A stretch of DNA of 64,000 bases from a virus. The first letter of the stretch is position 1. Each line of letters starts with the position of its first letter. Of this stretch, positions 1 through 64,000 are shown one piece after another. The stretch spans positions 82,137-146,136 of the IMG/VR virus record IMGVR_UViG_3300020424_000002; one strand, 5' to 3'. Under the pieces are notes generated by a model. The model did not search any database. It was not told the DNA's origin and saw only the letters and a program-made list of their open reading frames with translations. The translations under genes and the position numbers were made by a program.

Positions 1-322
1 TAGTAGATTTTTTGAGACCTTTAAAATACTTTGCTGGTTGAGTTCCTTTTTTATCTTTGATATCTTTGTCTTGAGGTTCTCTTTCCTCATCTCTGAGACG
101 AGGTTCAGTCCTGTTATACTTTTGTGTAACTATTGAAAGATTTGACTTATCGTTATTCATAGGATTACCATCTTTATGATGCACATCTTTACCAACAATA
201 CCTTTGGTATCTTTTAGTTGTCTTCGTGCATGATTTCTACCAGCTCTTCTTTTTTTCTGTTCTGGTTTAGAATGGTAGTTTTCGTATTCTTTTTTGTAGT
301 TCCTTTCTTTGAAAGTCTCCAT
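1..322 (-). CDS. HNH-motif protein, runs off the left edge of the window (not in ORF track)
   Basis: Hand translation from ATG at 322, with AAGGAG upstream: METFKERNYKKEY...GKDVHHKDGNPMNNDKSNLSIV (HNH-type HH-x-DG-NP-x-NN motif). No stop before position 1. Confidence 0.7.
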   Translation of the reverse strand, partial: METFKERNYKKEYENYHSKPEQKKRRAGRNHARRQLKDTKGIVGKDVHHKDGNPMNNDKSNLSIVTQKYNRTEPRLRDEEREPQDKDIKDKKGTQPAKYFKGLKKST

Positions 323-331
323 GACGACTCC

Positions 332-2929
332 TTAGAATGAACTTATAACATCTTTGTGATTTGAATACTTACTTGATGATTGTCTCATGAGATTATCATA
401 GATTTGACCTCTGGTTCTCATTAATCCATCTGGCATGTGACCGAGTGCTTTGTGAGTCATCATAATACCTTTTAATGCATCTAGTCCTTTTTTATCACCA
501 AGAAGTTTTGCAAGATGCATTAATGAACCAGTGTGGTCATTTCTATCTGTCATTTTTTTAATCTTGTTGATATCTGCAGCTGACATTTCTTTTTTCTCTA
601 CAAGTTCTTCGATACCTTCTTTGATATCTTCTATCTTCTGATGCCACTCTACCATCTCATCTGTACCTTCTTTATAGAAGATTGCTTTCTTAGTCACTGG
701 GTCTAATCCCATGTACTTACCTTTGAGAGAAGGCATCTTAACACCAATGTCTCTTAACATTGCAACCATCTTATGAAGTCTTTCCCAGTTTGCTGGTGGA
801 TGTTTTTGTTTCCAGATTTGACCCATTAATTTGTCAATACTTTTCTCTGGGTCTTTTTCATCAAATGGTAGTTTAGTCATCTTTGCCATCATCTTACCAA
901 ATGTTTTAAGTTTAACAACATTTGCTGGTGATAGGTTTTCAATCACTACATGATGACCTGTAAATTCTTTTGATTCGTTTGCATGTCTAAGTGCAAGTTT
1001 AACTGCTGGATTCTTAGATAATCCTCTTTTAAGTTTTTCTATTTCTTTGATTGCATAGTTAGTTGCACCACTTAAATCAAGTGCAAGTTCAATTGCTTTC
1101 TTAACTGTTTTATCTCTTGCAGCTGCTTTTTGTTTTGGATTGTCTCTGTAATATTTGTTTATTTCTTGACCTGTAAGTTTAGATTTACCCATCTTAGATA
1201 GTGGGTCTAACTTACCATCTTTGACTCTTTCATCTATTTTCTTACCATCTTTATCATACTTACCAGACTTTTTCTTTGCAATTGCAATTGCAGCTTGTTG
1301 TGCAAAGTTTTTACCTTTACCTTCTGATACTTCTTCTCGTATTTTTTCCATACCTTTTGGATTTTTAGTCACTATATCTCTCTGAGATAATATTTTTATT
1401 AAATCTTTGACCTCATCTGGTGCAATCATAAAACTTTCATTTCTAAATCTAATAGAATACATTGTATTCGGTGCTGGAAAGACAAGATTTATTGAGAATT
1501 TACCAGATTTTTTTAATCTAGGCATCGGTAGTGATGTTTTCATTGCTTCCTCAAGTTCTTCACTTACTGCTTTTTCTAAATCATCTGCTTGTTTTGCATG
1601 TTTCTTACTTGCTTTCTTCAACATAGTGACAATCTTTTTCACTACTGGTTTGTCGTCATTATCGAGTTCTTCTGGTAAAGGTTTTACACCTTGTTGTTTG
1701 AACATCTTCATCAAGGCATTGTTAGTTGCAAGTTTGATTTTGTTATCTTTACCCATTGCAACCATAGTATTTTTAAATCCTTGAGGATTTTGTTTTTGCA
1801 TTGCCATTGCAACTTTAACACCAGTCATGTTAAGAAGTTTTGCAACACCATACTGGAACATTTTATCACCACCAGTTTTAAATAGTTTGTCAATCATTTC
1901 ACCAGCAGATGCTTCTACTAGTTCAAAATCTTCTTTTTGCATTGCGAGTTTAGTGTTAAGAGTTCCAATCATCTTAAGGATTGTATCTCTTGCATCTAAA
2001 ACTTTTTTGTAATCTTTGTTATGAACTGTATTCTTAAGTTCTTTATCACCCATGTTTGCAATCTTCTGATAAGCTTTTAAGACACTCTGCATGTCTTTAG
2101 AAACCTTTTTCATTGCCTCGACTTCTTGTCTCTTGACTTCATCTAAAGATTCTTTTCTATACTGTCTCATTAATGAATCTATTTGTTTTTGGATTCTATG
2201 ATATTCATCACTGTCATACTTGACATCCATCTTTTTATTTCTAAGATTACTGATTCTATCTTTAACTGAATCAGGCATAGTTGTTAGTGCTTCTAACATA
2301 TTGTCATCTGGATGTATGACATGTGCAAGGTCTTTATCGTGATTTAGATTACCTTTTTTCTTCTTGACTATAAATGCATTTACTCTTGCCATTCCCCACT
2401 GCTGTGGAGTAGTTCCTGGCCTGTGTCCTGTTTTCCATGCAGCCATTCCACGATTGTAAACTTTTCTTAATGTTCCTACTGAGATACCAGATTTTTTAGC
2501 TTTAGCTGCAAGACCTTTAGATTCATCTAAATCATTATCTTCCATCATCTTCATAAGAGGTTTATCTTTTTGGATGTCTTTCATTAAGTTGTCAATATCT
2601 TTGTCATTACCCTTGAAGTTTACATTATTATCATCTACAAATTTACCTTTGGATTGTGTACCAAATGTTATTTTAACTTTTGGATGTTTTTTTGCATACT
2701 TACTGATTAATGCCTGTTGAATTTTTTTCTTGTTTTTCATTGGTACAGACATCATACCATCTTCTTCAAGATAATCTAACCAATCATTGATTTCTTCGTC
2801 ACGAACATCTTCGATGAGAGAGTCAATTAACTCCTCATTTAAGATATCTTCATTTGGTGTTGCATACATTTCTCTGTATGCATCTGCAACAGATGACAGA
2901 GTTTTTCTGTTTCTCATGTAGTTTGACAT
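332..2929 (-). CDS. Large modular Lys/Glu-rich protein, probable capsid-internal protein, with a DUF5824-like segment
   Basis: 865 aa; segment LRKVYNRGMAAWKTGHRPGTTPQQWGMARVNAF; modules separated by (L/I/V)xE linkers. Confidence 0.55.
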   Translation of the reverse strand: MSNYMRNRKTLSSVADAYREMYATPNEDILNEELIDSLIEDVRDEEINDWLDYLEEDGMMSVPMKNKKKIQQALISKYAKKHPKVKITFGTQSKGKFVDDNNVNFKGNDKDIDNLMKDIQKDKPLMKMMEDNDLDESKGLAAKAKKSGISVGTLRKVYNRGMAAWKTGHRPGTTPQQWGMARVNAFIVKKKKGNLNHDKDLAHVIHPDDNMLEALTTMPDSVKDRISNLRNKKMDVKYDSDEYHRIQKQIDSLMRQYRKESLDEVKRQEVEAMKKVSKDMQSVLKAYQKIANMGDKELKNTVHNKDYKKVLDARDTILKMIGTLNTKLAMQKEDFELVEASAGEMIDKLFKTGGDKMFQYGVAKLLNMTGVKVAMAMQKQNPQGFKNTMVAMGKDNKIKLATNNALMKMFKQQGVKPLPEELDNDDKPVVKKIVTMLKKASKKHAKQADDLEKAVSEELEEAMKTSLPMPRLKKSGKFSINLVFPAPNTMYSIRFRNESFMIAPDEVKDLIKILSQRDIVTKNPKGMEKIREEVSEGKGKNFAQQAAIAIAKKKSGKYDKDGKKIDERVKDGKLDPLSKMGKSKLTGQEINKYYRDNPKQKAAARDKTVKKAIELALDLSGATNYAIKEIEKLKRGLSKNPAVKLALRHANESKEFTGHHVVIENLSPANVVKLKTFGKMMAKMTKLPFDEKDPEKSIDKLMGQIWKQKHPPANWERLHKMVAMLRDIGVKMPSLKGKYMGLDPVTKKAIFYKEGTDEMVEWHQKIEDIKEGIEELVEKKEMSAADINKIKKMTDRNDHTGSLMHLAKLLGDKKGLDALKGIMMTHKALGHMPDGLMRTRGQIYDNLMRQSSSKYSNHKDVISSF

Positions 2930-3622
2930 TTACTTTCCAGCTTTTCTATTATTGTATATTAAAGATTTTTCCTTAACATATCCTAACCTTCTTAAGGTTT
3001 CTTTAAATGATTTACTTCTTGCATCATATTTAATCTCAGATGCATCTTCGTTTTTACCGATTGCTTTTGAGATTGCTTTTCTTTTCTTATGCAAGAATTT
3101 ATCAGATGAATCAACATCACCATCATTGTCGATGTCTTTGTCTTTTCTATCTTTAAACTTTTTCTTAACTGCTTTTTTGTCTACTTTATCAAGTCCTTCA
3201 CCATCATCTGATTTATCATTAGATGCATCTTCTGTATTACAATGACTTGCCTTTAGGTCTTTTTTGAGTTTTTTCTTTCCATCCTCAGAACCCATATCAG
3301 CCATTTCACCGACTGTACAAGGATACTCTTTACCAGCAAACATAAAGGTTTTATCACCATTTTTCTTTGCTTGTCTTGCAGCTGCAATGAATGACCTTTT
3401 GTCATCATTTACTGCTTTTCTAAGTTCTTGTAGTTCTTTATTGAACGATTCTGCAACTTCTGGTTTGTCCTGTAAAGGATATCCCATAAGTTCTGCTTGT
3501 TGTGCAAAACGAGATTTTGCTGGTTGTCCAGAATTAAGGACTTCTGAGACCGCATCAGCAACAGATTTAGTTACTTTATCAGTCCCACTGTTGAATTTTA
3601 ATCTATCTTTTATATCTGACAT
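2930..3622 (-). CDS. Hypothetical charged protein with DxDxDG (EF-hand-like) motif
   Basis: DKDIDNDGDVDSSD; TATAAATA late promoter upstream at 3651-3658. Confidence 0.55.
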   Translation of the reverse strand: MSDIKDRLKFNSGTDKVTKSVADAVSEVLNSGQPAKSRFAQQAELMGYPLQDKPEVAESFNKELQELRKAVNDDKRSFIAAARQAKKNGDKTFMFAGKEYPCTVGEMADMGSEDGKKKLKKDLKASHCNTEDASNDKSDDGEGLDKVDKKAVKKKFKDRKDKDIDNDGDVDSSDKFLHKKRKAISKAIGKNEDASEIKYDARSKSFKETLRRLGYVKEKSLIYNNRKAGK

Positions 3623-3662
3623 TGTGGTCTCCTATTAATGTTTCCTCTAGTATTTATATATA

Positions 3663-5084
3663 TCACTTCTTCGACTGTGATTGTCTAAACTTTTTAAGTC
3701 GTTCTACTTCACCTTTTTTAACTTTAGGGAAGAGTTTTTTACTTAATTTTGCAATTGCACTCTTCTTTTTATCTAATTTTTTACCGATTGCAATTCTAGC
3801 ACCCATTGAAAGTTCACTTGCAGCCTTACCACCAGACATTTTTTTAAATAAAATTGCTCTTGCAGTCTTCATTGCTTTTGTTTTCAATTGGTCATTAGTC
3901 TTCATTCTTTTCTTTTTACGAGCTTTAGTTCTTGCAATCTTCTGTGCAAGTCGTCTCATTCTCATACCAATTGCCCTTCTTTGTTGCATATTAAGTACTT
4001 CTAACTGTAATTGTCTTGTTAATTCACTAGTAAATTTACCTTCTGCAACCTTATGTTGTTTCTTTGCCATGTTCATTGCTGTCCCATGCATTACTTCTTT
4101 TGCTTTATCACCATACTCTTTTTCAAAGTAATCTTTCTTTTTCTTTAAATCTTTGTAAATCTTTTCTTTCGTAGCCATAACTGCATCGGATACTTCGTTT
4201 GTATCAGTCGGATTTGTACTTCTATTTTTAAGTCTAGTTAATCTTCTTCTATCTGCATCCATTTCTCTGTCATGTTTAATTTTTAATTGTTCTTTTTCTC
4301 TAGATTGTTTGTCTTTTAGGTTATCTGTAGTTTCATCTTCATTGAATAATCTTTTTTCCATATCTACTGGATGTTCATAGGAAGCTGCAAGTGCAACATT
4401 TTTCATAGGTTTCATGGTCAATGCAGATTTCCATGCAGTTGCCATTTTGTTTGAAGGGAAAGATTTTACGAATGCTCTAAGTCTAGGGAAAATTTTAGTG
4501 GTGTTTTTATCCAAATCATTCATATCACCATCATTATCTACAATAAAAAAGTTTTGTCTACCAAATGTAGCTTGTAGTTTACCCATGTTTTTTCTGACTG
4601 TTGCATGATTGCTTTGTACTATATTGTCTGGGATACTTCTTTCTCGTTGTCTATTTCTATCTAATGCAGTTTCTAATGAAGTATTTACGAATACCATTGC
4701 AGTTTCGTATCCTAAATCTTGAAGGAGTTTTCTTTGTTTTACGATATTTTTTACATCTCTTGCAGTTGAATCAATAACAAGTCCTAACCGACCTTTAATA
4801 TACATTTCTTGTCGTTTACCAGTGATTGCTTTTGCATGAACACGAATTGCATCTCTTTGTTCTTCTTCACTCTCTGGCATTTTAAGTGAAAGACCTGCTT
4901 TCTTAAGACCCATTTCAAATGATTGGTCTGAGTTTACTGGTCGTAAACCCATAGAACCGAACCCTAATTTTTTAGCTGCAAGTGATTTACCACTGCCTGG
5001 GCCACCTGCCATAAAGACAGCCTTAAATACGCCTGGGTCGTTAATTCCTTCGTTAAGCGAGTCGTATGTATTTTCCAATATCAT
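3663..5084 (-). CDS. P-loop kinase (zeta toxin/AAA_33-like) fused to a basic C-terminal region
   Basis: Walker A MAGGPGSGKS, LVIDST, lid-like ALDRNRQRER. Confidence 0.75.
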   Translation of the reverse strand: MILENTYDSLNEGINDPGVFKAVFMAGGPGSGKSLAAKKLGFGSMGLRPVNSDQSFEMGLKKAGLSLKMPESEEEQRDAIRVHAKAITGKRQEMYIKGRLGLVIDSTARDVKNIVKQRKLLQDLGYETAMVFVNTSLETALDRNRQRERSIPDNIVQSNHATVRKNMGKLQATFGRQNFFIVDNDGDMNDLDKNTTKIFPRLRAFVKSFPSNKMATAWKSALTMKPMKNVALAASYEHPVDMEKRLFNEDETTDNLKDKQSREKEQLKIKHDREMDADRRRLTRLKNRSTNPTDTNEVSDAVMATKEKIYKDLKKKKDYFEKEYGDKAKEVMHGTAMNMAKKQHKVAEGKFTSELTRQLQLEVLNMQQRRAIGMRMRRLAQKIARTKARKKKRMKTNDQLKTKAMKTARAILFKKMSGGKAASELSMGARIAIGKKLDKKKSAIAKLSKKLFPKVKKGEVERLKKFRQSQSKK

Positions 5085-5709
5085 CTGTTATGTACTCTGG
5101 TATATGATGGAATTCTTCTCGAATTGCCATTCCTTTTCTTACTGCTTTATACAGTTGTTTTCCTTGTCTAAAAGTTCTTGGTAATGATTTAACAAATGTT
5201 TTTTCATCACCATCGAAAGCCATTGCTCTCATCTTAGATGCAGACATACCAGATATGTCATCTGCATCTGGGTCTCTTTCACCTGCTGATACCAATTCGA
5301 TACTTTTAAAGTTATAGAAACCATGTCTACCTTTCACACCATTGTACTTTGTGAGTAGACTCTCAAATTCTCTTAGTCTATCTGAACCAGCAACCATCTT
5401 TACACTTCTGTATCCTTGGTTATACAAGTCAACCACCACATCAAATACTGTTCTAGAATTAGATGTAGAAACTGTTACTTTTGCTGGTCTAAACAAGAGT
5501 TTCATGAACTTTGTTTTGGTTCTATAATCTAGTGGATTCTTCTTTGGGTCTTGACTATGACTTGTATAGATGAATCCATCATCCGAACCAGCAACCTGTT
5601 TCACTTTCATTGCAAGTTTGAGATGTCCAGCAGTTGGTGGATTAAACCTACCGAATGCAAACACAGCAGTTTGTGAATTTATCTCAACAATGTCTTTGAA
5701 ACTTTTCAT
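5053..5709 (-). CDS. Cytidyltransferase-like (HIGH-superfamily) nucleotidyltransferase
   Basis: FAFGRFNPPTAGH, VAGSDR, MSASKMR; common in T4-like marine phages. Confidence 0.85.
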   Translation of the reverse strand: MKSFKDIVEINSQTAVFAFGRFNPPTAGHLKLAMKVKQVAGSDDGFIYTSHSQDPKKNPLDYRTKTKFMKLLFRPAKVTVSTSNSRTVFDVVVDLYNQGYRSVKMVAGSDRLREFESLLTKYNGVKGRHGFYNFKSIELVSAGERDPDADDISGMSASKMRAMAFDGDEKTFVKSLPRTFRQGKQLYKAVRKGMAIREEFHHIPEYITDDIGKYIRLA

Positions 5710-5717
5710 GTAAGTAT

Positions 5718-6905
5718 TTATGTTTTTACAAATTTCTGTTCGTTGATTTTAAGTGCATCATAATCCATTTGCACATATTCTCTACATACATCCCACCACT
5801 CTTTTAAGTCTTCATCTTCTTGTAGTTCTTCTATAACTCTTTGTCTAATTTCTGGTGTGACATTCATATGAGTATGGGCATACATGCTGTGAGATTGTTT
5901 TTGGTGAAACTTAACCTTAACTTCATCATCAATAAATCCTAAATCTATTAATGTATCAATTGCACCAGCTGTCTTTTTCAAAGATTCTTCTGATGGATGT
6001 AGAAAACCTAGTCCACTTTGTGTATAGTCTATGTCGTGTTTATAGTGTACAAGATTATCGTAAATGTCATACATTGATTTACCATTCCACAATGGTCTTG
6101 ATAATACGAAAGTATGATTCATTTGTTGTCCTTCTAATCCACCTATTAGTAATCTTTCTGGTGGACAAAAATATATTATTCTTTTTGCAGAATTGTAATA
6201 TCTTTCCCATCCTTCTTCTGTATCTGCATCTAAATCATATATCCATGGACAAGACATACCATTATCCATTTCAGTTATAAGACCAGATATAAATCTTTCC
6301 CAAGGGTCACGAACAAGTAAATACGATGTCCAATCGTTGAAAAAATTTAATTCTTGAAATGGTGGAGTCAGTTCTGAATCACGACCTTCACCATAATTTT
6401 TAGGAGTAGCTTTCATTCCATAATCCCATGGACAGTTATCACCAAAAAATTCTTTTGCTTCTTTCGAACCCCTCTTAATAATTTTTGAATATGCAGTAAG
6501 AGGATTCAAACTCCCATCAGGAGCCTGTTTCCAGTGTTCTGGAATATTTTCATAACCATGCATTACAACTCTTTTGTTAGGTTGATACATATCTGTAACA
6601 AATTGCAGATATTCTTCATCTGATAACCAAGTTCTTGGATTACGATTTTGGTCTTCAATCCAAACCCAGTCATCATCAAACATTTCGTTTTGTGCGTTTA
6701 GATAAAAACGAATTGAGGAATGTCCTACTTTACGAGGACATGTAAGTATTACTTTTCTTTTTTTAGATATGAATGTGGGATGACATCTTTCCCAACATGT
6801 TTCACCATCAAAATGTGCATTAACAGTAAAAGTTTGTTTTCCAACTGTTATTTGAACTTCATTATTTTCATTAAATGAAGCAAAAGATTTCAAAGAATCT
6901 GACAT
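5718..6905 (-). CDS. Sulfotransferase-like protein
   Basis: PAPS-binding-type motifs CPRKVGHSS and LVRDPWERFISG. Confidence 0.6.
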   Translation of the reverse strand: MSDSLKSFASFNENNEVQITVGKQTFTVNAHFDGETCWERCHPTFISKKRKVILTCPRKVGHSSIRFYLNAQNEMFDDDWVWIEDQNRNPRTWLSDEEYLQFVTDMYQPNKRVVMHGYENIPEHWKQAPDGSLNPLTAYSKIIKRGSKEAKEFFGDNCPWDYGMKATPKNYGEGRDSELTPPFQELNFFNDWTSYLLVRDPWERFISGLITEMDNGMSCPWIYDLDADTEEGWERYYNSAKRIIYFCPPERLLIGGLEGQQMNHTFVLSRPLWNGKSMYDIYDNLVHYKHDIDYTQSGLGFLHPSEESLKKTAGAIDTLIDLGFIDDEVKVKFHQKQSHSMYAHTHMNVTPEIRQRVIEELQEDEDLKEWWDVCREYVQMDYDALKINEQKFVKT

Positions 6906-6921
6906 AATATAACTCCATAAT

Positions 6922-8133
6922 TTATTTGTCCCAGTCTTTTTGTACTGTAAAGTTATTTAGTGAGAACTCCATTCGGTCTACTAACTTCACTGCACCACCA
7001 AGATTATTGTCAATTGCAACAAAACCCTCTGGTGCAACGACATCAAAACCATTATCTTTTTTTACAAACAATTGTGTTAATTGTTTTGCTTTATTTACTT
7101 TAGTAAGTATCTTAATCTTTGCATAGTTTATCAATGCTTGAAACTCTACTAAAGTTTTAAGTAATGTTAAATGTTTTCTAATTTGTGTAAGATGTATGTT
7201 TTTGTTTTTCTCTGCTGTCTTTTTTGCAGATGTAACTTTGAGTTTATCTATTTGTGCATCAAACTTTTCCTCTACAAATTTAAAATAACCATCTGCATGA
7301 TTCTTATAGTTTAATCGTAAAAAGTTTGTTCCTTCTCTTACTTTACTATTGTGATATGTTTTGTAACTCATGCCTGGCTTCATCTCTGATTGATGTTTTA
7401 AGAATGAATCTAGTGATGGTTTTCTTATCTTCTGAAAAACCTTACCTGTTCTGGACATCAATCTGGTTATTTCTGCACTGTCTTTTTGCGTAAAGGTTGC
7501 AGTTCCAGATACATCATTGTAGGATGCATCATCCATCCAGACCTTACTTGTTTTTTTAAGACCAGATATGTTTGCACCAAATGATGCAGTTAAATCTGAT
7601 AATGAATCTCCTGTATAAGTTGTATGAAATACAATACCCACATTTGCTCTTCTCATAGTAGATGCAAGTTTAGATGTAGAAGGTACTGCATACATGATTG
7701 TATTTGGTTGAAAGGTTTCATACGATTCACCATTGATATCTTTCTTTTCTAGGTCACCTTTTGTAAACATCAAGTCACCTTGAAGTATATCTTTAATACC
7801 GATATCTTTCAGATTGTTATAACATGCTTTGAATTTTTCTGCAAGTTGTCCAGATAAATCTGCATTTATCTCTGCAATTGATGTGTAGTATTTTGGTGTT
7901 TTGTTAAATAAACTTTTCTTTGCAACAAAGAATTTACCTGTCTCTGGGTCATTACCACAAAAGATAGCAGGAGCTCCATCCCATTTTACAGTGACATTAA
8001 CACTTCTCTTACTTCCAGACATCAACATGTCACGAAGTGACCTTATAAAGTTTATAGATGCACGACCACCATCAATACCATTATTGAATATTTCGTCTTC
8101 TATATGTTCTAAATGTACATTAGGACTTGGCAT
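6922..8133 (-). CDS. Conserved T4-like phage protein (DUF6267-like)
   Basis: HLEHIED, TVKWDGAPAIFCG, QGDLMF, EGFV, KLVDRMEFS. Confidence 0.7.
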   Translation of the reverse strand: MPSPNVHLEHIEDEIFNNGIDGGRASINFIRSLRDMLMSGSKRSVNVTVKWDGAPAIFCGNDPETGKFFVAKKSLFNKTPKYYTSIAEINADLSGQLAEKFKACYNNLKDIGIKDILQGDLMFTKGDLEKKDINGESYETFQPNTIMYAVPSTSKLASTMRRANVGIVFHTTYTGDSLSDLTASFGANISGLKKTSKVWMDDASYNDVSGTATFTQKDSAEITRLMSRTGKVFQKIRKPSLDSFLKHQSEMKPGMSYKTYHNSKVREGTNFLRLNYKNHADGYFKFVEEKFDAQIDKLKVTSAKKTAEKNKNIHLTQIRKHLTLLKTLVEFQALINYAKIKILTKVNKAKQLTQLFVKKDNGFDVVAPEGFVAIDNNLGGAVKLVDRMEFSLNNFTVQKDWDK

Positions 8134-8452
8134 TTCTTTCCTTCGTTTTCTTTTTCATCTTGTTTATGTATGCACGATAGACAGCTGCCTGTGCATTCTT
8201 ACCCATCTCTCTTGCTCTTTGTTCCATTGCAATTGCAGCTTGTATTTTATGTGCATGAGATTTACCAGAATTTTTAATCTTAGTGACACTTGCTTTTGCA
8301 TCATCAACTGTTGCAAATTTTAATCCATGAATAGTTCCTTTAGGATTTTCATCTGTATATAAATCAGAATGTTTTTTAGAGTTTGCAGGCTGACCTTTCT
8401 TTCTAGGTATCCTAGGATTCTTTTGTTCTATAAATTGTTTGAAAGAAATCAT
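8120..8452 (-). CDS. Conserved basic hypothetical protein
   Basis: RIPRKKGQPANSKKHSDLYTDENPKGTIHGL; N-terminus MISFKQFIE. Confidence 0.65.
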   Translation of the reverse strand: MISFKQFIEQKNPRIPRKKGQPANSKKHSDLYTDENPKGTIHGLKFATVDDAKASVTKIKNSGKSHAHKIQAAIAMEQRAREMGKNAQAAVYRAYINKMKKKTKERNAKS

Positions 8453-9174
8453 TTGTTTCTTACATTTCCTATTGCATCTGTATATGCAAGTGTTAAAGGT
8501 AGTAAGTCTTTAATAGGTAAATCTATTTCTAATGCAGTTACTTGTATAGCTGGGTCAACCAATACAGCAGATAAGAATCTGTGGTGACCATCTATAATTC
8601 TGTCATCTTTAGATACTACATAAAAATTATTCTTAGATGCAGAAAAATCTTTAGTCCCTTTTGCACCAAACTTAGATACATTCTTAATTGACTTGTCAAA
8701 ATATATTTGACTTTGAATAGGTTTTAGTTTTCCTACTGCAATCTTTTTAATTCTAACATTTACTTTGTCATCGTCTTTATCACCATCATTCTTTGCAAGA
8801 CCACCACTTACCCATTTTTTTCCTGTCTCTTTGTCTAGTCCTTGAGGAAATGGGTCATCTGGAACTTCGTTCTTTGCAAAGGGTCTTGCAATATCAATTG
8901 CACCTGCTTTTAATCTTCTTTGTAATAGTTTGATATCTCTGTTATCGATTACAGGCATATCTTTTCTTTGTGCAAATCCCATCCTTGCAAGTTTTTTTGC
9001 AAGTTTATAGTTTCTATCGAAGTTAGGAATCTCTTTATCTATATCAAATCCTTTCTTATCAAAAAGTTTTTTTGCATATTCATATGCTTTCTTCTCATCT
9101 GTTTTGATAAGTTCCATCTTACCAGCTTCTGCACCGCCTTTACCTTCTGCTATGTATCTTCTAAAACTTTTCAT
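8449..9174 (-). CDS. ParB/sulfiredoxin-like domain protein
   Basis: LKPIQSQIY...VVSKDDRIIDGHHRF. Confidence 0.65.
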   Translation of the reverse strand: MKSFRRYIAEGKGGAEAGKMELIKTDEKKAYEYAKKLFDKKGFDIDKEIPNFDRNYKLAKKLARMGFAQRKDMPVIDNRDIKLLQRRLKAGAIDIARPFAKNEVPDDPFPQGLDKETGKKWVSGGLAKNDGDKDDDKVNVRIKKIAVGKLKPIQSQIYFDKSIKNVSKFGAKGTKDFSASKNNFYVVSKDDRIIDGHHRFLSAVLVDPAIQVTALEIDLPIKDLLPLTLAYTDAIGNVRNK

Positions 9175-9182
9175 ATCTTTTC

Positions 9183-11291
9183 CTATACTAATGGGAATGA
9201 TTTTGCAGATGATGTTATTTTAACAGTTTGAACTTGTAATCCAAAAAAGTTTAACAATGCATTGAACATTCCTTTTCCTAAATTTTTAATTTTTTTAAAT
9301 ACTGCTTTAACTCTTTTCATAATTGCATTTAAAATTTTCTTTGCTTGATTCTTTATTGCAGAACCCACATCTTTAACCTTTTGTACTAATCTACTAAACA
9401 TTTGAAACTCATCTAATTGTTCTACTGCACCTTCATGTAAAAGTTGCATACCCATTCTTTCTTTTTGTAATTCTTCTTTTACAATTTGTTTAAAGTTTAC
9501 TTTACCACTTCTCATGGAGAGATAAGGTTTAGAACCACCACCACCTGTTTTAAATGATACATAGAACTTGTTTGTTTGTGCAAGAACTTTTGCATCCGAT
9601 GGTTTGTTCATAGGAAGATGTTTAGTAATTGTTCCATTATCTGCATTAAACTCTACCAATTCATTTGCAACTGCAAGTGGTTCTGCAAATTTTCCTATTC
9701 CAGTTGCAGCTTCAAAGCAGAAGAATTGTTTGAAATCTAAACTTTCAAATAAAGAATCCATTTCAGCAGTTAGTTCTTTTGCAGTAAATTGTAAGTTTTC
9801 CATTTGTTCTATACTTTTCTTTTGTGCTGGTGTTAAAGGTTTACCACTATCTCTAAGTTTTTCTAATGCACCTATAGTTCCTTTTTCATTCATTTCACCC
9901 ATTTTCTTTTCTAAACTATCAATAACACTCTTAACTTGTCTAGGTGAATTTTCTCCCATCATTGACATTGCAGACTCAAATGTTGATATTGTTTCTTCTT
10001 TTTTACCAGACATTAACTGTGAACCACCAGCTTTCTTTAGAGATATTTTTCTTTTTCTTTTATTACCAAGTAAATCTGTTTTAGGTGTTTTGTTTTTACC
10101 TTTCCATTTTGGATTTAATTTTGCAGTTGAACTTCCAAACTGTTCTAGTTCAGTTATTCCTAGTTTCTTTTTGAATGTTTTTCCAAGTTTAATTGCATCC
10201 TCTCCATAGTTTGCCCAAAACTTTTCTGCTCTGTCCCACTCTGCACCTTCTTGTTTATCATTGACTGCAACTGCAATTAGAGCTTCCCAATCTTCTCCTG
10301 CTGGTGTTGGGTTTCCATCTGGTAATCTAGTAAAGTAAGAACCATAAGAACTTGAAGTACCAGCAAGTGTTATTGATTTACCATCTGGTGCTTTTAGTTG
10401 TTTTCTTGCATCACCTGTTCCTATATCTACTGGCAAATCTTTATCATCTTCAACTTCAAACACATCACCAGACTTATATCCTAATGAATTTAATTTACCC
10501 CATTTACCATTGTATAAAAATTGAAATCCTGTTTTATACTTTCCTTGCATTATAGATGCTTCATTTAAATCTGAAATACCTTCAAAGTGTAGTTTAGTTT
10601 CTTTTATACCAGACTTTTCTTTGTAGTGATTATAGAATGCACCAGCAAGTTGATGACCAAACTCTGTATCCGAAGGATAGTGAACTCCAGCAATCTGTCT
10701 AGAATTACCTATATCGTCACCTATTCTTTTGATGTTACCTTTATGTTCAAATGGTACTCTGTCTGCAAGATACAAACTTACAAACCTACCTTCGGTTGCA
10801 TGTCCAGAAGGATATGCTGGTGTCTCTGCTGTTTTTAGTGGATAAACATTGAAGTTTGCTTGACGAAAGAATGTAAGAACTTTCGACAGTTTTTGTGGTC
10901 TTGGTCTGTTGTAATGTATCTTAAGTTGTAGAACAATAGGTGCAAGTTGGTCTTTTAATTTTATAACATCTTCCAAATCTTTCATTGGTAAATCATGTTC
11001 TTTGTAATAATTCTTAAATGGTTTCATCAACTTTTGGTCAACTAAGTCCATAAATTCTCTTGCATCATTACGATAAACTTCGTAAGATTGTAATATTTTA
11101 AGTTCTTGTTTTGTTGCTACAGAAGAATTTTTGTAAGGATGATACTCTACCCACTGTTGAACTGGGAAATCTTTAAACACTCCTCTGTCTGCATTTAACT
11201 GTTTTTTTCTCTTGGGAGACATAGGCATGTTATGACCTAGATTGTCTACTGAGGAGTTGTCTTCTTTTAGGTGTTCGTAAAATGTTTGCAT
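9183..11291 (-). CDS. PAP2/haloperoxidase-family phosphatase fused to an uncharacterised C-terminal domain (start moved to ATG 11291)
   Basis: KIHYNRPRP, YPSGH, SRQIAGVHYPSD. The ORF-track start at 11330 lies inside a terminator hairpin. Confidence 0.75.
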   Translation of the reverse strand: MQTFYEHLKEDNSSVDNLGHNMPMSPKRKKQLNADRGVFKDFPVQQWVEYHPYKNSSVATKQELKILQSYEVYRNDAREFMDLVDQKLMKPFKNYYKEHDLPMKDLEDVIKLKDQLAPIVLQLKIHYNRPRPQKLSKVLTFFRQANFNVYPLKTAETPAYPSGHATEGRFVSLYLADRVPFEHKGNIKRIGDDIGNSRQIAGVHYPSDTEFGHQLAGAFYNHYKEKSGIKETKLHFEGISDLNEASIMQGKYKTGFQFLYNGKWGKLNSLGYKSGDVFEVEDDKDLPVDIGTGDARKQLKAPDGKSITLAGTSSSYGSYFTRLPDGNPTPAGEDWEALIAVAVNDKQEGAEWDRAEKFWANYGEDAIKLGKTFKKKLGITELEQFGSSTAKLNPKWKGKNKTPKTDLLGNKRKRKISLKKAGGSQLMSGKKEETISTFESAMSMMGENSPRQVKSVIDSLEKKMGEMNEKGTIGALEKLRDSGKPLTPAQKKSIEQMENLQFTAKELTAEMDSLFESLDFKQFFCFEAATGIGKFAEPLAVANELVEFNADNGTITKHLPMNKPSDAKVLAQTNKFYVSFKTGGGGSKPYLSMRSGKVNFKQIVKEELQKERMGMQLLHEGAVEQLDEFQMFSRLVQKVKDVGSAIKNQAKKILNAIMKRVKAVFKKIKNLGKGMFNALLNFFGLQVQTVKITSSAKSFPLV

Positions 11292-11309
11292 AATACTATT
11301 TATGCAAAT

Positions 11310-11339
11310 AAAAAAGGGAACAATGGCCATTGTTCCCTT
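11310..11339 (-). terminator. Intrinsic terminator hairpin
   Basis: AAGGGAACAATGG/CCATTGTTCCCTT palindrome followed by a T-run on the minus strand. Confidence 0.7.
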
Positions 11340-11417
11340 AGTAGCAATTTACTCTGTTAGTTATATGTGAATGTTTTCCTAACTTGTTCCGAGCGGAAGG
11401 ACGCCAATCGACTCTAT

Positions 11418-11564
11418 CTACTGCCCTACGATTTCACTGGACTCATTTCTTTGTTTTTCTTTTTCCCAATCTTCCCAATCATGTGGTGTTCCAGCATTAG
11501 GTCTGGAATTAGATTTTGCTCTTTCCCATGCTTGTTTTTCTAATGTTCTAGGAAAATCTTTCAT
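11418..11564 (-). CDS. Small hypothetical protein (48 aa, not in track)
   Basis: MKDFPRTLEKQAWERAKSNSRPNAGTPHDWEDWEK...; ATGA overlap with the upstream stop. Confidence 0.5.
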   Translation of the reverse strand: MKDFPRTLEKQAWERAKSNSRPNAGTPHDWEDWEKEKQRNESSEIVGQ

Positions 11565-11818
11565 TTCTTTAATCTATGTTGTTTTAAAAGATTGTCGTAT
11601 TCTTCAATTTGGTTTTGAAGTTTTATTTGTTTGTCTTCGTTTACTTTGAGTTTTCTTAAGTGTATAAGTTCTTTCTTCAAAGTAACTTTTCTTTGAAGAA
11701 TATCAACTGTTGCATTACTACTTAAAGTACCAAGTTTGTTCCCATTATCAGACATATTATAATTATTCCTATCAAAATGTATCGATTTCTCCTTACTCTT
11801 TGACGATACTGTAACCAT
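11561..11818 (-). CDS. Hypothetical coiled-coil protein (true start probably downstream)
   Basis: ORF track; co-oriented with neighbours. Confidence 0.45.
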   Translation of the reverse strand: MVTVSSKSKEKSIHFDRNNYNMSDNGNKLGTLSSNATVDILQRKVTLKKELIHLRKLKVNEDKQIKLQNQIEEYDNLLKQHRLKK

Positions 11819-11890
11819 GGTAAAAAATCTTCACCAATTTTTGGTATATAATCCTTAAACTCTGAGTTAGGAAATATATCCTTAAAGTAT

Positions 11891-12427
11891 TTATGCATTT
11901 TTAGATTCTCCTTTTACCAATTTTAATACGCTTCTCATTTTTTTAAGTTCTTCAATAGTGTGTTTTGCAGACTTATGTAAGATACCAATTCCACCAGCAT
12001 TCTCCCATGCTTCTATGTTTTTTGGTCTGTCGTCAATTAAAACATTACCTTTTTGTGCAAAAACAGCCTTTTGAGTACCACTATAAGTGCATGTAACTAC
12101 AACATAAGGGTCTACATACTGTTTAATCCACTCGTTTTTATCATAAACTACAATGTTTCTATTGATTGCACCAGCAGCTGTAAGTATTTCCCAAGGTAAT
12201 CCAGTATGTTTTACATACCCAATCAACTCATGATAATCAACCATTGGTGGTAAATTTCTAAATAATCTTTTGTTTGTTAGTTCTTCTTTTCTCTCATCAT
12301 ACTCAGAATGACCATAATCATCGGAAGTTAATGGTCTACCTAACATATCACTGACACCAGCAAGGAAATCAACAAGGACTCCATCCATGTCAATAAAAAT
12401 TCTTTTTGGTGCTACTTTATTCTCCAT
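11891..12427 (-). CDS. HAD-family 5'(3')-deoxyribonucleotidase-like protein
   Basis: IFIDMDGVLVDF ... LIDDRPKNI. Confidence 0.8.
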   Translation of the reverse strand: MENKVAPKRIFIDMDGVLVDFLAGVSDMLGRPLTSDDYGHSEYDERKEELTNKRLFRNLPPMVDYHELIGYVKHTGLPWEILTAAGAINRNIVVYDKNEWIKQYVDPYVVVTCTYSGTQKAVFAQKGNVLIDDRPKNIEAWENAGGIGILHKSAKHTIEELKKMRSVLKLVKGESKNA

Positions 12428-12626
12428 GTAATGCTCTCCAGTCTGCTGGAGTATATCCAGTCATGATAAACTCCCTCTCATCATCATTAAGGTTAGGGAA
12501 GATATCTTGAATTAATCTCCTCTCTTCAGCAGGTGCATTCCACTCTGCAATTTGTTCTTGACTAATGTCAAGATACATCTTGTTAACATTACCTGTTAGG
12601 GGACTAATTCTTGTTACTTCTACCAT
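12417..12626 (-). CDS. Hypothetical protein
   Basis: AAGGAG RBS, directly downstream of an early-type promoter. Confidence 0.65.
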   Translation of the reverse strand: MVEVTRISPLTGNVNKMYLDISQEQIAEWNAPAEERRLIQDIFPNLNDDEREFIMTGYTPADWRALHGE

Positions 12627-12649
12627 ATTTACTCCTTTACTATGTACAT

Positions 12650-12679
12650 AGTATACAATTTTATGTACCTATGTGTCAA
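12650..12679 (-). promoter_or_regulatory. Class A (early-type) sigma70 promoter
   Basis: TTGACA-cataggtacataaaattg-TATACT (18 bp spacer, GGTACA box). Confidence 0.75.
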
Positions 12680-12680
12680 A

Positions 12681-13028
12681 TTACCTTAAATAGTCTGGGC
12701 CGTATATTCTCATTGAGTTAGGGTCAATTCTATATCCATCAAAAAGGTTTCCTCTTGGTGCATTCAAAGCTGGTGTTTTCCATCCAGCAGATTTGAGAAT
12801 ATCACCTTCTCTAAAAGTGATTCCACTTGGTTTAGACCATTCCTTTTTGTTAATAAAACCCCATACTGAACGATGGTCACCATGTTCACAATTGATTATA
12901 CGAATGTATTTTGGGCCAACTGAATAATCAAAAGATACTTTATCTCTACTGTGTTCCCATCTTTCATGCATTGCTTTTGTCAAACACTCACATAACCTTT
13001 CTACTTTTTCTTTTAACTCTGGACTCAT
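12681..13028 (-). CDS. Conserved hypothetical early protein
   Basis: GPKYIRI...RSVWGFI...GDILKSAGWKTPALNAPRGNL. Confidence 0.65.
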   Translation of the reverse strand: MSPELKEKVERLCECLTKAMHERWEHSRDKVSFDYSVGPKYIRIINCEHGDHRSVWGFINKKEWSKPSGITFREGDILKSAGWKTPALNAPRGNLFDGYRIDPNSMRIYGPDYLR

Positions 13029-13333
13029 TATGCAATCTCCCTATCATATTCAAAACCTTCTTTCATCCAATCGACTAAAGTACCTTTCATACTCCATGCA
13101 TTGTAATCACCAGTACATTTAATTCCTATACCATATGAATCAAAAACTAACTTGTAGTATTTGTTTCCATCAATCATATCGTAACCATCTTTTCCACTTA
13201 ACCAATATGCATCATATTGACCTTTAACTGGAACTAAATTTATATTACATTTTTTACGAAGAAAATTTACAACTTTATCAACTGAAATTTTTCCTTCTTT
13301 ACTTAATATTAGTTTTGCATTACCTAATTTCAT
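13028..13333 (-). CDS. Hypothetical protein
   Basis: GAGG RBS, downstream of an early-type promoter. Confidence 0.6.
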   Translation of the reverse strand: MKLGNAKLILSKEGKISVDKVVNFLRKKCNINLVPVKGQYDAYWLSGKDGYDMIDGNKYYKLVFDSYGIGIKCTGDYNAWSMKGTLVDWMKEGFEYDREIA

Positions 13334-13357
13334 TTATACCTCACAATTTATACATAT

Positions 13358-13387
13358 ATTATACTAAAATGTGTACCCTAGTGTAAA
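13358..13387 (-). promoter_or_regulatory. Class A promoter
   Basis: TTTACA-ctagggtacacattttag-TATAAT. Confidence 0.7.
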
Positions 13388-13599
13388 GGTCTTTCGTCAC
13401 CATTTACAAAGATGGATACTAAGTCATAATTTCCAATGATGTCAATACCTATACGATATCTGACACTTTGACACATTAAATCCCAACTTGCATCAATATC
13501 AGATTTATCAAGTGCAAGTTGCATTTCTTTCGAATTGAGAGGGATGTTGATGAGACGAAAGTCTCCACCCCTTTGTTGTATTACTATCCCATTTTTCAT
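13378..13599 (-). CDS. Hypothetical protein (start moved to ATG 13599, leaderless)
   Basis: MKNGIVIQQRGG...; the longer track start overlaps the promoter. Confidence 0.55.
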   Translation of the reverse strand: MKNGIVIQQRGGDFRLINIPLNSKEMQLALDKSDIDASWDLMCQSVRYRIGIDIIGNYDLVSIFVNGDERPLH

Positions 13600-13605
13600 A
13601 CTTAT

Positions 13606-13635
13606 ATTATATGAAAAAATGTACCTATGTGTCAA
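13606..13635 (-). promoter_or_regulatory. Class A promoter
   Basis: TTGACA-cataggtacattttttca-TATAAT. Confidence 0.8.
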
Positions 13636-14381
13636 TCCCAGTGTGGTGGTTGATTTTCAAAATCGTGATGAATATTACCAGCTATACAATATCTATCTGT
13701 TTTAACTGTTACTGGTTTTACTTGATGAAAACAGTATGCTGGAAAGACTACTAATTGTCCTGTATGTGGTGGAATGCTAAGCATGGTTTTCCCCCATTGA
13801 TGTGTTTTTTCTTGCACATGGTCTGCACACATAGATAAATCCATTTCTATACTACCATCTGGGAAAGTGCATATTTCTAATGGTTGTGCAATTTCTGGAT
13901 TTTCAATATATGGATAATAGGTAAAACTTACCAATGCTGGTTCATGAGAATGTGCTGGTGTTACATCGTTTACATTATATTCCATACCCCACACCTGTGA
14001 AAATACTGGTAAAAAATCTTTGATTTGTGTCATAAAATTATTCGTAATTTCATATCCAATCCAGTCTAAAAGGTGTTGCATATGTGAACTATCAAAAGAT
14101 TTCCAACCTGTGAATTTGGAAACACCAGCATTTATTGTATCGTGGACACCTTGTCCTTTTCCATCCATGTCAAGAATGTAATTTACAAGGTGATGATTGA
14201 TGTCCATAATTTGTTGAGGAGCATCAGTTGTATAGACCTTGGTATTAGTTGATAGGTCTGGTATGAAGTTATATGTCCCATCCATCGGTTTTTTCTCCAG
14301 AGATTCTCTGGCCAGATTCACTTTTATCAAATGCAGGCCCAGAGTCATGTAATTCTTCTGTTGCAGACTGTTCACAATCAT
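13632..14381 (-). CDS. 2OG-Fe(II) oxygenase-like protein (true start probably MDGT near 14285)
   Basis: TPAHSH...LVVFPAYCFHQV...RYCIAGN. Confidence 0.7.
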   Translation of the reverse strand: MIVNSLQQKNYMTLGLHLIKVNLARESLEKKPMDGTYNFIPDLSTNTKVYTTDAPQQIMDINHHLVNYILDMDGKGQGVHDTINAGVSKFTGWKSFDSSHMQHLLDWIGYEITNNFMTQIKDFLPVFSQVWGMEYNVNDVTPAHSHEPALVSFTYYPYIENPEIAQPLEICTFPDGSIEMDLSMCADHVQEKTHQWGKTMLSIPPHTGQLVVFPAYCFHQVKPVTVKTDRYCIAGNIHHDFENQPPHWD

Positions 14382-15654
14382 ACAACTTCATTCTTGCTCT
14401 GTCTACACCTATGATGAATCTTCTGAAATAAGTTGGGTCATTATATCTATTCTTCAATTGTTTGACCATGATTTGGTCAAGTTCTTCTAGTTCTTCTGTA
14501 GATATTAATGCAACCATTAAGTCAGCAGTTGCTGGTAAACCAAATGATTCGGATGTATCTTCAAGTCCTATATCTGTAGATGTAAATCCTTGTCTGTTAG
14601 TTTGTGTTGCAGTGACAATTGGTAGTTTGAATTCAACTGCAAGTCCTCTCATTTCCTCTGCAATACTCTTAACCATCGTATAAGAGTTTACACTTGAGTT
14701 TGCTCTCATTCTTGCAGATGCACAAATGTTTAGATAATCAACATAAATGATATCTGGAATAAAGTCTTTTTTAAGATTAAGTTCTTGTAGTAAATGTCTA
14801 AAATGTCCTGTATGTGCAGACGCAGTAGGATATTCTTTAACGATTAGTTTACCTGTTGTCTTATCACGAATAGATTTAACTTTCTTATCATACATATCTT
14901 TTGGTAAATTAGAAAGTTCTTGAATAGGTAAGTTCATTAGATTTGCATCGATTCTTTCTGCAATCTTTTCTTCACTCATTTCCATGGATATATAAAGTAC
15001 ATTCTTACCCATCATAAGATTGTTGGCTGCACAATGACACATGAATAATGATTTACCAACACCTGTTCCAGCCATAACAACATTCAAAGTTTTATTTGGT
15101 AAACCACCCTTTGTAATCTTGTTCATCATTTCAAGGTCGAATGGTAGTTTGTCTTCTACAGTGTTGTAGGATATAAATCTATCATCTGCATCCTCGATAA
15201 AATCATGACCAATGTGTTGGTCAAAAGAAACTGACAATGCATCTTTTAGAATATCTGGAATCTCACCCTTTTCTCTTTTGGATGATTTATCAATAATCTG
15301 AATACTTTCCATAACTGCATTATAGATTGCTCTATCTTTACACCACTTCTCAGTTTCATCTACAAGAAAATCATGTGGTGTTTCTTCACTATTTTCTTTA
15401 CATGCATTGATTATGTTTTGTGCATTCTTAATCTCTTCATCATTATGACCAGACAAATCATTTAGTTGAATATTCAAAGCTTCATGAGTAGGACACTCAT
15501 TATACTTCATAAAGTATTCAGTGATTTGTTTATATACTAATCTTTCTGACCTATCTGTAAAATAGTCTTCCTCTAGATATGGAAGGACTTTTCTTGTAAA
15601 ATTATCAGATGTAAAAAGATTTTTTAATATTGATTCTTCAATTCTATTCTGCAA
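14269..15654 (-). CDS. 41: Replicative DNA helicase gp41
   Basis: [40 protein letters not shown]. Confidence 0.95.
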
Positions 15655-16696
15655 TTACTTCACCTGTTTCTGTATCAATAACTTCTTCTCTACCATACTT
15701 AAACTCTTTTTTTGCACACTCGTTGAGTTGTGTTAAGACTTCTTCTGTAAAGTATTTCTCTGGATTATTATTAATAGTTTTACCGAACTGAGTTGTACCA
15801 TCTGGAAGTTCAATTCTTGTTGATGTCTGTTTAAAGATACCATACTTTAGTGCTAAGTCAAGTAAACCATAGTATCTATCAAGACCTTTGTCATATGTTA
15901 ACCTAACATCAACCATTTTGTTTTCCACTGTAAGTCTTGATTTATGATTCTTACAATGAATAATATTACCAATAATCTCTGTTCCATCTTTTTCTTTTTT
16001 CTTAGATAGATAAATGATTGAAGAGGCTGCATACTTCAATCCACTACCACCACCCATTTCTTTTTGTGGGAACATAGAACCAATCACATCATAGGTATGG
16101 TTCGTTACTATCATCGGTATTCCTACTTTACCAAGTTTCAAAGTTAACACTCTGAATGTACCCTTGATAACTTGTGCCTTGGTCATGTCTCTAACATTTT
16201 TACCAGACCCAATATCTTCTGTTTCTTTGATTGTAGATAACATACCTAGTGAATCAAGAACAAAGAAAAGTTTCTCATCACCTTTCTTTCCTTTCTCAAA
16301 TCCATCGATAATGTTTACAGCTTGAGTTCTAAACTCTTCAATAGTTGTCACTGGAACAAGAAGTATTCGACTTGTATCAATACCTCTTTCCTCTAACATT
16401 TCTTGAGTCAATGCAGATTCAGACTCAAAGTAAACGACATTACCCTCTGGGTTGTCTTCTAAAAACTTTTGTACCATTCCTAATGCAAAGAATGTTTTAC
16501 CTGTTGCAGACTCACCTGCTAATGCAGTTATCTTATTAGATGGGATACCACGATAGATATCACCACTTACTAATGCATTAAAAATATAAGAACCTGTATC
16601 GATATAACCATCAACATCACCTGCTACGATTCCATCGGATACAACTCCTGCTAACTCATTACCACTTGCTTTTGCAAGGTCTTTTAATAAATCCAT
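15644..16696 (-). CDS. uvsX: RecA-like recombinase UvsX
   Basis: [28 protein letters not shown]. Confidence 0.95.
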
Positions 16697-16721
16697 AATA
16701 TATTCCTCGACTTGTTATACT

Positions 16722-16749
16722 ATTATACTATCAATCTCTATTCTGTCAA
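16722..16749 (-). promoter_or_regulatory. Class B sigma70 promoter (16 bp spacer) for uvsX
   Basis: TTGACA-N16-TATAAT. Confidence 0.6.
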
Positions 16750-19226
16750 CTGAAAAAATTTTCTAGGGATGATACTGGTTCAGTTGACCACCCTATTTTT
16801 TCAAGTATTAGTTTTAGAGGTTCAATGAATGATTTGTCAAATTGCAAATCATAATCTATGTAAGGATGAAGTTCAAACTCTCTAGGTAAAGTATTGATAA
16901 ATCCTATGACATTCTCTTTGATTGGATTTGGTATTTTTAAATATAAAAACTTCATATGTTCTCCACTTGAAATGCTTTCATATTTCATTCCTATATCTTT
17001 TTTACCCAGATAATGATTATATAATAAAGATGCTCTGACATGCATAGGTGTAGATTTTTTGTATATGGTTACTGCATTTTCATATTCATTAATACCATTA
17101 ACTCTTCTAGGGAATGCAATATCATTTGGTTCTAATCCTTTAAATTCTTTTCTTGCATCATCTACAAATTCATGTACAAGTTTTTCATCACCTTTCATGA
17201 CAACCTTCAATGCATCCTCTAGTTTATCACGAACCCATGCTGGTGTTGACGACTTTGCAGTTTCAATACCCATCATTTTAAGTTTAGGTTCGTGCAGTCT
17301 TACACCTTCATTATCATGTACATTGAGAATGTATCTTTTCTTTGCAGTCCAGATTGCTTTGTCAGCAATTACTTCACGACCCATGACCATCTTGTTTTGA
17401 TATGCATTTGTATAATCTGCAAGCTCTTGATAACATTTATTAATAACATCTTGCATTTTACCCTTTGCAACTTGGTCAAGAAAATCTATAGGGTTTTTTG
17501 GTTGAACACTCTTGATTAGTTCATCAAATCTTACATAAATTGAATCTGTATCAATTGCAACAACATAATCATCTTCTGTATTTAAAATGGTATTTAAGTA
17601 CTTGTTAACAGCCTTTTCGACCCATTTAATTGCTAGTTGACCACTACTTGTTACTGCTTCTGCATTTGATAACTCAAAGTATCTAAACCACTCATTACCA
17701 ATTGCACCATAGGCACTGTTCAAAGAAATCTTACGAACCATCTGGTTGTTATATGCAATTGCAATCTTTCTGTTCAATTCTTGTTTTAGTTTAGGGTCAT
17801 CTGTAGACTCAAACTCTTTCTGGTGTTCAATCATCTTATTCTTCCACAACACCCTTTCATCATATAAGTTTTCTAGAATCTCTGGAAGAAATCCTTGTTT
17901 TCTTTTACTAAATCTTGCACCATTTGGTGTAGTTGCATAATGACTTTGTATGTCCAGTTCTTTGTCTAACATTTTATCAACTGATAAACTCATATCAGAA
18001 GATTCTACAGCAGTTTCTGGGCTGATATTGTATTGCATAATTAAATGTGGATATAGACTATTTAAGTCAAAAGATACTACCCACTCATGCATTCCTACTT
18101 GAGGTTCTTTAACATATGCACCCATGAACTTTTGTTTTTTGGGTTGTCCAGTTCTAGATGGTGGAACAATAATGTTCTGTTGTCTTAAACGATTGAAGAT
18201 TAAAATATCCCAGTATCTTACTTGTCTGAATGCATCAAGATAATTACACTTTGCAGAATATGACATTGCAAGTAGTAATCCCATTAATCCTAGTTTATCT
18301 TCAAGTTCCTCTACCAAAGTCACATCACGAACATTATACTCTAGAAACTTTTGATAATCTTTTCTATAGAATAGATGCATTGCACCAAACTCTTCGTAAT
18401 TGATTTTACCTTTACCAAGTTCTATCTGACAAATGTTTTCTAGTTTGTAACTATCTCGTCTTTTAAAAGTAAACTTTTGATAAAGTTGTAAGTAATCTAC
18501 AACTTCAATACCTGTTAGTGTATATGCTTGTTGTTTCTTATTGAATGTATCCCACTCACGAACTGTGGTTATATTCCATGGAGATAGTTGGTCTGCAATT
18601 GTAGAACCAAATAACTTGTTGATTCTATTATAAAGATAAGTGATATCAAACTGGTCAACATTCCAACCAGTTATAATGTCTGGATAATTTTTTTTGTATT
18701 CTTCTAGGAAAGTTTTAAGAAGTTGTTTTTCATTTCGACAATGAAAGTATTTTATCGTTGGGTCATTGTGTTCCCATACTTGTGTTCCGAACACATACTT
18801 GGTATCTTGTCCAAAAAACTTATATGTAATTGCATTAATTTCTTCTGCAGCTTCTGTAGGTTCTGGAAATCCATCTTCACACTCACACTCAATATCAAGA
18901 TTCATAATACGAATGTGTCTCATCATCCATTCAATTTCTTGAGGGAAATACTCTGCAATATAAGCGTAAGGATGTCTTTCTATTCCATGAATATCGAACC
19001 CTTCTACATCTTTCCATTTCTCACGAAACTGTCTTGCTTGTGCAATGGAAGTAAATTTTTTGGGTTCTAGGTTTTTACCTTTGATACTTCTGAATGAAGA
19101 ATCTTTATTTGTTGGAACATAGAAAGTAGGTTTGTATTGTACTTGTTTTTGAATATACTCCCCATCCTTGAACTCACGAACAAGGATTAGGTTTCTATGT
19201 TGATAAACATTTGTGTAAAAGTGCAT
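16746..19226 (-). CDS. 43: Family B DNA polymerase gp43
   Basis: DIEC exonuclease motif, SFDLNSLYPH, KISLNSAYG, IDTDS, KKRY. Confidence 0.97.
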   Translation of the reverse strand: MHFYTNVYQHRNLILVREFKDGEYIQKQVQYKPTFYVPTNKDSSFRSIKGKNLEPKKFTSIAQARQFREKWKDVEGFDIHGIERHPYAYIAEYFPQEIEWMMRHIRIMNLDIECECEDGFPEPTEAAEEINAITYKFFGQDTKYVFGTQVWEHNDPTIKYFHCRNEKQLLKTFLEEYKKNYPDIITGWNVDQFDITYLYNRINKLFGSTIADQLSPWNITTVREWDTFNKKQQAYTLTGIEVVDYLQLYQKFTFKRRDSYKLENICQIELGKGKINYEEFGAMHLFYRKDYQKFLEYNVRDVTLVEELEDKLGLMGLLLAMSYSAKCNYLDAFRQVRYWDILIFNRLRQQNIIVPPSRTGQPKKQKFMGAYVKEPQVGMHEWVVSFDLNSLYPHLIMQYNISPETAVESSDMSLSVDKMLDKELDIQSHYATTPNGARFSKRKQGFLPEILENLYDERVLWKNKMIEHQKEFESTDDPKLKQELNRKIAIAYNNQMVRKISLNSAYGAIGNEWFRYFELSNAEAVTSSGQLAIKWVEKAVNKYLNTILNTEDDYVVAIDTDSIYVRFDELIKSVQPKNPIDFLDQVAKGKMQDVINKCYQELADYTNAYQNKMVMGREVIADKAIWTAKKRYILNVHDNEGVRLHEPKLKMMGIETAKSSTPAWVRDKLEDALKVVMKGDEKLVHEFVDDARKEFKGLEPNDIAFPRRVNGINEYENAVTIYKKSTPMHVRASLLYNHYLGKKDIGMKYESISSGEHMKFLYLKIPNPIKENVIGFINTLPREFELHPYIDYDLQFDKSFIEPLKLILEKIGWSTEPVSSLENFFS

Positions 19227-19247
19227 ATATCTAGTATACTACTAGTT

Positions 19248-19478
19248 TTAGTTTTCGTCAATCTGAATTGAGTTGTGGTCATTGAAATGTTTTTTCAATG
19301 TATTGATATTGTCTTCAGCCTCAGATATTTTTTGTATTTGAGAATGAATTGCATCGATAACATCTGGATGTTCTCCGATACCAGCTGGGTTATGTAAATA
19401 GATATCTACATTTGCTTTTGCCTCTGCAATATGTCCTTTATACTTTTGATATAATGCTTGTACTATTGGGTCTTTCAT
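19248..19478 (-). CDS. Conserved hypothetical protein
   Basis: YLHNPAGIGEHPD motif. Confidence 0.65.
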   Translation of the reverse strand: MKDPIVQALYQKYKGHIAEAKANVDIYLHNPAGIGEHPDVIDAIHSQIQKISEAEDNINTLKKHFNDHNSIQIDEN

Positions 19479-19777
19479 TATGTTACTATTTGTGGGGTTG
19501 GTGGTGTAATTACTCCACCTGTTATTGATTCGTATTGATTACGAAGTTTTTGTTCTGGTTCTGCTGTAAAAACAATATTTTTATAGTTAACCATAATCTC
19601 CTCATTGTCTGCCATTGCACCATAAGGAACTAACTGTATGTTAAATCCTTTCTCAGTTTGAGACATGAGTATACCTAAAGGTTTCTTTAGTTTAACCTCT
19701 GTATCATATTTTGAGTTTTCTATAAACTCTGATACGAGTTCTTCACCTGTAACTAATTTCAAATATTTTATATTCAT
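19478..19777 (-). CDS. Conserved hypothetical protein (KLVTGEE, Sm-like fold type)
   Basis: ORF track; translationally coupled to neighbours. Confidence 0.65.
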   Translation of the reverse strand: MNIKYLKLVTGEELVSEFIENSKYDTEVKLKKPLGILMSQTEKGFNIQLVPYGAMADNEEIMVNYKNIVFTAEPEQKLRNQYESITGGVITPPTPQIVT

Positions 19778-20223
19778 ACTTCCTCTAACATTGTCATCAA
19801 TCGTTCTGCACGATTAGTGACTTGGTTGTACCATCTAGAATCTCTTCCTTCTACTGCAGCTTGTTTCCAATCATTTCTTTCGATTGCAGCTTTGAAGTTT
19901 TTAAATTTAGATAGTCTTGTCATACCCATGTTAAAGGTCATATTAACTAAAACTCTTTGAACCTCATCTGGATAATTTTCTAAATCTGGATAAAGTTTTC
20001 CACATTCTTCTACATGTTCTGCATAGTCATGTTCCCATACTTCATCCACTCTTTCTTGGGACACTGGTGTCCCTACTGGTTGACCTTTCTCTGGGTCATC
20101 ATCTTTTACTAGATGTCCTATTCCAAAGGTTGCATAACCTAAATGGTCGTTATAAATCTCATATACAACACCTTCGTCTCGTATAATTTCTTCTTTTAGT
20201 TTACTTGGATTCTTGATGTTCAT
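19774..20223 (-). CDS. Phage lysozyme (T4 e-like, GH24); start probably MNIK
   Basis: DEGVVYEIYNDHLGYATFGIGH, NMTFNMG, SRWYNQVTNRAERL. Confidence 0.9.
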   Translation of the reverse strand: MNIKNPSKLKEEIIRDEGVVYEIYNDHLGYATFGIGHLVKDDDPEKGQPVGTPVSQERVDEVWEHDYAEHVEECGKLYPDLENYPDEVQRVLVNMTFNMGMTRLSKFKNFKAAIERNDWKQAAVEGRDSRWYNQVTNRAERLMTMLEEV

Positions 20224-20512
20224 CTTTGAGTAACTCCACGGCTTTATCACCTTGTTCTTTAAGCAGTTCAATAAGAATATCACCCATGATTTGATTGAAT
20301 CCCTTATCATCTGATATGGTTTCTTTCATTGAGTCTGGACACTTACGAACTGCTCTAGTAAAATTAATTGTTGGTGGTTCATCATCTTCTACTGGTAGAA
20401 ATTGAACTTCACCATAGGTATATATGACTCCTTCATATTTACCCTCAGTAATTTCTATACCATTCTCACCATCTTTTGCATTGACGACAAGTTTGTATTT
20501 TGGTACAGACAT
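20201..20512 (-). CDS. Hypothetical protein
   Basis: ORF track; coupled to neighbours. Confidence 0.6.
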   Translation of the reverse strand: MSVPKYKLVVNAKDGENGIEITEGKYEGVIYTYGEVQFLPVEDDEPPTINFTRAVRKCPDSMKETISDDKGFNQIMGDILIELLKEQGDKAVELLKDEHQESK

Positions 20513-20772
20513 TACTGTGCTTTGTAAACTTGGTTTACGATTTTAGATTTAACTTCTCTAGAGTTAACCTTAACACCAAGTTCATTTCCTTTTTCAACCA
20601 ATTGTGCTTTGGTAAGTGCAGTTAGTCTTGCTTTAGAGAGTTTCGCTGGTTTTGTTTCTACTACTGGTGGTTCACCAACGATATTATCTGCTTGTTTAAT
20701 ACCTTGATAAACAATACCAATAACAATACCTAGGACACCAAGTCCTATTATATAATCAACAATATTTTCCAT
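20512..20772 (-). CDS. Membrane-anchored protein with a HeH/Rho-N-like C-terminus
   Basis: N-terminal hydrophobic helix; LTALTKAQLVEKGNELGV. Confidence 0.55.
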   Translation of the reverse strand: MENIVDYIIGLGVLGIVIGIVYQGIKQADNIVGEPPVVETKPAKLSKARLTALTKAQLVEKGNELGVKVNSREVKSKIVNQVYKAQ

Positions 20773-21323
20773 TATTTATCCTCGTCTTCATTATTAATAA
20801 AATTCAAACCAAAGTGGGTTTTTACTTCTTCTAAAAACACCTCTGGTTTACTCTTTTCGTATGGGTCTGTTTGACAATTATCTTGTAGATTAGGTTCAAT
20901 GTTCATTATTTCGACTGTTCCATCGGAAACTAACATTGCATATCTCCAAGACCTTAACCCAAAACCTAGATTTTCTTTTTTAACAAGAAGACCTAGTTGT
21001 CTTGCAAGTTCTCCATTACCATCTGGTAAAGGTTTTACTTTCTCGATACCTTGTTGTTCGAACCATGCATTCATAACGAATGTATCGTTTACAGATGTGC
21101 AGTAAACTTCGTCAACACCAGATTCTATGAACTGGTCATACATTTCTTCGAAGGTAGGTAATTGGAAGGTTGAACATGTTGGTGTAAATGCGCCAGGCAA
21201 TCCAAACACCACGATAGTCTTATCTTCCATTAGACTATCTAAACTGACCTCATCCCAGTCACCATCCTTTCTCATTTGAAATCGGACATCGTGAAGGTCA
21301 TTTAAATTTCCTTTATTTAACAT
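20772..21323 (-). CDS. Peroxiredoxin (Prx5-type)
   Basis: GLPGAFTPTCS, SVNDTFVMNAW, RSWRYAM. Confidence 0.92.
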   Translation of the reverse strand: MLNKGNLNDLHDVRFQMRKDGDWDEVSLDSLMEDKTIVVFGLPGAFTPTCSTFQLPTFEEMYDQFIESGVDEVYCTSVNDTFVMNAWFEQQGIEKVKPLPDGNGELARQLGLLVKKENLGFGLRSWRYAMLVSDGTVEIMNIEPNLQDNCQTDPYEKSKPEVFLEEVKTHFGLNFINNEDEDK

Positions 21324-21396
21324 AATATAATCCTATAAAAATATTTATACTATATTTAGTATACCACGAGACTGGGATGTGTCAACCTTTTATTTA

Positions 21397-21891
21397 CTAA
21401 AATCCTCTACCATGTTCTGTTAAGAACTCTTTAGGTAATTTCTTAGTTCCAATAGAAACCTTTCTAGGTTTCTTTTCTTCTGGAATAATTTTAGTAATAG
21501 GAATACCAAGAATACCATCTTGTATAGATGCAGAACCAACTTCTACATCATCTGCAAGAATAAATTTTCTTGACCATTTCCTAGCTGCAATACCAGTATG
21601 AACTGCATGACCATTTCCAACTCTTTCTGGATTTGGATTCTCTTTATCACCAACGACTTTTAGTTCATTTTCTTGAACTGTAATGTCGATATGGTCTTTA
21701 CCGAATCCAGCACATGCAATCTCGATAACGAAGTGTTCGTCATCAATTTTTGTGATATTATAAGGTGGGTATGATTGACTATTGTTTCTTTGAACATCAT
21801 CTATTCTTCGAAAGAAGTCATCCACACCAATTGAGAATGGACTTGTCAGTCTTAACATTTCCTGTAAGTCCAGCGTAGATAATTTTACCAT
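21397..21891 (-). CDS. Small heat-shock protein Hsp20 (IbpA-like)
   Basis: YPPYNI, IEIACAGF, DGILGI. Confidence 0.92.
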   Translation of the reverse strand: MVKLSTLDLQEMLRLTSPFSIGVDDFFRRIDDVQRNNSQSYPPYNITKIDDEHFVIEIACAGFGKDHIDITVQENELKVVGDKENPNPERVGNGHAVHTGIAARKWSRKFILADDVEVGSASIQDGILGIPITKIIPEEKKPRKVSIGTKKLPKEFLTEHGRGF

Positions 21892-21952
21892 TTTTGCCTC
21901 CTGTATTTAGCAAGGTTAAATTGTATTTGGAATCTCCCAATGAGCATTCCTA
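21892..21952 (-). promoter_or_regulatory. ROSE-type RNA thermometer in the hsp20 5' UTR
   Basis: CCUUGCU-aaauac-AGGAGG pairs the SD with a bulged G (ROSE UYGCU motif); upstream GGAAU..AUUCC hairpin. Confidence 0.65.
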
Positions 21953-21959
21953 TTAATAT

Positions 21960-21987
21960 ATATAAGGATTAATCTTTAGATTTCAAG
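21960..21987 (-). promoter_or_regulatory. sigma32 (RpoH)-like promoter for hsp20
   Basis: CTTGAAA-N13-CCTTATAT versus consensus CTTGAAA-N13/14-CCCCATNT. Confidence 0.55.
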
Positions 21988-22145
21988 TATTTTTCAACAA
22001 TTTCTTTAATTTTATCTAATTTATACCATAAACTAGAGTAAACTTCTATTTTATTGTCTGGATATTCTACAATATATCGTTTATATCCAAATATCCTCTC
22101 TGAGAAGATTCTGACATCTCCATAACTTTCTTCTAATAATCTCAT
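21969..22145 (-). CDS. Small hypothetical protein (58 aa, not in track)
   Basis: MRLLEESYGDVRIFSERIFGYKRYIVEY...; class B promoter at 22154-22181. Confidence 0.55.
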   Translation of the reverse strand: MRLLEESYGDVRIFSERIFGYKRYIVEYPDNKIEVYSSLWYKLDKIKEIVEKYLKSKD

Positions 22146-22215
22146 ATATATCCATTATCTCATAAAACTTGTATTTGTCAACTAAAAGTTAAAGAGTATT
22201 ATATCACTTTTGATA

Positions 22216-24069
22216 TTAAGTGGGATTCGTTTCCAGTGGTGTGTAAATTCGAACTTTTTCTGATTTTCCTTTAACGAGGATTTTATCGATTTCCTTGAAT
22301 GCTCTTGATGGACATAAGTGATAAGTTCGTTCCGATAACAACAAGTCAACCCCATCATAATTTCTTGTTTGTCCTTCGAGTCTAGCACCCAAGTTGACTG
22401 CATCTCCGATGACTGAATAGTCAAATCTAATTTCTGAACCCATGTTTCCGACAATACATTCTCCTGTGCTGATGCCAATGCCGACATTAATAGGAGGCAG
22501 GTTGAGAGGAGAAAGCTCTTCATTAAGTTTCTGTGTTGCATCTAATACTTCCAATGCAGATTTAACTGCTAATTCAGCATGGTCTTTGCAATCAAGAGGT
22601 GCATTCCAGAATGCCATGATGCAGTCGCCCATGTATTTATCTATTGTTCCTTTATTATTTATTATGATTTTAGTTTGAACATCTAAGAACCTATTGATAA
22701 GTTTTACTAATCCTTCTGGGTCATCTTTGTTTTTATAAGCTTCACTAATGGGAGTAAACCCACATATGTCCATGAACATGAAAGTCATTTCTTTTCTTTC
22801 ACCACCAAGTTTTAATAACTCTGGGTTATTAGCAAGTTTGTCGACCATCTCTGGTGATAAGTATTTTTTAAATTGTCCTTTAATTTGTTCCTTTAGCTTG
22901 TAGGTTACAAAGTATTTGTTGAAAGATGCGTGTCCAAAGACTACAATTCCTGTAAGTGCAGAATACAATGCATCAAATAGTATTAGATATTCTATCCATA
23001 ACCAGTATGACATCCCAACTGAAAGTCCTATTGTACCGATTGATAATATACCAGATAGATATGTTGGAAGTTGATATACCATCAACAATACCAAAAGACC
23101 CAGACCGATAACCAGAATTATTTCTACAAAGTCCAGAAGAAAATTGTTCTGGATAGTTTCACCAGATATGACAGTTTGTAGTAAGTTAGCTTGTACTTCA
23201 TGAGGATACATGACACCATATGGAGTAGAAACTGGATTATTAAATCCTTCTGCTGTCATCCCCCAGATAAGTATTTTATTCTGGTATGATTCATTTAGTT
23301 CAGATGCACTTACTCTATCAAAGTCATTCCAGTATGTAATCATAACATCTGCTGTGGATGTAGTTTCTATAGGTGGTTGTCTACCCATTCGTATCCATTC
23401 GATACCTACTTCTGGTGTTACTCTGGTTTGATAATTAGGTTGGTCATAGAATGCACGAAGAGTTTCAAGTGCAACCGATGGATATATCTGGTCATTTGCA
23501 GATACGATAAGTGGTGCAGACCGAACAGTTCCATCAAAGTTTGGTGTATCTGGTAAAGGTGGTGTTGTCACTGTCACTCCTACACCATAAGTGTTATCTT
23601 GTAGTAGTTTGATTGGTGCAGACATTCCAGAAAAGTCCCAGATAACATCTCCGATATTTCCACCACCGAATACCGATGTTCTTACATAAGGTGCAGAACC
23701 AGTGTCCTTTTGACTTGTTGGAGCTGCAGATAAGATACTTAATCTGTTTACCAGACCAGTTGCAAATTCTACATCTCCACCAAATCTATCTGGTTGATTG
23801 AATACTTGAGTAAATACATGAGTATTGGTATGATGATTTTCTAACATAATATCTGAATAGATATTACGAGGCCATGGATATTGACCATACTTGTCTAATG
23901 ATTTTTCATCAATATCTACAAGTACAATGTTGTCTATGTGTTGAGATTCTTTTTGTTGATGTAATACATCAAAGTAAGACCACTTGATATTATCTATTAG
24001 ATATGGTGACCATATCTTTAAACCTACTAACACTCCAAGTGTAAGTAGAACAGTTTTCCAATTATACAT
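22216..24069 (-). CDS. CHASE2-domain, membrane-bound class III adenylate/guanylate cyclase
   Basis: IVLVDIDEKSLDKYGQYPWPR (CHASE2), three TM helices, FMDICGFT, DKYMGDCIMAFWNAP, YSVIGDAVNLGARLE. Confidence 0.92.
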   Translation of the reverse strand: MYNWKTVLLTLGVLVGLKIWSPYLIDNIKWSYFDVLHQQKESQHIDNIVLVDIDEKSLDKYGQYPWPRNIYSDIMLENHHTNTHVFTQVFNQPDRFGGDVEFATGLVNRLSILSAAPTSQKDTGSAPYVRTSVFGGGNIGDVIWDFSGMSAPIKLLQDNTYGVGVTVTTPPLPDTPNFDGTVRSAPLIVSANDQIYPSVALETLRAFYDQPNYQTRVTPEVGIEWIRMGRQPPIETTSTADVMITYWNDFDRVSASELNESYQNKILIWGMTAEGFNNPVSTPYGVMYPHEVQANLLQTVISGETIQNNFLLDFVEIILVIGLGLLVLLMVYQLPTYLSGILSIGTIGLSVGMSYWLWIEYLILFDALYSALTGIVVFGHASFNKYFVTYKLKEQIKGQFKKYLSPEMVDKLANNPELLKLGGERKEMTFMFMDICGFTPISEAYKNKDDPEGLVKLINRFLDVQTKIIINNKGTIDKYMGDCIMAFWNAPLDCKDHAELAVKSALEVLDATQKLNEELSPLNLPPINVGIGISTGECIVGNMGSEIRFDYSVIGDAVNLGARLEGQTRNYDGVDLLLSERTYHLCPSRAFKEIDKILVKGKSEKVRIYTPLETNPT

Positions 24070-24277
24070 TTAATTCTTTTTCTAGTTCTACTATATAGTC
24101 TTTCATATCAGTCATCCATTCTTTAAGCCTACGATATTGTTTATCATGAAAGTCTTTGTAGTGTTTATCGGTTGATAGGATTGACATCTTTTGATGATAA
24201 TCCATAGTTTTGAGTACCAAAGATATTGCATCTTGGTAAGGCATCCTTACTATAGTTGAAAATTCTCTTTTTGACAC
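24062..24277 (-). CDS. Hypothetical protein
   Basis: ORF track; AGGAG upstream. Confidence 0.55.
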   Translation of the reverse strand: MSKREFSTIVRMPYQDAISLVLKTMDYHQKMSILSTDKHYKDFHDKQYRRLKEWMTDMKDYIVELEKELNV

Positions 24278-24289
24278 TCAAAAGAACTC

Positions 24290-25006
24290 CTAGTTTCCTT
24301 GGGTAACATTTACATTACAACCACCAGATGTGTAGCAATAATTAGTTATACTATATGACTTACTATTCCAACCATTTTGTATTACACTAATATCAGTTGG
24401 TTCTGTTCCTCTTAGAATGACACTCATATAATGGTCTCCACTATTTGTTTGTCGAAGGTCAACTTCATTGTAATCGTTGTAAATATCTAAATTGATATAT
24501 TGACTTCCACCTTCTCTTTGGACTGTGTATATATCATTGTTATCACCTTCAAGATGCAACCAATATTCATGACCAGAAGAATTACTATTTGTTCTTTGTG
24601 TCATTAAAACTTGGTTATTATCACCTGTAATATTAATATGTGCAAAGGTATCACCATATTCTGCATAGTCTCTATTAAAGTTTCCATTAGTTCCTACTTG
24701 ATATCCTTGACCAAGTTTTAAAGTATTTCCATCTCCCCAAAGTCTTCGAAGTTCTATAGTGTTTGGTTGTGTTTTATTACCTCTATCTCTAGCTTGTTTT
24801 ATAATAATAGTATTATCACTACCATCTATTCCTTCTGATGATGTCCATTGTTTTACAACATTATTATATCCAATTTGAGTTATATCAAGTTCAAAGTTAT
24901 CACCTTCTTGTTTGATTGTAATTTCATTATCGTCTGCAAATACTGGATTACAAAATCCTACAAAACTAATTAGACTGATTAATAATAATTTGTGAATCAT
25001 CTCCAT
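24290..25006 (-). CDS. Secreted curlin-like repeat protein (CsgA/CsgB-like)
   Basis: Signal peptide; repeats NxxxIxQxGxxN (NEITIKQEGDNF, ITQIGYNN, NITGDNN, LEGDNN). Confidence 0.7.
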   Translation of the reverse strand: MEMIHKLLLISLISFVGFCNPVFADDNEITIKQEGDNFELDITQIGYNNVVKQWTSSEGIDGSDNTIIIKQARDRGNKTQPNTIELRRLWGDGNTLKLGQGYQVGTNGNFNRDYAEYGDTFAHINITGDNNQVLMTQRTNSNSSGHEYWLHLEGDNNDIYTVQREGGSQYINLDIYNDYNEVDLRQTNSGDHYMSVILRGTEPTDISVIQNGWNSKSYSITNYCYTSGGCNVNVTQGN

Positions 25007-26108
25007 CTCCTATGAGGATTACTCCCTCATACCCTTCTACTATTGTTTGTAGATATACATTTGAACCACTATCAAATGCAATCTCAATAACACCATTTAC
25101 ATCTCTAAAGAAAATTAACTTTTCATCTTCGATAAAGACATTGTATTGTGAACCTTGGTTTAACCCTAATGTTGCACCTTCTACTTTAAATTGTCCTATG
25201 TTAGTACTACCACCTTCTGTTGATGCACCTCTTATTTTCTTATCTAGTTCTTCTATAACATCAAGAACATCTACAAGTAAATCTACATTTAATGCATCAA
25301 TATCTAATGCAGAATATTCTAGGTCTCCTTCTGTTTCTTTGAGTTCATCTTTTTCTAACTCATTAAACTCTAGAAAATCTACATCTAAAATTCCTTGGTC
25401 ATCATTCATGTCATCTGCAGCTTGTTCTTCTACTGCAATTCTGACTTCCTGTGGTGGATTGACAATAAACATATTATCAATCATTGAAGGTGTAATGTTC
25501 TGAATCGTTACTGCAACTGTTGGTGGTGACTCATAGGATGACACCATAGTTGCTTGATAAGGTTGATTCAGTATTCTTTCTCCACCTTCATTTGTTACCA
25601 CTATTTCTCCAGATGCATTTCCATCATCATCTGGTAGCAAAACTACAAGTGACCTACCAAGCTCATCAATTGTAGTTGTAAAATCTGTTCCATTTATAGC
25701 AATCTGTGCTGTAGGTGTGGATACCTGTATGTTTGCTTTCTTAATCTTCTTCCCAGTTCCACTTGCAAACCTTGCTGTCCCTTGTGCCATTCTAATTGCC
25801 ATCTTGGACTTACTTGGGTCTGGGTCATAATAAACTTCATCAATGTACACTCTAGTATGTTCAGTCAATGCAAGTTCTTCTTCGTCTAAGAACTCTATCA
25901 ACATACGACCATTTACTGTTGCAGCTTCATCATATAAATTGATATCTGAACCGACATCATTAGGTAAGGTTTCATTATTTCTAATAATACCACCTACACC
26001 TGTGGACTCTACAATATCTCCGATGGAGTCTGCATAAACAGACCCCATGAAGATAAATGCACTAACTATCGTTAGATGAATCTTTTTGATTAATTTGAAT
26101 TGTCGCAT
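24966..26108 (-). CDS. FecR-domain periplasmic protein
   Basis: Signal/TM helix; IEFLDEEELALTEHTRV, VSTPTAQIAINGTDF. Confidence 0.8.
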   Translation of the reverse strand: MRQFKLIKKIHLTIVSAFIFMGSVYADSIGDIVESTGVGGIIRNNETLPNDVGSDINLYDEAATVNGRMLIEFLDEEELALTEHTRVYIDEVYYDPDPSKSKMAIRMAQGTARFASGTGKKIKKANIQVSTPTAQIAINGTDFTTTIDELGRSLVVLLPDDDGNASGEIVVTNEGGERILNQPYQATMVSSYESPPTVAVTIQNITPSMIDNMFIVNPPQEVRIAVEEQAADDMNDDQGILDVDFLEFNELEKDELKETEGDLEYSALDIDALNVDLLVDVLDVIEELDKKIRGASTEGGSTNIGQFKVEGATLGLNQGSQYNVFIEDEKLIFFRDVNGVIEIAFDSGSNVYLQTIVEGYEGVILIGDGDDSQIIINQSN

Positions 26109-26802
26109 TGTCAGAATCTATATCCATAACGATTTTTGCATCTGGACTTGCACATGAATTACCAGCACCAGAAACACATGTTCCAGATACTTGGTTAATA
26201 TCAATGTCCCCACCATCACCTGTATAATCTACAGTCTGTGTATGAGCTCCATCCTTCATTAATACATTTAGATTGTTACTGTCCCCAGTAATTTCCCAAT
26301 TAAATGTATTATCATCTGATTCAAAGTCTAAATCAAAGACATTTGAATTACCTAAAATCGTCATATCCAAATCCAATCTTTCGGCACTAAACTGGTAACC
26401 TTGGTCTAAATCCCAAGTATTACTATCACCTGTAACTGTGATATCATATACTGAATCGTCAGCAGACCCAGTATCACCTATATTCCAATCAAAAACATTG
26501 GAATCACCTGTGAATGATAAATCAAAATCCGATGTATCGGCAACTAGTGGCCCATACAACTTGTTTGAATTACCAATCATGTCGATATCTATAGTTAAAG
26601 TAGTACCAGTAATAACCATTTTGTCATCGAAAGCAGATGTTTGTGATATCTTGTTTCCAAATCCAACTTGGTCAATGTAAAGAGTTAGTGTATCTCCTTC
26701 TTGGTCTATTCTTATTTCATTATCATCAGTTGCTTGTGCGAAAAGAATATTAGTCGACAATAGGGTTACTAACCCCAAACTAAAAAATAGTTTTTTATTC
26801 AT
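26062..26802 (-). CDS. Secreted curlin-like repeat protein
   Basis: Signal peptide; repeated (I/V)xGDSN units; IDQVGFGN. Confidence 0.7.
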   Translation of the reverse strand: MNKKLFFSLGLVTLLSTNILFAQATDDNEIRIDQEGDTLTLYIDQVGFGNKISQTSAFDDKMVITGTTLTIDIDMIGNSNKLYGPLVADTSDFDLSFTGDSNVFDWNIGDTGSADDSVYDITVTGDSNTWDLDQGYQFSAERLDLDMTILGNSNVFDLDFESDDNTFNWEITGDSNNLNVLMKDGAHTQTVDYTGDGGDIDINQVSGTCVSGAGNSCASPDAKIVMDIDSDNATIQINQKDSSNDS

Positions 26803-26811
26803 TTCGTACTC

Positions 26812-27741
26812 CTATTCGAGGTCGTGTTTATCGTTTTTCCCATCACTATTATGGGGATGACGATGGTCTCCCTCTATAATCCAAAAACCTCTATCGTGTC
26901 CTTGGTAAATTAATTCCAACACTCCTGCCTCAATAGCAGCTCGTGTTGCATATGTCACCGACTCATTATTACCCACTCCATCCTCTATCTCAACTAGTTG
27001 TGTTCCTTCCTCGATAAATCGGAAGACATCACCACCAGAACCATAACTTAATATGGTTTTACGACTTTGGACATTCAATAATACTTCACCTGTCAGAACT
27101 GAAACAGCTCTAATACTAACAGTTACAGCATCTTGTCGATACTGTTTACTAAACCCAATACCAAGTGTCCTTGCGCCTCGACCACCTGTTTTAAGATTAG
27201 TATCATAACCAATGATTCCACCTTCTATTATCATCCCTGCGAATAGAAGTGGTGCAATACCATTGGATTCTTCACCCTTTGCCTCTGCCCATTCTTGACG
27301 AGCAGAACGAATGATTTGTCTTTCTCTTACTAAATGGTCTAGTCCTGTTCTTTCAACAACTCTAAACCATGTACCCCCACCAGCAGTTTTAAGTGCATCT
27401 ACTAACATTGCATTTGCACCTTGAGTTACAGCAGTTGAAAAAGATGCATACTGGTCTAATTGTTTTCTTTGACCAGTTAAATCTTGGAATTGATAAACTG
27501 CAACTATTGGTTTTTCTTTTGCTGGTGGTAAATTTAAAAGTTCAATATATGCAGGCAATCTTACTACTGTAGGATATTCTACACAAATGTATTTTCTTGA
27601 TAGTTGTTTTTTAACACCTGTATAAAGGTCTTTTGAGAAACCTTCATTCCATCTTGAACAGTCCTGTGGGTTCTCACTCCATTGAGGGAACGATGCACAC
27701 CCACTAAGAACCGAAAGTGTTAATATAAGAAACCATTTCAT
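26812..27741 (-). CDS. csgG: Curli secretion channel CsgG (lipoprotein)
   Basis: Lipobox LSGC; VAVYQFQDLTGQRK, FSTAVTQGA, WFRVVER, EGGIIGYD. Confidence 0.92.
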   Translation of the reverse strand: MKWFLILTLSVLSGCASFPQWSENPQDCSRWNEGFSKDLYTGVKKQLSRKYICVEYPTVVRLPAYIELLNLPPAKEKPIVAVYQFQDLTGQRKQLDQYASFSTAVTQGANAMLVDALKTAGGGTWFRVVERTGLDHLVRERQIIRSARQEWAEAKGEESNGIAPLLFAGMIIEGGIIGYDTNLKTGGRGARTLGIGFSKQYRQDAVTVSIRAVSVLTGEVLLNVQSRKTILSYGSGGDVFRFIEEGTQLVEIEDGVGNNESVTYATRAAIEAGVLELIYQGHDRGFWIIEGDHRHPHNSDGKNDKHDLE

Positions 27742-28274
27742 TAACCGCCTCCATCACCATCACCACTACCATCATCACCAAAGTAACCTGTACCGATTGG
27801 TATTTCGATAACTGTGGTTGAACCTTCTTGGTCGACAATAGTCATTCTGATGAACTCTGTCCCATCTTCGTTAGTAATAACTTCGTATGTTACTGTAGAA
27901 CCTTCTAATACAAATGACCCAAACCTTACTGGATTGTCGTTAGAGAACATTGACTCTACTAACTGTTTTGCCATCTGAGCATAGATACGGCTTTCTAAGT
28001 TTCTAATAAATTTTGCAAGCGTTGTGTTATCTGCTTCTCTTTCTGCAGCTTTTCTAGCTGCTTCCAGAGCATCTTCTATTTGTTTCTTACGCGAGAACTC
28101 TTGATTCTCAATTGTGAGATAGTGGGCTCCAGTTCCAATTCCACTGAAGCTTGGATTTTTAAATCCGAATTTAATTTCATCTGCATGTGCTGGAGTTATT
28201 GCAAGGATTGAGAGTAAGAATATCCCAATCAACGCAGATACTTCTAGTTTATCTTTAATCCTTTCTTTGTTCAC
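27741..28274 (-). CDS. csgF: Curli assembly component CsgF
   Basis: Signal peptide then FGFKNPSFSG; FIRNLESRIYAQ; adjacent to csgG. Confidence 0.85.
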   Translation of the reverse strand: MNKERIKDKLEVSALIGIFLLSILAITPAHADEIKFGFKNPSFSGIGTGAHYLTIENQEFSRKKQIEDALEAARKAAEREADNTTLAKFIRNLESRIYAQMAKQLVESMFSNDNPVRFGSFVLEGSTVTYEVITNEDGTEFIRMTIVDQEGSTTVIEIPIGTGYFGDDGSGDGDGGG

Positions 28275-28560
28275 TTTTTAATTTCTCCAATTCCTCTTCT
28301 TCCTCATGTTCTTCTATGAATTTCTGACGCTCACGATATTCTAGAACTACATTAATTTTCTGTTGCAGTCTAATCATATCTTGGTCAAGCATTCTTAACT
28401 GGTCAGTAAGTTTGATACTTGATGCAAACATACGACCTAATGAGGGTTTTACTTCGTCAGTTATAAACTTCCATGTGTAATAGATAAAATATCCCATCCC
28501 CAATGCCATTGCGACTGGGAATCCGAACTCTGCAATTATCTTTATAATGTTTTCCATCAA
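28255..28560 (-). CDS. Small membrane protein
   Basis: N-terminal TM (FGFPVAMALGMGYFIY) then coiled coil. Confidence 0.65.
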   Translation of the reverse strand: MMENIIKIIAEFGFPVAMALGMGYFIYYTWKFITDEVKPSLGRMFASSIKLTDQLRMLDQDMIRLQQKINVVLEYRERQKFIEEHEEEEELEKLKSEQRKD

Positions 28561-28850
28561 TCTCTTCTTGCATCAATTTCTCCATCCTCTATAAAGTTTT
28601 CAGCTCTTGCAACCCTATCTATAGGTGGTGTTAGTTCTAATGCACTACTAACTAACAAATCAATTTTCAATATGTCATTATTCATAACTTTTGCACGAGT
28701 CTCCAACATATTGATAATATTTTCAGTACTTTTAATCTGTGAAATAACAGAGTCGAATATGTACTTCATACTTAAAAATATGAAGAATGCCATGACAAGG
28801 GCACCAAAAATAGGTACACCCACTTCACTTAAAAAATCTAATATAGACAT
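28557..28850 (-). CDS. Small membrane protein with the same architecture as its neighbour
   Basis: VGVPIFGALVMAFFIF TM then coiled coil; late promoter at 28870-28877. Confidence 0.65.
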   Translation of the reverse strand: MSILDFLSEVGVPIFGALVMAFFIFLSMKYIFDSVISQIKSTENIINMLETRAKVMNNDILKIDLLVSSALELTPPIDRVARAENFIEDGEIDARRD

Positions 28851-28889
28851 AATCTCTCCTGTTCGTAAGTATTTATAATAGGAGAGGTC

Positions 28890-29249
28890 TTAAACTGGGT
28901 TAAAAGTCATAGAAACACCACATCCACATGATGCAGTGACATTTGGATTGTTAAATATGAACTCTTCACCTAATCCAGTTTTTGTAAAGTCTAAAACTAA
29001 ATTATCTAGAAAAGGTCTAGAGTTATTATCGATGTGAATAGAGAATTTACCAAAATCCATTACTTGGTCAGAAGGTTCATTGGTGGTATTGAAATCGAAT
29101 ATGTATTCATACCCATTGCAACCACCACCAGTGATACCTAATCTGATTTCAGAAAAACCTCGTTCCTCTGTTTTCTTAACTAATTGTAAGATTGCAGAGT
29201 CAGTTAACTCAATGTTAACTGTCGGCTTTGAATATGCGATAGGCTCCAT
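28890..29249 (-). CDS. IscA/HesB Fe-S cluster assembly accessory protein
   Basis: RLGITGGGCNGYEY, FNNPNVTASCGCGVS. Confidence 0.9.
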   Translation of the reverse strand: MEPIAYSKPTVNIELTDSAILQLVKKTEERGFSEIRLGITGGGCNGYEYIFDFNTTNEPSDQVMDFGKFSIHIDNNSRPFLDNLVLDFTKTGLGEEFIFNNPNVTASCGCGVSMTFNPV

Positions 29250-29394
29250 AGACCAGTCCTGCCCAAGCAAGATACTTGACTATTGGTGCAAGTAATATTG
29301 CTCCTAATGATATTCCGACTATGACAGCACCATCCAAAGATGATAACTCCCCTAGTCTCCCTTTAATGTATTCTTTAATGAAATTGATATCCAT
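29215..29394 (-). CDS. Small two-TM membrane protein (59 aa, not in track)
   Basis: MDINFIKEYIKGRLGELSSLDGAVIVGISLGAILLAPIVKYLAWAGLVYGAYRIFKADS; GGAG RBS. Confidence 0.6.
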   Translation of the reverse strand: MDINFIKEYIKGRLGELSSLDGAVIVGISLGAILLAPIVKYLAWAGLVYGAYRIFKADS

Positions 29395-29406
29395 TTATAA
29401 TACTCC

Positions 29407-29646
29407 CTATTTGAACTCAGATACTTCACCAGCTTCATCCCTAGTTACTATATTAACTAGTCCCAACTTCTGTCGTCTAATCAACTCATTCTTTACTTTT
29501 TGTCTGAGTTTTGGTTTTGTGTTATCATTATTATAACATTCTAACAACTCATTTATTGATTGAGTTTTCATATAGTAGTGAGTAGTGGTAACTTTTTTGC
29601 TACCTCTTTGCACTACTGATTGAGTTGGTTTATATTTAACTGGCAT
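29407..29646 (-). CDS. Hypothetical basic protein (start probably MPVKY)
   Basis: TATAAATA at 29655-29662 just upstream. Confidence 0.55.
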   Translation of the reverse strand: MPVKYKPTQSVVQRGSKKVTTTHYYMKTQSINELLECYNNDNTKPKLRQKVKNELIRRQKLGLVNIVTRDEAGEVSEFK

Positions 29647-29672
29647 AGTATCTGTATTTATAATAATTGAAA

Positions 29673-29711
29673 TGTGTCTTAATTGTGACAAATGTGTGAC
29701 AATTATGTGAC
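29673..29711 (-). promoter_or_regulatory. Pho-box-like array: GTCACA repeated with exact 11-bp period
   Basis: + strand TGTGAC at 29684, 29695 and 29706, degenerate TGTGTC at 29673. Confidence 0.55.
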
Positions 29712-29722
29712 TAAATATATGT

Positions 29723-29884
29723 ATGAATATAATTAATGTACTTATATTATTATCTTTACCATTTGGAATCGTTGGATGGTATCTGTTATTGAGTGACCCT
29801 ACAGATAATAGGTCAATATGGAAAAAATTTCATTCATTAATGAAATCTGGTAGACTTAATAAAATTGTCAAAAAAATTACTTAG
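29723..29884 (+). CDS. Small membrane protein, a rare plus-strand gene (53 aa, not in track)
   Basis: MNIINVLILLSLPFGIVGWYLLLSDP...; fills the gap exactly; ACTAAATA late-like box upstream. Confidence 0.45.
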   Translation: MNIINVLILLSLPFGIVGWYLLLSDPTDNRSIWKKFHSLMKSGRLNKIVKKIT

Positions 29885-30101
29885 AATTAACTTTCTTATA
29901 TAAATCGTCTAGGTCTTCTTCTAGTGCTTTTATACGCTCTTCTAAAAGTGGATGTTTCTCAAACCACTTCTTTTCTTGTTTGATAATATCAATACCTATC
30001 TTTTTTTCTAACCACTTATCAAGTTTCAGAACTTTTGGATGATTTTTAACATATGGTATTTTCAGAAGTATTCTGAACAATGTCATTACTATTCTAAACA
30101 T
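29877..30101 (-). CDS. Hypothetical protein
   Basis: Coupled to the regA stop. Confidence 0.55.
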   Translation of the reverse strand: MFRIVMTLFRILLKIPYVKNHPKVLKLDKWLEKKIGIDIIKQEKKWFEKHPLLEERIKALEEDLDDLYKKVNSK

Positions 30102-30499
30102 TACTTGTTAACTACTCCGATGTTGTACTTTGGAACTAAATCCCATTCGTTTTTCTCCCTATGTGGAAGAACTTTAATCTGACTCATTGGTGCAATTGGG
30201 TCTTGATGATTATTAGATATAACTTTGAGTAATCCCCATTCTTCTAGAAGTTTTGCAATAGCATTTCTTCTACCGATATCAGATTCGACAAAAGAACTAT
30301 CTTTACCATCAAGTAAAAACAATTCTTTAAAGTGGACAAGGTAGTATTTACCTCGTTTGTGTAATATGTGGCAAGATTGGTAAAGTATTTTTTCTTTACG
30401 AGATGCAACTCCTATACGAGTTAATGTTTCTTTTACTTTTAGAAAATCATCCTGTTGTTTCAACTCTACCTCTACCATATTGGAGAGGTCATAGCTCAT
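30101..30499 (-). CDS. regA: Translational repressor RegA
   Basis: DDFLKVKETLTRIGVAS, LYQSCHILHKRGKYYLVHFKELF. Confidence 0.95.
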   Translation of the reverse strand: MSYDLSNMVEVELKQQDDFLKVKETLTRIGVASRKEKILYQSCHILHKRGKYYLVHFKELFLLDGKDSSFVESDIGRRNAIAKLLEEWGLLKVISNNHQDPIAPMSQIKVLPHREKNEWDLVPKYNIGVVNK

Positions 30500-30876
30500 T
30501 ACTTTCTCCCACCTGTTTTCATTCTCTCTTTCATAATTCCTATTTCCTTTGCAGTAAGAATCTTGTAATATTCTTCTGCTTTACTCATAGAACAGTCATA
30601 ATAAGTTTGGATGACTTTCATATCTTCCAACACTCTAGGTTTGTTCCATTTTGCAAACCTTTTTCTTTTTCTTAAAGTATTTAGGAAATAATGGAATTGT
30701 AGAGACGAATCTAGGTGCTTTCTAGAGTTCATTTCGTTAACATACATGATGCAATCTTGATGATAAGACAAAGATTTATTAGTAAGAAATGGTGAATATG
30801 ACCTTTCTGCAATATCATCCACCATGATATCTTTCTTGGAAAAGGTTATTGCAGTTACAAAATCAAAGGGATTCAT
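30499..30876 (-). CDS. 62: Clamp loader small subunit gp62
   Basis: YSPFLTNKSLS, NEMN, LRKRKRFAKW; immediately upstream of regA. Confidence 0.9.
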   Translation of the reverse strand: MNPFDFVTAITFSKKDIMVDDIAERSYSPFLTNKSLSYHQDCIMYVNEMNSRKHLDSSLQFHYFLNTLRKRKRFAKWNKPRVLEDMKVIQTYYDCSMSKAEEYYKILTAKEIGIMKERMKTGGRK

Positions 30877-31393
30877 ATATTCTATACTCTAAATTTCTTC
30901 TATCTTCGTTTGAATTATTTTTTATTACTTCTATTTTACCCATAAGATTCATATTCGTCAAGATATTATTTATCTGACTTCTTCTACCTTTTAACCAGAC
31001 TTCGGACTGGGTATCTCCTCGGTCTTTGTGTCTCTGGTGTTCTATATCAGAATCACAAGTGAGAACATAAACAGTTGCATCATAGTTATCAACTAACCAT
31101 TCAATGTCTTGTCCTCTAAAATATCTATCCCCCTCAATTAGAATGTGTTTATATTTGGGTTGAACCATAGTTATAAATTCTCTAAATTGTGGTATAGAAC
31201 CATGGGATAGTTTATCAGTACCACCAAAAGTTTCTCCTTCTGGATACTGGCCAAGAACTAATATATCATCATGTTCTTGACACTTGAACAATGGCATAGG
31301 TTCTATTAGTTTTGGTTTAGGTAAATGAGAAAGCAACCCTCTCATGAGGGTTGACTTTCCACTACATGGTATTCCACCAATTAAAGTTATCAT
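30863..31393 (-). CDS. P-loop nucleotide kinase-like protein of DNA-modification clusters
   Basis: IGGIPCSGKST, FGGTDKLS, ILIEGDR, RHKDRGDTQ. Confidence 0.7.
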   Translation of the reverse strand: MITLIGGIPCSGKSTLMRGLLSHLPKPKLIEPMPLFKCQEHDDILVLGQYPEGETFGGTDKLSHGSIPQFREFITMVQPKYKHILIEGDRYFRGQDIEWLVDNYDATVYVLTCDSDIEHQRHKDRGDTQSEVWLKGRRSQINNILTNMNLMGKIEVIKNNSNEDRRNLEYRIYESL

Positions 31394-32379
31394 CCTATAG
31401 ATTTACCATTTACATCTACTAGAATATCTTCTTTAGATAATCCATGATTTAATGTATCCTTAGTTGTTATTTGTCCTAAGAATCCACCAAATTCAAAGAT
31501 ATCATGATACTCTTCAGCAAGATGTTGTTTTATCCAATGAATTGTATATTCATATTTTTTTAACCAAGCTTTTCTTTGATTTTTAATTCTTGCTGGGTCA
31601 ACATTTAAAATAAAACCAAAGATTTGAACAGGCACTTGATAACTGTCATATAAGTCAATCATTTGTTTTATTTTTGAACCAAAGTCACCATCTGACCTTG
31701 CAAAACCAATCTGTCCTAAGTCGAGAACATATCCTTTAGCAGGAAAATCATTTTCTTCTAGAATTTGATTTGCAATGTTTTGGTCAATATCTTTAACAAA
31801 ATCATAAGAAGAAAAGTTTTTTCTAAACTTTTTAAAGATTGCAGTTCTTTGTGCTTTTGATTTAGAAGGTGCTATTCTATCTAAGAAGTCTTTAAGATAA
31901 GCATCATCATTCCTTTCACAACATCCTTGTATTACAAGTTGTTTTAAAGCTTGTGCATAATCTCTATCATCATTATCTTCTGCAATATCATGATACTCAT
32001 TTGAAAGTATTCCATGTGCAATAGATTCTGCTGGATTGTCATACCGAACTACATCAACAATTACTTTAGGTTGATTTAGTTCTTCATAACATTGTCTTCT
32101 ATTGAACCCTGCTTTTAAATACAGATTATCATCCAGACCCAATTCACAAACCATTACTGGTTTAGTGTAATCATATCTATGTGATATTGAGTCTTTTAGT
32201 TTGTTTACATTAGTTCTTACAGTATCAAATACACGAGGTTGTAAAGAATTATTATCTTTATCCTTGTATATAATATCTGAAAGTTTTACTAATCTTCTAT
32301 CGATGTATTGCACACCGACACCATAGTTGGGTTTGAAACCCTTCTTAGACCTTTCGAGGTCAAAGTTTATATTTCTCAT
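31390..32379 (-). CDS. Hypothetical protein with a divergent ParB-like N-terminus
   Basis: KPVMV...LYLKAGFNRR resembles the ParB G-x-x-R core. Confidence 0.45.
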   Translation of the reverse strand: MRNINFDLERSKKGFKPNYGVGVQYIDRRLVKLSDIIYKDKDNNSLQPRVFDTVRTNVNKLKDSISHRYDYTKPVMVCELGLDDNLYLKAGFNRRQCYEELNQPKVIVDVVRYDNPAESIAHGILSNEYHDIAEDNDDRDYAQALKQLVIQGCCERNDDAYLKDFLDRIAPSKSKAQRTAIFKKFRKNFSSYDFVKDIDQNIANQILEENDFPAKGYVLDLGQIGFARSDGDFGSKIKQMIDLYDSYQVPVQIFGFILNVDPARIKNQRKAWLKKYEYTIHWIKQHLAEEYHDIFEFGGFLGQITTKDTLNHGLSKEDILVDVNGKSIG

Positions 32380-32472
32380 TTGTATTTCCTCATACTAGAA
32401 ATGTTTATAATATGTTTAAAAATGTTCTCGTCTAATTGCGTTAGTTTAATTCTTAAACTCCAATAAAAGTAT

Positions 32473-33477
32473 TTAGGAAAGAAAAGATTCTAAACTTCCC
32501 TTTTCTTCATACTTACTTGCATGTGGCCCAATAGGTTTTTCTGATTTACCAGCTTGTCCTTTAGTTGCAACATGTTCATCACAATACGCAACACACGACA
32601 ATCTAACTCCATCACCTGTTATTGGAGTAACCCCATGTAATTCATTTGAGTCTGCAATCAAAACATCACCATCGTCAGCTTCAATTGCAATCCCATATCT
32701 TGGGAAACATAGATATGCACCCCCAAAATTACCGATTCGAAAAACACACATTGTGGTTAATCCGAATTCTAAATCCTTTCCATCAAGATGTGCAGACATC
32801 TTTGCAGTGCCTTCACTTGAGTATCTATTTGCAGATAAAGCTGTAATTGGAGCTCCACCTATTTGATATTGTTTTTCAATACATTCATCTGCAAAGTTTC
32901 TTTGTAGTTTCCATACTTCTGGAACACCTTTCTTTAATGCTTTTTCATTTTCAATTGCAATATTTTTTAGTATTTCATACTTAGGTTTGTTTGCTTTCTT
33001 TTCCATCCAACCACTTGCACCAATCATTCCAGTGAATCTACCTCTTTTATATCCTATTAGTACAGAATGTATTGCATTTGCAGATGCAATTCTATTAAAC
33101 TCACCATTCTTTTTAAGTGGGTAATATGAGTTTGGTGTCCTTAAGACATAATCTTTACCTTCTATCAATCCTCGTTTTTTCATTTCCTCTGGGTCAATAG
33201 GCCCAGCTGCATTTGCTCTCATGGTTGATACATCATCTATAGAATATAGAGTATCTTTTACTTGTTGATATATATCACCAGTATATGCATTCTTTACAAT
33301 ACATGCAAGAATAGGTTTATCAAATAATGAACCACTTGGTTTATATACTTTTATGATATCATCTTTAACTCCAATAGAAGATACAACAGTATCGTAAGAG
33401 GTTTCATCCAACCACTTACCATTCCATTTATCGAATGTTTCTTTAAATCCTAAGTCTTTGTTTGCAGTAATTTCCAT
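32473..33477 (-). CDS. TET/JBP-family 2OG-Fe(II) dioxygenase (putative 5mC oxidase)
   Basis: MSAHLDGKD (HxD), GAYLCFP, NELHGVTPI, RLSCVAY; overlaps the C5-MTase gene. Confidence 0.8.
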   Translation of the reverse strand: MEITANKDLGFKETFDKWNGKWLDETSYDTVVSSIGVKDDIIKVYKPSGSLFDKPILACIVKNAYTGDIYQQVKDTLYSIDDVSTMRANAAGPIDPEEMKKRGLIEGKDYVLRTPNSYYPLKKNGEFNRIASANAIHSVLIGYKRGRFTGMIGASGWMEKKANKPKYEILKNIAIENEKALKKGVPEVWKLQRNFADECIEKQYQIGGAPITALSANRYSSEGTAKMSAHLDGKDLEFGLTTMCVFRIGNFGGAYLCFPRYGIAIEADDGDVLIADSNELHGVTPITGDGVRLSCVAYCDEHVATKGQAGKSEKPIGPHASKYEEKGSLESFLS

Positions 33478-34715
33478 GGTTCTAAGATTTGTTTCTTTAT
33501 CTCCTCTACTATGTAGTACAACTGTAATGGTGCAACCATTAATCCTATTCTTGCACCTTTATCGTTGTAGTCTCCTGTCATCTTATAATCATTTGGTAAT
33601 GTCATAAGTCTGACCATTTCTTTTGGTGTGTATATTCTCTTACCACTGTAATGAAAATGATTACCACCCATGAACTTTGGTTGACATCCTTGTTCAGTTA
33701 AGGAATGTGCTGGAAGATGTTTTGGAACAATTCTTGACATATAGTAAGAATGTTTTTCATCTTCTGGTTTTAAATGACCATTTTTAATTTGTTCTTGAAA
33801 CCAAGGTTTAACAATATCATCACCTATTGATATATAAGGTCTGTTACCCATTTGGTCTCTAACACCATCTAATCCTTTACATGGCCCACAATGTTTTAAA
33901 TCTGGGTCTGGATGTTTTTCAAATCCATTTACCCAATGTGATTTTGATGATTCGTTCATTGCATCTACAAGATATTCTGCATCTTTAATGTTTTCTTCAT
34001 CATCTATCAAGTCATCTATGGCTTCACCTATTGATACTCTTCGACTTGTTGGTTCTGGAAACAAACCACTAAGACACATAAAGGGTAATCCAATTGCATC
34101 TAATACATCATCCCTAACTGCAATAATAAAAACCCTCTCTCTTTTTTGTGGTACTCCATGTTCGTGTCCTTTAGTAATTTTCCATGTTACTGAGTATCCT
34201 ATCTTTTCAAAGTCTACAATCATTTTATTAAGATGGTCTCTTGCATAATCCATTGATAGACCTTTTACATTTTCACATACAATAACTTTAGGCATCATTT
34301 CTTCTGCAATTCGTATTTGTTCCCAAGTAAGGTCTTCAATGTTTTGTTGTTTCATTCCATATGCAACTTTTTCTTGATTCCACCCTTCTCTTTTGGAGCC
34401 TGCCATAGAGAAAGGTGGACAAGGTGGTGAACCATCTAAAATGTCTAATTCATATTTTTGAATACCTGTCATTTCCATTATACTTTTTCCAGTGACTTCT
34501 TTAATATCTTTACATTCATGCACTGTATTAGGAAAATTTGCAAGATAAGTATCAACATGTATTTGTTGAAACTCATTCATATACTTTACATCACCGCCTG
34601 CAAGTTTATATGCACACGATGAACCACCACCGCCTGCAAAAAAAGTAATGTAATCAAACTCTTTTCTTGCAGAGTTTTTGTGTAAATCATCTAATGTGTA
34701 TTGAAAATAACTCAT
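33450..34715 (-). CDS. DNA cytosine-C5 methyltransferase
   Basis: FFAGGGG (I), DGSPPCPPFS (IV), ENVKG (VI), PQKRERVF (VIII). Confidence 0.92.
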   Translation of the reverse strand: MSYFQYTLDDLHKNSARKEFDYITFFAGGGGSSCAYKLAGGDVKYMNEFQQIHVDTYLANFPNTVHECKDIKEVTGKSIMEMTGIQKYELDILDGSPPCPPFSMAGSKREGWNQEKVAYGMKQQNIEDLTWEQIRIAEEMMPKVIVCENVKGLSMDYARDHLNKMIVDFEKIGYSVTWKITKGHEHGVPQKRERVFIIAVRDDVLDAIGLPFMCLSGLFPEPTSRRVSIGEAIDDLIDDEENIKDAEYLVDAMNESSKSHWVNGFEKHPDPDLKHCGPCKGLDGVRDQMGNRPYISIGDDIVKPWFQEQIKNGHLKPEDEKHSYYMSRIVPKHLPAHSLTEQGCQPKFMGGNHFHYSGKRIYTPKEMVRLMTLPNDYKMTGDYNDKGARIGLMVAPLQLYYIVEEIKKQILEPWKLLQTKT

Positions 34716-35479
34716 CTTTCATTCATCCATAAATCTGGAAATGGTATTGCTTGATACATTTCTCCTTCAAGTCCCCATTGAAATTCTATATGTTTTTGTT
34801 CAGAAAAATAAATAGATTCTGGAAAAATATCAAATGCAACTGTTACTCTAGGTTTGTCTTCCATCCATGGAGACGATGCATGTTGAAATCCACTTGCAGA
34901 GTATATTAACATATCATTATAGTCTTGATGCACCACCCACTCACTCTCTGGTTGTTCTGGCCCTATTCTATAAGAAGTCGTAGATGGTTCTACATTTGCA
35001 CAATAGAATCCATGGTAGATATGTGGATGCATATCTTCAATATGTTTATGAAAAGGTATATGGTCGTATCCTTTATCGTCTTTTCTTTTTGTATAAACAT
35101 TAAACCATCCATGTATGTAATATGATTCACCAGCTTCTCTTACTTGAGGATTACTATAAAAAAATCGATTTAGTTTCCAATAGATATCTGCAAATGGTCT
35201 TAAACCAAATGTAAAAGGATTATAGGTATTAAATTTTTGTACTTCTTTTGTATCTAATTCAAATTGATGCTCTATTTCTTCTTTAGATAAATCTGCACCT
35301 TCTTTAGATGCACGAACATATGCACGAAGATTATTACTAAATTGATTTGGTGTTGCCATCCCATCTTCATCATGTGCAAAGTATGGATGATTTTCATTTT
35401 CAATACACCAATTAGTAATAAACTCATGGTCTATTTCACAATTTTTTTGTATAAAAAAATCAGAACTCTTTAGTTCCAC
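34712..35479 (-). CDS. 2OG-Fe(II) oxygenase-like protein
   Basis: HGWFNV, FHKH, FQHASSP, RVTVAFD. Confidence 0.6.
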   Translation of the reverse strand: MELKSSDFFIQKNCEIDHEFITNWCIENENHPYFAHDEDGMATPNQFSNNLRAYVRASKEGADLSKEEIEHQFELDTKEVQKFNTYNPFTFGLRPFADIYWKLNRFFYSNPQVREAGESYYIHGWFNVYTKRKDDKGYDHIPFHKHIEDMHPHIYHGFYCANVEPSTTSYRIGPEQPESEWVVHQDYNDMLIYSASGFQHASSPWMEDKPRVTVAFDIFPESIYFSEQKHIEFQWGLEGEMYQAIPFPDLWMNER

Positions 35480-35657
35480 TTCTATCCTCGTATTCTAGTT
35501 TAACAATAACATGGTCGTTTTTTCTGACACCTTGATTATAAAGGTGTGTATACATTTCATTTGCACCTTTTCGTATTCCATTATATTCTCCCCATGAGTA
35601 TATAGCAAAAAACGAAATGCAAAGAAATATAAATGTAATAGTTATTTCCATCGACAC
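35460..35657 (-). CDS. Small membrane protein
   Basis: N-terminal hydrophobic helix. Confidence 0.55.
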   Translation of the reverse strand: MSMEITITFIFLCISFFAIYSWGEYNGIRKGANEMYTHLYNQGVRKNDHVIVKLEYEDRSGTKEF

Positions 35658-36574
35658 TCCATCATTAATTCAGTTAGACAAGCAACGATATTCACTTCTT
35701 GGTCAACTACAAATGCAGACTTATAACTGTAATCTGCAATGATAATTACAGCCTGTGGTATACTTTGTGGTTCTAATACATTGTAAAGTGTATCGTAAAT
35801 CTTTCTAAATAATTTTACTGGGTCGTTGTCGATATTAGTTGCAACCCATTTTCTCATATCTGTAAATCTTTTTGCTTTGATATGACCAAGTAATTCTTGG
35901 AGACTTTCTTCTGCAATATTAGATAGTATTCCTACATCTATCTTACCACTTACTGCATATCTTTGTAGTTCATTAATGGTTCTACGAAAGTCTGGAAAAT
36001 ATTTCATAACTAATTCTTGTAGAACTTCGTTATTATATTCCACACCTTCATCGTCAAGAATCAACATAAGTCTTGCAAGAAATACAGATGCAAGTCTTGG
36101 TCTTTCCTTTGGTGGTATCTTAAAGTCAATAACAGTGCATCTTGAATGCAAAGGTGCAATCAATCTGTTTTTATAATTACATGTAAAGATAAATCTACAA
36201 TTTTTATGAAACTCTTCTATGAATCCACGAAGAGCTGGTTGAGTTGATTGTGGATTAAGATAGTCAGCCTCATCAAGAATAACTACTTTGTTTCCACCAC
36301 CAAGTGAAACTGTAGATGCAAAGTTTTTGATTTTGGTTCTTAGAACATCAATACCACTTTCCTCAGAACCATTGATTAAAATATAATCACAATTGTGCAT
36401 TTCACATAATGCTTTTGCAATTGTAGTCTTACCTGTACCTGCTGTACCAGTAAGAATCATGTTTGGTATTTCGTCTTTGATATCAAAGAAAGTTTGTTTG
36501 ATATCAGCTGGAAGGACACAATCCTCTATTGTTTTTGGTCGATACTTTTCAACCCATAAGAAATCTTCATTCAT
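35642..36574 (-). CDS. 44: Clamp loader large subunit gp44
   Basis: LWVEKYRP, GTAGTGKTT, ILDEAD, PLHSRC. Confidence 0.95.
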   Translation of the reverse strand: MNEDFLWVEKYRPKTIEDCVLPADIKQTFFDIKDEIPNMILTGTAGTGKTTIAKALCEMHNCDYILINGSEESGIDVLRTKIKNFASTVSLGGGNKVVILDEADYLNPQSTQPALRGFIEEFHKNCRFIFTCNYKNRLIAPLHSRCTVIDFKIPPKERPRLASVFLARLMLILDDEGVEYNNEVLQELVMKYFPDFRRTINELQRYAVSGKIDVGILSNIAEESLQELLGHIKAKRFTDMRKWVATNIDNDPVKLFRKIYDTLYNVLEPQSIPQAVIIIADYSYKSAFVVDQEVNIVACLTELMMECRWK

Positions 36575-36696
36575 TCACACACCTCATAATAAAAAGAAGA
36601 CTCATAATCCCACCATTATGAATCGAGTCAATCCCCAAGAGAGAGAACAGATTGACACCCTCAGATACCAATGTCTAGTACCTACAAAAGTATTTA

Positions 36697-37368
36697 TCAC
36701 GAACCGAATGTTGAATCTGGTTCTAGTGCAATAAAATATTCAAGTCCTTTATTCTTTGCAATGAATTGTGATAAACCTTTGGATGATACCTTAACAGTAT
36801 ATTCATCCTTTACCACTTTAATGTTTTCCATTTTAAAGTTCATTGAATATGTTTGTCCATCACCATCCATGATTACTTCACTGAATTGATTAGTTGATGG
36901 ATTCTTTTTATCTCTAACAGATAATGATACTACAGTCCCATTACTTTCCAGTACTAAGTCTGGAAGAGATAACACTGCACTTGCTTTTTGCAACTTAGTT
37001 AACAAGTTAGTATCCAAATCAAAAACTACTTCTGGGTTAGGCATAGTAATATCTTTTTCTGGTGGTGCAATAATCATTGATGCATCTGCATAATTATATG
37101 TTGCACTTGCACCATTACCACTAATGTTTACAGATTTTTCACCAAAGTCAAACTCTGCATCATTACCTAACAATGAAATAGTTGCAAGAAACTCTGGTAA
37201 ATCATATACAGAAAACTCACTTGTAAAGTTATCTGATATCGTTGCTTTACCAAAGATATTTTTCATCGGTGAAATCGTTTTGATTTCACTTCCTTGTTGT
37301 ACTGTAATACCATTATTGATACTACTAAAGTTTTGTAAAACTTCTAAAGTACTTTCACTTATTTTCAT
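36697..37368 (-). CDS. 45: Sliding clamp gp45
   Basis: MKISESTLEVLQNFSSIN...YFIALE; synteny. Confidence 0.92.
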   Translation of the reverse strand: MKISESTLEVLQNFSSINNGITVQQGSEIKTISPMKNIFGKATISDNFTSEFSVYDLPEFLATISLLGNDAEFDFGEKSVNISGNGASATYNYADASMIIAPPEKDITMPNPEVVFDLDTNLLTKLQKASAVLSLPDLVLESNGTVVSLSVRDKKNPSTNQFSEVIMDGDGQTYSMNFKMENIKVVKDEYTVKVSSKGLSQFIAKNKGLEYFIALEPDSTFGS

Positions 37369-37377
37369 AATTTACTC

Positions 37378-37671
37378 CTATAAGGCTGCTCTTTTGTCCA
37401 CTTCTAAATCATGCACATAAAGAGCAAATAGTGCATAGTGTAAAACTTTCATGAGGTCAGCACGATTATGTCCTTGTTTCTTTCCATATCTCTGTGCATA
37501 TTTAAGAATGTTTCCAATACAGAAACCTTCTCCATGACCACCATCTATAATAAATTCTGTTGCTTGGTATTGATTTTGTGAATAATGTTGGTCGTATGTT
37601 TTATTCACATATTCAATTAATTGTGCGATATACTCGTCTTCATTGTATTTGTATTCTATTTTCTCACTCAT
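37378..37671 (-). CDS. DUF3310-like protein
   Basis: HYSQNQ...GFCIGNILKYAQRYGKK. Confidence 0.75.
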   Translation of the reverse strand: MSEKIEYKYNEDEYIAQLIEYVNKTYDQHYSQNQYQATEFIIDGGHGEGFCIGNILKYAQRYGKKQGHNRADLMKVLHYALFALYVHDLEVDKRAAL

Positions 37672-37850
37672 ATTACTATTATATTACAGAACTCGTATTT
37701 GTCAACCAAACTTAGCTCCACTGTTAACATCATCTTTCTTTTTCTCTCTAAAAGTAAAGAACCTTTTAAATCCACCACTTAATCCCCAAACAGTAAATAG
37801 ATAAACTAAAGTTAGTATACCTATTATTTGTAAGATTGCTTCAATCCATT

Positions 37851-38153
37851 CTACCATTTGTCTAAGTTAACTCCTCTAGTATTGAATGTTCCCATTGTTC
37901 TACATTCTCTATAATCAAATGGAACACTTACACTATATGGGTCTGATATTCCAGTACCTACCCACTCAGCAGTATTGTAAATTGTAGATGGGTTTACATG
38001 GTCTAGATATTTGTCAACCCACATATCATTCTTTTCACACCAGTCTTCAATCTCTTCATATGTTCCATATACAAGTGTACCCATTTTGTATTCACTACCA
38101 TCTGCATGAAGTACCCTTGCAATTTCTTGATGTGTTATACAGTTTGATGTCAT
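37851..38153 (-). CDS. Hypothetical protein
   Basis: ORF track; ATGA coupling. Confidence 0.55.
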   Translation of the reverse strand: MTSNCITHQEIARVLHADGSEYKMGTLVYGTYEEIEDWCEKNDMWVDKYLDHVNPSTIYNTAEWVGTGISDPYSVSVPFDYRECRTMGTFNTRGVNLDKW

Positions 38154-38686
38154 TTGTAAAATATGTGTTCGTTAATTATTACAGTTTCATTTAGTGAATC
38201 TGCCCAGTATGGATTTACATATATCGAATGATAATGTGTTGCACCCTCTGTAATGTCTCCATATGCACCTTGTAAGATATCCCTTGCAAGAGTTAAACAT
38301 TGTACCCAAGTTTTTGAATCCTCTGGGTCGTCTGACTTACCATCACAAAACCAACTAAACTGACATTGATTTCTGATAGGCATCATATTACCTTTCCAGT
38401 TTTCTCTCCACTTTGCTTGGTAAACAACACCACAAATATCAGATGGATAATTCATGTGTTGAGTCCTATTAATAACCACTTGGGAAACTGCAATCTTACC
38501 AGCCTTTGGTTGATTACCAGCTTCAAAGTACATGTTCTGTGCAAGACAATATGCATCGTTATTTTCATCATATGCAAACACTTTGTTAATAAAAAATGAT
38601 GCAATTATAACTAACATCATTAATCCTATATGAAGTGGAACAAACCACTTAGAATCACTTGACCAAATTCTCTTTTTCATATCCAC
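38150..38686 (-). CDS. SleB-like cell wall hydrolase (Hydrolase_2)
   Basis: CLAQNMYFEAGNQ, ICGVVYQ, CQFSW, GATHYH, HIFY. Confidence 0.9.
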   Translation of the reverse strand: MDMKKRIWSSDSKWFVPLHIGLMMLVIIASFFINKVFAYDENNDAYCLAQNMYFEAGNQPKAGKIAVSQVVINRTQHMNYPSDICGVVYQAKWRENWKGNMMPIRNQCQFSWFCDGKSDDPEDSKTWVQCLTLARDILQGAYGDITEGATHYHSIYVNPYWADSLNETVIINEHIFYK

Positions 38687-38904
38687 GAATACCCCATATT
38701 TAATAAATCTTTTTGTTCTTCGATTGCTTTATCAATATCTATTTTTTTAACAGATATCATTGCACCATTAGTATTAGTCACTTCAACAGAATCATCTTCA
38801 ATATTAAAAGTTACTGAATGACCTTCATTATGAAGTGTTCCTTTAAACACCATGTTTGGATGTTCTCTACATTTTAATGTTTCATGGAATTGTTTTTTAT
38901 TCAT
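38677..38904 (-). CDS. Hypothetical protein
   Basis: ORF track; GGAG RBS. Confidence 0.55.
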   Translation of the reverse strand: MNKKQFHETLKCREHPNMVFKGTLHNEGHSVTFNIEDDSVEVTNTNGAMISVKKIDIDKAIEEQKDLLNMGYSWI

Positions 38905-39009
38905 ATTCTACTCCAAAAACTGGTGGGATGGAGAACAGTTATACAAACAAAAGCTGTAATAAAAGTGTTCTTTTTTGTAATGGTCGTTCTCCTGTCCCAT
39001 ACCCGAGCC

Positions 39010-39225
39010 TTAGCCCCTATTATTAAAATAATTTCTTATTATGTAAACTCTAGTATATGCAACTAAAGTAATGATACCTGTAACAACTGTACCGATTAAA
39101 AAAGTATTACTCCATGCAAATACATCTATAAAAAGAAACAACAAAAATACATTAAGAGGGTAGTTTATAATTAAACCAGTTCCTACTGTAGTTGCAGTTT
39201 CTTTATGAATTTCTCTGTTAATCAT
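39010..39225 (-). CDS. Small two-TM membrane protein
   Basis: Two hydrophobic helices. Confidence 0.6.
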   Translation of the reverse strand: MINREIHKETATTVGTGLIINYPLNVFLLFLFIDVFAWSNTFLIGTVVTGIITLVAYTRVYIIRNYFNNRG

Positions 39226-39506
39226 GCTGTTCCTTTTTGATATGCATCAATTAAATCGTCACCAGTTTTTCTAATTCCAAAGGTGCAAATTTCTTTACCA
39301 TTCCTTTCCCTAACAATGAGTCCACTGTTATATTCTGTATCAGTAACATATCCATTCTTTTCAATATCTGCTTTTGTTTCAGCAGTTTCATAATACATAG
39401 ATGTTAGTGAATGTGTATGAACAGATTTAATACCATCTGCCCACTCTTCTGCTTCTAATAAGATTCTTTGTCTTTGCACCCTATAATCATATTCACCCAT
39501 TGTCAA
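39222..39506 (-). CDS. Hypothetical protein
   Basis: ORF track. Confidence 0.55.
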   Translation of the reverse strand: MTMGEYDYRVQRQRILLEAEEWADGIKSVHTHSLTSMYYETAETKADIEKNGYVTDTEYNSGLIVRERNGKEICTFGIRKTGDDLIDAYQKGTA

Positions 39507-39813
39507 AACTCCTTATCCTTGCTGGGATAACTTTATTCCAATTACAATCATCACAAACTCTAGCATTGATATCTTCAAGAATTGGTTGTGGATTATTTCC
39601 ATGACCCTCATATGACCCTGTGCATAAAGCACAAGGTCGAGGAGAACTAGATGACTCTAGTGAGGTCTTAGATTGTAAAGTCATCTTTGACATTCTCCTC
39701 TTCAAACTTTTCAAAGTGTTCTTCTTGAACATTGACTCCTTCATCAACCTTAGTGTAAAGGTCAAGGAAGGATGCTTTGGTGTCTTCATCGAATCTTGCA
39801 AGACACACCTCAA
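39493..39813 (-). CDS. Small Cys-rich (CxxC...CxxC) protein; true start likely near 39690
   Basis: CALC...GNNPQP...VCDDCN. Confidence 0.5.
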   Translation of the reverse strand: MRCVLQDSMKTPKHPSLTFTLRLMKESMFKKNTLKSLKRRMSKMTLQSKTSLESSSSPRPCALCTGSYEGHGNNPQPILEDINARVCDDCNWNKVIPARIRSFDNG

Positions 39814-40846
39814 TGGACTTCAACTTGTCGTTGAACATTGAGTATGCTTTTGCAATGTGAACTAATCTTCTAGTTGATATCACTTCATCAACTGCACCTT
39901 CGTAGAAGGACTTTCTAATGACATCTGCCCAGTCAACAAGTTTGTTTGCAAACTCATCATCGTTGACACCAAGGATTGCAAAGTCACCTTTGACAATTTT
40001 CTTCTCAGTAGTCACTGGTGGATATTCTTGTTCAAGACATATTGCAAACCTTTCAAGGAATGCTTCGTTCAAGATGTTAGTTCCAATGAATCTACCATCC
40101 TCAGAACCTTTACCTTTAGTGTTTGCAGTTGCAACCACTGTGAACCCATCTGCTGGTTTTACAAACTCACCAGTTTTCTTGATTAAGTAACCACCACCTT
40201 CTAGGATGGATTGTAAACACATAATCTTGTTTGATGCAAGGTCAACCTCATCAAGAAGTAACACTGCACCTTTTCTCATTGCTTTAAGAACAGGGCCTTC
40301 TTTGAAAACAATGTTACCATTGATTAGAGTATTTGAACCAATCAAATCATCCTCATCTGTCTCGATGGTGATGTTAACTCTGAATAACTCCTTCTTGAGT
40401 TTTGCACAAATTTGTTCGACCATCAAAGTCTTACCATTACCACTGAGACCAGTAATAAACACTGGAAAGAAAACTCCAGATTTAAGAATTGACTTAAGGT
40501 CTTTGAAGTGACCAAAAGGAACATAGTTATCCATCACTGTAGGAATAACTGAAATATTCTCATCGAGAACATTCACACCAACAGTAGATGTTGGAACTGG
40601 AACTGTCTCAACAGTTTGAACAGCTTGCACTGGAGCTGGTTGAGTATAATTCTCTGGAACTACAGATTCAATGGAATATGTACCATAACCTGCTTTGAAT
40701 TGTGGATTTCTAAATAACCACGATGGTTTAGGAATACCTGCTGTAGCACAGATTTTCTTTACTGTGGATTTTGAAAACTCCACTTGATTAGGAAACTGTT
40801 CTGCAGCTGCATCAAGAAACCTATAATGATTTGCATTTAAATTCAT
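39668..40846 (-). CDS. CobS-like MoxR AAA+ ATPase
   Basis: GLSGNGKT, LLLDEVD, ATANTKGKG, NEAFLERF; class A promoter at 40888-40917. Confidence 0.9.
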   Translation of the reverse strand: MNLNANHYRFLDAAAEQFPNQVEFSKSTVKKICATAGIPKPSWLFRNPQFKAGYGTYSIESVVPENYTQPAPVQAVQTVETVPVPTSTVGVNVLDENISVIPTVMDNYVPFGHFKDLKSILKSGVFFPVFITGLSGNGKTLMVEQICAKLKKELFRVNITIETDEDDLIGSNTLINGNIVFKEGPVLKAMRKGAVLLLDEVDLASNKIMCLQSILEGGGYLIKKTGEFVKPADGFTVVATANTKGKGSEDGRFIGTNILNEAFLERFAICLEQEYPPVTTEKKIVKGDFAILGVNDDEFANKLVDWADVIRKSFYEGAVDEVISTRRLVHIAKAYSMFNDKLKSIEVCLARFDEDTKASFLDLYTKVDEGVNVQEEHFEKFEEENVKDDFTI

Positions 40847-40887
40847 AATTTATACCTCACTATTTTTGAATTTTTTACCATATGTGT

Positions 40888-40917
40888 ATTATACTAAAAA
40901 GTGTACCCATCATGCAA
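40888..40917 (-). promoter_or_regulatory. Class A promoter
   Basis: TTGCAT-gatgggtacactttttag-TATAAT. Confidence 0.7.
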
Positions 40918-43231
40918 CCTTCTTAACGAAGTGTTGAAGAATTTTTCTTTGGGACATTTTGTTGTTACCCATTCTTTTCATTGCACCCTTCAATGCTTGT
41001 TTACTTGCACCAGCTTGTACATCTAAAGTGTCATCTTCTGATACTATACCCATTTTTCTTTTGTTTAGAATGTAGAACTCTTTGTATCCACTTTTCTCAG
41101 TAGTTGGAACTGAGTATCCACCTTCTTTTCTGAATACTTTGTATCCATCTTGTTTTGTATCCCAGTCTTGATACTCACCACTAAACATGTCAACTGCACT
41201 ATCGAAGTCTCTGTGAGAGTTCTTACAAATAAAGAACCCAACAGTATCAACACCAGTAGTTTGTTCAATCCATTTTAGAAGATTATCTGTACCTCTTCTA
41301 CTACCTTTTTTACAATATGCATAGGTGTTTTTAGTTCTTCTATCGTGGAAGAATTTATCATCACTGTATGGAAAACAACCTAGTTGAAAACTTTGACCAT
41401 CGGTAAGAGTCACAAATTGTAGTTTGTCAATTCCATAGTTGTGTTTGAAATCTGCAATGTAGTCTCTGATTACCATCAATGAATCGTCAAGTGGTGTGCC
41501 ACCTAAAGAATAGTCGTAATTTTGACCATAATCTGCTTGGAATCTGTCACCTTTACCAGCACCATGGTAGTAATAACTTCTTCCATTACACATTGATTCA
41601 AGTTGTGCATTCATAACTACTGCACCCTCAAAGAAATCTTTTTTGTTCATCTTGTCAGAGAATAACTCGATAAGTTTGAAGGAAGTCTTAGGATGAAACT
41701 TGTATCTATCATATTCTTTTTTTGCAATTAGTTCTCCTAATTCTTGTTCAGCAGCATTATATCCAGCACCTCTATATGCATCAGTAAATGCATAGACTCT
41801 GTGGGGAATACCAACTCTTCTACAGAACATTGTAAGAACTATTGTTTGTTCATAAGTCTCTCTGATTACATCGTACATAGACCCAGACCAGTCAACCAAC
41901 ATGATAACACCATGGTTTTTACCATCAGGAATTACAGTTGCTCTTTTGAATATATCATCTTTGAGTAAATACTGGTGGATTCTTGACATATCAATTTCAC
42001 CAGTTTTTGCAGACATTGACTTCTTGTATGCATCTGCAGCTTTTCTCATATCAAATTCTTTTGCCATGTAGTTGATTATGTTCTTATTGAAGTCAAAGAA
42101 CTTTTGAGTATACTCTCTAGAGTTTGCAAGAGTATCACAATATTCAGATTTTTCTTTTGTAAATGAACTAGTAATTTCACTCATCACTCTTTTGTAAGGA
42201 AGAACTAAATCTTTGAATTTGATTTCTTTAGAATTGAACTCTATGTAAGCAGGTTCTCTTTCCCAATTATCCAAATCTTTGTGAAGTTTGTCTTCGTTGT
42301 TTCTGAAATTCTTATCAGTGATAGACTCATTAGGTTTGTCTTCTGCATTACCACTTTGACCACCTTCACCTTCACCACCTTTTAGATTTCTACCTTTTTC
42401 TTCTTCACCTTCACCAAGTTCTTCTGATTCGTTCTCACCTTCTGCATCTTCATCGTCAGATTGTTCACCACCTTTTGTACTATCTTCTTCACCCTTTTCC
42501 TCAGACTCTTCTTCTGATTCCATGTCACCACCAATTGAATCTTCTGCATCACCTTCTTGTTCTTGTTCATCGAAGTCTTGAGGCATTGAATCACCATCAC
42601 CTTCTGAGGTTTCTACACTTTGTGCAGAAGTATCTGTTTGTGGTTGTAAATCTTCTAACTTAGATAACTCATAAAGATAGTCTGCCATCTTGACAACTTT
42701 TTCCCAAGTATCCATTTTAGTATCCATCATGGTTACAAGTTTTTGTTCCTCTGGAGAGAACTCAACCATAAGTTTGTGACCAATTTTGAAATAAAGATTA
42801 ATTCTGTCTATGAATGCAAGTTTGTTTACATCATAGTTTTTGACCCCAAAGAAATCAAGGTCGACATGTAATTCTTTGTATGCATCGTAGAAGATTCTTC
42901 TAAGACCAGCATATTTGTTCTTGATATGTTTTTCTATTCTGATATCTTCTAAAACATTAAGATATCCTTTGTAAGTTGCACCTTTTTCACATACTGCATC
43001 GTGCCATCCATCAGCTGGAGTAATAAGTGCATGACCAACTTCATGACCCATGAATAAGTCATATAGTTGATTAGACATATCGTCTTTAAGAATAGGACAA
43101 ACTAATTTTCTAGTATCTGGTTCGAAATATGCAGTAGGAACTTTTTTATGTTCTATAATTAAATCCTCAGTTGCAAGTAATCTTGCAAGTGAGTCTTTTC
43201 TTGTTCTAAGTATTTCTGTATTCGACCTCAT
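40910..43231 (-). CDS. CobT-like metallopeptidase/VWA protein, partner of the AAA ATPase (start ATG 43231)
   Basis: HEVGH, NVLEDIRIE, acidic linker, MIDAS DWSGSM, GGTPL, LTDG. Confidence 0.85.
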   Translation of the reverse strand: MRSNTEILRTRKDSLARLLATEDLIIEHKKVPTAYFEPDTRKLVCPILKDDMSNQLYDLFMGHEVGHALITPADGWHDAVCEKGATYKGYLNVLEDIRIEKHIKNKYAGLRRIFYDAYKELHVDLDFFGVKNYDVNKLAFIDRINLYFKIGHKLMVEFSPEEQKLVTMMDTKMDTWEKVVKMADYLYELSKLEDLQPQTDTSAQSVETSEGDGDSMPQDFDEQEQEGDAEDSIGGDMESEEESEEKGEEDSTKGGEQSDDEDAEGENESEELGEGEEEKGRNLKGGEGEGGQSGNAEDKPNESITDKNFRNNEDKLHKDLDNWEREPAYIEFNSKEIKFKDLVLPYKRVMSEITSSFTKEKSEYCDTLANSREYTQKFFDFNKNIINYMAKEFDMRKAADAYKKSMSAKTGEIDMSRIHQYLLKDDIFKRATVIPDGKNHGVIMLVDWSGSMYDVIRETYEQTIVLTMFCRRVGIPHRVYAFTDAYRGAGYNAAEQELGELIAKKEYDRYKFHPKTSFKLIELFSDKMNKKDFFEGAVVMNAQLESMCNGRSYYYHGAGKGDRFQADYGQNYDYSLGGTPLDDSLMVIRDYIADFKHNYGIDKLQFVTLTDGQSFQLGCFPYSDDKFFHDRRTKNTYAYCKKGSRRGTDNLLKWIEQTTGVDTVGFFICKNSHRDFDSAVDMFSGEYQDWDTKQDGYKVFRKEGGYSVPTTEKSGYKEFYILNKRKMGIVSEDDTLDVQAGASKQALKGAMKRMGNNKMSQRKILQHFVKKVA

Positions 43232-43237
43232 GTAAGT

Positions 43238-43267
43238 ATTATATGAAAAAATGTACCTATAAGTCAA
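43238..43267 (-). promoter_or_regulatory. Class A promoter
   Basis: TTGACT-tataggtacattttttca-TATAAT. Confidence 0.8.
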
Positions 43268-43342
43268 TGGCGGTCTCTAGGAGAATCGAACTCCTCTCTC
43301 TGCCGTGACAAGGCAGTATTCTTACCGATGAACTAAGAGACC
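43268..43342 (-). tRNA. tRNA-Asp (GTC) with encoded CCA
   Basis: GGTCTCT...CTGCC TTGTCAC GGCAG...AGGAG TTCGATT CTCCT AGAGACC G CCA cloverleaf. Confidence 0.93.
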
Positions 43343-43344
43343 AT

Positions 43345-43635
43345 CATTATTTAGTAGAATTATCTCCATTTGTTCTAGGGTAACACCCTATTCTATCACC
43401 GAGTCCTTCTAGTGAGGCCTTACCTCAATTTTATCTAGGTCAATAGGCAGTGACCATAATGTGACTTCGTTTTAACCCAATCCCACCACTACTAATGGAT
43501 TTCATGGAATCATTTCAAACTATGGGGATATCTGCTGGAGTCTTGTCATTTTACAGATTTTAAACGATATCCTCACTTCGTTTTTTCTCCTCTCAACCAA
43601 CCTACCAACACAACGAGGAGTTCAATCACACGATA
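43345..43635 (-). ncRNA. Putative structured ncRNA or tRNA-precursor leader
   Basis: Gap with no credible ORF, between a class A promoter (43640-43669) and the tRNA; several hairpins; AAAACGAAGT twice. Confidence 0.5.
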
Positions 43636-43639
43636 GAAT

Positions 43640-43669
43640 ATTATATGAAATTATGTACCTATGAGTCAA
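43640..43669 (-). promoter_or_regulatory. Class A promoter
   Basis: TTGACT-cataggtacataatttca-TATAAT. Confidence 0.8.
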
Positions 43670-44462
43670 TTTTTTCTATATTAAAATAGTTTGCCCACCA
43701 CTGTCTAACTGGTTCAGATGATGCTGTAGTATTAGTTGTTGATGGGTCTGGATTAGGTATTAAATCTCTCCATCCACCTTCTTTATTAGTACCTTGCGTA
43801 CCATGGGATTGTAGTTCCATTTCTTCTGCTTGAGTTGTATACCATATTGGTGCAGTATACCTATCTTCTCTAGTTCCATCTACATTTGCTGGTTTGACAC
43901 CATGAAAATGTTTCATACTTTCAAATATTACACATGTTCCTTGTTCTGGTTTTAAAACTGTACCATCTTCAAAATATGTCTCACCACCTTCAAAGTTGTC
44001 GTTAAGATACAAGATAGATGCAAAATCTGTAAATGGAACTACATTAATAACATCCTCTTCATTCTCCATAAACTCTAAAGGAGTTCCTTTTCTTGTTTCT
44101 ATTGGAACTTCATATAATGGTTTTGCCATGACATCAATATGCATTTCTTGACCTTTACCAGATGGCCACCACATAAGTTCTGATTGTTCTGGATATGCTC
44201 TTTGACCATAGACTTTCCAGATTTCTGATATTGCTTTGTATTGATATTCTGCAAGGATTCTTTTGACTTCTAAATTACGAATACTGACCATAGGTATCCT
44301 ACGACCATTGTATTGTTCAGCTGCATCATCGTGTGTAACTAGATTAAAATTAATCTTGTGATACTGTATCAGTTTCTTGCACTGTTCCTTCGTCAGGCAG
44401 TTTGGGATTGTTGCGATAATGTTCTCTGGCAATTTGTATAAATTGTTCTCTTGCTCTTGCAT
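43659..44462 (-). CDS. Prolyl-hydroxylase-like 2OG-Fe(II) oxygenase
   Basis: MHID, ILYLNDNFEGGET, HFHGV, RYT. Confidence 0.8.
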   Translation of the reverse strand: MQEQENNLYKLPENIIATIPNCLTKEQCKKLIQYHKINFNLVTHDDAAEQYNGRRIPMVSIRNLEVKRILAEYQYKAISEIWKVYGQRAYPEQSELMWWPSGKGQEMHIDVMAKPLYEVPIETRKGTPLEFMENEEDVINVVPFTDFASILYLNDNFEGGETYFEDGTVLKPEQGTCVIFESMKHFHGVKPANVDGTREDRYTAPIWYTTQAEEMELQSHGTQGTNKEGGWRDLIPNPDPSTTNTTASSEPVRQWWANYFNIEKIDS

Positions 44463-44961
44463 ATTGCTTTTCTCTTTTCTGTTTCTTTTTCATTGCTCTT
44501 TCTAATTTTAATCTAGAAAGATAATCTATAAACAGAACACCTTGTAAGTGGTCATACTCATGTTGAAAACATCTACATGTCATACCACTAAATTCTAATT
44601 CTTTTAATTCTCCATGTTCATCTTGCCACCTTGCACGAATCCAACTAGGTCTGGAGATATGTGCAAAAATTCCATCACAGCCTGGAGTAAGACATCCTTC
44701 TTCCATTAATACAGTATCTTCTGATACTTCTAGTATCTCTGGATTTGCAATGAACATAGATTGTTCTTTGTTTGCACCTTTCATTACAAATACTGAACAG
44801 TCATACCCAACTTGATTTGCAGATAATCCTACACCACCATTATCAAACATTTCATCTATTAATTCATTTCTTAATTCAATAGGGTCTTTAAGTGGTTTAT
44901 CAAAATCAAAAAATTTTGTTTTAGTTCTTAATAGTGGATGGTCTTTATGTAATAGTTTCAT
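44350..44961 (-). CDS. def: Peptide deformylase
   Basis: GVGLSANQVG, EGCL, QHEYDHLQG. Confidence 0.93.
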   Translation of the reverse strand: MKLLHKDHPLLRTKTKFFDFDKPLKDPIELRNELIDEMFDNGGVGLSANQVGYDCSVFVMKGANKEQSMFIANPEILEVSEDTVLMEEGCLTPGCDGIFAHISRPSWIRARWQDEHGELKELEFSGMTCRCFQHEYDHLQGVLFIDYLSRLKLERAMKKKQKREKQYARAREQFIQIAREHYRNNPKLPDEGTVQETDTVSQD

Positions 44962-45593
44962 GGTGCAATGTGTCTAAAATTGTTGTTTAAATCTATCCAT
45001 TCATACCAACCAGTGACAACATATTTAGTTTCACTAATTGGTGGATTTCCTCTATGGATATGTGTATAGTGTGCAGGCCACACTAAGAAATCACCCTTTT
45101 TTGGTGGATATCTTAATTTTTGATTCAAAAATTCTGTTTCTCCACCCTCTTCAATATCATTAAGATACAACATCCATGCAAGGACTCTTGTAGAATTACT
45201 AGGTGATTGTTCACAATGCCACACATGATATCCTTCGCCTGGTTGAGTTTTTTGTATTTTACAATCAATTGCCATTGGTCTATCAAAGCCTGGATACTCT
45301 TTCATGTAACATTCTAAGATATCACCATTTATATACTTTAAAAAATCATGAAATTTATCATCACCCATTATTTCATCATCTTTACTTGGTACAGCTGGTT
45401 GCATATGATTAAAACAAGTAGAGGTGTCAGCTTTTTGCAATTTAGTACCATCATCATTTTCTTGTCTTGTACCAACTGCTCTTACTGATTCACAAAACTT
45501 ATAGTAGTTTATAAAGTCTTCTATGTGTTCTGGTTTAAACCAATTTTGAAAATGACCGATGAAATCAGTATATTCTACTTTTCGTTCTTCCAT
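44958..45593 (-). CDS. 2OG-Fe(II) oxygenase
   Basis: GYHVWHCE, MLYLNDIEEGGETEF, THIHRGNPP, KYVVTGW. Confidence 0.85.
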   Translation of the reverse strand: MEERKVEYTDFIGHFQNWFKPEHIEDFINYYKFCESVRAVGTRQENDDGTKLQKADTSTCFNHMQPAVPSKDDEIMGDDKFHDFLKYINGDILECYMKEYPGFDRPMAIDCKIQKTQPGEGYHVWHCEQSPSNSTRVLAWMLYLNDIEEGGETEFLNQKLRYPPKKGDFLVWPAHYTHIHRGNPPISETKYVVTGWYEWIDLNNNFRHIAP

Positions 45594-46375
45594 ACTTCAC
45601 TCCAAACCCTATCAAACTTGTTGGGGTCTTCATAATATTCATTCACATTACTCACTGGTTGTGGTATTTTTCTCGTAACTAATTTATCCATATTAACTTT
45701 TTTAGTTGTATCTAATCCTACAGTTTCAATAATAGATTGTGGATTACTAACTAGGTCTTCATATGCAATCCATCCATCTGTAACTGGTATTGAATTGATT
45801 ATGTATCTTTCTATAGATTCTTTGAAGTCTTCTATGTTTTTTCTTATTACTTCAATCCTACCAACTAAAGTTTTTCTTTTGTTAAGTATATAGTCTGCTG
45901 TTGTATCATCAACTGCATGAAAGGATTTAATTCCAGCAACAAATGCTAACTCTAATGATACATACCATGCTTTAATATCTTTTCTATATAATGTAAATAC
46001 TTTATACCCATACTTTTCTTTAAGTACTTCTGGTTTTACATAATCAGATTCATTCCAAATATTTGCACTAGTAAGTGGAAGTTTTTTACCACTTTCAAGT
46101 AACCCAAAAAACTCGTCTGAAATTTCTTGAAAGTTACTACCAAATGGATGTTCTATACCATGATTATCTAAACTTACTCCTAGAAATGGTTCTAATGGAT
46201 TTTTTATTTTTTTAAAATAAGTTGGTAACTCTGTACCATGTAATGCATTTATTATTGCACCAAGGTTTGCTTCTCCATCTTCTTTTGATAATACTTTTGA
46301 TTGTATAAGGTTGTTTATTATTAATTGTATTGCTAAGTAAGAGCCTGTTCGGGCATGTGTATTTAATAATATCAT
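45575..46375 (-). CDS. Sulfotransferase-like protein
   Basis: THARTGS, LYRKD, IAYEDLVSNP. Confidence 0.55.
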   Translation of the reverse strand: MILLNTHARTGSYLAIQLIINNLIQSKVLSKEDGEANLGAIINALHGTELPTYFKKIKNPLEPFLGVSLDNHGIEHPFGSNFQEISDEFFGLLESGKKLPLTSANIWNESDYVKPEVLKEKYGYKVFTLYRKDIKAWYVSLELAFVAGIKSFHAVDDTTADYILNKRKTLVGRIEVIRKNIEDFKESIERYIINSIPVTDGWIAYEDLVSNPQSIIETVGLDTTKKVNMDKLVTRKIPQPVSNVNEYYEDPNKFDRVWSEVWKNEK

Positions 46376-48087
46376 TTACTATTCACTATTCTACTAAAGT
46401 TTTTTACTTTCTCAAATGTCATAGTGTGTCTGAACTTTTCTGTTAAAACATCACCTTTATGAGATATGATAAAAGTATTAGTATCTCCATCTAATGTATG
46501 TAATATTTTCATAAACTCATCTGTTCCACCCTCATCAAGTGAACTATCAAACACTTCATCTAATACTAAAAGATTTGTGTTTACAGAGTTTTTTAATTTT
46601 GCAACTGCTCTCCATGTAAACAATAGTGCAAGGTCAATTCTCATCTTTTCACCTTCACTAAAGTTTGCATATGAGAATGCATCACGATATCTTGATTTGA
46701 TAGATTCATTAAATCCTTCATCAAGATTAAATTGAACAAAGAAGTCCATAGATGCAAGATACTTATTAATTAACTTATTCATAATAGGTAAGTACTGTCT
46801 TATGATTTTAGTTTTGATACCACTATCCTGTAATAACAAAGCTGCAATATCATAATAAGACCTTTTATCTATGAGACTTTCTTTTTCTGTGTTATGTCCT
46901 TTGAGAACCTTTAACTCTTTATTAAGTTTATCAGATTCATCTGTTTGAGATTCAGATTTTAGTTTTTCAATCTCTGCATTTATTTTTGTGATGTATTGAT
47001 TTGACGCAGATATCTCATTCTGTTTTTGTGCAACTTGTCTGTTGAGAGTGTCGACCTTACTTTGAATCTCTTGTATTTCCTCGATTCGTTTGTTGATATC
47101 TCTGACATTCTTCTCAATCTCATTGATTGCTTTATCAATCTCTGATAGTTTTCCCTCTGTTGTTGATATCTTTTCTTGTTTAAAGTCGTCTTCCATATCT
47201 CTGTGACAGGTTGGACATTCGTCATTATCCTCATAGAATTTTATCTCCGATTCACCCCTTTTCTTTGCATTTTCTAATTGTGTATGCAAATCAAGAGTCT
47301 TGGTTAGTTTTTGTTTTATTGTTTCACTATCCGAAGAATCATTCTGTAGGGACTCAACATCTTCTAATAACAAATTACATTCTTCTTGTAGATTGTCAAT
47401 GTTCTGTTGAGCTGTTTCAACACTTTCATTAAAATCTTGAATCTTTTGTCTACGATTTTCACCAAGAGATTTGATGTGTTTTTTGTAGGTATCGATTCTA
47501 TCTTCTGAAAGTCGGATTTCATAATCTAAATCCTTAAGTTCAGTTTTCAATCCATTCATTCTTACTTTGAGTAAGTTATTCATAATAGAAAATATATTAA
47601 TATCCAAGATATCTTCTATGATACCTCTTCTATCAGTTTGATTCATTTGCATGAATGGTGTGAAAGTTGAACTACCTAAAATAACCACTTGAGTGAAAGT
47701 CTTGTAGTTGAGTTTTAGGATTTGTTTCTCAAGTTGTTCTTGATAATCCCTCATGTTTGCATCTTGATTGATAATTCTATCGTTCAAGAATATCTCAAAC
47801 ACATTTGGTTTTGCACCACGAACAACTCGATACTGTTTTGACCCAATTGCAAACTCAACCTCGACCACCATCCCTCTTTGGTTGACCGAGTTGATGAGTG
47901 AGTTCTTGGATATCTTACGAAAACCCTTTCCAAATAATCCGAAACATAGTGCATCTAACATTGTAGATTTACCACTACCATTCTCACCTAAGATGAGAGT
48001 AGCTTTTCTATTATCTAAAAAGATTTCTGTAAACTGGTTTCCAGTGGAAAGTAAATTTTTCCATTTAACTGATTTAAATTTTATCAT
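46372..48087 (-). CDS. 46: Recombination endonuclease ATPase subunit gp46 (Rad50-like)
   Basis: GENGSGKS, CPTC hook, FSEGEK, LDEVFD. Confidence 0.95.
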   Translation of the reverse strand: MIKFKSVKWKNLLSTGNQFTEIFLDNRKATLILGENGSGKSTMLDALCFGLFGKGFRKISKNSLINSVNQRGMVVEVEFAIGSKQYRVVRGAKPNVFEIFLNDRIINQDANMRDYQEQLEKQILKLNYKTFTQVVILGSSTFTPFMQMNQTDRRGIIEDILDINIFSIMNNLLKVRMNGLKTELKDLDYEIRLSEDRIDTYKKHIKSLGENRRQKIQDFNESVETAQQNIDNLQEECNLLLEDVESLQNDSSDSETIKQKLTKTLDLHTQLENAKKRGESEIKFYEDNDECPTCHRDMEDDFKQEKISTTEGKLSEIDKAINEIEKNVRDINKRIEEIQEIQSKVDTLNRQVAQKQNEISASNQYITKINAEIEKLKSESQTDESDKLNKELKVLKGHNTEKESLIDKRSYYDIAALLLQDSGIKTKIIRQYLPIMNKLINKYLASMDFFVQFNLDEGFNESIKSRYRDAFSYANFSEGEKMRIDLALLFTWRAVAKLKNSVNTNLLVLDEVFDSSLDEGGTDEFMKILHTLDGDTNTFIISHKGDVLTEKFRHTMTFEKVKNFSRIVNSK

Positions 48088-49145
48088 GAAGCAACATCTA
48101 AGGCCTCTGTGTATAGAGACCTAATAATATTTTGTAGTTTTTCTTTGTCCTGTGATATTTCCATTGACTCTATGTGTTTTGATAATATTGTCAATGTGTC
48201 TTCTGCATCTTGGGCCATGTCTTCATCTGACATGTCACCTAGGTTGCCATGGTCTTCAACAACTTTAAAGTCTATGACATCTGCCTTTCCTAACCTTTCT
48301 ATGAATAAATCAAACCAATATGGATTCTCTTTGTTGATGACAATAACTTTAGTAAACATGCCTTTTAAATGTGAAAAATCCATTGCAAGTATTTCTTCTT
48401 GAGTTAGTTTGCTGTCATCGTAAAATATTTTTTCAAACATACGAATAGGATTTACAATCTTTTTCATTTCTCTAGTATCTGTATCAAAGATATGAAATCC
48501 TTTTGTATCTCCATAGTCTGACCAAGTAAATTCCATTTGAGAACCTAGATAGGTAATGTTATCCATAGTTGAACCAGTATGAAAGTGACCACTGTATACA
48601 TGTTCGAATCGTTTAAAAGTTTCTTTTGATGTTCCATGTGAAGAATAATAGCCAGGCATCATGATTGCACCTTCGATTTCTAAATGACCCATTGCAATTT
48701 GACCATCGGTAAATTGTAAATGTTCCATAGTATCTTCTAAATTATTTTTATGTATCCAAGGAATCAAACAAATTTTTAATCCATCATAGTCTTTTGTAAT
48801 AGTATCTTTATAGATTGTAATGTTGTCATACTTTAATAATGCATCACATGAGTTTACTTCACTAGTGTTCTTGTAATATAAATCATGATTACCTAATGTT
48901 AAATCCATAGTCATATCATTCTTTAAAAGATGTTCTATAAAGTGTTCTTTGTTTCTTTGTAAAGATAAGAAGTTAATACCAGTTCGTTTATCGAAGTAGT
49001 CTCCTAAGTGGACGATGTGTTTGATATCATTTTCAATACAATAAGGAAAGAAGACTTCTTCATAAAATCTTCTCATGTATTCGTGAAAATGTATACTATC
49101 GTTTCTGACACCCGCATGAGTGTCATTTAATACTGCAAATTTCAT
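48084..49145 (-). CDS. 47: Recombination endonuclease subunit gp47 (Mre11-like)
   Basis: DTH, GDYFD, GNHD, SGHFH. Confidence 0.95.
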   Translation of the reverse strand: MKFAVLNDTHAGVRNDSIHFHEYMRRFYEEVFFPYCIENDIKHIVHLGDYFDKRTGINFLSLQRNKEHFIEHLLKNDMTMDLTLGNHDLYYKNTSEVNSCDALLKYDNITIYKDTITKDYDGLKICLIPWIHKNNLEDTMEHLQFTDGQIAMGHLEIEGAIMMPGYYSSHGTSKETFKRFEHVYSGHFHTGSTMDNITYLGSQMEFTWSDYGDTKGFHIFDTDTREMKKIVNPIRMFEKIFYDDSKLTQEEILAMDFSHLKGMFTKVIVINKENPYWFDLFIERLGKADVIDFKVVEDHGNLGDMSDEDMAQDAEDTLTILSKHIESMEISQDKEKLQNIIRSLYTEALDVAS

Positions 49146-49146
49146 A

Positions 49147-49431
49147 TTAGTTTGTCATTAGGTCTATGACCCAAAAATTAAATAGCATAAAACCCATTGC
49201 ACCAAATTGTATTAGACTTGCAATGATTACAAACATCAATGCTCTGTCACCCCACCATTTACCTTCTGTTTCATGCCATTCCTTAACTTGTTCTGGAGTT
49301 GCATTTTCAGGCACCCAACGAATACCTTGTTGTTGTGCAGTTTTTAGGTCTGGTGTTGTGAAGTCTAATTTCATTTGTTTAGGGTCGTCAAGATTAGGTT
49401 CTTCTGTTGGTCTTTTCCAAGGGTCTGTCAT
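49147..49431 (-). CDS. Hypothetical membrane protein
   Basis: C-terminal TM helix. Confidence 0.55.
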   Translation of the reverse strand: MTDPWKRPTEEPNLDDPKQMKLDFTTPDLKTAQQQGIRWVPENATPEQVKEWHETEGKWWGDRALMFVIIASLIQFGAMGFMLFNFWVIDLMTN

Positions 49432-49988
49432 TTTTTCTTGGTTGAATTAAAATATTTTTCTACACCCACTGGTCTACTATCATCGGTTTTTTTCTTTTTA
49501 CCTCTGGGTTTATAGTTAGGTTCTTCTAAATTGTTTTGTAAGAAGTCTACATATGAATTATCGTAACCAGTAGTTTCACCATCTATAGTTGCTACTGCAT
49601 CATCAATAATACCACTATTCATAATTGCTTTATGTTTAATAGCAGCTTGTTTCTTTTCTTTCTGTATTCTTCTCAAGAATGCATAGTATATAATTTGGGT
49701 TATATAGGCAAATGCATTTTGTGACTTCTCTGGATTAAAGTTGTTTATGTATTGTAAACAGTTTTCGATTCCATCACAAATCATTTCATCCCTATAAGAA
49801 TAGTTAATGAAGTTTGGTTTGGTTGATAATCTCGTTGCAATTTTGTAAATACATTCACCTATGTATTCTGATACTCTAGGTGGTTCTTTACCATCTTTGA
49901 TTGCTTGTTTTACTGCATAATTGTGTTCTGCTATTGCAGCGGTAAACTCTTTATTATTTACATAATGTTCTGGTTTTGCTTTACTCAT
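49428..49988 (-). CDS. 55: Late sigma factor gp55
   Basis: HYVNNKEF, NFINYSYRDEMICDGIENC, NAFAYITQI. Confidence 0.95.
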   Translation of the reverse strand: MSKAKPEHYVNNKEFTAAIAEHNYAVKQAIKDGKEPPRVSEYIGECIYKIATRLSTKPNFINYSYRDEMICDGIENCLQYINNFNPEKSQNAFAYITQIIYYAFLRRIQKEKKQAAIKHKAIMNSGIIDDAVATIDGETTGYDNSYVDFLQNNLEEPNYKPRGKKKKTDDSRPVGVEKYFNSTKKK

Positions 49989-50100
49989 ATATCTATTATC
50001 TCATCATATTGTTATTTGTCAAGTATAAGCTTTTGCCTTGACAGATTTAAAATCACATGTTACCCTAGATATGTACCTTGGAAAGGATGGATATAGCTAA

Positions 50101-50565
50101 TTAATGCAATATCTTTTCATCATCTTTAGTAATCATATCCAAGTCCATTTCCTCTTCTAAGAATATCTCTTCTTCTGGTGAAAGCATCTTATCTTTCATT
50201 TCAGATGCAAACTTTTCGAGTAAATGCTGTCCTGTGGTTAATTCTTGTTTAGGAGACATAACATTTAAACCTATTTCATCCCTAAGATGAATCCAGTCTT
50301 TACATGCTTTATCGTAGAATTGAATAAATTTATCGTCAATTGTTGTCGTGTATACAACCTCATTAGCTGCAATAACAACTCTATTATCTTTTGTAAATGG
50401 AACAAGAGGAGACAATTTTATAACTGTTCCCTTTCCTATCATTGATGGTGTAAGTGCAATATTACATGGAAGAGTCATTTCTACTGTTCCATTAGTATCA
50501 TTAACCACTGTCATTGCAACAATGTCTTCACCATTTCTTAATTTTAGATATCTATATTGACTCAA
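50101..50565 (-). CDS. Conserved hypothetical protein (KLRNGED type)
   Basis: Typical position between uvsW and 55. Confidence 0.65.
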   Translation of the reverse strand: MSQYRYLKLRNGEDIVAMTVVNDTNGTVEMTLPCNIALTPSMIGKGTVIKLSPLVPFTKDNRVVIAANEVVYTTTIDDKFIQFYDKACKDWIHLRDEIGLNVMSPKQELTTGQHLLEKFASEMKDKMLSPEEEIFLEEEMDLDMITKDDEKILH

Positions 50566-51995
50566 AACTTTACCTCATGTATTGTATAATTAAATTTCTC
50601 TTTACTATAGGTATTTATTCTTTCTTTAAAGTGTCTTAAAGTATAATTATCTCTATTCTTATAACTTAAATCATCTGCAATATCAAAAAGAGTTGCATTA
50701 AATTTATCTTTACTCGTTCTTAACACCCTACCAATTGATTGCAATACACGAATTTTAGATTTACTTGGACTTGCAAATATAATATTATGTAGGTTTTTAA
50801 TATTTATACCTGTAGAAAAAGTACCATATGATGCAATAATTACACATCCACTTTCTCTTTCCATCAACTCTCTAACATGTTCTCTGTTTTTAGTATCAGT
50901 TCCACCATAGATAAAAAATGATTTGATACCTGCTCTCTGAAATGCATCAAATATCTTCCTACCATGTTTATCTACATACTGAAATAGTATCAATGTATTA
51001 CCCTTCTTATCCAAGGTTAGGTTTTTTATAAATTGTGTTCGTCTTTCATTGTCTGCAAGAAACTCCATTTCTCTAGGATAATCCATTTGCACAACTTCTT
51101 TGGATACTTCTGGTGGATATTTAAGAACTAAACATTGTATATCTAACTCTGCAAGGATACCTTCATCCATAAGTTCTGCACTAGTAGTCACATAATGAGT
51201 CGGGCCAAACAATCCCTCTAATACAAGTTTATGTGTTTGAGTATCATCTAAAGTACCAGTTAGACCCCATCGATGTCCTATATCTTTCATCTTTTCTATG
51301 ATACCTGTAAGAGTTTTTGCTTTAAATAAATGTGCTTCATCACCAAATACTGCACCAAACTGGTCGTAAAAAGATTTTGGCATTGTAGATAATGTTTGCC
51401 ATGTAGTCACTACTATGTCTGTTGTTCCCTTTTTATCACCACCATACATCTTATCAATAGGTTTATCGTATCCATAGTCTGCAAAGTCTTTTGACATTTG
51501 TTCTACTAATGATGTGGTAGGAACAACAACTAAAACTTTTTTCTTATGCATAGATATAAAATGTCTTGCAATACAATATATGATTGCAGATTTACCACTT
51601 GCAGTTGGAGATACTAATAATTGTCTTCTAAATTTTATACCACGAGATATTGCTTCTACTTGATAATTTCTTAATGCAAATCCCATATTTAAGTTATCGG
51701 TAAAGTCTGGAACTTCTAAATCAGTTTCCCATTGATATCCACTTATGGTATATTCTCTATCTTTTGCAAATTGTTCTACTGCATAATATAATCCAGTATA
51801 AATTTTACCAGTTGTTTGTGCAAACAATCTTATATTACCATCCCAGTATTTGTTGCGTACAGAAGGCATAAACTTTGCGCCTGGAACTGGGAAAGTAAAA
51901 TAGTCTGATAATTCTCTTTTGATAGATTCTTCTGCATCTATCTTTATGTGAGTATTATCGACTTTGGTTATCTGAATGTCGGGCCTGCTATCCAT
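50562..51995 (-). CDS. uvsW: DNA helicase UvsW
   Basis: SPTASGKS, GDEAH, GLTGT, QSIGRVLR. Confidence 0.95.
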   Translation of the reverse strand: MDSRPDIQITKVDNTHIKIDAEESIKRELSDYFTFPVPGAKFMPSVRNKYWDGNIRLFAQTTGKIYTGLYYAVEQFAKDREYTISGYQWETDLEVPDFTDNLNMGFALRNYQVEAISRGIKFRRQLLVSPTASGKSAIIYCIARHFISMHKKKVLVVVPTTSLVEQMSKDFADYGYDKPIDKMYGGDKKGTTDIVVTTWQTLSTMPKSFYDQFGAVFGDEAHLFKAKTLTGIIEKMKDIGHRWGLTGTLDDTQTHKLVLEGLFGPTHYVTTSAELMDEGILAELDIQCLVLKYPPEVSKEVVQMDYPREMEFLADNERRTQFIKNLTLDKKGNTLILFQYVDKHGRKIFDAFQRAGIKSFFIYGGTDTKNREHVRELMERESGCVIIASYGTFSTGINIKNLHNIIFASPSKSKIRVLQSIGRVLRTSKDKFNATLFDIADDLSYKNRDNYTLRHFKERINTYSKEKFNYTIHEVKF

Positions 51996-52642
51996 CCTAC
52001 TAATGATTGTCTTAATCCTCTAAGTACTGGGGTTACTTGGTGATATACAAAAGATGGAAATATAATTATACTTCCCTGTTCTCTTGCATTTTGTTGAGCT
52101 CTAAATTTAATATTGTCTGGTGTCATAGATTGTGGATTTTGCATAAATGGGTCTGTCCATTCAAAATGTCCACCTTCGTATTCATCTGGATGTGTAAGAT
52201 TTACACTATACGAAAGTTTTCTATAGGTATTTAATCGTTCATCTTTATTTGGGTCATTTTTACAGTCTTCTTCATTATATGGTTCGAAGTGTCCATCACA
52301 ATGCCAACTATAAAATTCTGGTGCATCTGGGTCATATTTATATGAAGTAAATTGATATGTTTCATGGTAAGATAAATCAAATTTAAAGTAGTCTTCATTT
52401 ACCTTCCTTACATGTGGAGTAATATGGTCAAATATTGTAAGTCCATCTTGTAGTTTTGCTTCTCTATCTAACCATGCAACACCAGATTTACGAGTCTTAT
52501 GGTCTTCTATTCCATCGTTACTTCCACCTATTTGGCCATATTCATTGTAAGAGTTTTGTCCTATTTCTATAATTTCTTCACATATATTTGGTGGGATTGC
52601 TCTGGATAGAGTTACACAATGTTCTGGAATAAAAGATGGCAT
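51968..52642 (-). CDS. PKHD-type 2OG-Fe(II) oxygenase
   Basis: YSWHCD, RKLS, YEGG, FPSFVYHQVTPV, RQSLVGW. Confidence 0.85.
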   Translation of the reverse strand: MPSFIPEHCVTLSRAIPPNICEEIIEIGQNSYNEYGQIGGSNDGIEDHKTRKSGVAWLDREAKLQDGLTIFDHITPHVRKVNEDYFKFDLSYHETYQFTSYKYDPDAPEFYSWHCDGHFEPYNEEDCKNDPNKDERLNTYRKLSYSVNLTHPDEYEGGHFEWTDPFMQNPQSMTPDNIKFRAQQNAREQGSIIIFPSFVYHQVTPVLRGLRQSLVGWIAGPTFR

Positions 52643-52648
52643 AATATA

Positions 52649-53095
52649 TTAACCTGCTGGGTTAGTAAACTTCAACCAATCGATTGCATTCTTTATTGAT
52701 TGATGTCTCCATGTAATAATATTTAGTATCTCTTTTAAAGCATCAACACATTCAGTTAAATATTCTACCTTTAGTTTAAGGTCTGATAAATCTTTGTCTG
52801 CATTGAAATAGTAATTGAAGTCTTGTTTGATAACTCTATGACCATCGAATGGGTCATATGACCAACCTAGTTCATCTATCTCTTCTTTAGATAGTTTATC
52901 TGTATACCATAACCATTTCGTTTTAAGTAATGTATTGTATTTAACCTCATAAGATTTAAGAGATAATCTTTTTTCGTTTAAGAGTTCTAGGTATTTTGCA
53001 TGTAAAGAAGGTGTATTTAAGGATGCTTTATCCAAATCAATCTGGTCGATTACAGAATCAACCTTCCACATACTTTGTATTTCTTCTAATGTCAT
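52649..53095 (-). CDS. uvsY: Recombination mediator UvsY
   Basis: MWKVDSVID...SLHAKYL...IKNAIDWLKF. Confidence 0.9.
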   Translation of the reverse strand: MTLEEIQSMWKVDSVIDQIDLDKASLNTPSLHAKYLELLNEKRLSLKSYEVKYNTLLKTKWLWYTDKLSKEEIDELGWSYDPFDGHRVIKQDFNYYFNADKDLSDLKLKVEYLTECVDALKEILNIITWRHQSIKNAIDWLKFTNPAG

Positions 53096-53134
53096 ACTAT
53101 AATTATACCACTAAACTGGTATTTGTCCACTATT

Positions 53135-53716
53135 TTATGATGAGGATGCTATTTCAAATGTAGTAAATTGGAAAGATGCACTGCATGTTACATAGGTAAT
53201 TCCACCAGCAACAGTAGTATCCATTGTAATCTCACTTAACGATGTAGGAAATGCACCTTGTATTCTAACATATCTGTTAGGATTATTTGCAGCTGTTGTA
53301 ATTACAATAGTCATATCTGAGTATAATGCATCATAATCACCAGAACCATCATATGGTTGTTCTGCTCTTCGATTTGCACCTACTAGACTTCTAAATTTTT
53401 CTGGGTCTGTAGAACTAGTAATTTGAGACATCCATGTATATAACTCAGTCCAGTTTTCCATGTTTTCATCGACAATAAAATTAACAGTTAATTCACCAAG
53501 GTTTATTTTATCGCCTGGAACTATAACATTTCTACCTAGGTTAGTAGGTTGTTGAATTTCTGCAACACTTACAGATGGAACATTAACACCAGTTGCAAAG
53601 TATTTTGTATTAGGTAATTTCTTAACTAATAATTCGAATTGAGTTGGTGCAAGATAGGATAGATTATCTGGAAGATTACCCGCCCATGTTGCAGTTGAGA
53701 TTTGTCTTGTAGTCAT
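53135..53716 (-). CDS. 3: Tail completion/sheath stabiliser gp3
   Basis: NLSYLAPTQF, FIVDENMENW, AFPTSLS; late promoter at 53722-53729. Confidence 0.85.
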   Translation of the reverse strand: MTTRQISTATWAGNLPDNLSYLAPTQFELLVKKLPNTKYFATGVNVPSVSVAEIQQPTNLGRNVIVPGDKINLGELTVNFIVDENMENWTELYTWMSQITSSTDPEKFRSLVGANRRAEQPYDGSGDYDALYSDMTIVITTAANNPNRYVRIQGAFPTSLSEITMDTTVAGGITYVTCSASFQFTTFEIASSS

Positions 53717-53731
53717 ATATGTATTTATATC

Positions 53732-53760
53732 AAAAAGAAAGGGAGTTTTTCAACTCCCTT
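53732..53760 (-). terminator. Intrinsic terminator of the riboswitch/DUF4278 unit
   Basis: AAGGGAGTT-N4-AACTCCCTT with a T-rich tail on the minus strand. Confidence 0.7.
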
Positions 53761-53771
53761 CCTAAAATCAC

Positions 53772-53888
53772 TTAAGCAGCAACTTTGCCAGTAATTCCAC
53801 GATAAGTAACTTCTTTACCTTTCTTGGATTTTCTTGCTTTGCTTTTAAGAGTTTTTGCATCGTATTTGATACCTCTGTAGCAATACAT
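53772..53888 (-). CDS. DUF4278-family peptide (38 aa, not in track)
   Basis: GGAGG RBS; MYCYRGIKYDAKTLKSKARKSKKGKEVTYRGITGKVAA with two YRG(I/V) motifs. Confidence 0.85.
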   Translation of the reverse strand: MYCYRGIKYDAKTLKSKARKSKKGKEVTYRGITGKVAA

Positions 53889-53950
53889 AATAGCCTCCAG
53901 TTTTCATTTCGATTTCGTACATACAACTTTCGTTGCACACCCTTCTCCAT

Positions 53951-54075
53951 GCGTTCCTTCGGTAAGATGTCGGTCTCTGTTCCCACTTGGGTACTTAGCT
54001 TGCCTTTCTTCTATTGCAGAAAAAAGAGGTTTTCTTGTCTTCCTACTTCCGACTCCAAGAATGGAGTTGAACGAG
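53951..54075 (-). promoter_or_regulatory. Glutamine riboswitch (glnA/Downstream-peptide class) with an enlarged P3
   Basis: CGUUC (P1) - ACUCCA-uucu-UGGAGU (P2) - CGGAAGUAGG...CUUACCGAAG - GAACGC; TATAAATA at 54099-54106; DUF4278 downstream. Confidence 0.85.
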
Positions 54076-54139
54076 TTGATACTTTTCAGTATCATTAATA
54101 TTTATAGCTTAAAAAAGTCCAACTTTTTGGCGATTTTTG

Positions 54140-54169
54140 TTGACAGGCAGGTGCATTTTTTTGTATAAT
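54140..54169 (+). promoter_or_regulatory. Class A promoter on the plus strand
   Basis: TTGACA-ggcaggtgcatttttttg-TATAAT (18 bp spacer, GGTGCA variant of the box). Confidence 0.8.
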
Positions 54170-54174
54170 ACCCT

Positions 54175-55343
54175 TGTAATTGAGAATTACCGAGTGCTTG
54201 AGGATTCGACCTCGTAAAAAACCAGTGAAAATCCTACTTGATTAAGGTTTAATCCAGATGATACTTGTGTTGCAAGGTTCTTAATCATTAGAAACAGTTC
54301 ACGAAGTTCAAAAGTCTTGAGAGGTCACAGGTTCGAATCCTGTCTGTCGCCGAGGGCACAGTGGAGAAGTGGTGTGTATCTCTTGAAATGTCAATTGGAT
54401 GTTGCTATTGCAGTTAAACATTTGAGACAGAGCATAAGACTTATCGTAAATCGTAGAGTCATGTGAGTAAGCATGTGGTGAGAATGTCCCTAGTGACAAT
54501 CAATATAACCAGTAACTACTTCACTACCTTGATTCAACCATTACACAACTTTGTCCATCCTCTAGTTAAAGTGTGAGGATTGTAAGATATCTTACCACTA
54601 AGGGACATTGTAAAAGAGAACGAGTACCATATGGATGCTAGATTCGTTGACCTTGTTAATCTGACAAGGTAGAGTTTACGCACATTGAAAGTTCGGTGGG
54701 TTGATACTGTATCAATACTGGGAGACATAACAAACGAAGGTATTTAACGCGAAAAAAGGGGACTAGACATGGTTAACTAACGAGGGCATCTGGTGGTAAA
54801 AAAATCAGATTTTATTGAATTCCTGTTGGGGTCAGTGATGACTTTCCTAACTTTAGTAGTGGTGATATATGAGTACAAGATAGAAGCGTGTTGACTGTTT
54901 GTTGTAAAAACAAGAGATGAGACTCAAGCGTGCAACAGACAGATAGTCGGAGACCTATACAGAATCCGAGCGTAGAAAGAACTCTTGAGTCAGAATATGA
55001 TGGTAAGTGTATGGATGTGAGTTGAAAACGATTGGTGTCTGGTACTTGTTAGATTCTTGGAGAATAAGAGGGTATAGTCGTCTAACAGTTAGTAGGGAAT
55101 ACGAAATCTCGCTCAAGGTGGTGATGAAACAGTGGTTGCAAACACCGAGTAGTCATTAACGAACTTCACCTTTTTTTAAATGAAATAGTTTCGAGGGGTC
55201 GTTCCCTTGCCTGAAAGATGGAGACAAGAACTTATTTACGATAAGTGAGTTAAAATTATTTTATTAGAGACTTGATTCGACAAGAATGAAGATTGATTGA
55301 TGCAGACAAGTCTCGAAACCCACCTTTATGGTGGGTTTTTTTT
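54175..55343 (+). ncRNA. Large (~1.17 kb) highly structured non-coding RNA, family unassigned
   Basis: No credible ORF; bounded by a promoter and a terminator; more GC/G-rich than flanks; more than 12 helices, T-loop-like hairpins and a candidate pseudoknot. Confidence 0.75.
55316..55343 (+). terminator. Intrinsic terminator of the plus-strand RNA
   Basis: AAACCCACC-tttat-GGTGGG followed by 8 T. Confidence 0.85.
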
Positions 55344-55348
55344 AGCAT

Positions 55349-55377
55349 AAAAAAAGGGACTCCGAAGAGTCCCTTTT
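55349..55377 (-). terminator. gp23 terminator with a UUCG loop
   Basis: Minus strand GGGACTC-TTCG-GAGTCCC-TTTTTTT. Confidence 0.9.
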
Positions 55378-55404
55378 AGAAAAGTCTACGACTTTTAAAA
55401 AACC

Positions 55405-56715
55405 TTATAGAATATTTTCTATTTCGATTTTTCTGTAGTAGAAGTTTGAACCAGCAGACGCTAAACCATCACTTGGAGCACTACCTACGAAAGGATTAGA
55501 AATCATTCCATATCTAGTTTTGAATCCAATTTTTGGTTGGAAGCTGTTCTCACCAACTGCACGAACCATTTGTAATGGAACATATGGGCAGTAGAAGACA
55601 CCAGCGTCGTATGGGTTTGAACCTCTGTAACCAACAGTCATGTAACCTTCGTTGTTGTGACCACTTACTGGGTCAAGAGTGTAATATGGGTCGATGTACA
55701 CTTTGTACTTACCATTTAGAACACCAACAAAAGTGTTACCAGCATCATCAACATTTAACTCAGTGTTAAGTGCTGGTGCATAGTCTAATACACCCGCCAT
55801 TGATAATGCAGAAGCTACATCAGATGAACAAAGGATAAAGTTACCTTTACCTCTTCTTGATTCTCTTGCGATTACATTAGCATCTCTTTCAACTTGGAAG
55901 AGTAAACCTTTGAACTTCTCAACTGACCATCTACCAGATGAATCAACATCTAAGTCGAATCTACCAGCATTAGCAACACCAGTTTGAGCACCATTTTTTG
56001 CTTGGATGTTAACAGTTCTTACAACTTCTCTGTTAATCTCTGCAAGTATTTCAGCAGATAAGATGTTTGCAAGTTCTGTTTCTGCATCTAAACCATGAAT
56101 TGCTTTAAGGTCTTGTGCAAGTTCTATTGTGTATTCAGCTTTAAGAGCTCTTGACTTAGCAGTAACAGTTGCTTTCTCGATTGTGAAAGCCATTGATGCA
56201 AATGGGTTACTCGCAGAGTCACCTTTTGCTTCTGCAGCTGCTGTAGTCATACCAGTACCAGTTGCATAAGTAGCTGCATCCCCAAATGGGTCTGTACCTG
56301 CTTGTGTTCCTGCTCCAGCAAAGTCTGAATCAGCTTCGTCAAACAATGCTTCAGTCATAGCTAATCTTGAAGTATTGTCGTTATATCTAGCCTTCATACA
56401 GAATACTAATCCTGTTGGGCCAGTCATTGGTTGCACACCACAGATGTCGTATGCAATTAGGTTTGGAAGAGACCTACGAACTAAAGAAATTAGAATAGGA
56501 TTCCAGTTGTCAACACCTGTTCCACCAACAGCACCACCGGCGTTGTTGATAGGTGCATCCTCTGAAAGGATTCCATTCTCTTCATTAAAGGCTCTTTCTT
56601 GGTTCTCTAGAACCACAGAAGTTACAGCTTTTTTGTAAGGGTCACTGATTTCTGGTAAATCTGGATGACTCAATACTGGCTGCCACTTCTCTTGTAAGTT
56701 TTCTGACATAAACAT
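55405..56715 (-). CDS. 23: Major capsid protein gp23
   Basis: GVQPMTGPTGLVF, KSRALKAEYT, ELAQDLKAIHGLDAETEL, FYCPYVPL, FKTRYG. Confidence 0.98.
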   Translation of the reverse strand: MFMSENLQEKWQPVLSHPDLPEISDPYKKAVTSVVLENQERAFNEENGILSEDAPINNAGGAVGGTGVDNWNPILISLVRRSLPNLIAYDICGVQPMTGPTGLVFCMKARYNDNTSRLAMTEALFDEADSDFAGAGTQAGTDPFGDAATYATGTGMTTAAAEAKGDSASNPFASMAFTIEKATVTAKSRALKAEYTIELAQDLKAIHGLDAETELANILSAEILAEINREVVRTVNIQAKNGAQTGVANAGRFDLDVDSSGRWSVEKFKGLLFQVERDANVIARESRRGKGNFILCSSDVASALSMAGVLDYAPALNTELNVDDAGNTFVGVLNGKYKVYIDPYYTLDPVSGHNNEGYMTVGYRGSNPYDAGVFYCPYVPLQMVRAVGENSFQPKIGFKTRYGMISNPFVGSAPSDGLASAGSNFYYRKIEIENIL

Positions 56716-56759
56716 TTTATGTTTCCCCTTATTTAAAAAGTGTTAATAATAAATTGACC

Positions 56760-58115
56760 TTACTTGTATAAGTTAGGGTCAACTTTTCCTATTGCGGCAG
56801 AATATGCAGCCATACTTGGGTCAAGGATTTTATCCTCAGTCGAAGTATTTTCATCGCTATCACTAACCACTTCTTCATCTAACTGTAATTTCGATTTCTC
56901 TCCACTAAAGTAAGACTCCTTAATTGTTTTGACATTAGACTCAAAATCTTCATCTTGGTCTATGTCTTCAATCAATTTTGTAAGTTTCTCAACTTCACTT
57001 GTAGTCAAGTCACTTGAAACTTCTGAAACCACTTTGTTTCGTACAAGTTCATCTCTTTCAGATGTTAAGTCGATGTTTTTAGAAACTTCTTCATTTAGTT
57101 TAGCTTCAACATCTTCTATTTTACTTGCAAGTTCGTCAACGACATCTAATTTGTCATCTGGAACTTCAACATAATGGTCTTCGAATAGTGCTTTAAGTCC
57201 TTGTATAAAGTTTTCTGTTAACTCAGACTTAAGTCCTCTTTCGATTGCAAGTTCGTTATCTTTAACCCACTCTTCTGCAACATAACCTAAGAAAGAGTCA
57301 ACTTTGTTAACTAAATCTTCTTTGATTTCGTTAGATGCTTCAACAATCTCGTCTCTCTTCTGAGATTCAAGTTCTTCTTTGATTTCACTAACTTTTGCAG
57401 ATACAGCAGCTTCGAATACTACTTTTGCTTTGTTTTTGAATTCTTCTGAAAGGTCTTCACCACCGACTAATGCATCGATATCGTCTGACATATCGAAAGA
57501 TTCTTTCTTAGACTCTTCTTTTTCGTCTTCGTCATCATCTTCGTCTTCGTCATCACCATGAGAAGCTTCTTTCTTAGTAGCTTCATCCATATCTTCTTCA
57601 TCGTCTTCATCTTCGTCATCTTCTTTAGATGCTTCTAAGATTGCAGTTAAAGATTCTTTCACAACTTCTTCGTCCTCTGATTTGAAATGTTCAGCAATTT
57701 TCTTAAGAAGGTCTGCTTTTGTAGACTCTGATTTTTCATCTTCGTCTTCATCTTCGTCTTCTTCGTCATCTTTCTTCATCATTTCATTGACTAAGGACTG
57801 GATGTCATCCTTATCAAGACCTTTAAGTTCTTCAATGATTTTTCTTAATGCTTCCATCTTAGTCATATCTTCAACTACGATTTCCTCATCATTTTCTGTT
57901 TCTTCATAGTTTGAAGCTGCAGATAATTTTTGAGGTGCATCTTTCTTATCACTGTCACCTTTTCTCTTTTTACTAGGTTTAGTAGAATCTGCAGCTTTAT
58001 CTACAGATGCTAGAGATTTAGGCACTGGGTCTTTATCTGGAGTAACGACACCTTTATTAGCAACTGGTGCAGATGCCTCAGTCACTTCGTCTTGATTTTT
58101 AATATCTTCTGACAT
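56760..58115 (-). CDS. 22: Prohead core scaffold gp22 with a long acidic N-terminal extension
   Basis: LSEEFKNKAKVVFEAAV, YVAEEWVKDNELAIERGLK; synteny. Confidence 0.9.
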   Translation of the reverse strand: MSEDIKNQDEVTEASAPVANKGVVTPDKDPVPKSLASVDKAADSTKPSKKRKGDSDKKDAPQKLSAASNYEETENDEEIVVEDMTKMEALRKIIEELKGLDKDDIQSLVNEMMKKDDEEDEDEDEDEKSESTKADLLKKIAEHFKSEDEEVVKESLTAILEASKEDDEDEDDEEDMDEATKKEASHGDDEDEDDDEDEKEESKKESFDMSDDIDALVGGEDLSEEFKNKAKVVFEAAVSAKVSEIKEELESQKRDEIVEASNEIKEDLVNKVDSFLGYVAEEWVKDNELAIERGLKSELTENFIQGLKALFEDHYVEVPDDKLDVVDELASKIEDVEAKLNEEVSKNIDLTSERDELVRNKVVSEVSSDLTTSEVEKLTKLIEDIDQDEDFESNVKTIKESYFSGEKSKLQLDEEVVSDSDENTSTEDKILDPSMAAYSAAIGKVDPNLYK

Positions 58116-58190
58116 GTGTATTTCCCCTGTAAATTACTATAATTACAAATTAAGAACGAAATATTGTTCTTTACAATGTATTTATAACTT

Positions 58191-64000: not shown

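What the first reader, a model, noticed from the sequence alone, without database searches (positions are those of the whole stretch)
54140..55343. Self-contained ~1.17 kb structured non-coding RNA gene transcribed against the genome's direction, next to gp23
Seen: about 1.3 kb without a credible ORF in an otherwise wall-to-wall coding genome. It is bounded by a plus-strand TTGACA-N18-TATAAT promoter (54140-54169), of the same class as six minus-strand early-type promoters, and by its own terminator (55316-55343), which abuts the convergent gp23 terminator. Pairings seen: TGATTAAG 54239/CTTAATCA 54280; AAGTCTT 54312/AAGACTT 54436; AATGTCCCT 54483/AGGGACATT 54601; ACCTTGTT/GACAAGGT 54650-54670; ATCTGGT/ATCAGAT 54788-54810; GTCA-GTGA-TGAC (GNRA loop) near 54831; CTGTTTGTTGT 54895/GCAACAGACAG 54932 (G-U pairs favour the + strand), whose loop GACTCAAG 54921 matches CTTGAGTC 54984 (pseudoknot); TGTTAGA/TCTAACA 55047-55087; AAGGTG/CACCTT 55115-55172; GAGACTTG 55267/CAAGTCTC 55307. 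Known: phages carry large ornate RNAs such as GOLLD and ROOL, of unknown function. Inference: an early-expressed large RNA of an unassigned, possibly new class (scaffold, decoy, anti-defence RNA or ribozyme). This is my best candidate for an undescribed system.
Basis: partly seen in the sequence, partly recalled or inferred. Interest (0 to 1): 0.92.

Follow-up and report, generated by a model that had tools for sequence, protein, structure and literature searches.

The report
New large folded phage RNA gene
The gene-free stretch beside the capsid gene is a real gene for a roughly 1.0-1.2 kb, intricately folded non-coding RNA of a family I could not find described, carried as a movable cassette by uncultured marine phages; it contains a built-in tRNA look-alike and carries signs that copies of the RNA may stick to each other, but its job is unknown.

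Summary
The locus is as described. It is the largest ORF-free gap in the window (53717-55404). It starts with a perfect TTGACA-N18-TATAAT promoter (54140-54169, +) and ends in a plus-strand terminator hairpin (55318-55343).

About 60 homologous loci (31 distinct at 98% identity) were recovered from viral and metagenome contigs. None came from 50,697 phage records. A motif scan of 185,579 prokaryote species genomes gave only chance hits.

No ORF is conserved (longest ATG ORF 78 aa or less). No Rfam family fits. Helices covary strongly: 94.8% and 96.8% of cells are paired, against 48% or less in slid controls, and 27 pairs change on both sides.

Anatomy:
- a 5' H-type pseudoknot;
- a YrlA-type tRNA mimic (T arm, capped 7-bp acceptor, D arm, joined through the anticodon stem);
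- a variable middle domain;
- a near-invariant 3' core;
- one long-range closing helix.

Two hairpin loops change sequence yet stay self-complementary (GAUAUC/CCAUGG/CCUAGG and UUGCAA/UUCGAA). This is the signature used to support intermolecular kissing loops in OLE and GOLLD, so homo-oligomerisation is my leading, untested, mechanism.

The cassette sits at four or more genome positions. A second copy of its promoter in the same genome drives a protein gene instead. Expression was not tested. Earlier scan notes on other DNA report analogous, non-homologous RNAs (T5 RNAX).

The parts
54140..54169 (+). Sigma-70-type early promoter (TTGACA-N18-TATAAT); predicted transcript start near 54176
   Evidence: 12/12 consensus match. 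Promoter class enriched in the window. A TTGACA-N18-TATAAT-like site lies 20-41 nt upstream of the first helix in most family members. A second 87%-identical copy sits in the own genome at G000:C1:46292-46336. Actual transcription was not tested.
54191..54235 (+). 5' H-type pseudoknot. Stem 1: 54191-95 with 54210-14. Its loop 54201-06 pairs with 54230-35.
   Evidence: stem 1 has 4 of 5 pairs with changes on both sides. The pseudoknot stem has 3 of 6 such pairs (GC<->AU in 9-12 rows) and is 97% paired. Type 3 RNAs covary again, seen by eye (AUCG/CGAU; GAGAGUU/AACUCU).
54239..54287 (+). Hairpin/junction H3 (UGAUUAAG/CUUAAUCA) with a variable tip
   Evidence: helix 3: 3 pairs changed on both sides, 93% paired.
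54303..54309 (+). 5' strand of the long-range closing helix (GAAGUUC); pairs with 55161-55167
   Evidence: 23 of 23 rows paired. L145 and L154 carry a matched insertion on both strands (GAAAGUUC with GArCUUUC).
54312..54442 (+). tRNA-mimic domain, YrlA-type topology:
- anticodon-stem analogue 54312-18/54436-42;
- variable loop AGGUC 54322-26;
- T arm 54327-43 (loop UUCGAAU);
- capped 7-bp acceptor-like stem 54344-61;
- U8/G9 at 54362-63;
- D arm 54364-82 with GG;
- extra arm 54397-54423.
   Evidence: Searches show covariation in the T stem, acceptor stem and extra arm, and invariant counterparts of U8, A14, G18, G19, A21, G53, U54, U55, C56, A58 and C61. ARAGORN calls a tRNA in 30 of 30 members after in-silico re-permutation and none in native order. 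The Rfam YrlA model aligns at 19.7 and 23.4 bits, below its gathering score of 69.
54444..54872 (+). Variable middle domain. Predicted closing helix 54444-52/54864-72. Hairpins 54482-54501 (loop CCUAGU), 54650-70, 54788-54810 (optional), 54829-44 (GNRA loop).
   Evidence: RNAalifold on 16 clade-1 sequences gives 112 pairs, few of them broken, with many G-U-compatible one-sided changes. This domain aligns poorly between clades.
54582..54595 (+). Palindromic hairpin 'Loop A' (GUAAGAUAUCUUAC; centre GAUAUC): candidate symmetric kissing loop
   Evidence: 26 of 27 distinct members carry a perfect 10-16 nt palindrome here, with three different centres (GAUAUC, CCAUGG, CCUAGG). The one exception is L102.
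54886..55160 (+). Near-invariant 3' core:
- GCGU 54886-89 / GCGU 54970-73;
- long hairpin 54895-905/54932-42;
- hairpin 54947-51/54965-69;
- UGAG 55018-21 / CUCA 55112-15;
- 'B-block' 55047-53/55081-87 with inner hairpin 55054-58/55066-70;
- GGGA 55095-98 / UCUC 55107-10;
- terminal hairpin 55121-25/55152-56.
   Evidence: 96.8% of cells paired against 45% or less when slid, with 10 pairs changed on both sides. Many invariant G-U pairs make the fold plus-strand specific. The B-block stem covaries in type 3 (AUAGGA/UCCUAU).
55132..55145 (+). 'Loop B' hairpin: stem GUG/CAC around loop GUUGCAAA, with palindromic hexamer UUGCAA at 55136-41. Candidate symmetric kissing loop.
   Evidence: the hexamer is UUGCAA in 42 loci and UUCGAA in 14, and never non-palindromic. 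The same stem (CAGUG/CACCG) carries either loop. Stem pairs covary (helix 11). Type 3 RNAs carry UUGCAA at the tip of their 3' hairpin.
55161..55178 (+). 3' strand of the long-range helix (GAACUUC, 55161-67), followed by a U-tract; end of the conserved core
   Evidence: Homology with contigs in other genomic contexts stops at about 55176.
55179..55343 (+). Lineage-specific 3' extension (hairpin 55267-74/55307-14) and intrinsic terminator hairpin 55318-55343
   Evidence: 55181-55315 is absent from L098 and L131, whose flanks are otherwise 93% identical. Other lineages have a different tail that also ends in a strong terminator. One-sided changes in the hairpin give G-U pairs on the plus strand only.

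Best explanation
Shown.
- 54140-55343 is a promoter-to-terminator cassette encoding a plus-strand, multi-domain structured non-coding RNA: about 1.17 kb here, with a conserved core of about 1.0 kb.
- It belongs to a family found in uncultured marine phage contigs. Most members are relatives of Pelagibacter and OM43 T4-like myophages, and at least one is a non-T4 phage.
- The fold comprises a 5' H-type pseudoknot, a tRNA mimic with the YrlA topology (T arm, capped acceptor stem, D arm, attached to the rest through the anticodon stem), a variable middle domain and a near-invariant 3' core. A long-range helix closes the body.

Inferred.
1. Host RNA polymerase transcribes it early from the sigma-70-type promoter.
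2. The cassette moves between genome positions by recombination at the shared early-promoter/terminator sequences, as described for PeSL cassettes of T4-type phages.
3. Two loops whose hexamers stay self-complementary while changing mediate symmetric loop-loop contacts between copies. The RNA would then act as a homo-oligomer (dimer, ring or cage), as shown for OLE, ROOL and GOLLD.
4. The exposed tRNA-shaped elbows engage a host factor that recognises tRNA, such as RNase P, the CCA-adding enzyme, a modification enzyme or a tRNA-directed nuclease. This would titrate or redirect that factor during takeover.

My odds: structured RNA gene of an undescribed family about 0.9; oligomerisation about 0.35; tRNA-factor decoy or scaffold about 0.2.
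For: - ORF-free locus with promoter and terminator.
- About 60 homologues, 31 distinct.
- No conserved ORF. No protein family for the ORFs.
- Covariation. Plus-strand G-U pairs. G>C skew on the plus strand.
- No Rfam family.
- tRNA mimic: with YrlA topology as described in PMC4201824.
- Palindromic loop covariation. The same criterion was used for OLE L9.3 and GOLLD L21a in PMC12286853.
- Mobility: the same core at 95-97% identity lies between gp3-like and gp23, or between gp2 and gp4, with flanks that blastn cannot align. The gp2 proteins are only 80% identical. Clade 2 and type 3 sit in other contexts.
- The own genome has the same promoter and leader at the gp4|gp2 site, there driving an 85-aa ORF.
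- PeSL literature: PMC2839356, PMC4122927.
Against:
- Single-sequence folding energy is no better than shuffles (z 0.07 for the plus strand; -0.40 for the 5' part).
- Most 3'-core pairs are invariant, so they neither support nor refute the fold.
- Loop-palindrome switches may rest on few independent events. Whole hairpins appear to be exchanged between lineages.
- UUGCAA-like words elsewhere in the RNA could in principle pair within one molecule, though not consistently across members.
- No partner protein is linked to the locus. No Ro60/TROVE, RtcB or tmRNA is in the 81%-complete phage record.
- Distribution is patchy: the RNA is absent from Melnitz and three large relatives. It is therefore dispensable for the phage type.
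Confidence: 0.85

Rival explanations
1. It is a very divergent member of a known RNA class that Rfam models miss: tmRNA (relatives such as Melnitz carry a permuted tmRNA), GOLLD/ROOL, RNase P RNA, a group I intron, or an over-grown Y RNA.
For: - The 5' pseudoknot followed by UAAAAA recalls tmRNA PK1 (from memory).
- Melnitz has a permuted tmRNA next to a glutamine riboswitch, and this RNA also neighbours a glutamine riboswitch.
- The YrlA model aligns to the tRNA mimic at 19.7-23.4 bits.
- AUAGUC motifs recall group I J8/7-P7 (from memory).
Against: - No Rfam hit at E up to 10 for any of these classes in the window or in variant loci, apart from the sub-threshold YrlA match and a 15.8-bit T-arm match to tmRNA in L114.
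- ARAGORN finds no tmRNA.
- The acceptor stem is capped, lacks G3-U70 and cannot be charged as it stands.
- GGAUUCGAC is not conserved in the family.
- There are no flanking exons, and the stem enclosing the AUAGUC block covaries in a way that does not fit group I P3/P7 topology.
- The phage record has no Ro60.
Confidence: 0.05
2. It is a selfish or neutral mobile non-coding cassette (PeSL cargo, or a ribozyme-based or otherwise self-propagating element). Its RNA has no function for the phage beyond its own spread.
For: Four or more insertion contexts, near-identical copies in divergent flanks, patchy presence among relatives, and promoter repeats that can mediate recombination.
Against: Structure is maintained by compensatory changes across lineages that are 62-66% identical. 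The 3' core of about 300 nt is nearly invariant. That argues for selection on the RNA itself. No transposase, integrase or reverse transcriptase is linked, and no terminal inverted repeats were noticed (not searched for systematically).
Confidence: 0.07
3. The region is protein-coding after all (several tiny genes, or a decayed gene), or it acts at the DNA level (replication origin or packaging signal) with the transcript incidental.
For: - ORFs of 49-64 aa exist on both strands.
- T4 origins use promoter-primed transcripts (from memory).
- The locus lies in the head/tail gene region.
Against: - No ORF is conserved across members and the longest ATG ORF in any frame is 78 aa or less.
- No Pfam or PHROG hit.
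- Substitutions preserve base pairs, including G-U pairs valid on one strand only.
- The element works as a unit in unrelated genome positions.
Confidence: 0.03

Closest known systems
GOLLD, ROOL and OLE large ornate RNAs (Rfam; cryo-EM in PMC12286853)
   Same: - Very large, multi-domain, pseudoknotted RNA.
- GOLLD and ROOL are phage- or prophage-borne and have no known function.
- Like GOLLD, it has a conserved 3' part and a more variable 5' part.
- Loop hexamers switch between palindromes, as reported for OLE L9.3 and GOLLD L21a.
   Different: - No sequence or covariance-model similarity.
- Different hosts (marine T4-like phages related to SAR11/OM43 phages).
- The tRNA mimic lies inside the RNA, rather than tRNA genes lying next to it.
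- Oligomerisation is only inferred here.
YrlA / bacterial Y RNAs (RF02553; PMC4201824)
   Same: Same permuted tRNA-like topology: closing stem, variable-loop analogue, T arm, capped acceptor-like stem-loop, U-R, D arm. The tRNA tertiary nucleotides are conserved. The 7-bp acceptor resembles that of M. smegmatis YrlA, which RNase P cuts.
   Different: - Scores 19.7-23.4 bits against a gathering score of 69.
- The module is one domain of a 1-kb RNA rather than a roughly 100-nt RNA.
- No Ro60/Rsr gene in the phage record.
- No Ro-binding helix was identified.
RNAX (rnaX) of phage T5 and relatives (AY543070 40848-41566, 'stable RNA with unknown functions')
   Same: Large (about 0.7-0.85 kb) promoter-driven phage RNA that contains a tRNA-shaped domain; function unknown.
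   Different: - No detectable homology.
- T5's tRNA-like domain is in normal order and is joined to the rest through its acceptor ends. Here it is permuted, capped and joined through the anticodon stem.
- T5's RNA heads a tRNA cluster.
PeSL (promoter-early stem-loop) cassettes of T4-type phages (PMC2839356, PMC4122927)
   Same: An early promoter and a stem-loop terminator bracket an exchangeable cargo. The same promoter and leader recur at another site in the genome with a different cargo.
   Different: Cargo described so far is protein genes; here it is a 1-kb structured RNA. The recombination mechanism was not tested.
Permuted (two-piece) tmRNA of Melnitz and pelagimyophages (RF04321/RF01849; PMC9004378)
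   Same: A permuted T-arm/acceptor arrangement in an early-promoter RNA gene of the same phage group; neighbourhood of a glutamine riboswitch.
   Different: No model hit, capped acceptor, a true D arm, no tag reading frame recognised, and three times the size.

Membership tests
Canonical tRNA | Cloverleaf in 5'-acceptor/D/anticodon/T/acceptor-3' order, with a free 3' end and an anticodon loop | tested here: not met
   ARAGORN and the Rfam tRNA model find nothing above threshold at 54300-54450 (15.3-bit T-arm fragment only). The acceptor is capped by a 3-5 nt loop and the anticodon loop is replaced by the rest of the RNA.
Canonical tRNA | Conserved tertiary-interaction nucleotides and arm lengths (L-shape) | tested here: met
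   Invariant counterparts of U8, A14, G18, G19, A21, G53, U54, U55, C56, A58 and C61. After in-silico re-permutation with an artificial anticodon loop, ARAGORN calls a tRNA in 30 of 30 members.
YrlA / Y RNA (RF02553) | Score at or above the Rfam gathering threshold (69 bits) | tested here: not met
   19.7 bits (window) and 23.4 bits (L114).
YrlA / Y RNA (RF02553) | T arm, then capped 'acceptor' stem-loop, then D arm, closed by a stem | tested here: met
   topology as described in PMC4201824.
YrlA / Y RNA (RF02553) | Encoded next to a Ro60/Rsr (TROVE) gene and carrying its binding helix | tested here: not met
   No TROVE domain in the 146-kb phage record, which is 81% complete. Neighbours differ between contexts. 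The Ro-binding helix itself was not tested.
tmRNA (one-piece or permuted) | Match to tmRNA models; chargeable acceptor with G3-U70; tag reading frame | tested here: not met
   No hit in the window or own genome. Only noise appears at lowered ARAGORN thresholds. The acceptor is capped and position 3-70 is C-G. A tag frame was not searched for exhaustively.
GOLLD / ROOL / OLE | Match to the family covariance model | tested here: not met
   All 4227 Rfam models were scanned at E up to 10 over 53800-55500. ROOL RF03087 was run separately, but its 14 control genomes gave no hit either, so that run is uninformative.
GOLLD / ROOL / OLE | Homo-oligomeric quaternary structure held by kissing loops | not testable with these tools
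   Only the sequence signature is present: palindromic loop hexamers that switch while staying palindromic (criterion from PMC12286853).
T5 RNAX | Sequence or structure homology to rnaX | tested here: not met
   nhmmer profiles and model R1 hit only T arms in AY543070 39500-43000. The tRNA-like domain has a different topology.
Group I intron | Insertion in an exon; P3-P8/P4-P6 core with a G-binding P7; Rfam Intron_gpI match | tested here: not met
   No Rfam match. The unit has its own promoter and terminator and moves as a whole. The stem enclosing the AUAGUC block pairs locally and covaries.
PeSL cassette | Early promoter plus stem-loop terminator bracketing exchangeable cargo, with repeated promoter sequences at alternative sites | tested here: met
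   The recombination itself is inferred.

The most novel reading that the evidence does not exclude
A previously undescribed class of about 1-kb phage RNA, carried by uncultured relatives of the myophages that infect SAR11 and OM43. It assembles through two symmetric kissing loops into an RNA-only homo-oligomer (ring or cage) that displays tRNA-shaped elbows. It is made early in infection to capture or redirect a host factor that recognises tRNA. This would make it a functional cousin of GOLLD and ROOL, with a built-in clue to what such particles bind.
Probability: 0.25. Interest if true: 0.92.

Novelty: new variant of a known kind. Interest (0 to 1): 0.82.

Why it matters
Very large structured RNAs without a known function are rare; GOLLD, ROOL, OLE and T5 RNAX are the main examples. 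What they do is a long-standing open question. This family adds an unrelated example from uncultured marine phage contigs whose closest isolates infect SAR11 and OM43. It offers three handles the others lack:
- an embedded tRNA mimic that retains every tertiary-contact nucleotide, which points to tRNA-recognising partners;
- modular rearrangement of the same domains in three architectures, which shows which modules belong together;
- two covarying palindromic loops, which give a directly testable prediction of self-assembly.

It also shows that the promoter/terminator cassettes which shuffle genes in T4-type phages can carry an RNA gene.

Tried and rejected
- tmRNA idea, raised by GGAUUCGAC, CUCGUAAAAA and a T arm: rejected. 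Those words are not conserved in the family. There is no Rfam or ARAGORN hit. The T arm is followed by a capped stem. tmRNA is also absent from relatives G001-G005, so there is no complementary distribution.
- Group I intron and RNase P resemblances (recalled motifs AUAGUC, ACAGA...CUUAUCG): no model support and the topology does not fit.
- Ro60/RtcB partner: absent from the record.
- Homologues among 80 gp23-linked loci at 58-93% protein identity: none.
- Phage isolate collection: blastn with three family variants found nothing.
- Prokaryote species genomes: 21 motif hits, all chance. About 30 of the 63 metagenome motif hits were also chance.
- Thermodynamic z-scores: uninformative.
- DUF6267 beside clade-2 copies: only a faint PezT-like kinase hit, so no functional link was drawn.
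- I misremembered GOLLD's accession; RF01998 is a group II intron domain model. The all-family scan covers GOLLD.
Full report
**Locus.** The window comes from a 146-kb uncultured virus record. Its major capsid protein is 68% identical to that of Methylophilales phage Melnitz and 64% to that of Pelagibacter phage HTVC008M.

Genes around the finding lie on the minus strand:
- UvsY, 52649-53095;
- a gp3-like tail protein, 53135-53716;
- gp23, 55405-56715;
- the scaffold protein, 56760-58115.

Positions 53717-55404 form the largest stretch of the window free of ORFs of 80 aa or more, three times the next largest. The left part of this gap holds a glutamine riboswitch (53948-54075, minus strand, 46 bits). 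The riboswitch precedes a 38-aa DUF4278 ORF.

The unit starts with a 12/12 TTGACA-N18-TATAAT promoter at 54140-54169. It ends with a plus-strand hairpin and U-run at 55318-55343, visible, which abuts the gp23 terminator. The promoter belongs to a class that occurs 7 times in the window at one mismatch or less, against 1.46 expected. Five minus-strand copies share its spacer motif. The plus strand of the unit is G-rich (G 23.9%, C 15.1%), the opposite of the window's plus strand as a whole. This fits plus-strand transcription.

**Homologues.** blastn against 50,697 phage records found nothing. None of 80 loci fetched through gp23 had a homologue. Exact-motif scans of viral contigs and of metagenome contigs recovered about 60 loci, 31 of them distinct at 98% identity. 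About 30 of the 63 metagenome motif hits, and all 21 hits in prokaryote species genomes, were chance matches.

Members fall into three groups:
- Clade 1: 84-98% identical to the window.
- Clade 2: about 66% identical to clade 1 overall, but nearly identical across the 3' 300 nt.
- Type 3: a rearranged form in which the same 5' pseudoknot domain is followed by about 600 nt containing the B-block, and the tRNA mimic sits at the 3' end.

**Not coding, and not a known RNA.**
- The longest ATG ORF in any frame is 78 aa or less in every member, and no ORF is conserved.
- The window's ORFs hit no Pfam or PHROG family.
- Rfam 15 gives no family at gathering thresholds for the window or for ten variant loci.
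- At E up to 10, only terminator look-alikes and sub-threshold tRNA-related matches appear.
- ARAGORN finds no tRNA or tmRNA here.

**Structure, 5' domain.** On 26 sequences of the 5' 265 nt, my helices are 94.8% paired, against 30-48% when the partner is slid. Seventeen pairs change on both sides, against 0-5 in the slid controls.

This domain contains an H-type pseudoknot: stem 54191-95/54210-14, whose loop 54201-06 pairs with 54230-35. Three of the pseudoknot pairs switch between G-C and A-U. It also contains hairpin H3 and the tRNA-like module.

**Structure, 3' core.** On 26 sequences of the 3' 317 nt, 96.8% of cells are paired, against 35-45% when slid, and 10 pairs change on both sides. 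Many G-U pairs are invariant, so the fold exists only on the plus strand.

**Structure, long-range helix.** GAAGUUC 54303-09 pairs with GAACUUC 55161-67 in 23 of 23 rows. Two sequences carry a matched insertion on both strands.

**Structure, middle domain.** Within clade 1 the middle domain (54444-54872) folds into many hairpins with few broken pairs. It aligns poorly between clades.

Seven of 11 are supported and one is always paired but invariant. One is replaced by a covarying local hairpin, and two are weak.

**Folding energy.** Single-sequence folding energy is unremarkable.

**The tRNA mimic.** Positions 54312-54442 read, in order:
- anticodon-stem 3' strand;
- variable loop AGGUC;
- T arm (ACAGG-UUCGAAU-CCUGU);
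- a 7-bp acceptor-like stem capped by a 3-5 nt loop;
- U-G at positions 8 and 9;
- D arm with the GG dinucleotide;
- an extra arm;
- anticodon-stem 5' strand.

This is a tRNA opened at the anticodon loop and closed at the acceptor end. In type 3 the anticodon-stem analogue follows the D arm directly and covaries: GGAUUAAG/CUUAGUCU against GGUUUAGG/CCUAGACU.

The nucleotides that hold a tRNA in its L shape are invariant across all three groups. When the two halves are rejoined in silico around an artificial anticodon loop, ARAGORN at default settings calls a tRNA in 30 of 30 members.

This topology is that of bacterial YrlA Y RNAs (PMC4201824). The Rfam YrlA model aligns to it, but at only 19.7-23.4 bits against a threshold of 69.

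A covariance model of the module (R1) finds one copy in the own genome. It finds none in Melnitz, none in three large relatives and none in 80 gp23 loci. The phage record holds no Ro60, RtcB or tmRNA.

**Palindromic loops.**
- Loop A: the hairpin at 54582-54595 is a perfect palindrome in 26 of 27 distinct members. Its sequence differs between lineages, with centres GAUAUC, CCAUGG or CCUAGG.
- Loop B: the hairpin at 55132-55145 carries UUGCAA in 42 loci and UUCGAA in 14, on an otherwise identical stem. It is never non-palindromic.
- Type 3 RNAs carry UUGCAA at the tip of their 3' hairpin.

Neighbouring loop nucleotides cannot pair with each other within one chain. Kretsch et al. used exactly this pattern (GGCC to GAUC or AGCU; GC to CG) to support intermolecular kissing loops in OLE and GOLLD (PMC12286853). 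I therefore propose that this RNA self-associates through two symmetric interfaces. This is an inference from sequence only.

**Mobility.** The cassette occupies several genome positions:
- Between the gp3-like gene (with the riboswitch cassette) and gp23: the window, L091, L097.
- Between gp2 and gp4, antisense to both: L087, L088, L089, L099, L102 and others.
- Clade 2, co-oriented with its neighbours, next to a PNKP-type phosphatase and DUF6267, or between NT5C and AhpC genes.
- Type 3, in one case just downstream of a protease-capsid fusion of a non-T4 phage.

The window and L087 share 95-97% identity over the core, but their flanks cannot be aligned by blastn. Their gp2 proteins are 80% identical.

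In the window's own genome, the gp4|gp2 gap holds an 87%-identical copy of the promoter and leader. There it drives an 85-aa ORF instead of the RNA. This matches the promoter-early/stem-loop (PeSL) cassettes that shuffle cargo in T4-type phages (PMC2839356, PMC4122927).

Positions 55181-55315 are an optional insert.

**Comparison with earlier scan notes.** One note on this same stretch reported T-loop-like hairpins. Several notes on other genomes describe T5 RNAX as a large RNA with a tRNA-shaped domain. I fetched T5. There is no homology. T5's tRNA-like domain is in normal order and joined through its acceptor ends. The resemblance is therefore one of kind, not of family.

**Verdict.** This is a real, conserved, structured RNA gene of a family absent from Rfam 15, from the papers I could search and from isolate genomes. 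Function is unknown. The best-supported mechanistic leads are self-assembly and tRNA mimicry, and both can be tested directly.

Noticed in passing
window 53948-54075 (-) and 53772-53888 (-): Glutamine riboswitch (46.4 bits) whose second hairpin carries a 79-nt insert where the model has 6 nt. A 38-aa DUF4278 ORF follows. The same cassette sits beside the RNA in L097. In Melnitz the riboswitch instead follows a permuted tmRNA.
   Followed up: partly
window 12650-12679, 13358-13387, 13606-13635, 43238-43267, 43640-43669 (all -): Five early-type promoters share the extended spacer motif ATAGGTACAT...TTT with the RNA's promoter. Two of them flank tRNA-Asp (43268-43342).
   Followed up: partly
L202:1192-1503 (= G000:C1 about 46025-46336, - strand): A copy of the RNA's promoter and leader lies between gp4 and gp2 of the same genome. 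It drives an 85-aa ORF with no family match, at exactly the site where relatives carry the RNA.
   Followed up: partly
window 54438-54442 versus 54456-54460: GACUU can pair either with AAGUC (54312-16, the anticodon-stem analogue) or with GAGUC just downstream. All three strands are invariant, so two alternative conformations cannot be told apart.
   Followed up: no
L103:8178-9458 (-), L103:6370-6816 (-), L103:286-1575 (-): The clade-2 carrier phage encodes, near the RNA and a tRNA-Ala, a DruA-like (Druantia) protein, a stand-alone PNKP-type phosphatase, and a cytidylyltransferase fused to an AAA_33/zeta-toxin-like kinase.
   Followed up: no
L112:3612-6311 (+): An 899-aa fusion of a Hva1-TUDOR domain, a prohead protease (S78) and an HK97-type capsid protein lies directly upstream of a type 3 copy of the RNA. 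This shows the RNA family also occurs outside T4-like phages.
   Followed up: no
window 55179-55315: The optional 135-nt insert in the RNA's 3' tail contains another UUCGA-type loop (GAUUCGAC) inside the hairpin 55267-55314.
   Followed up: no
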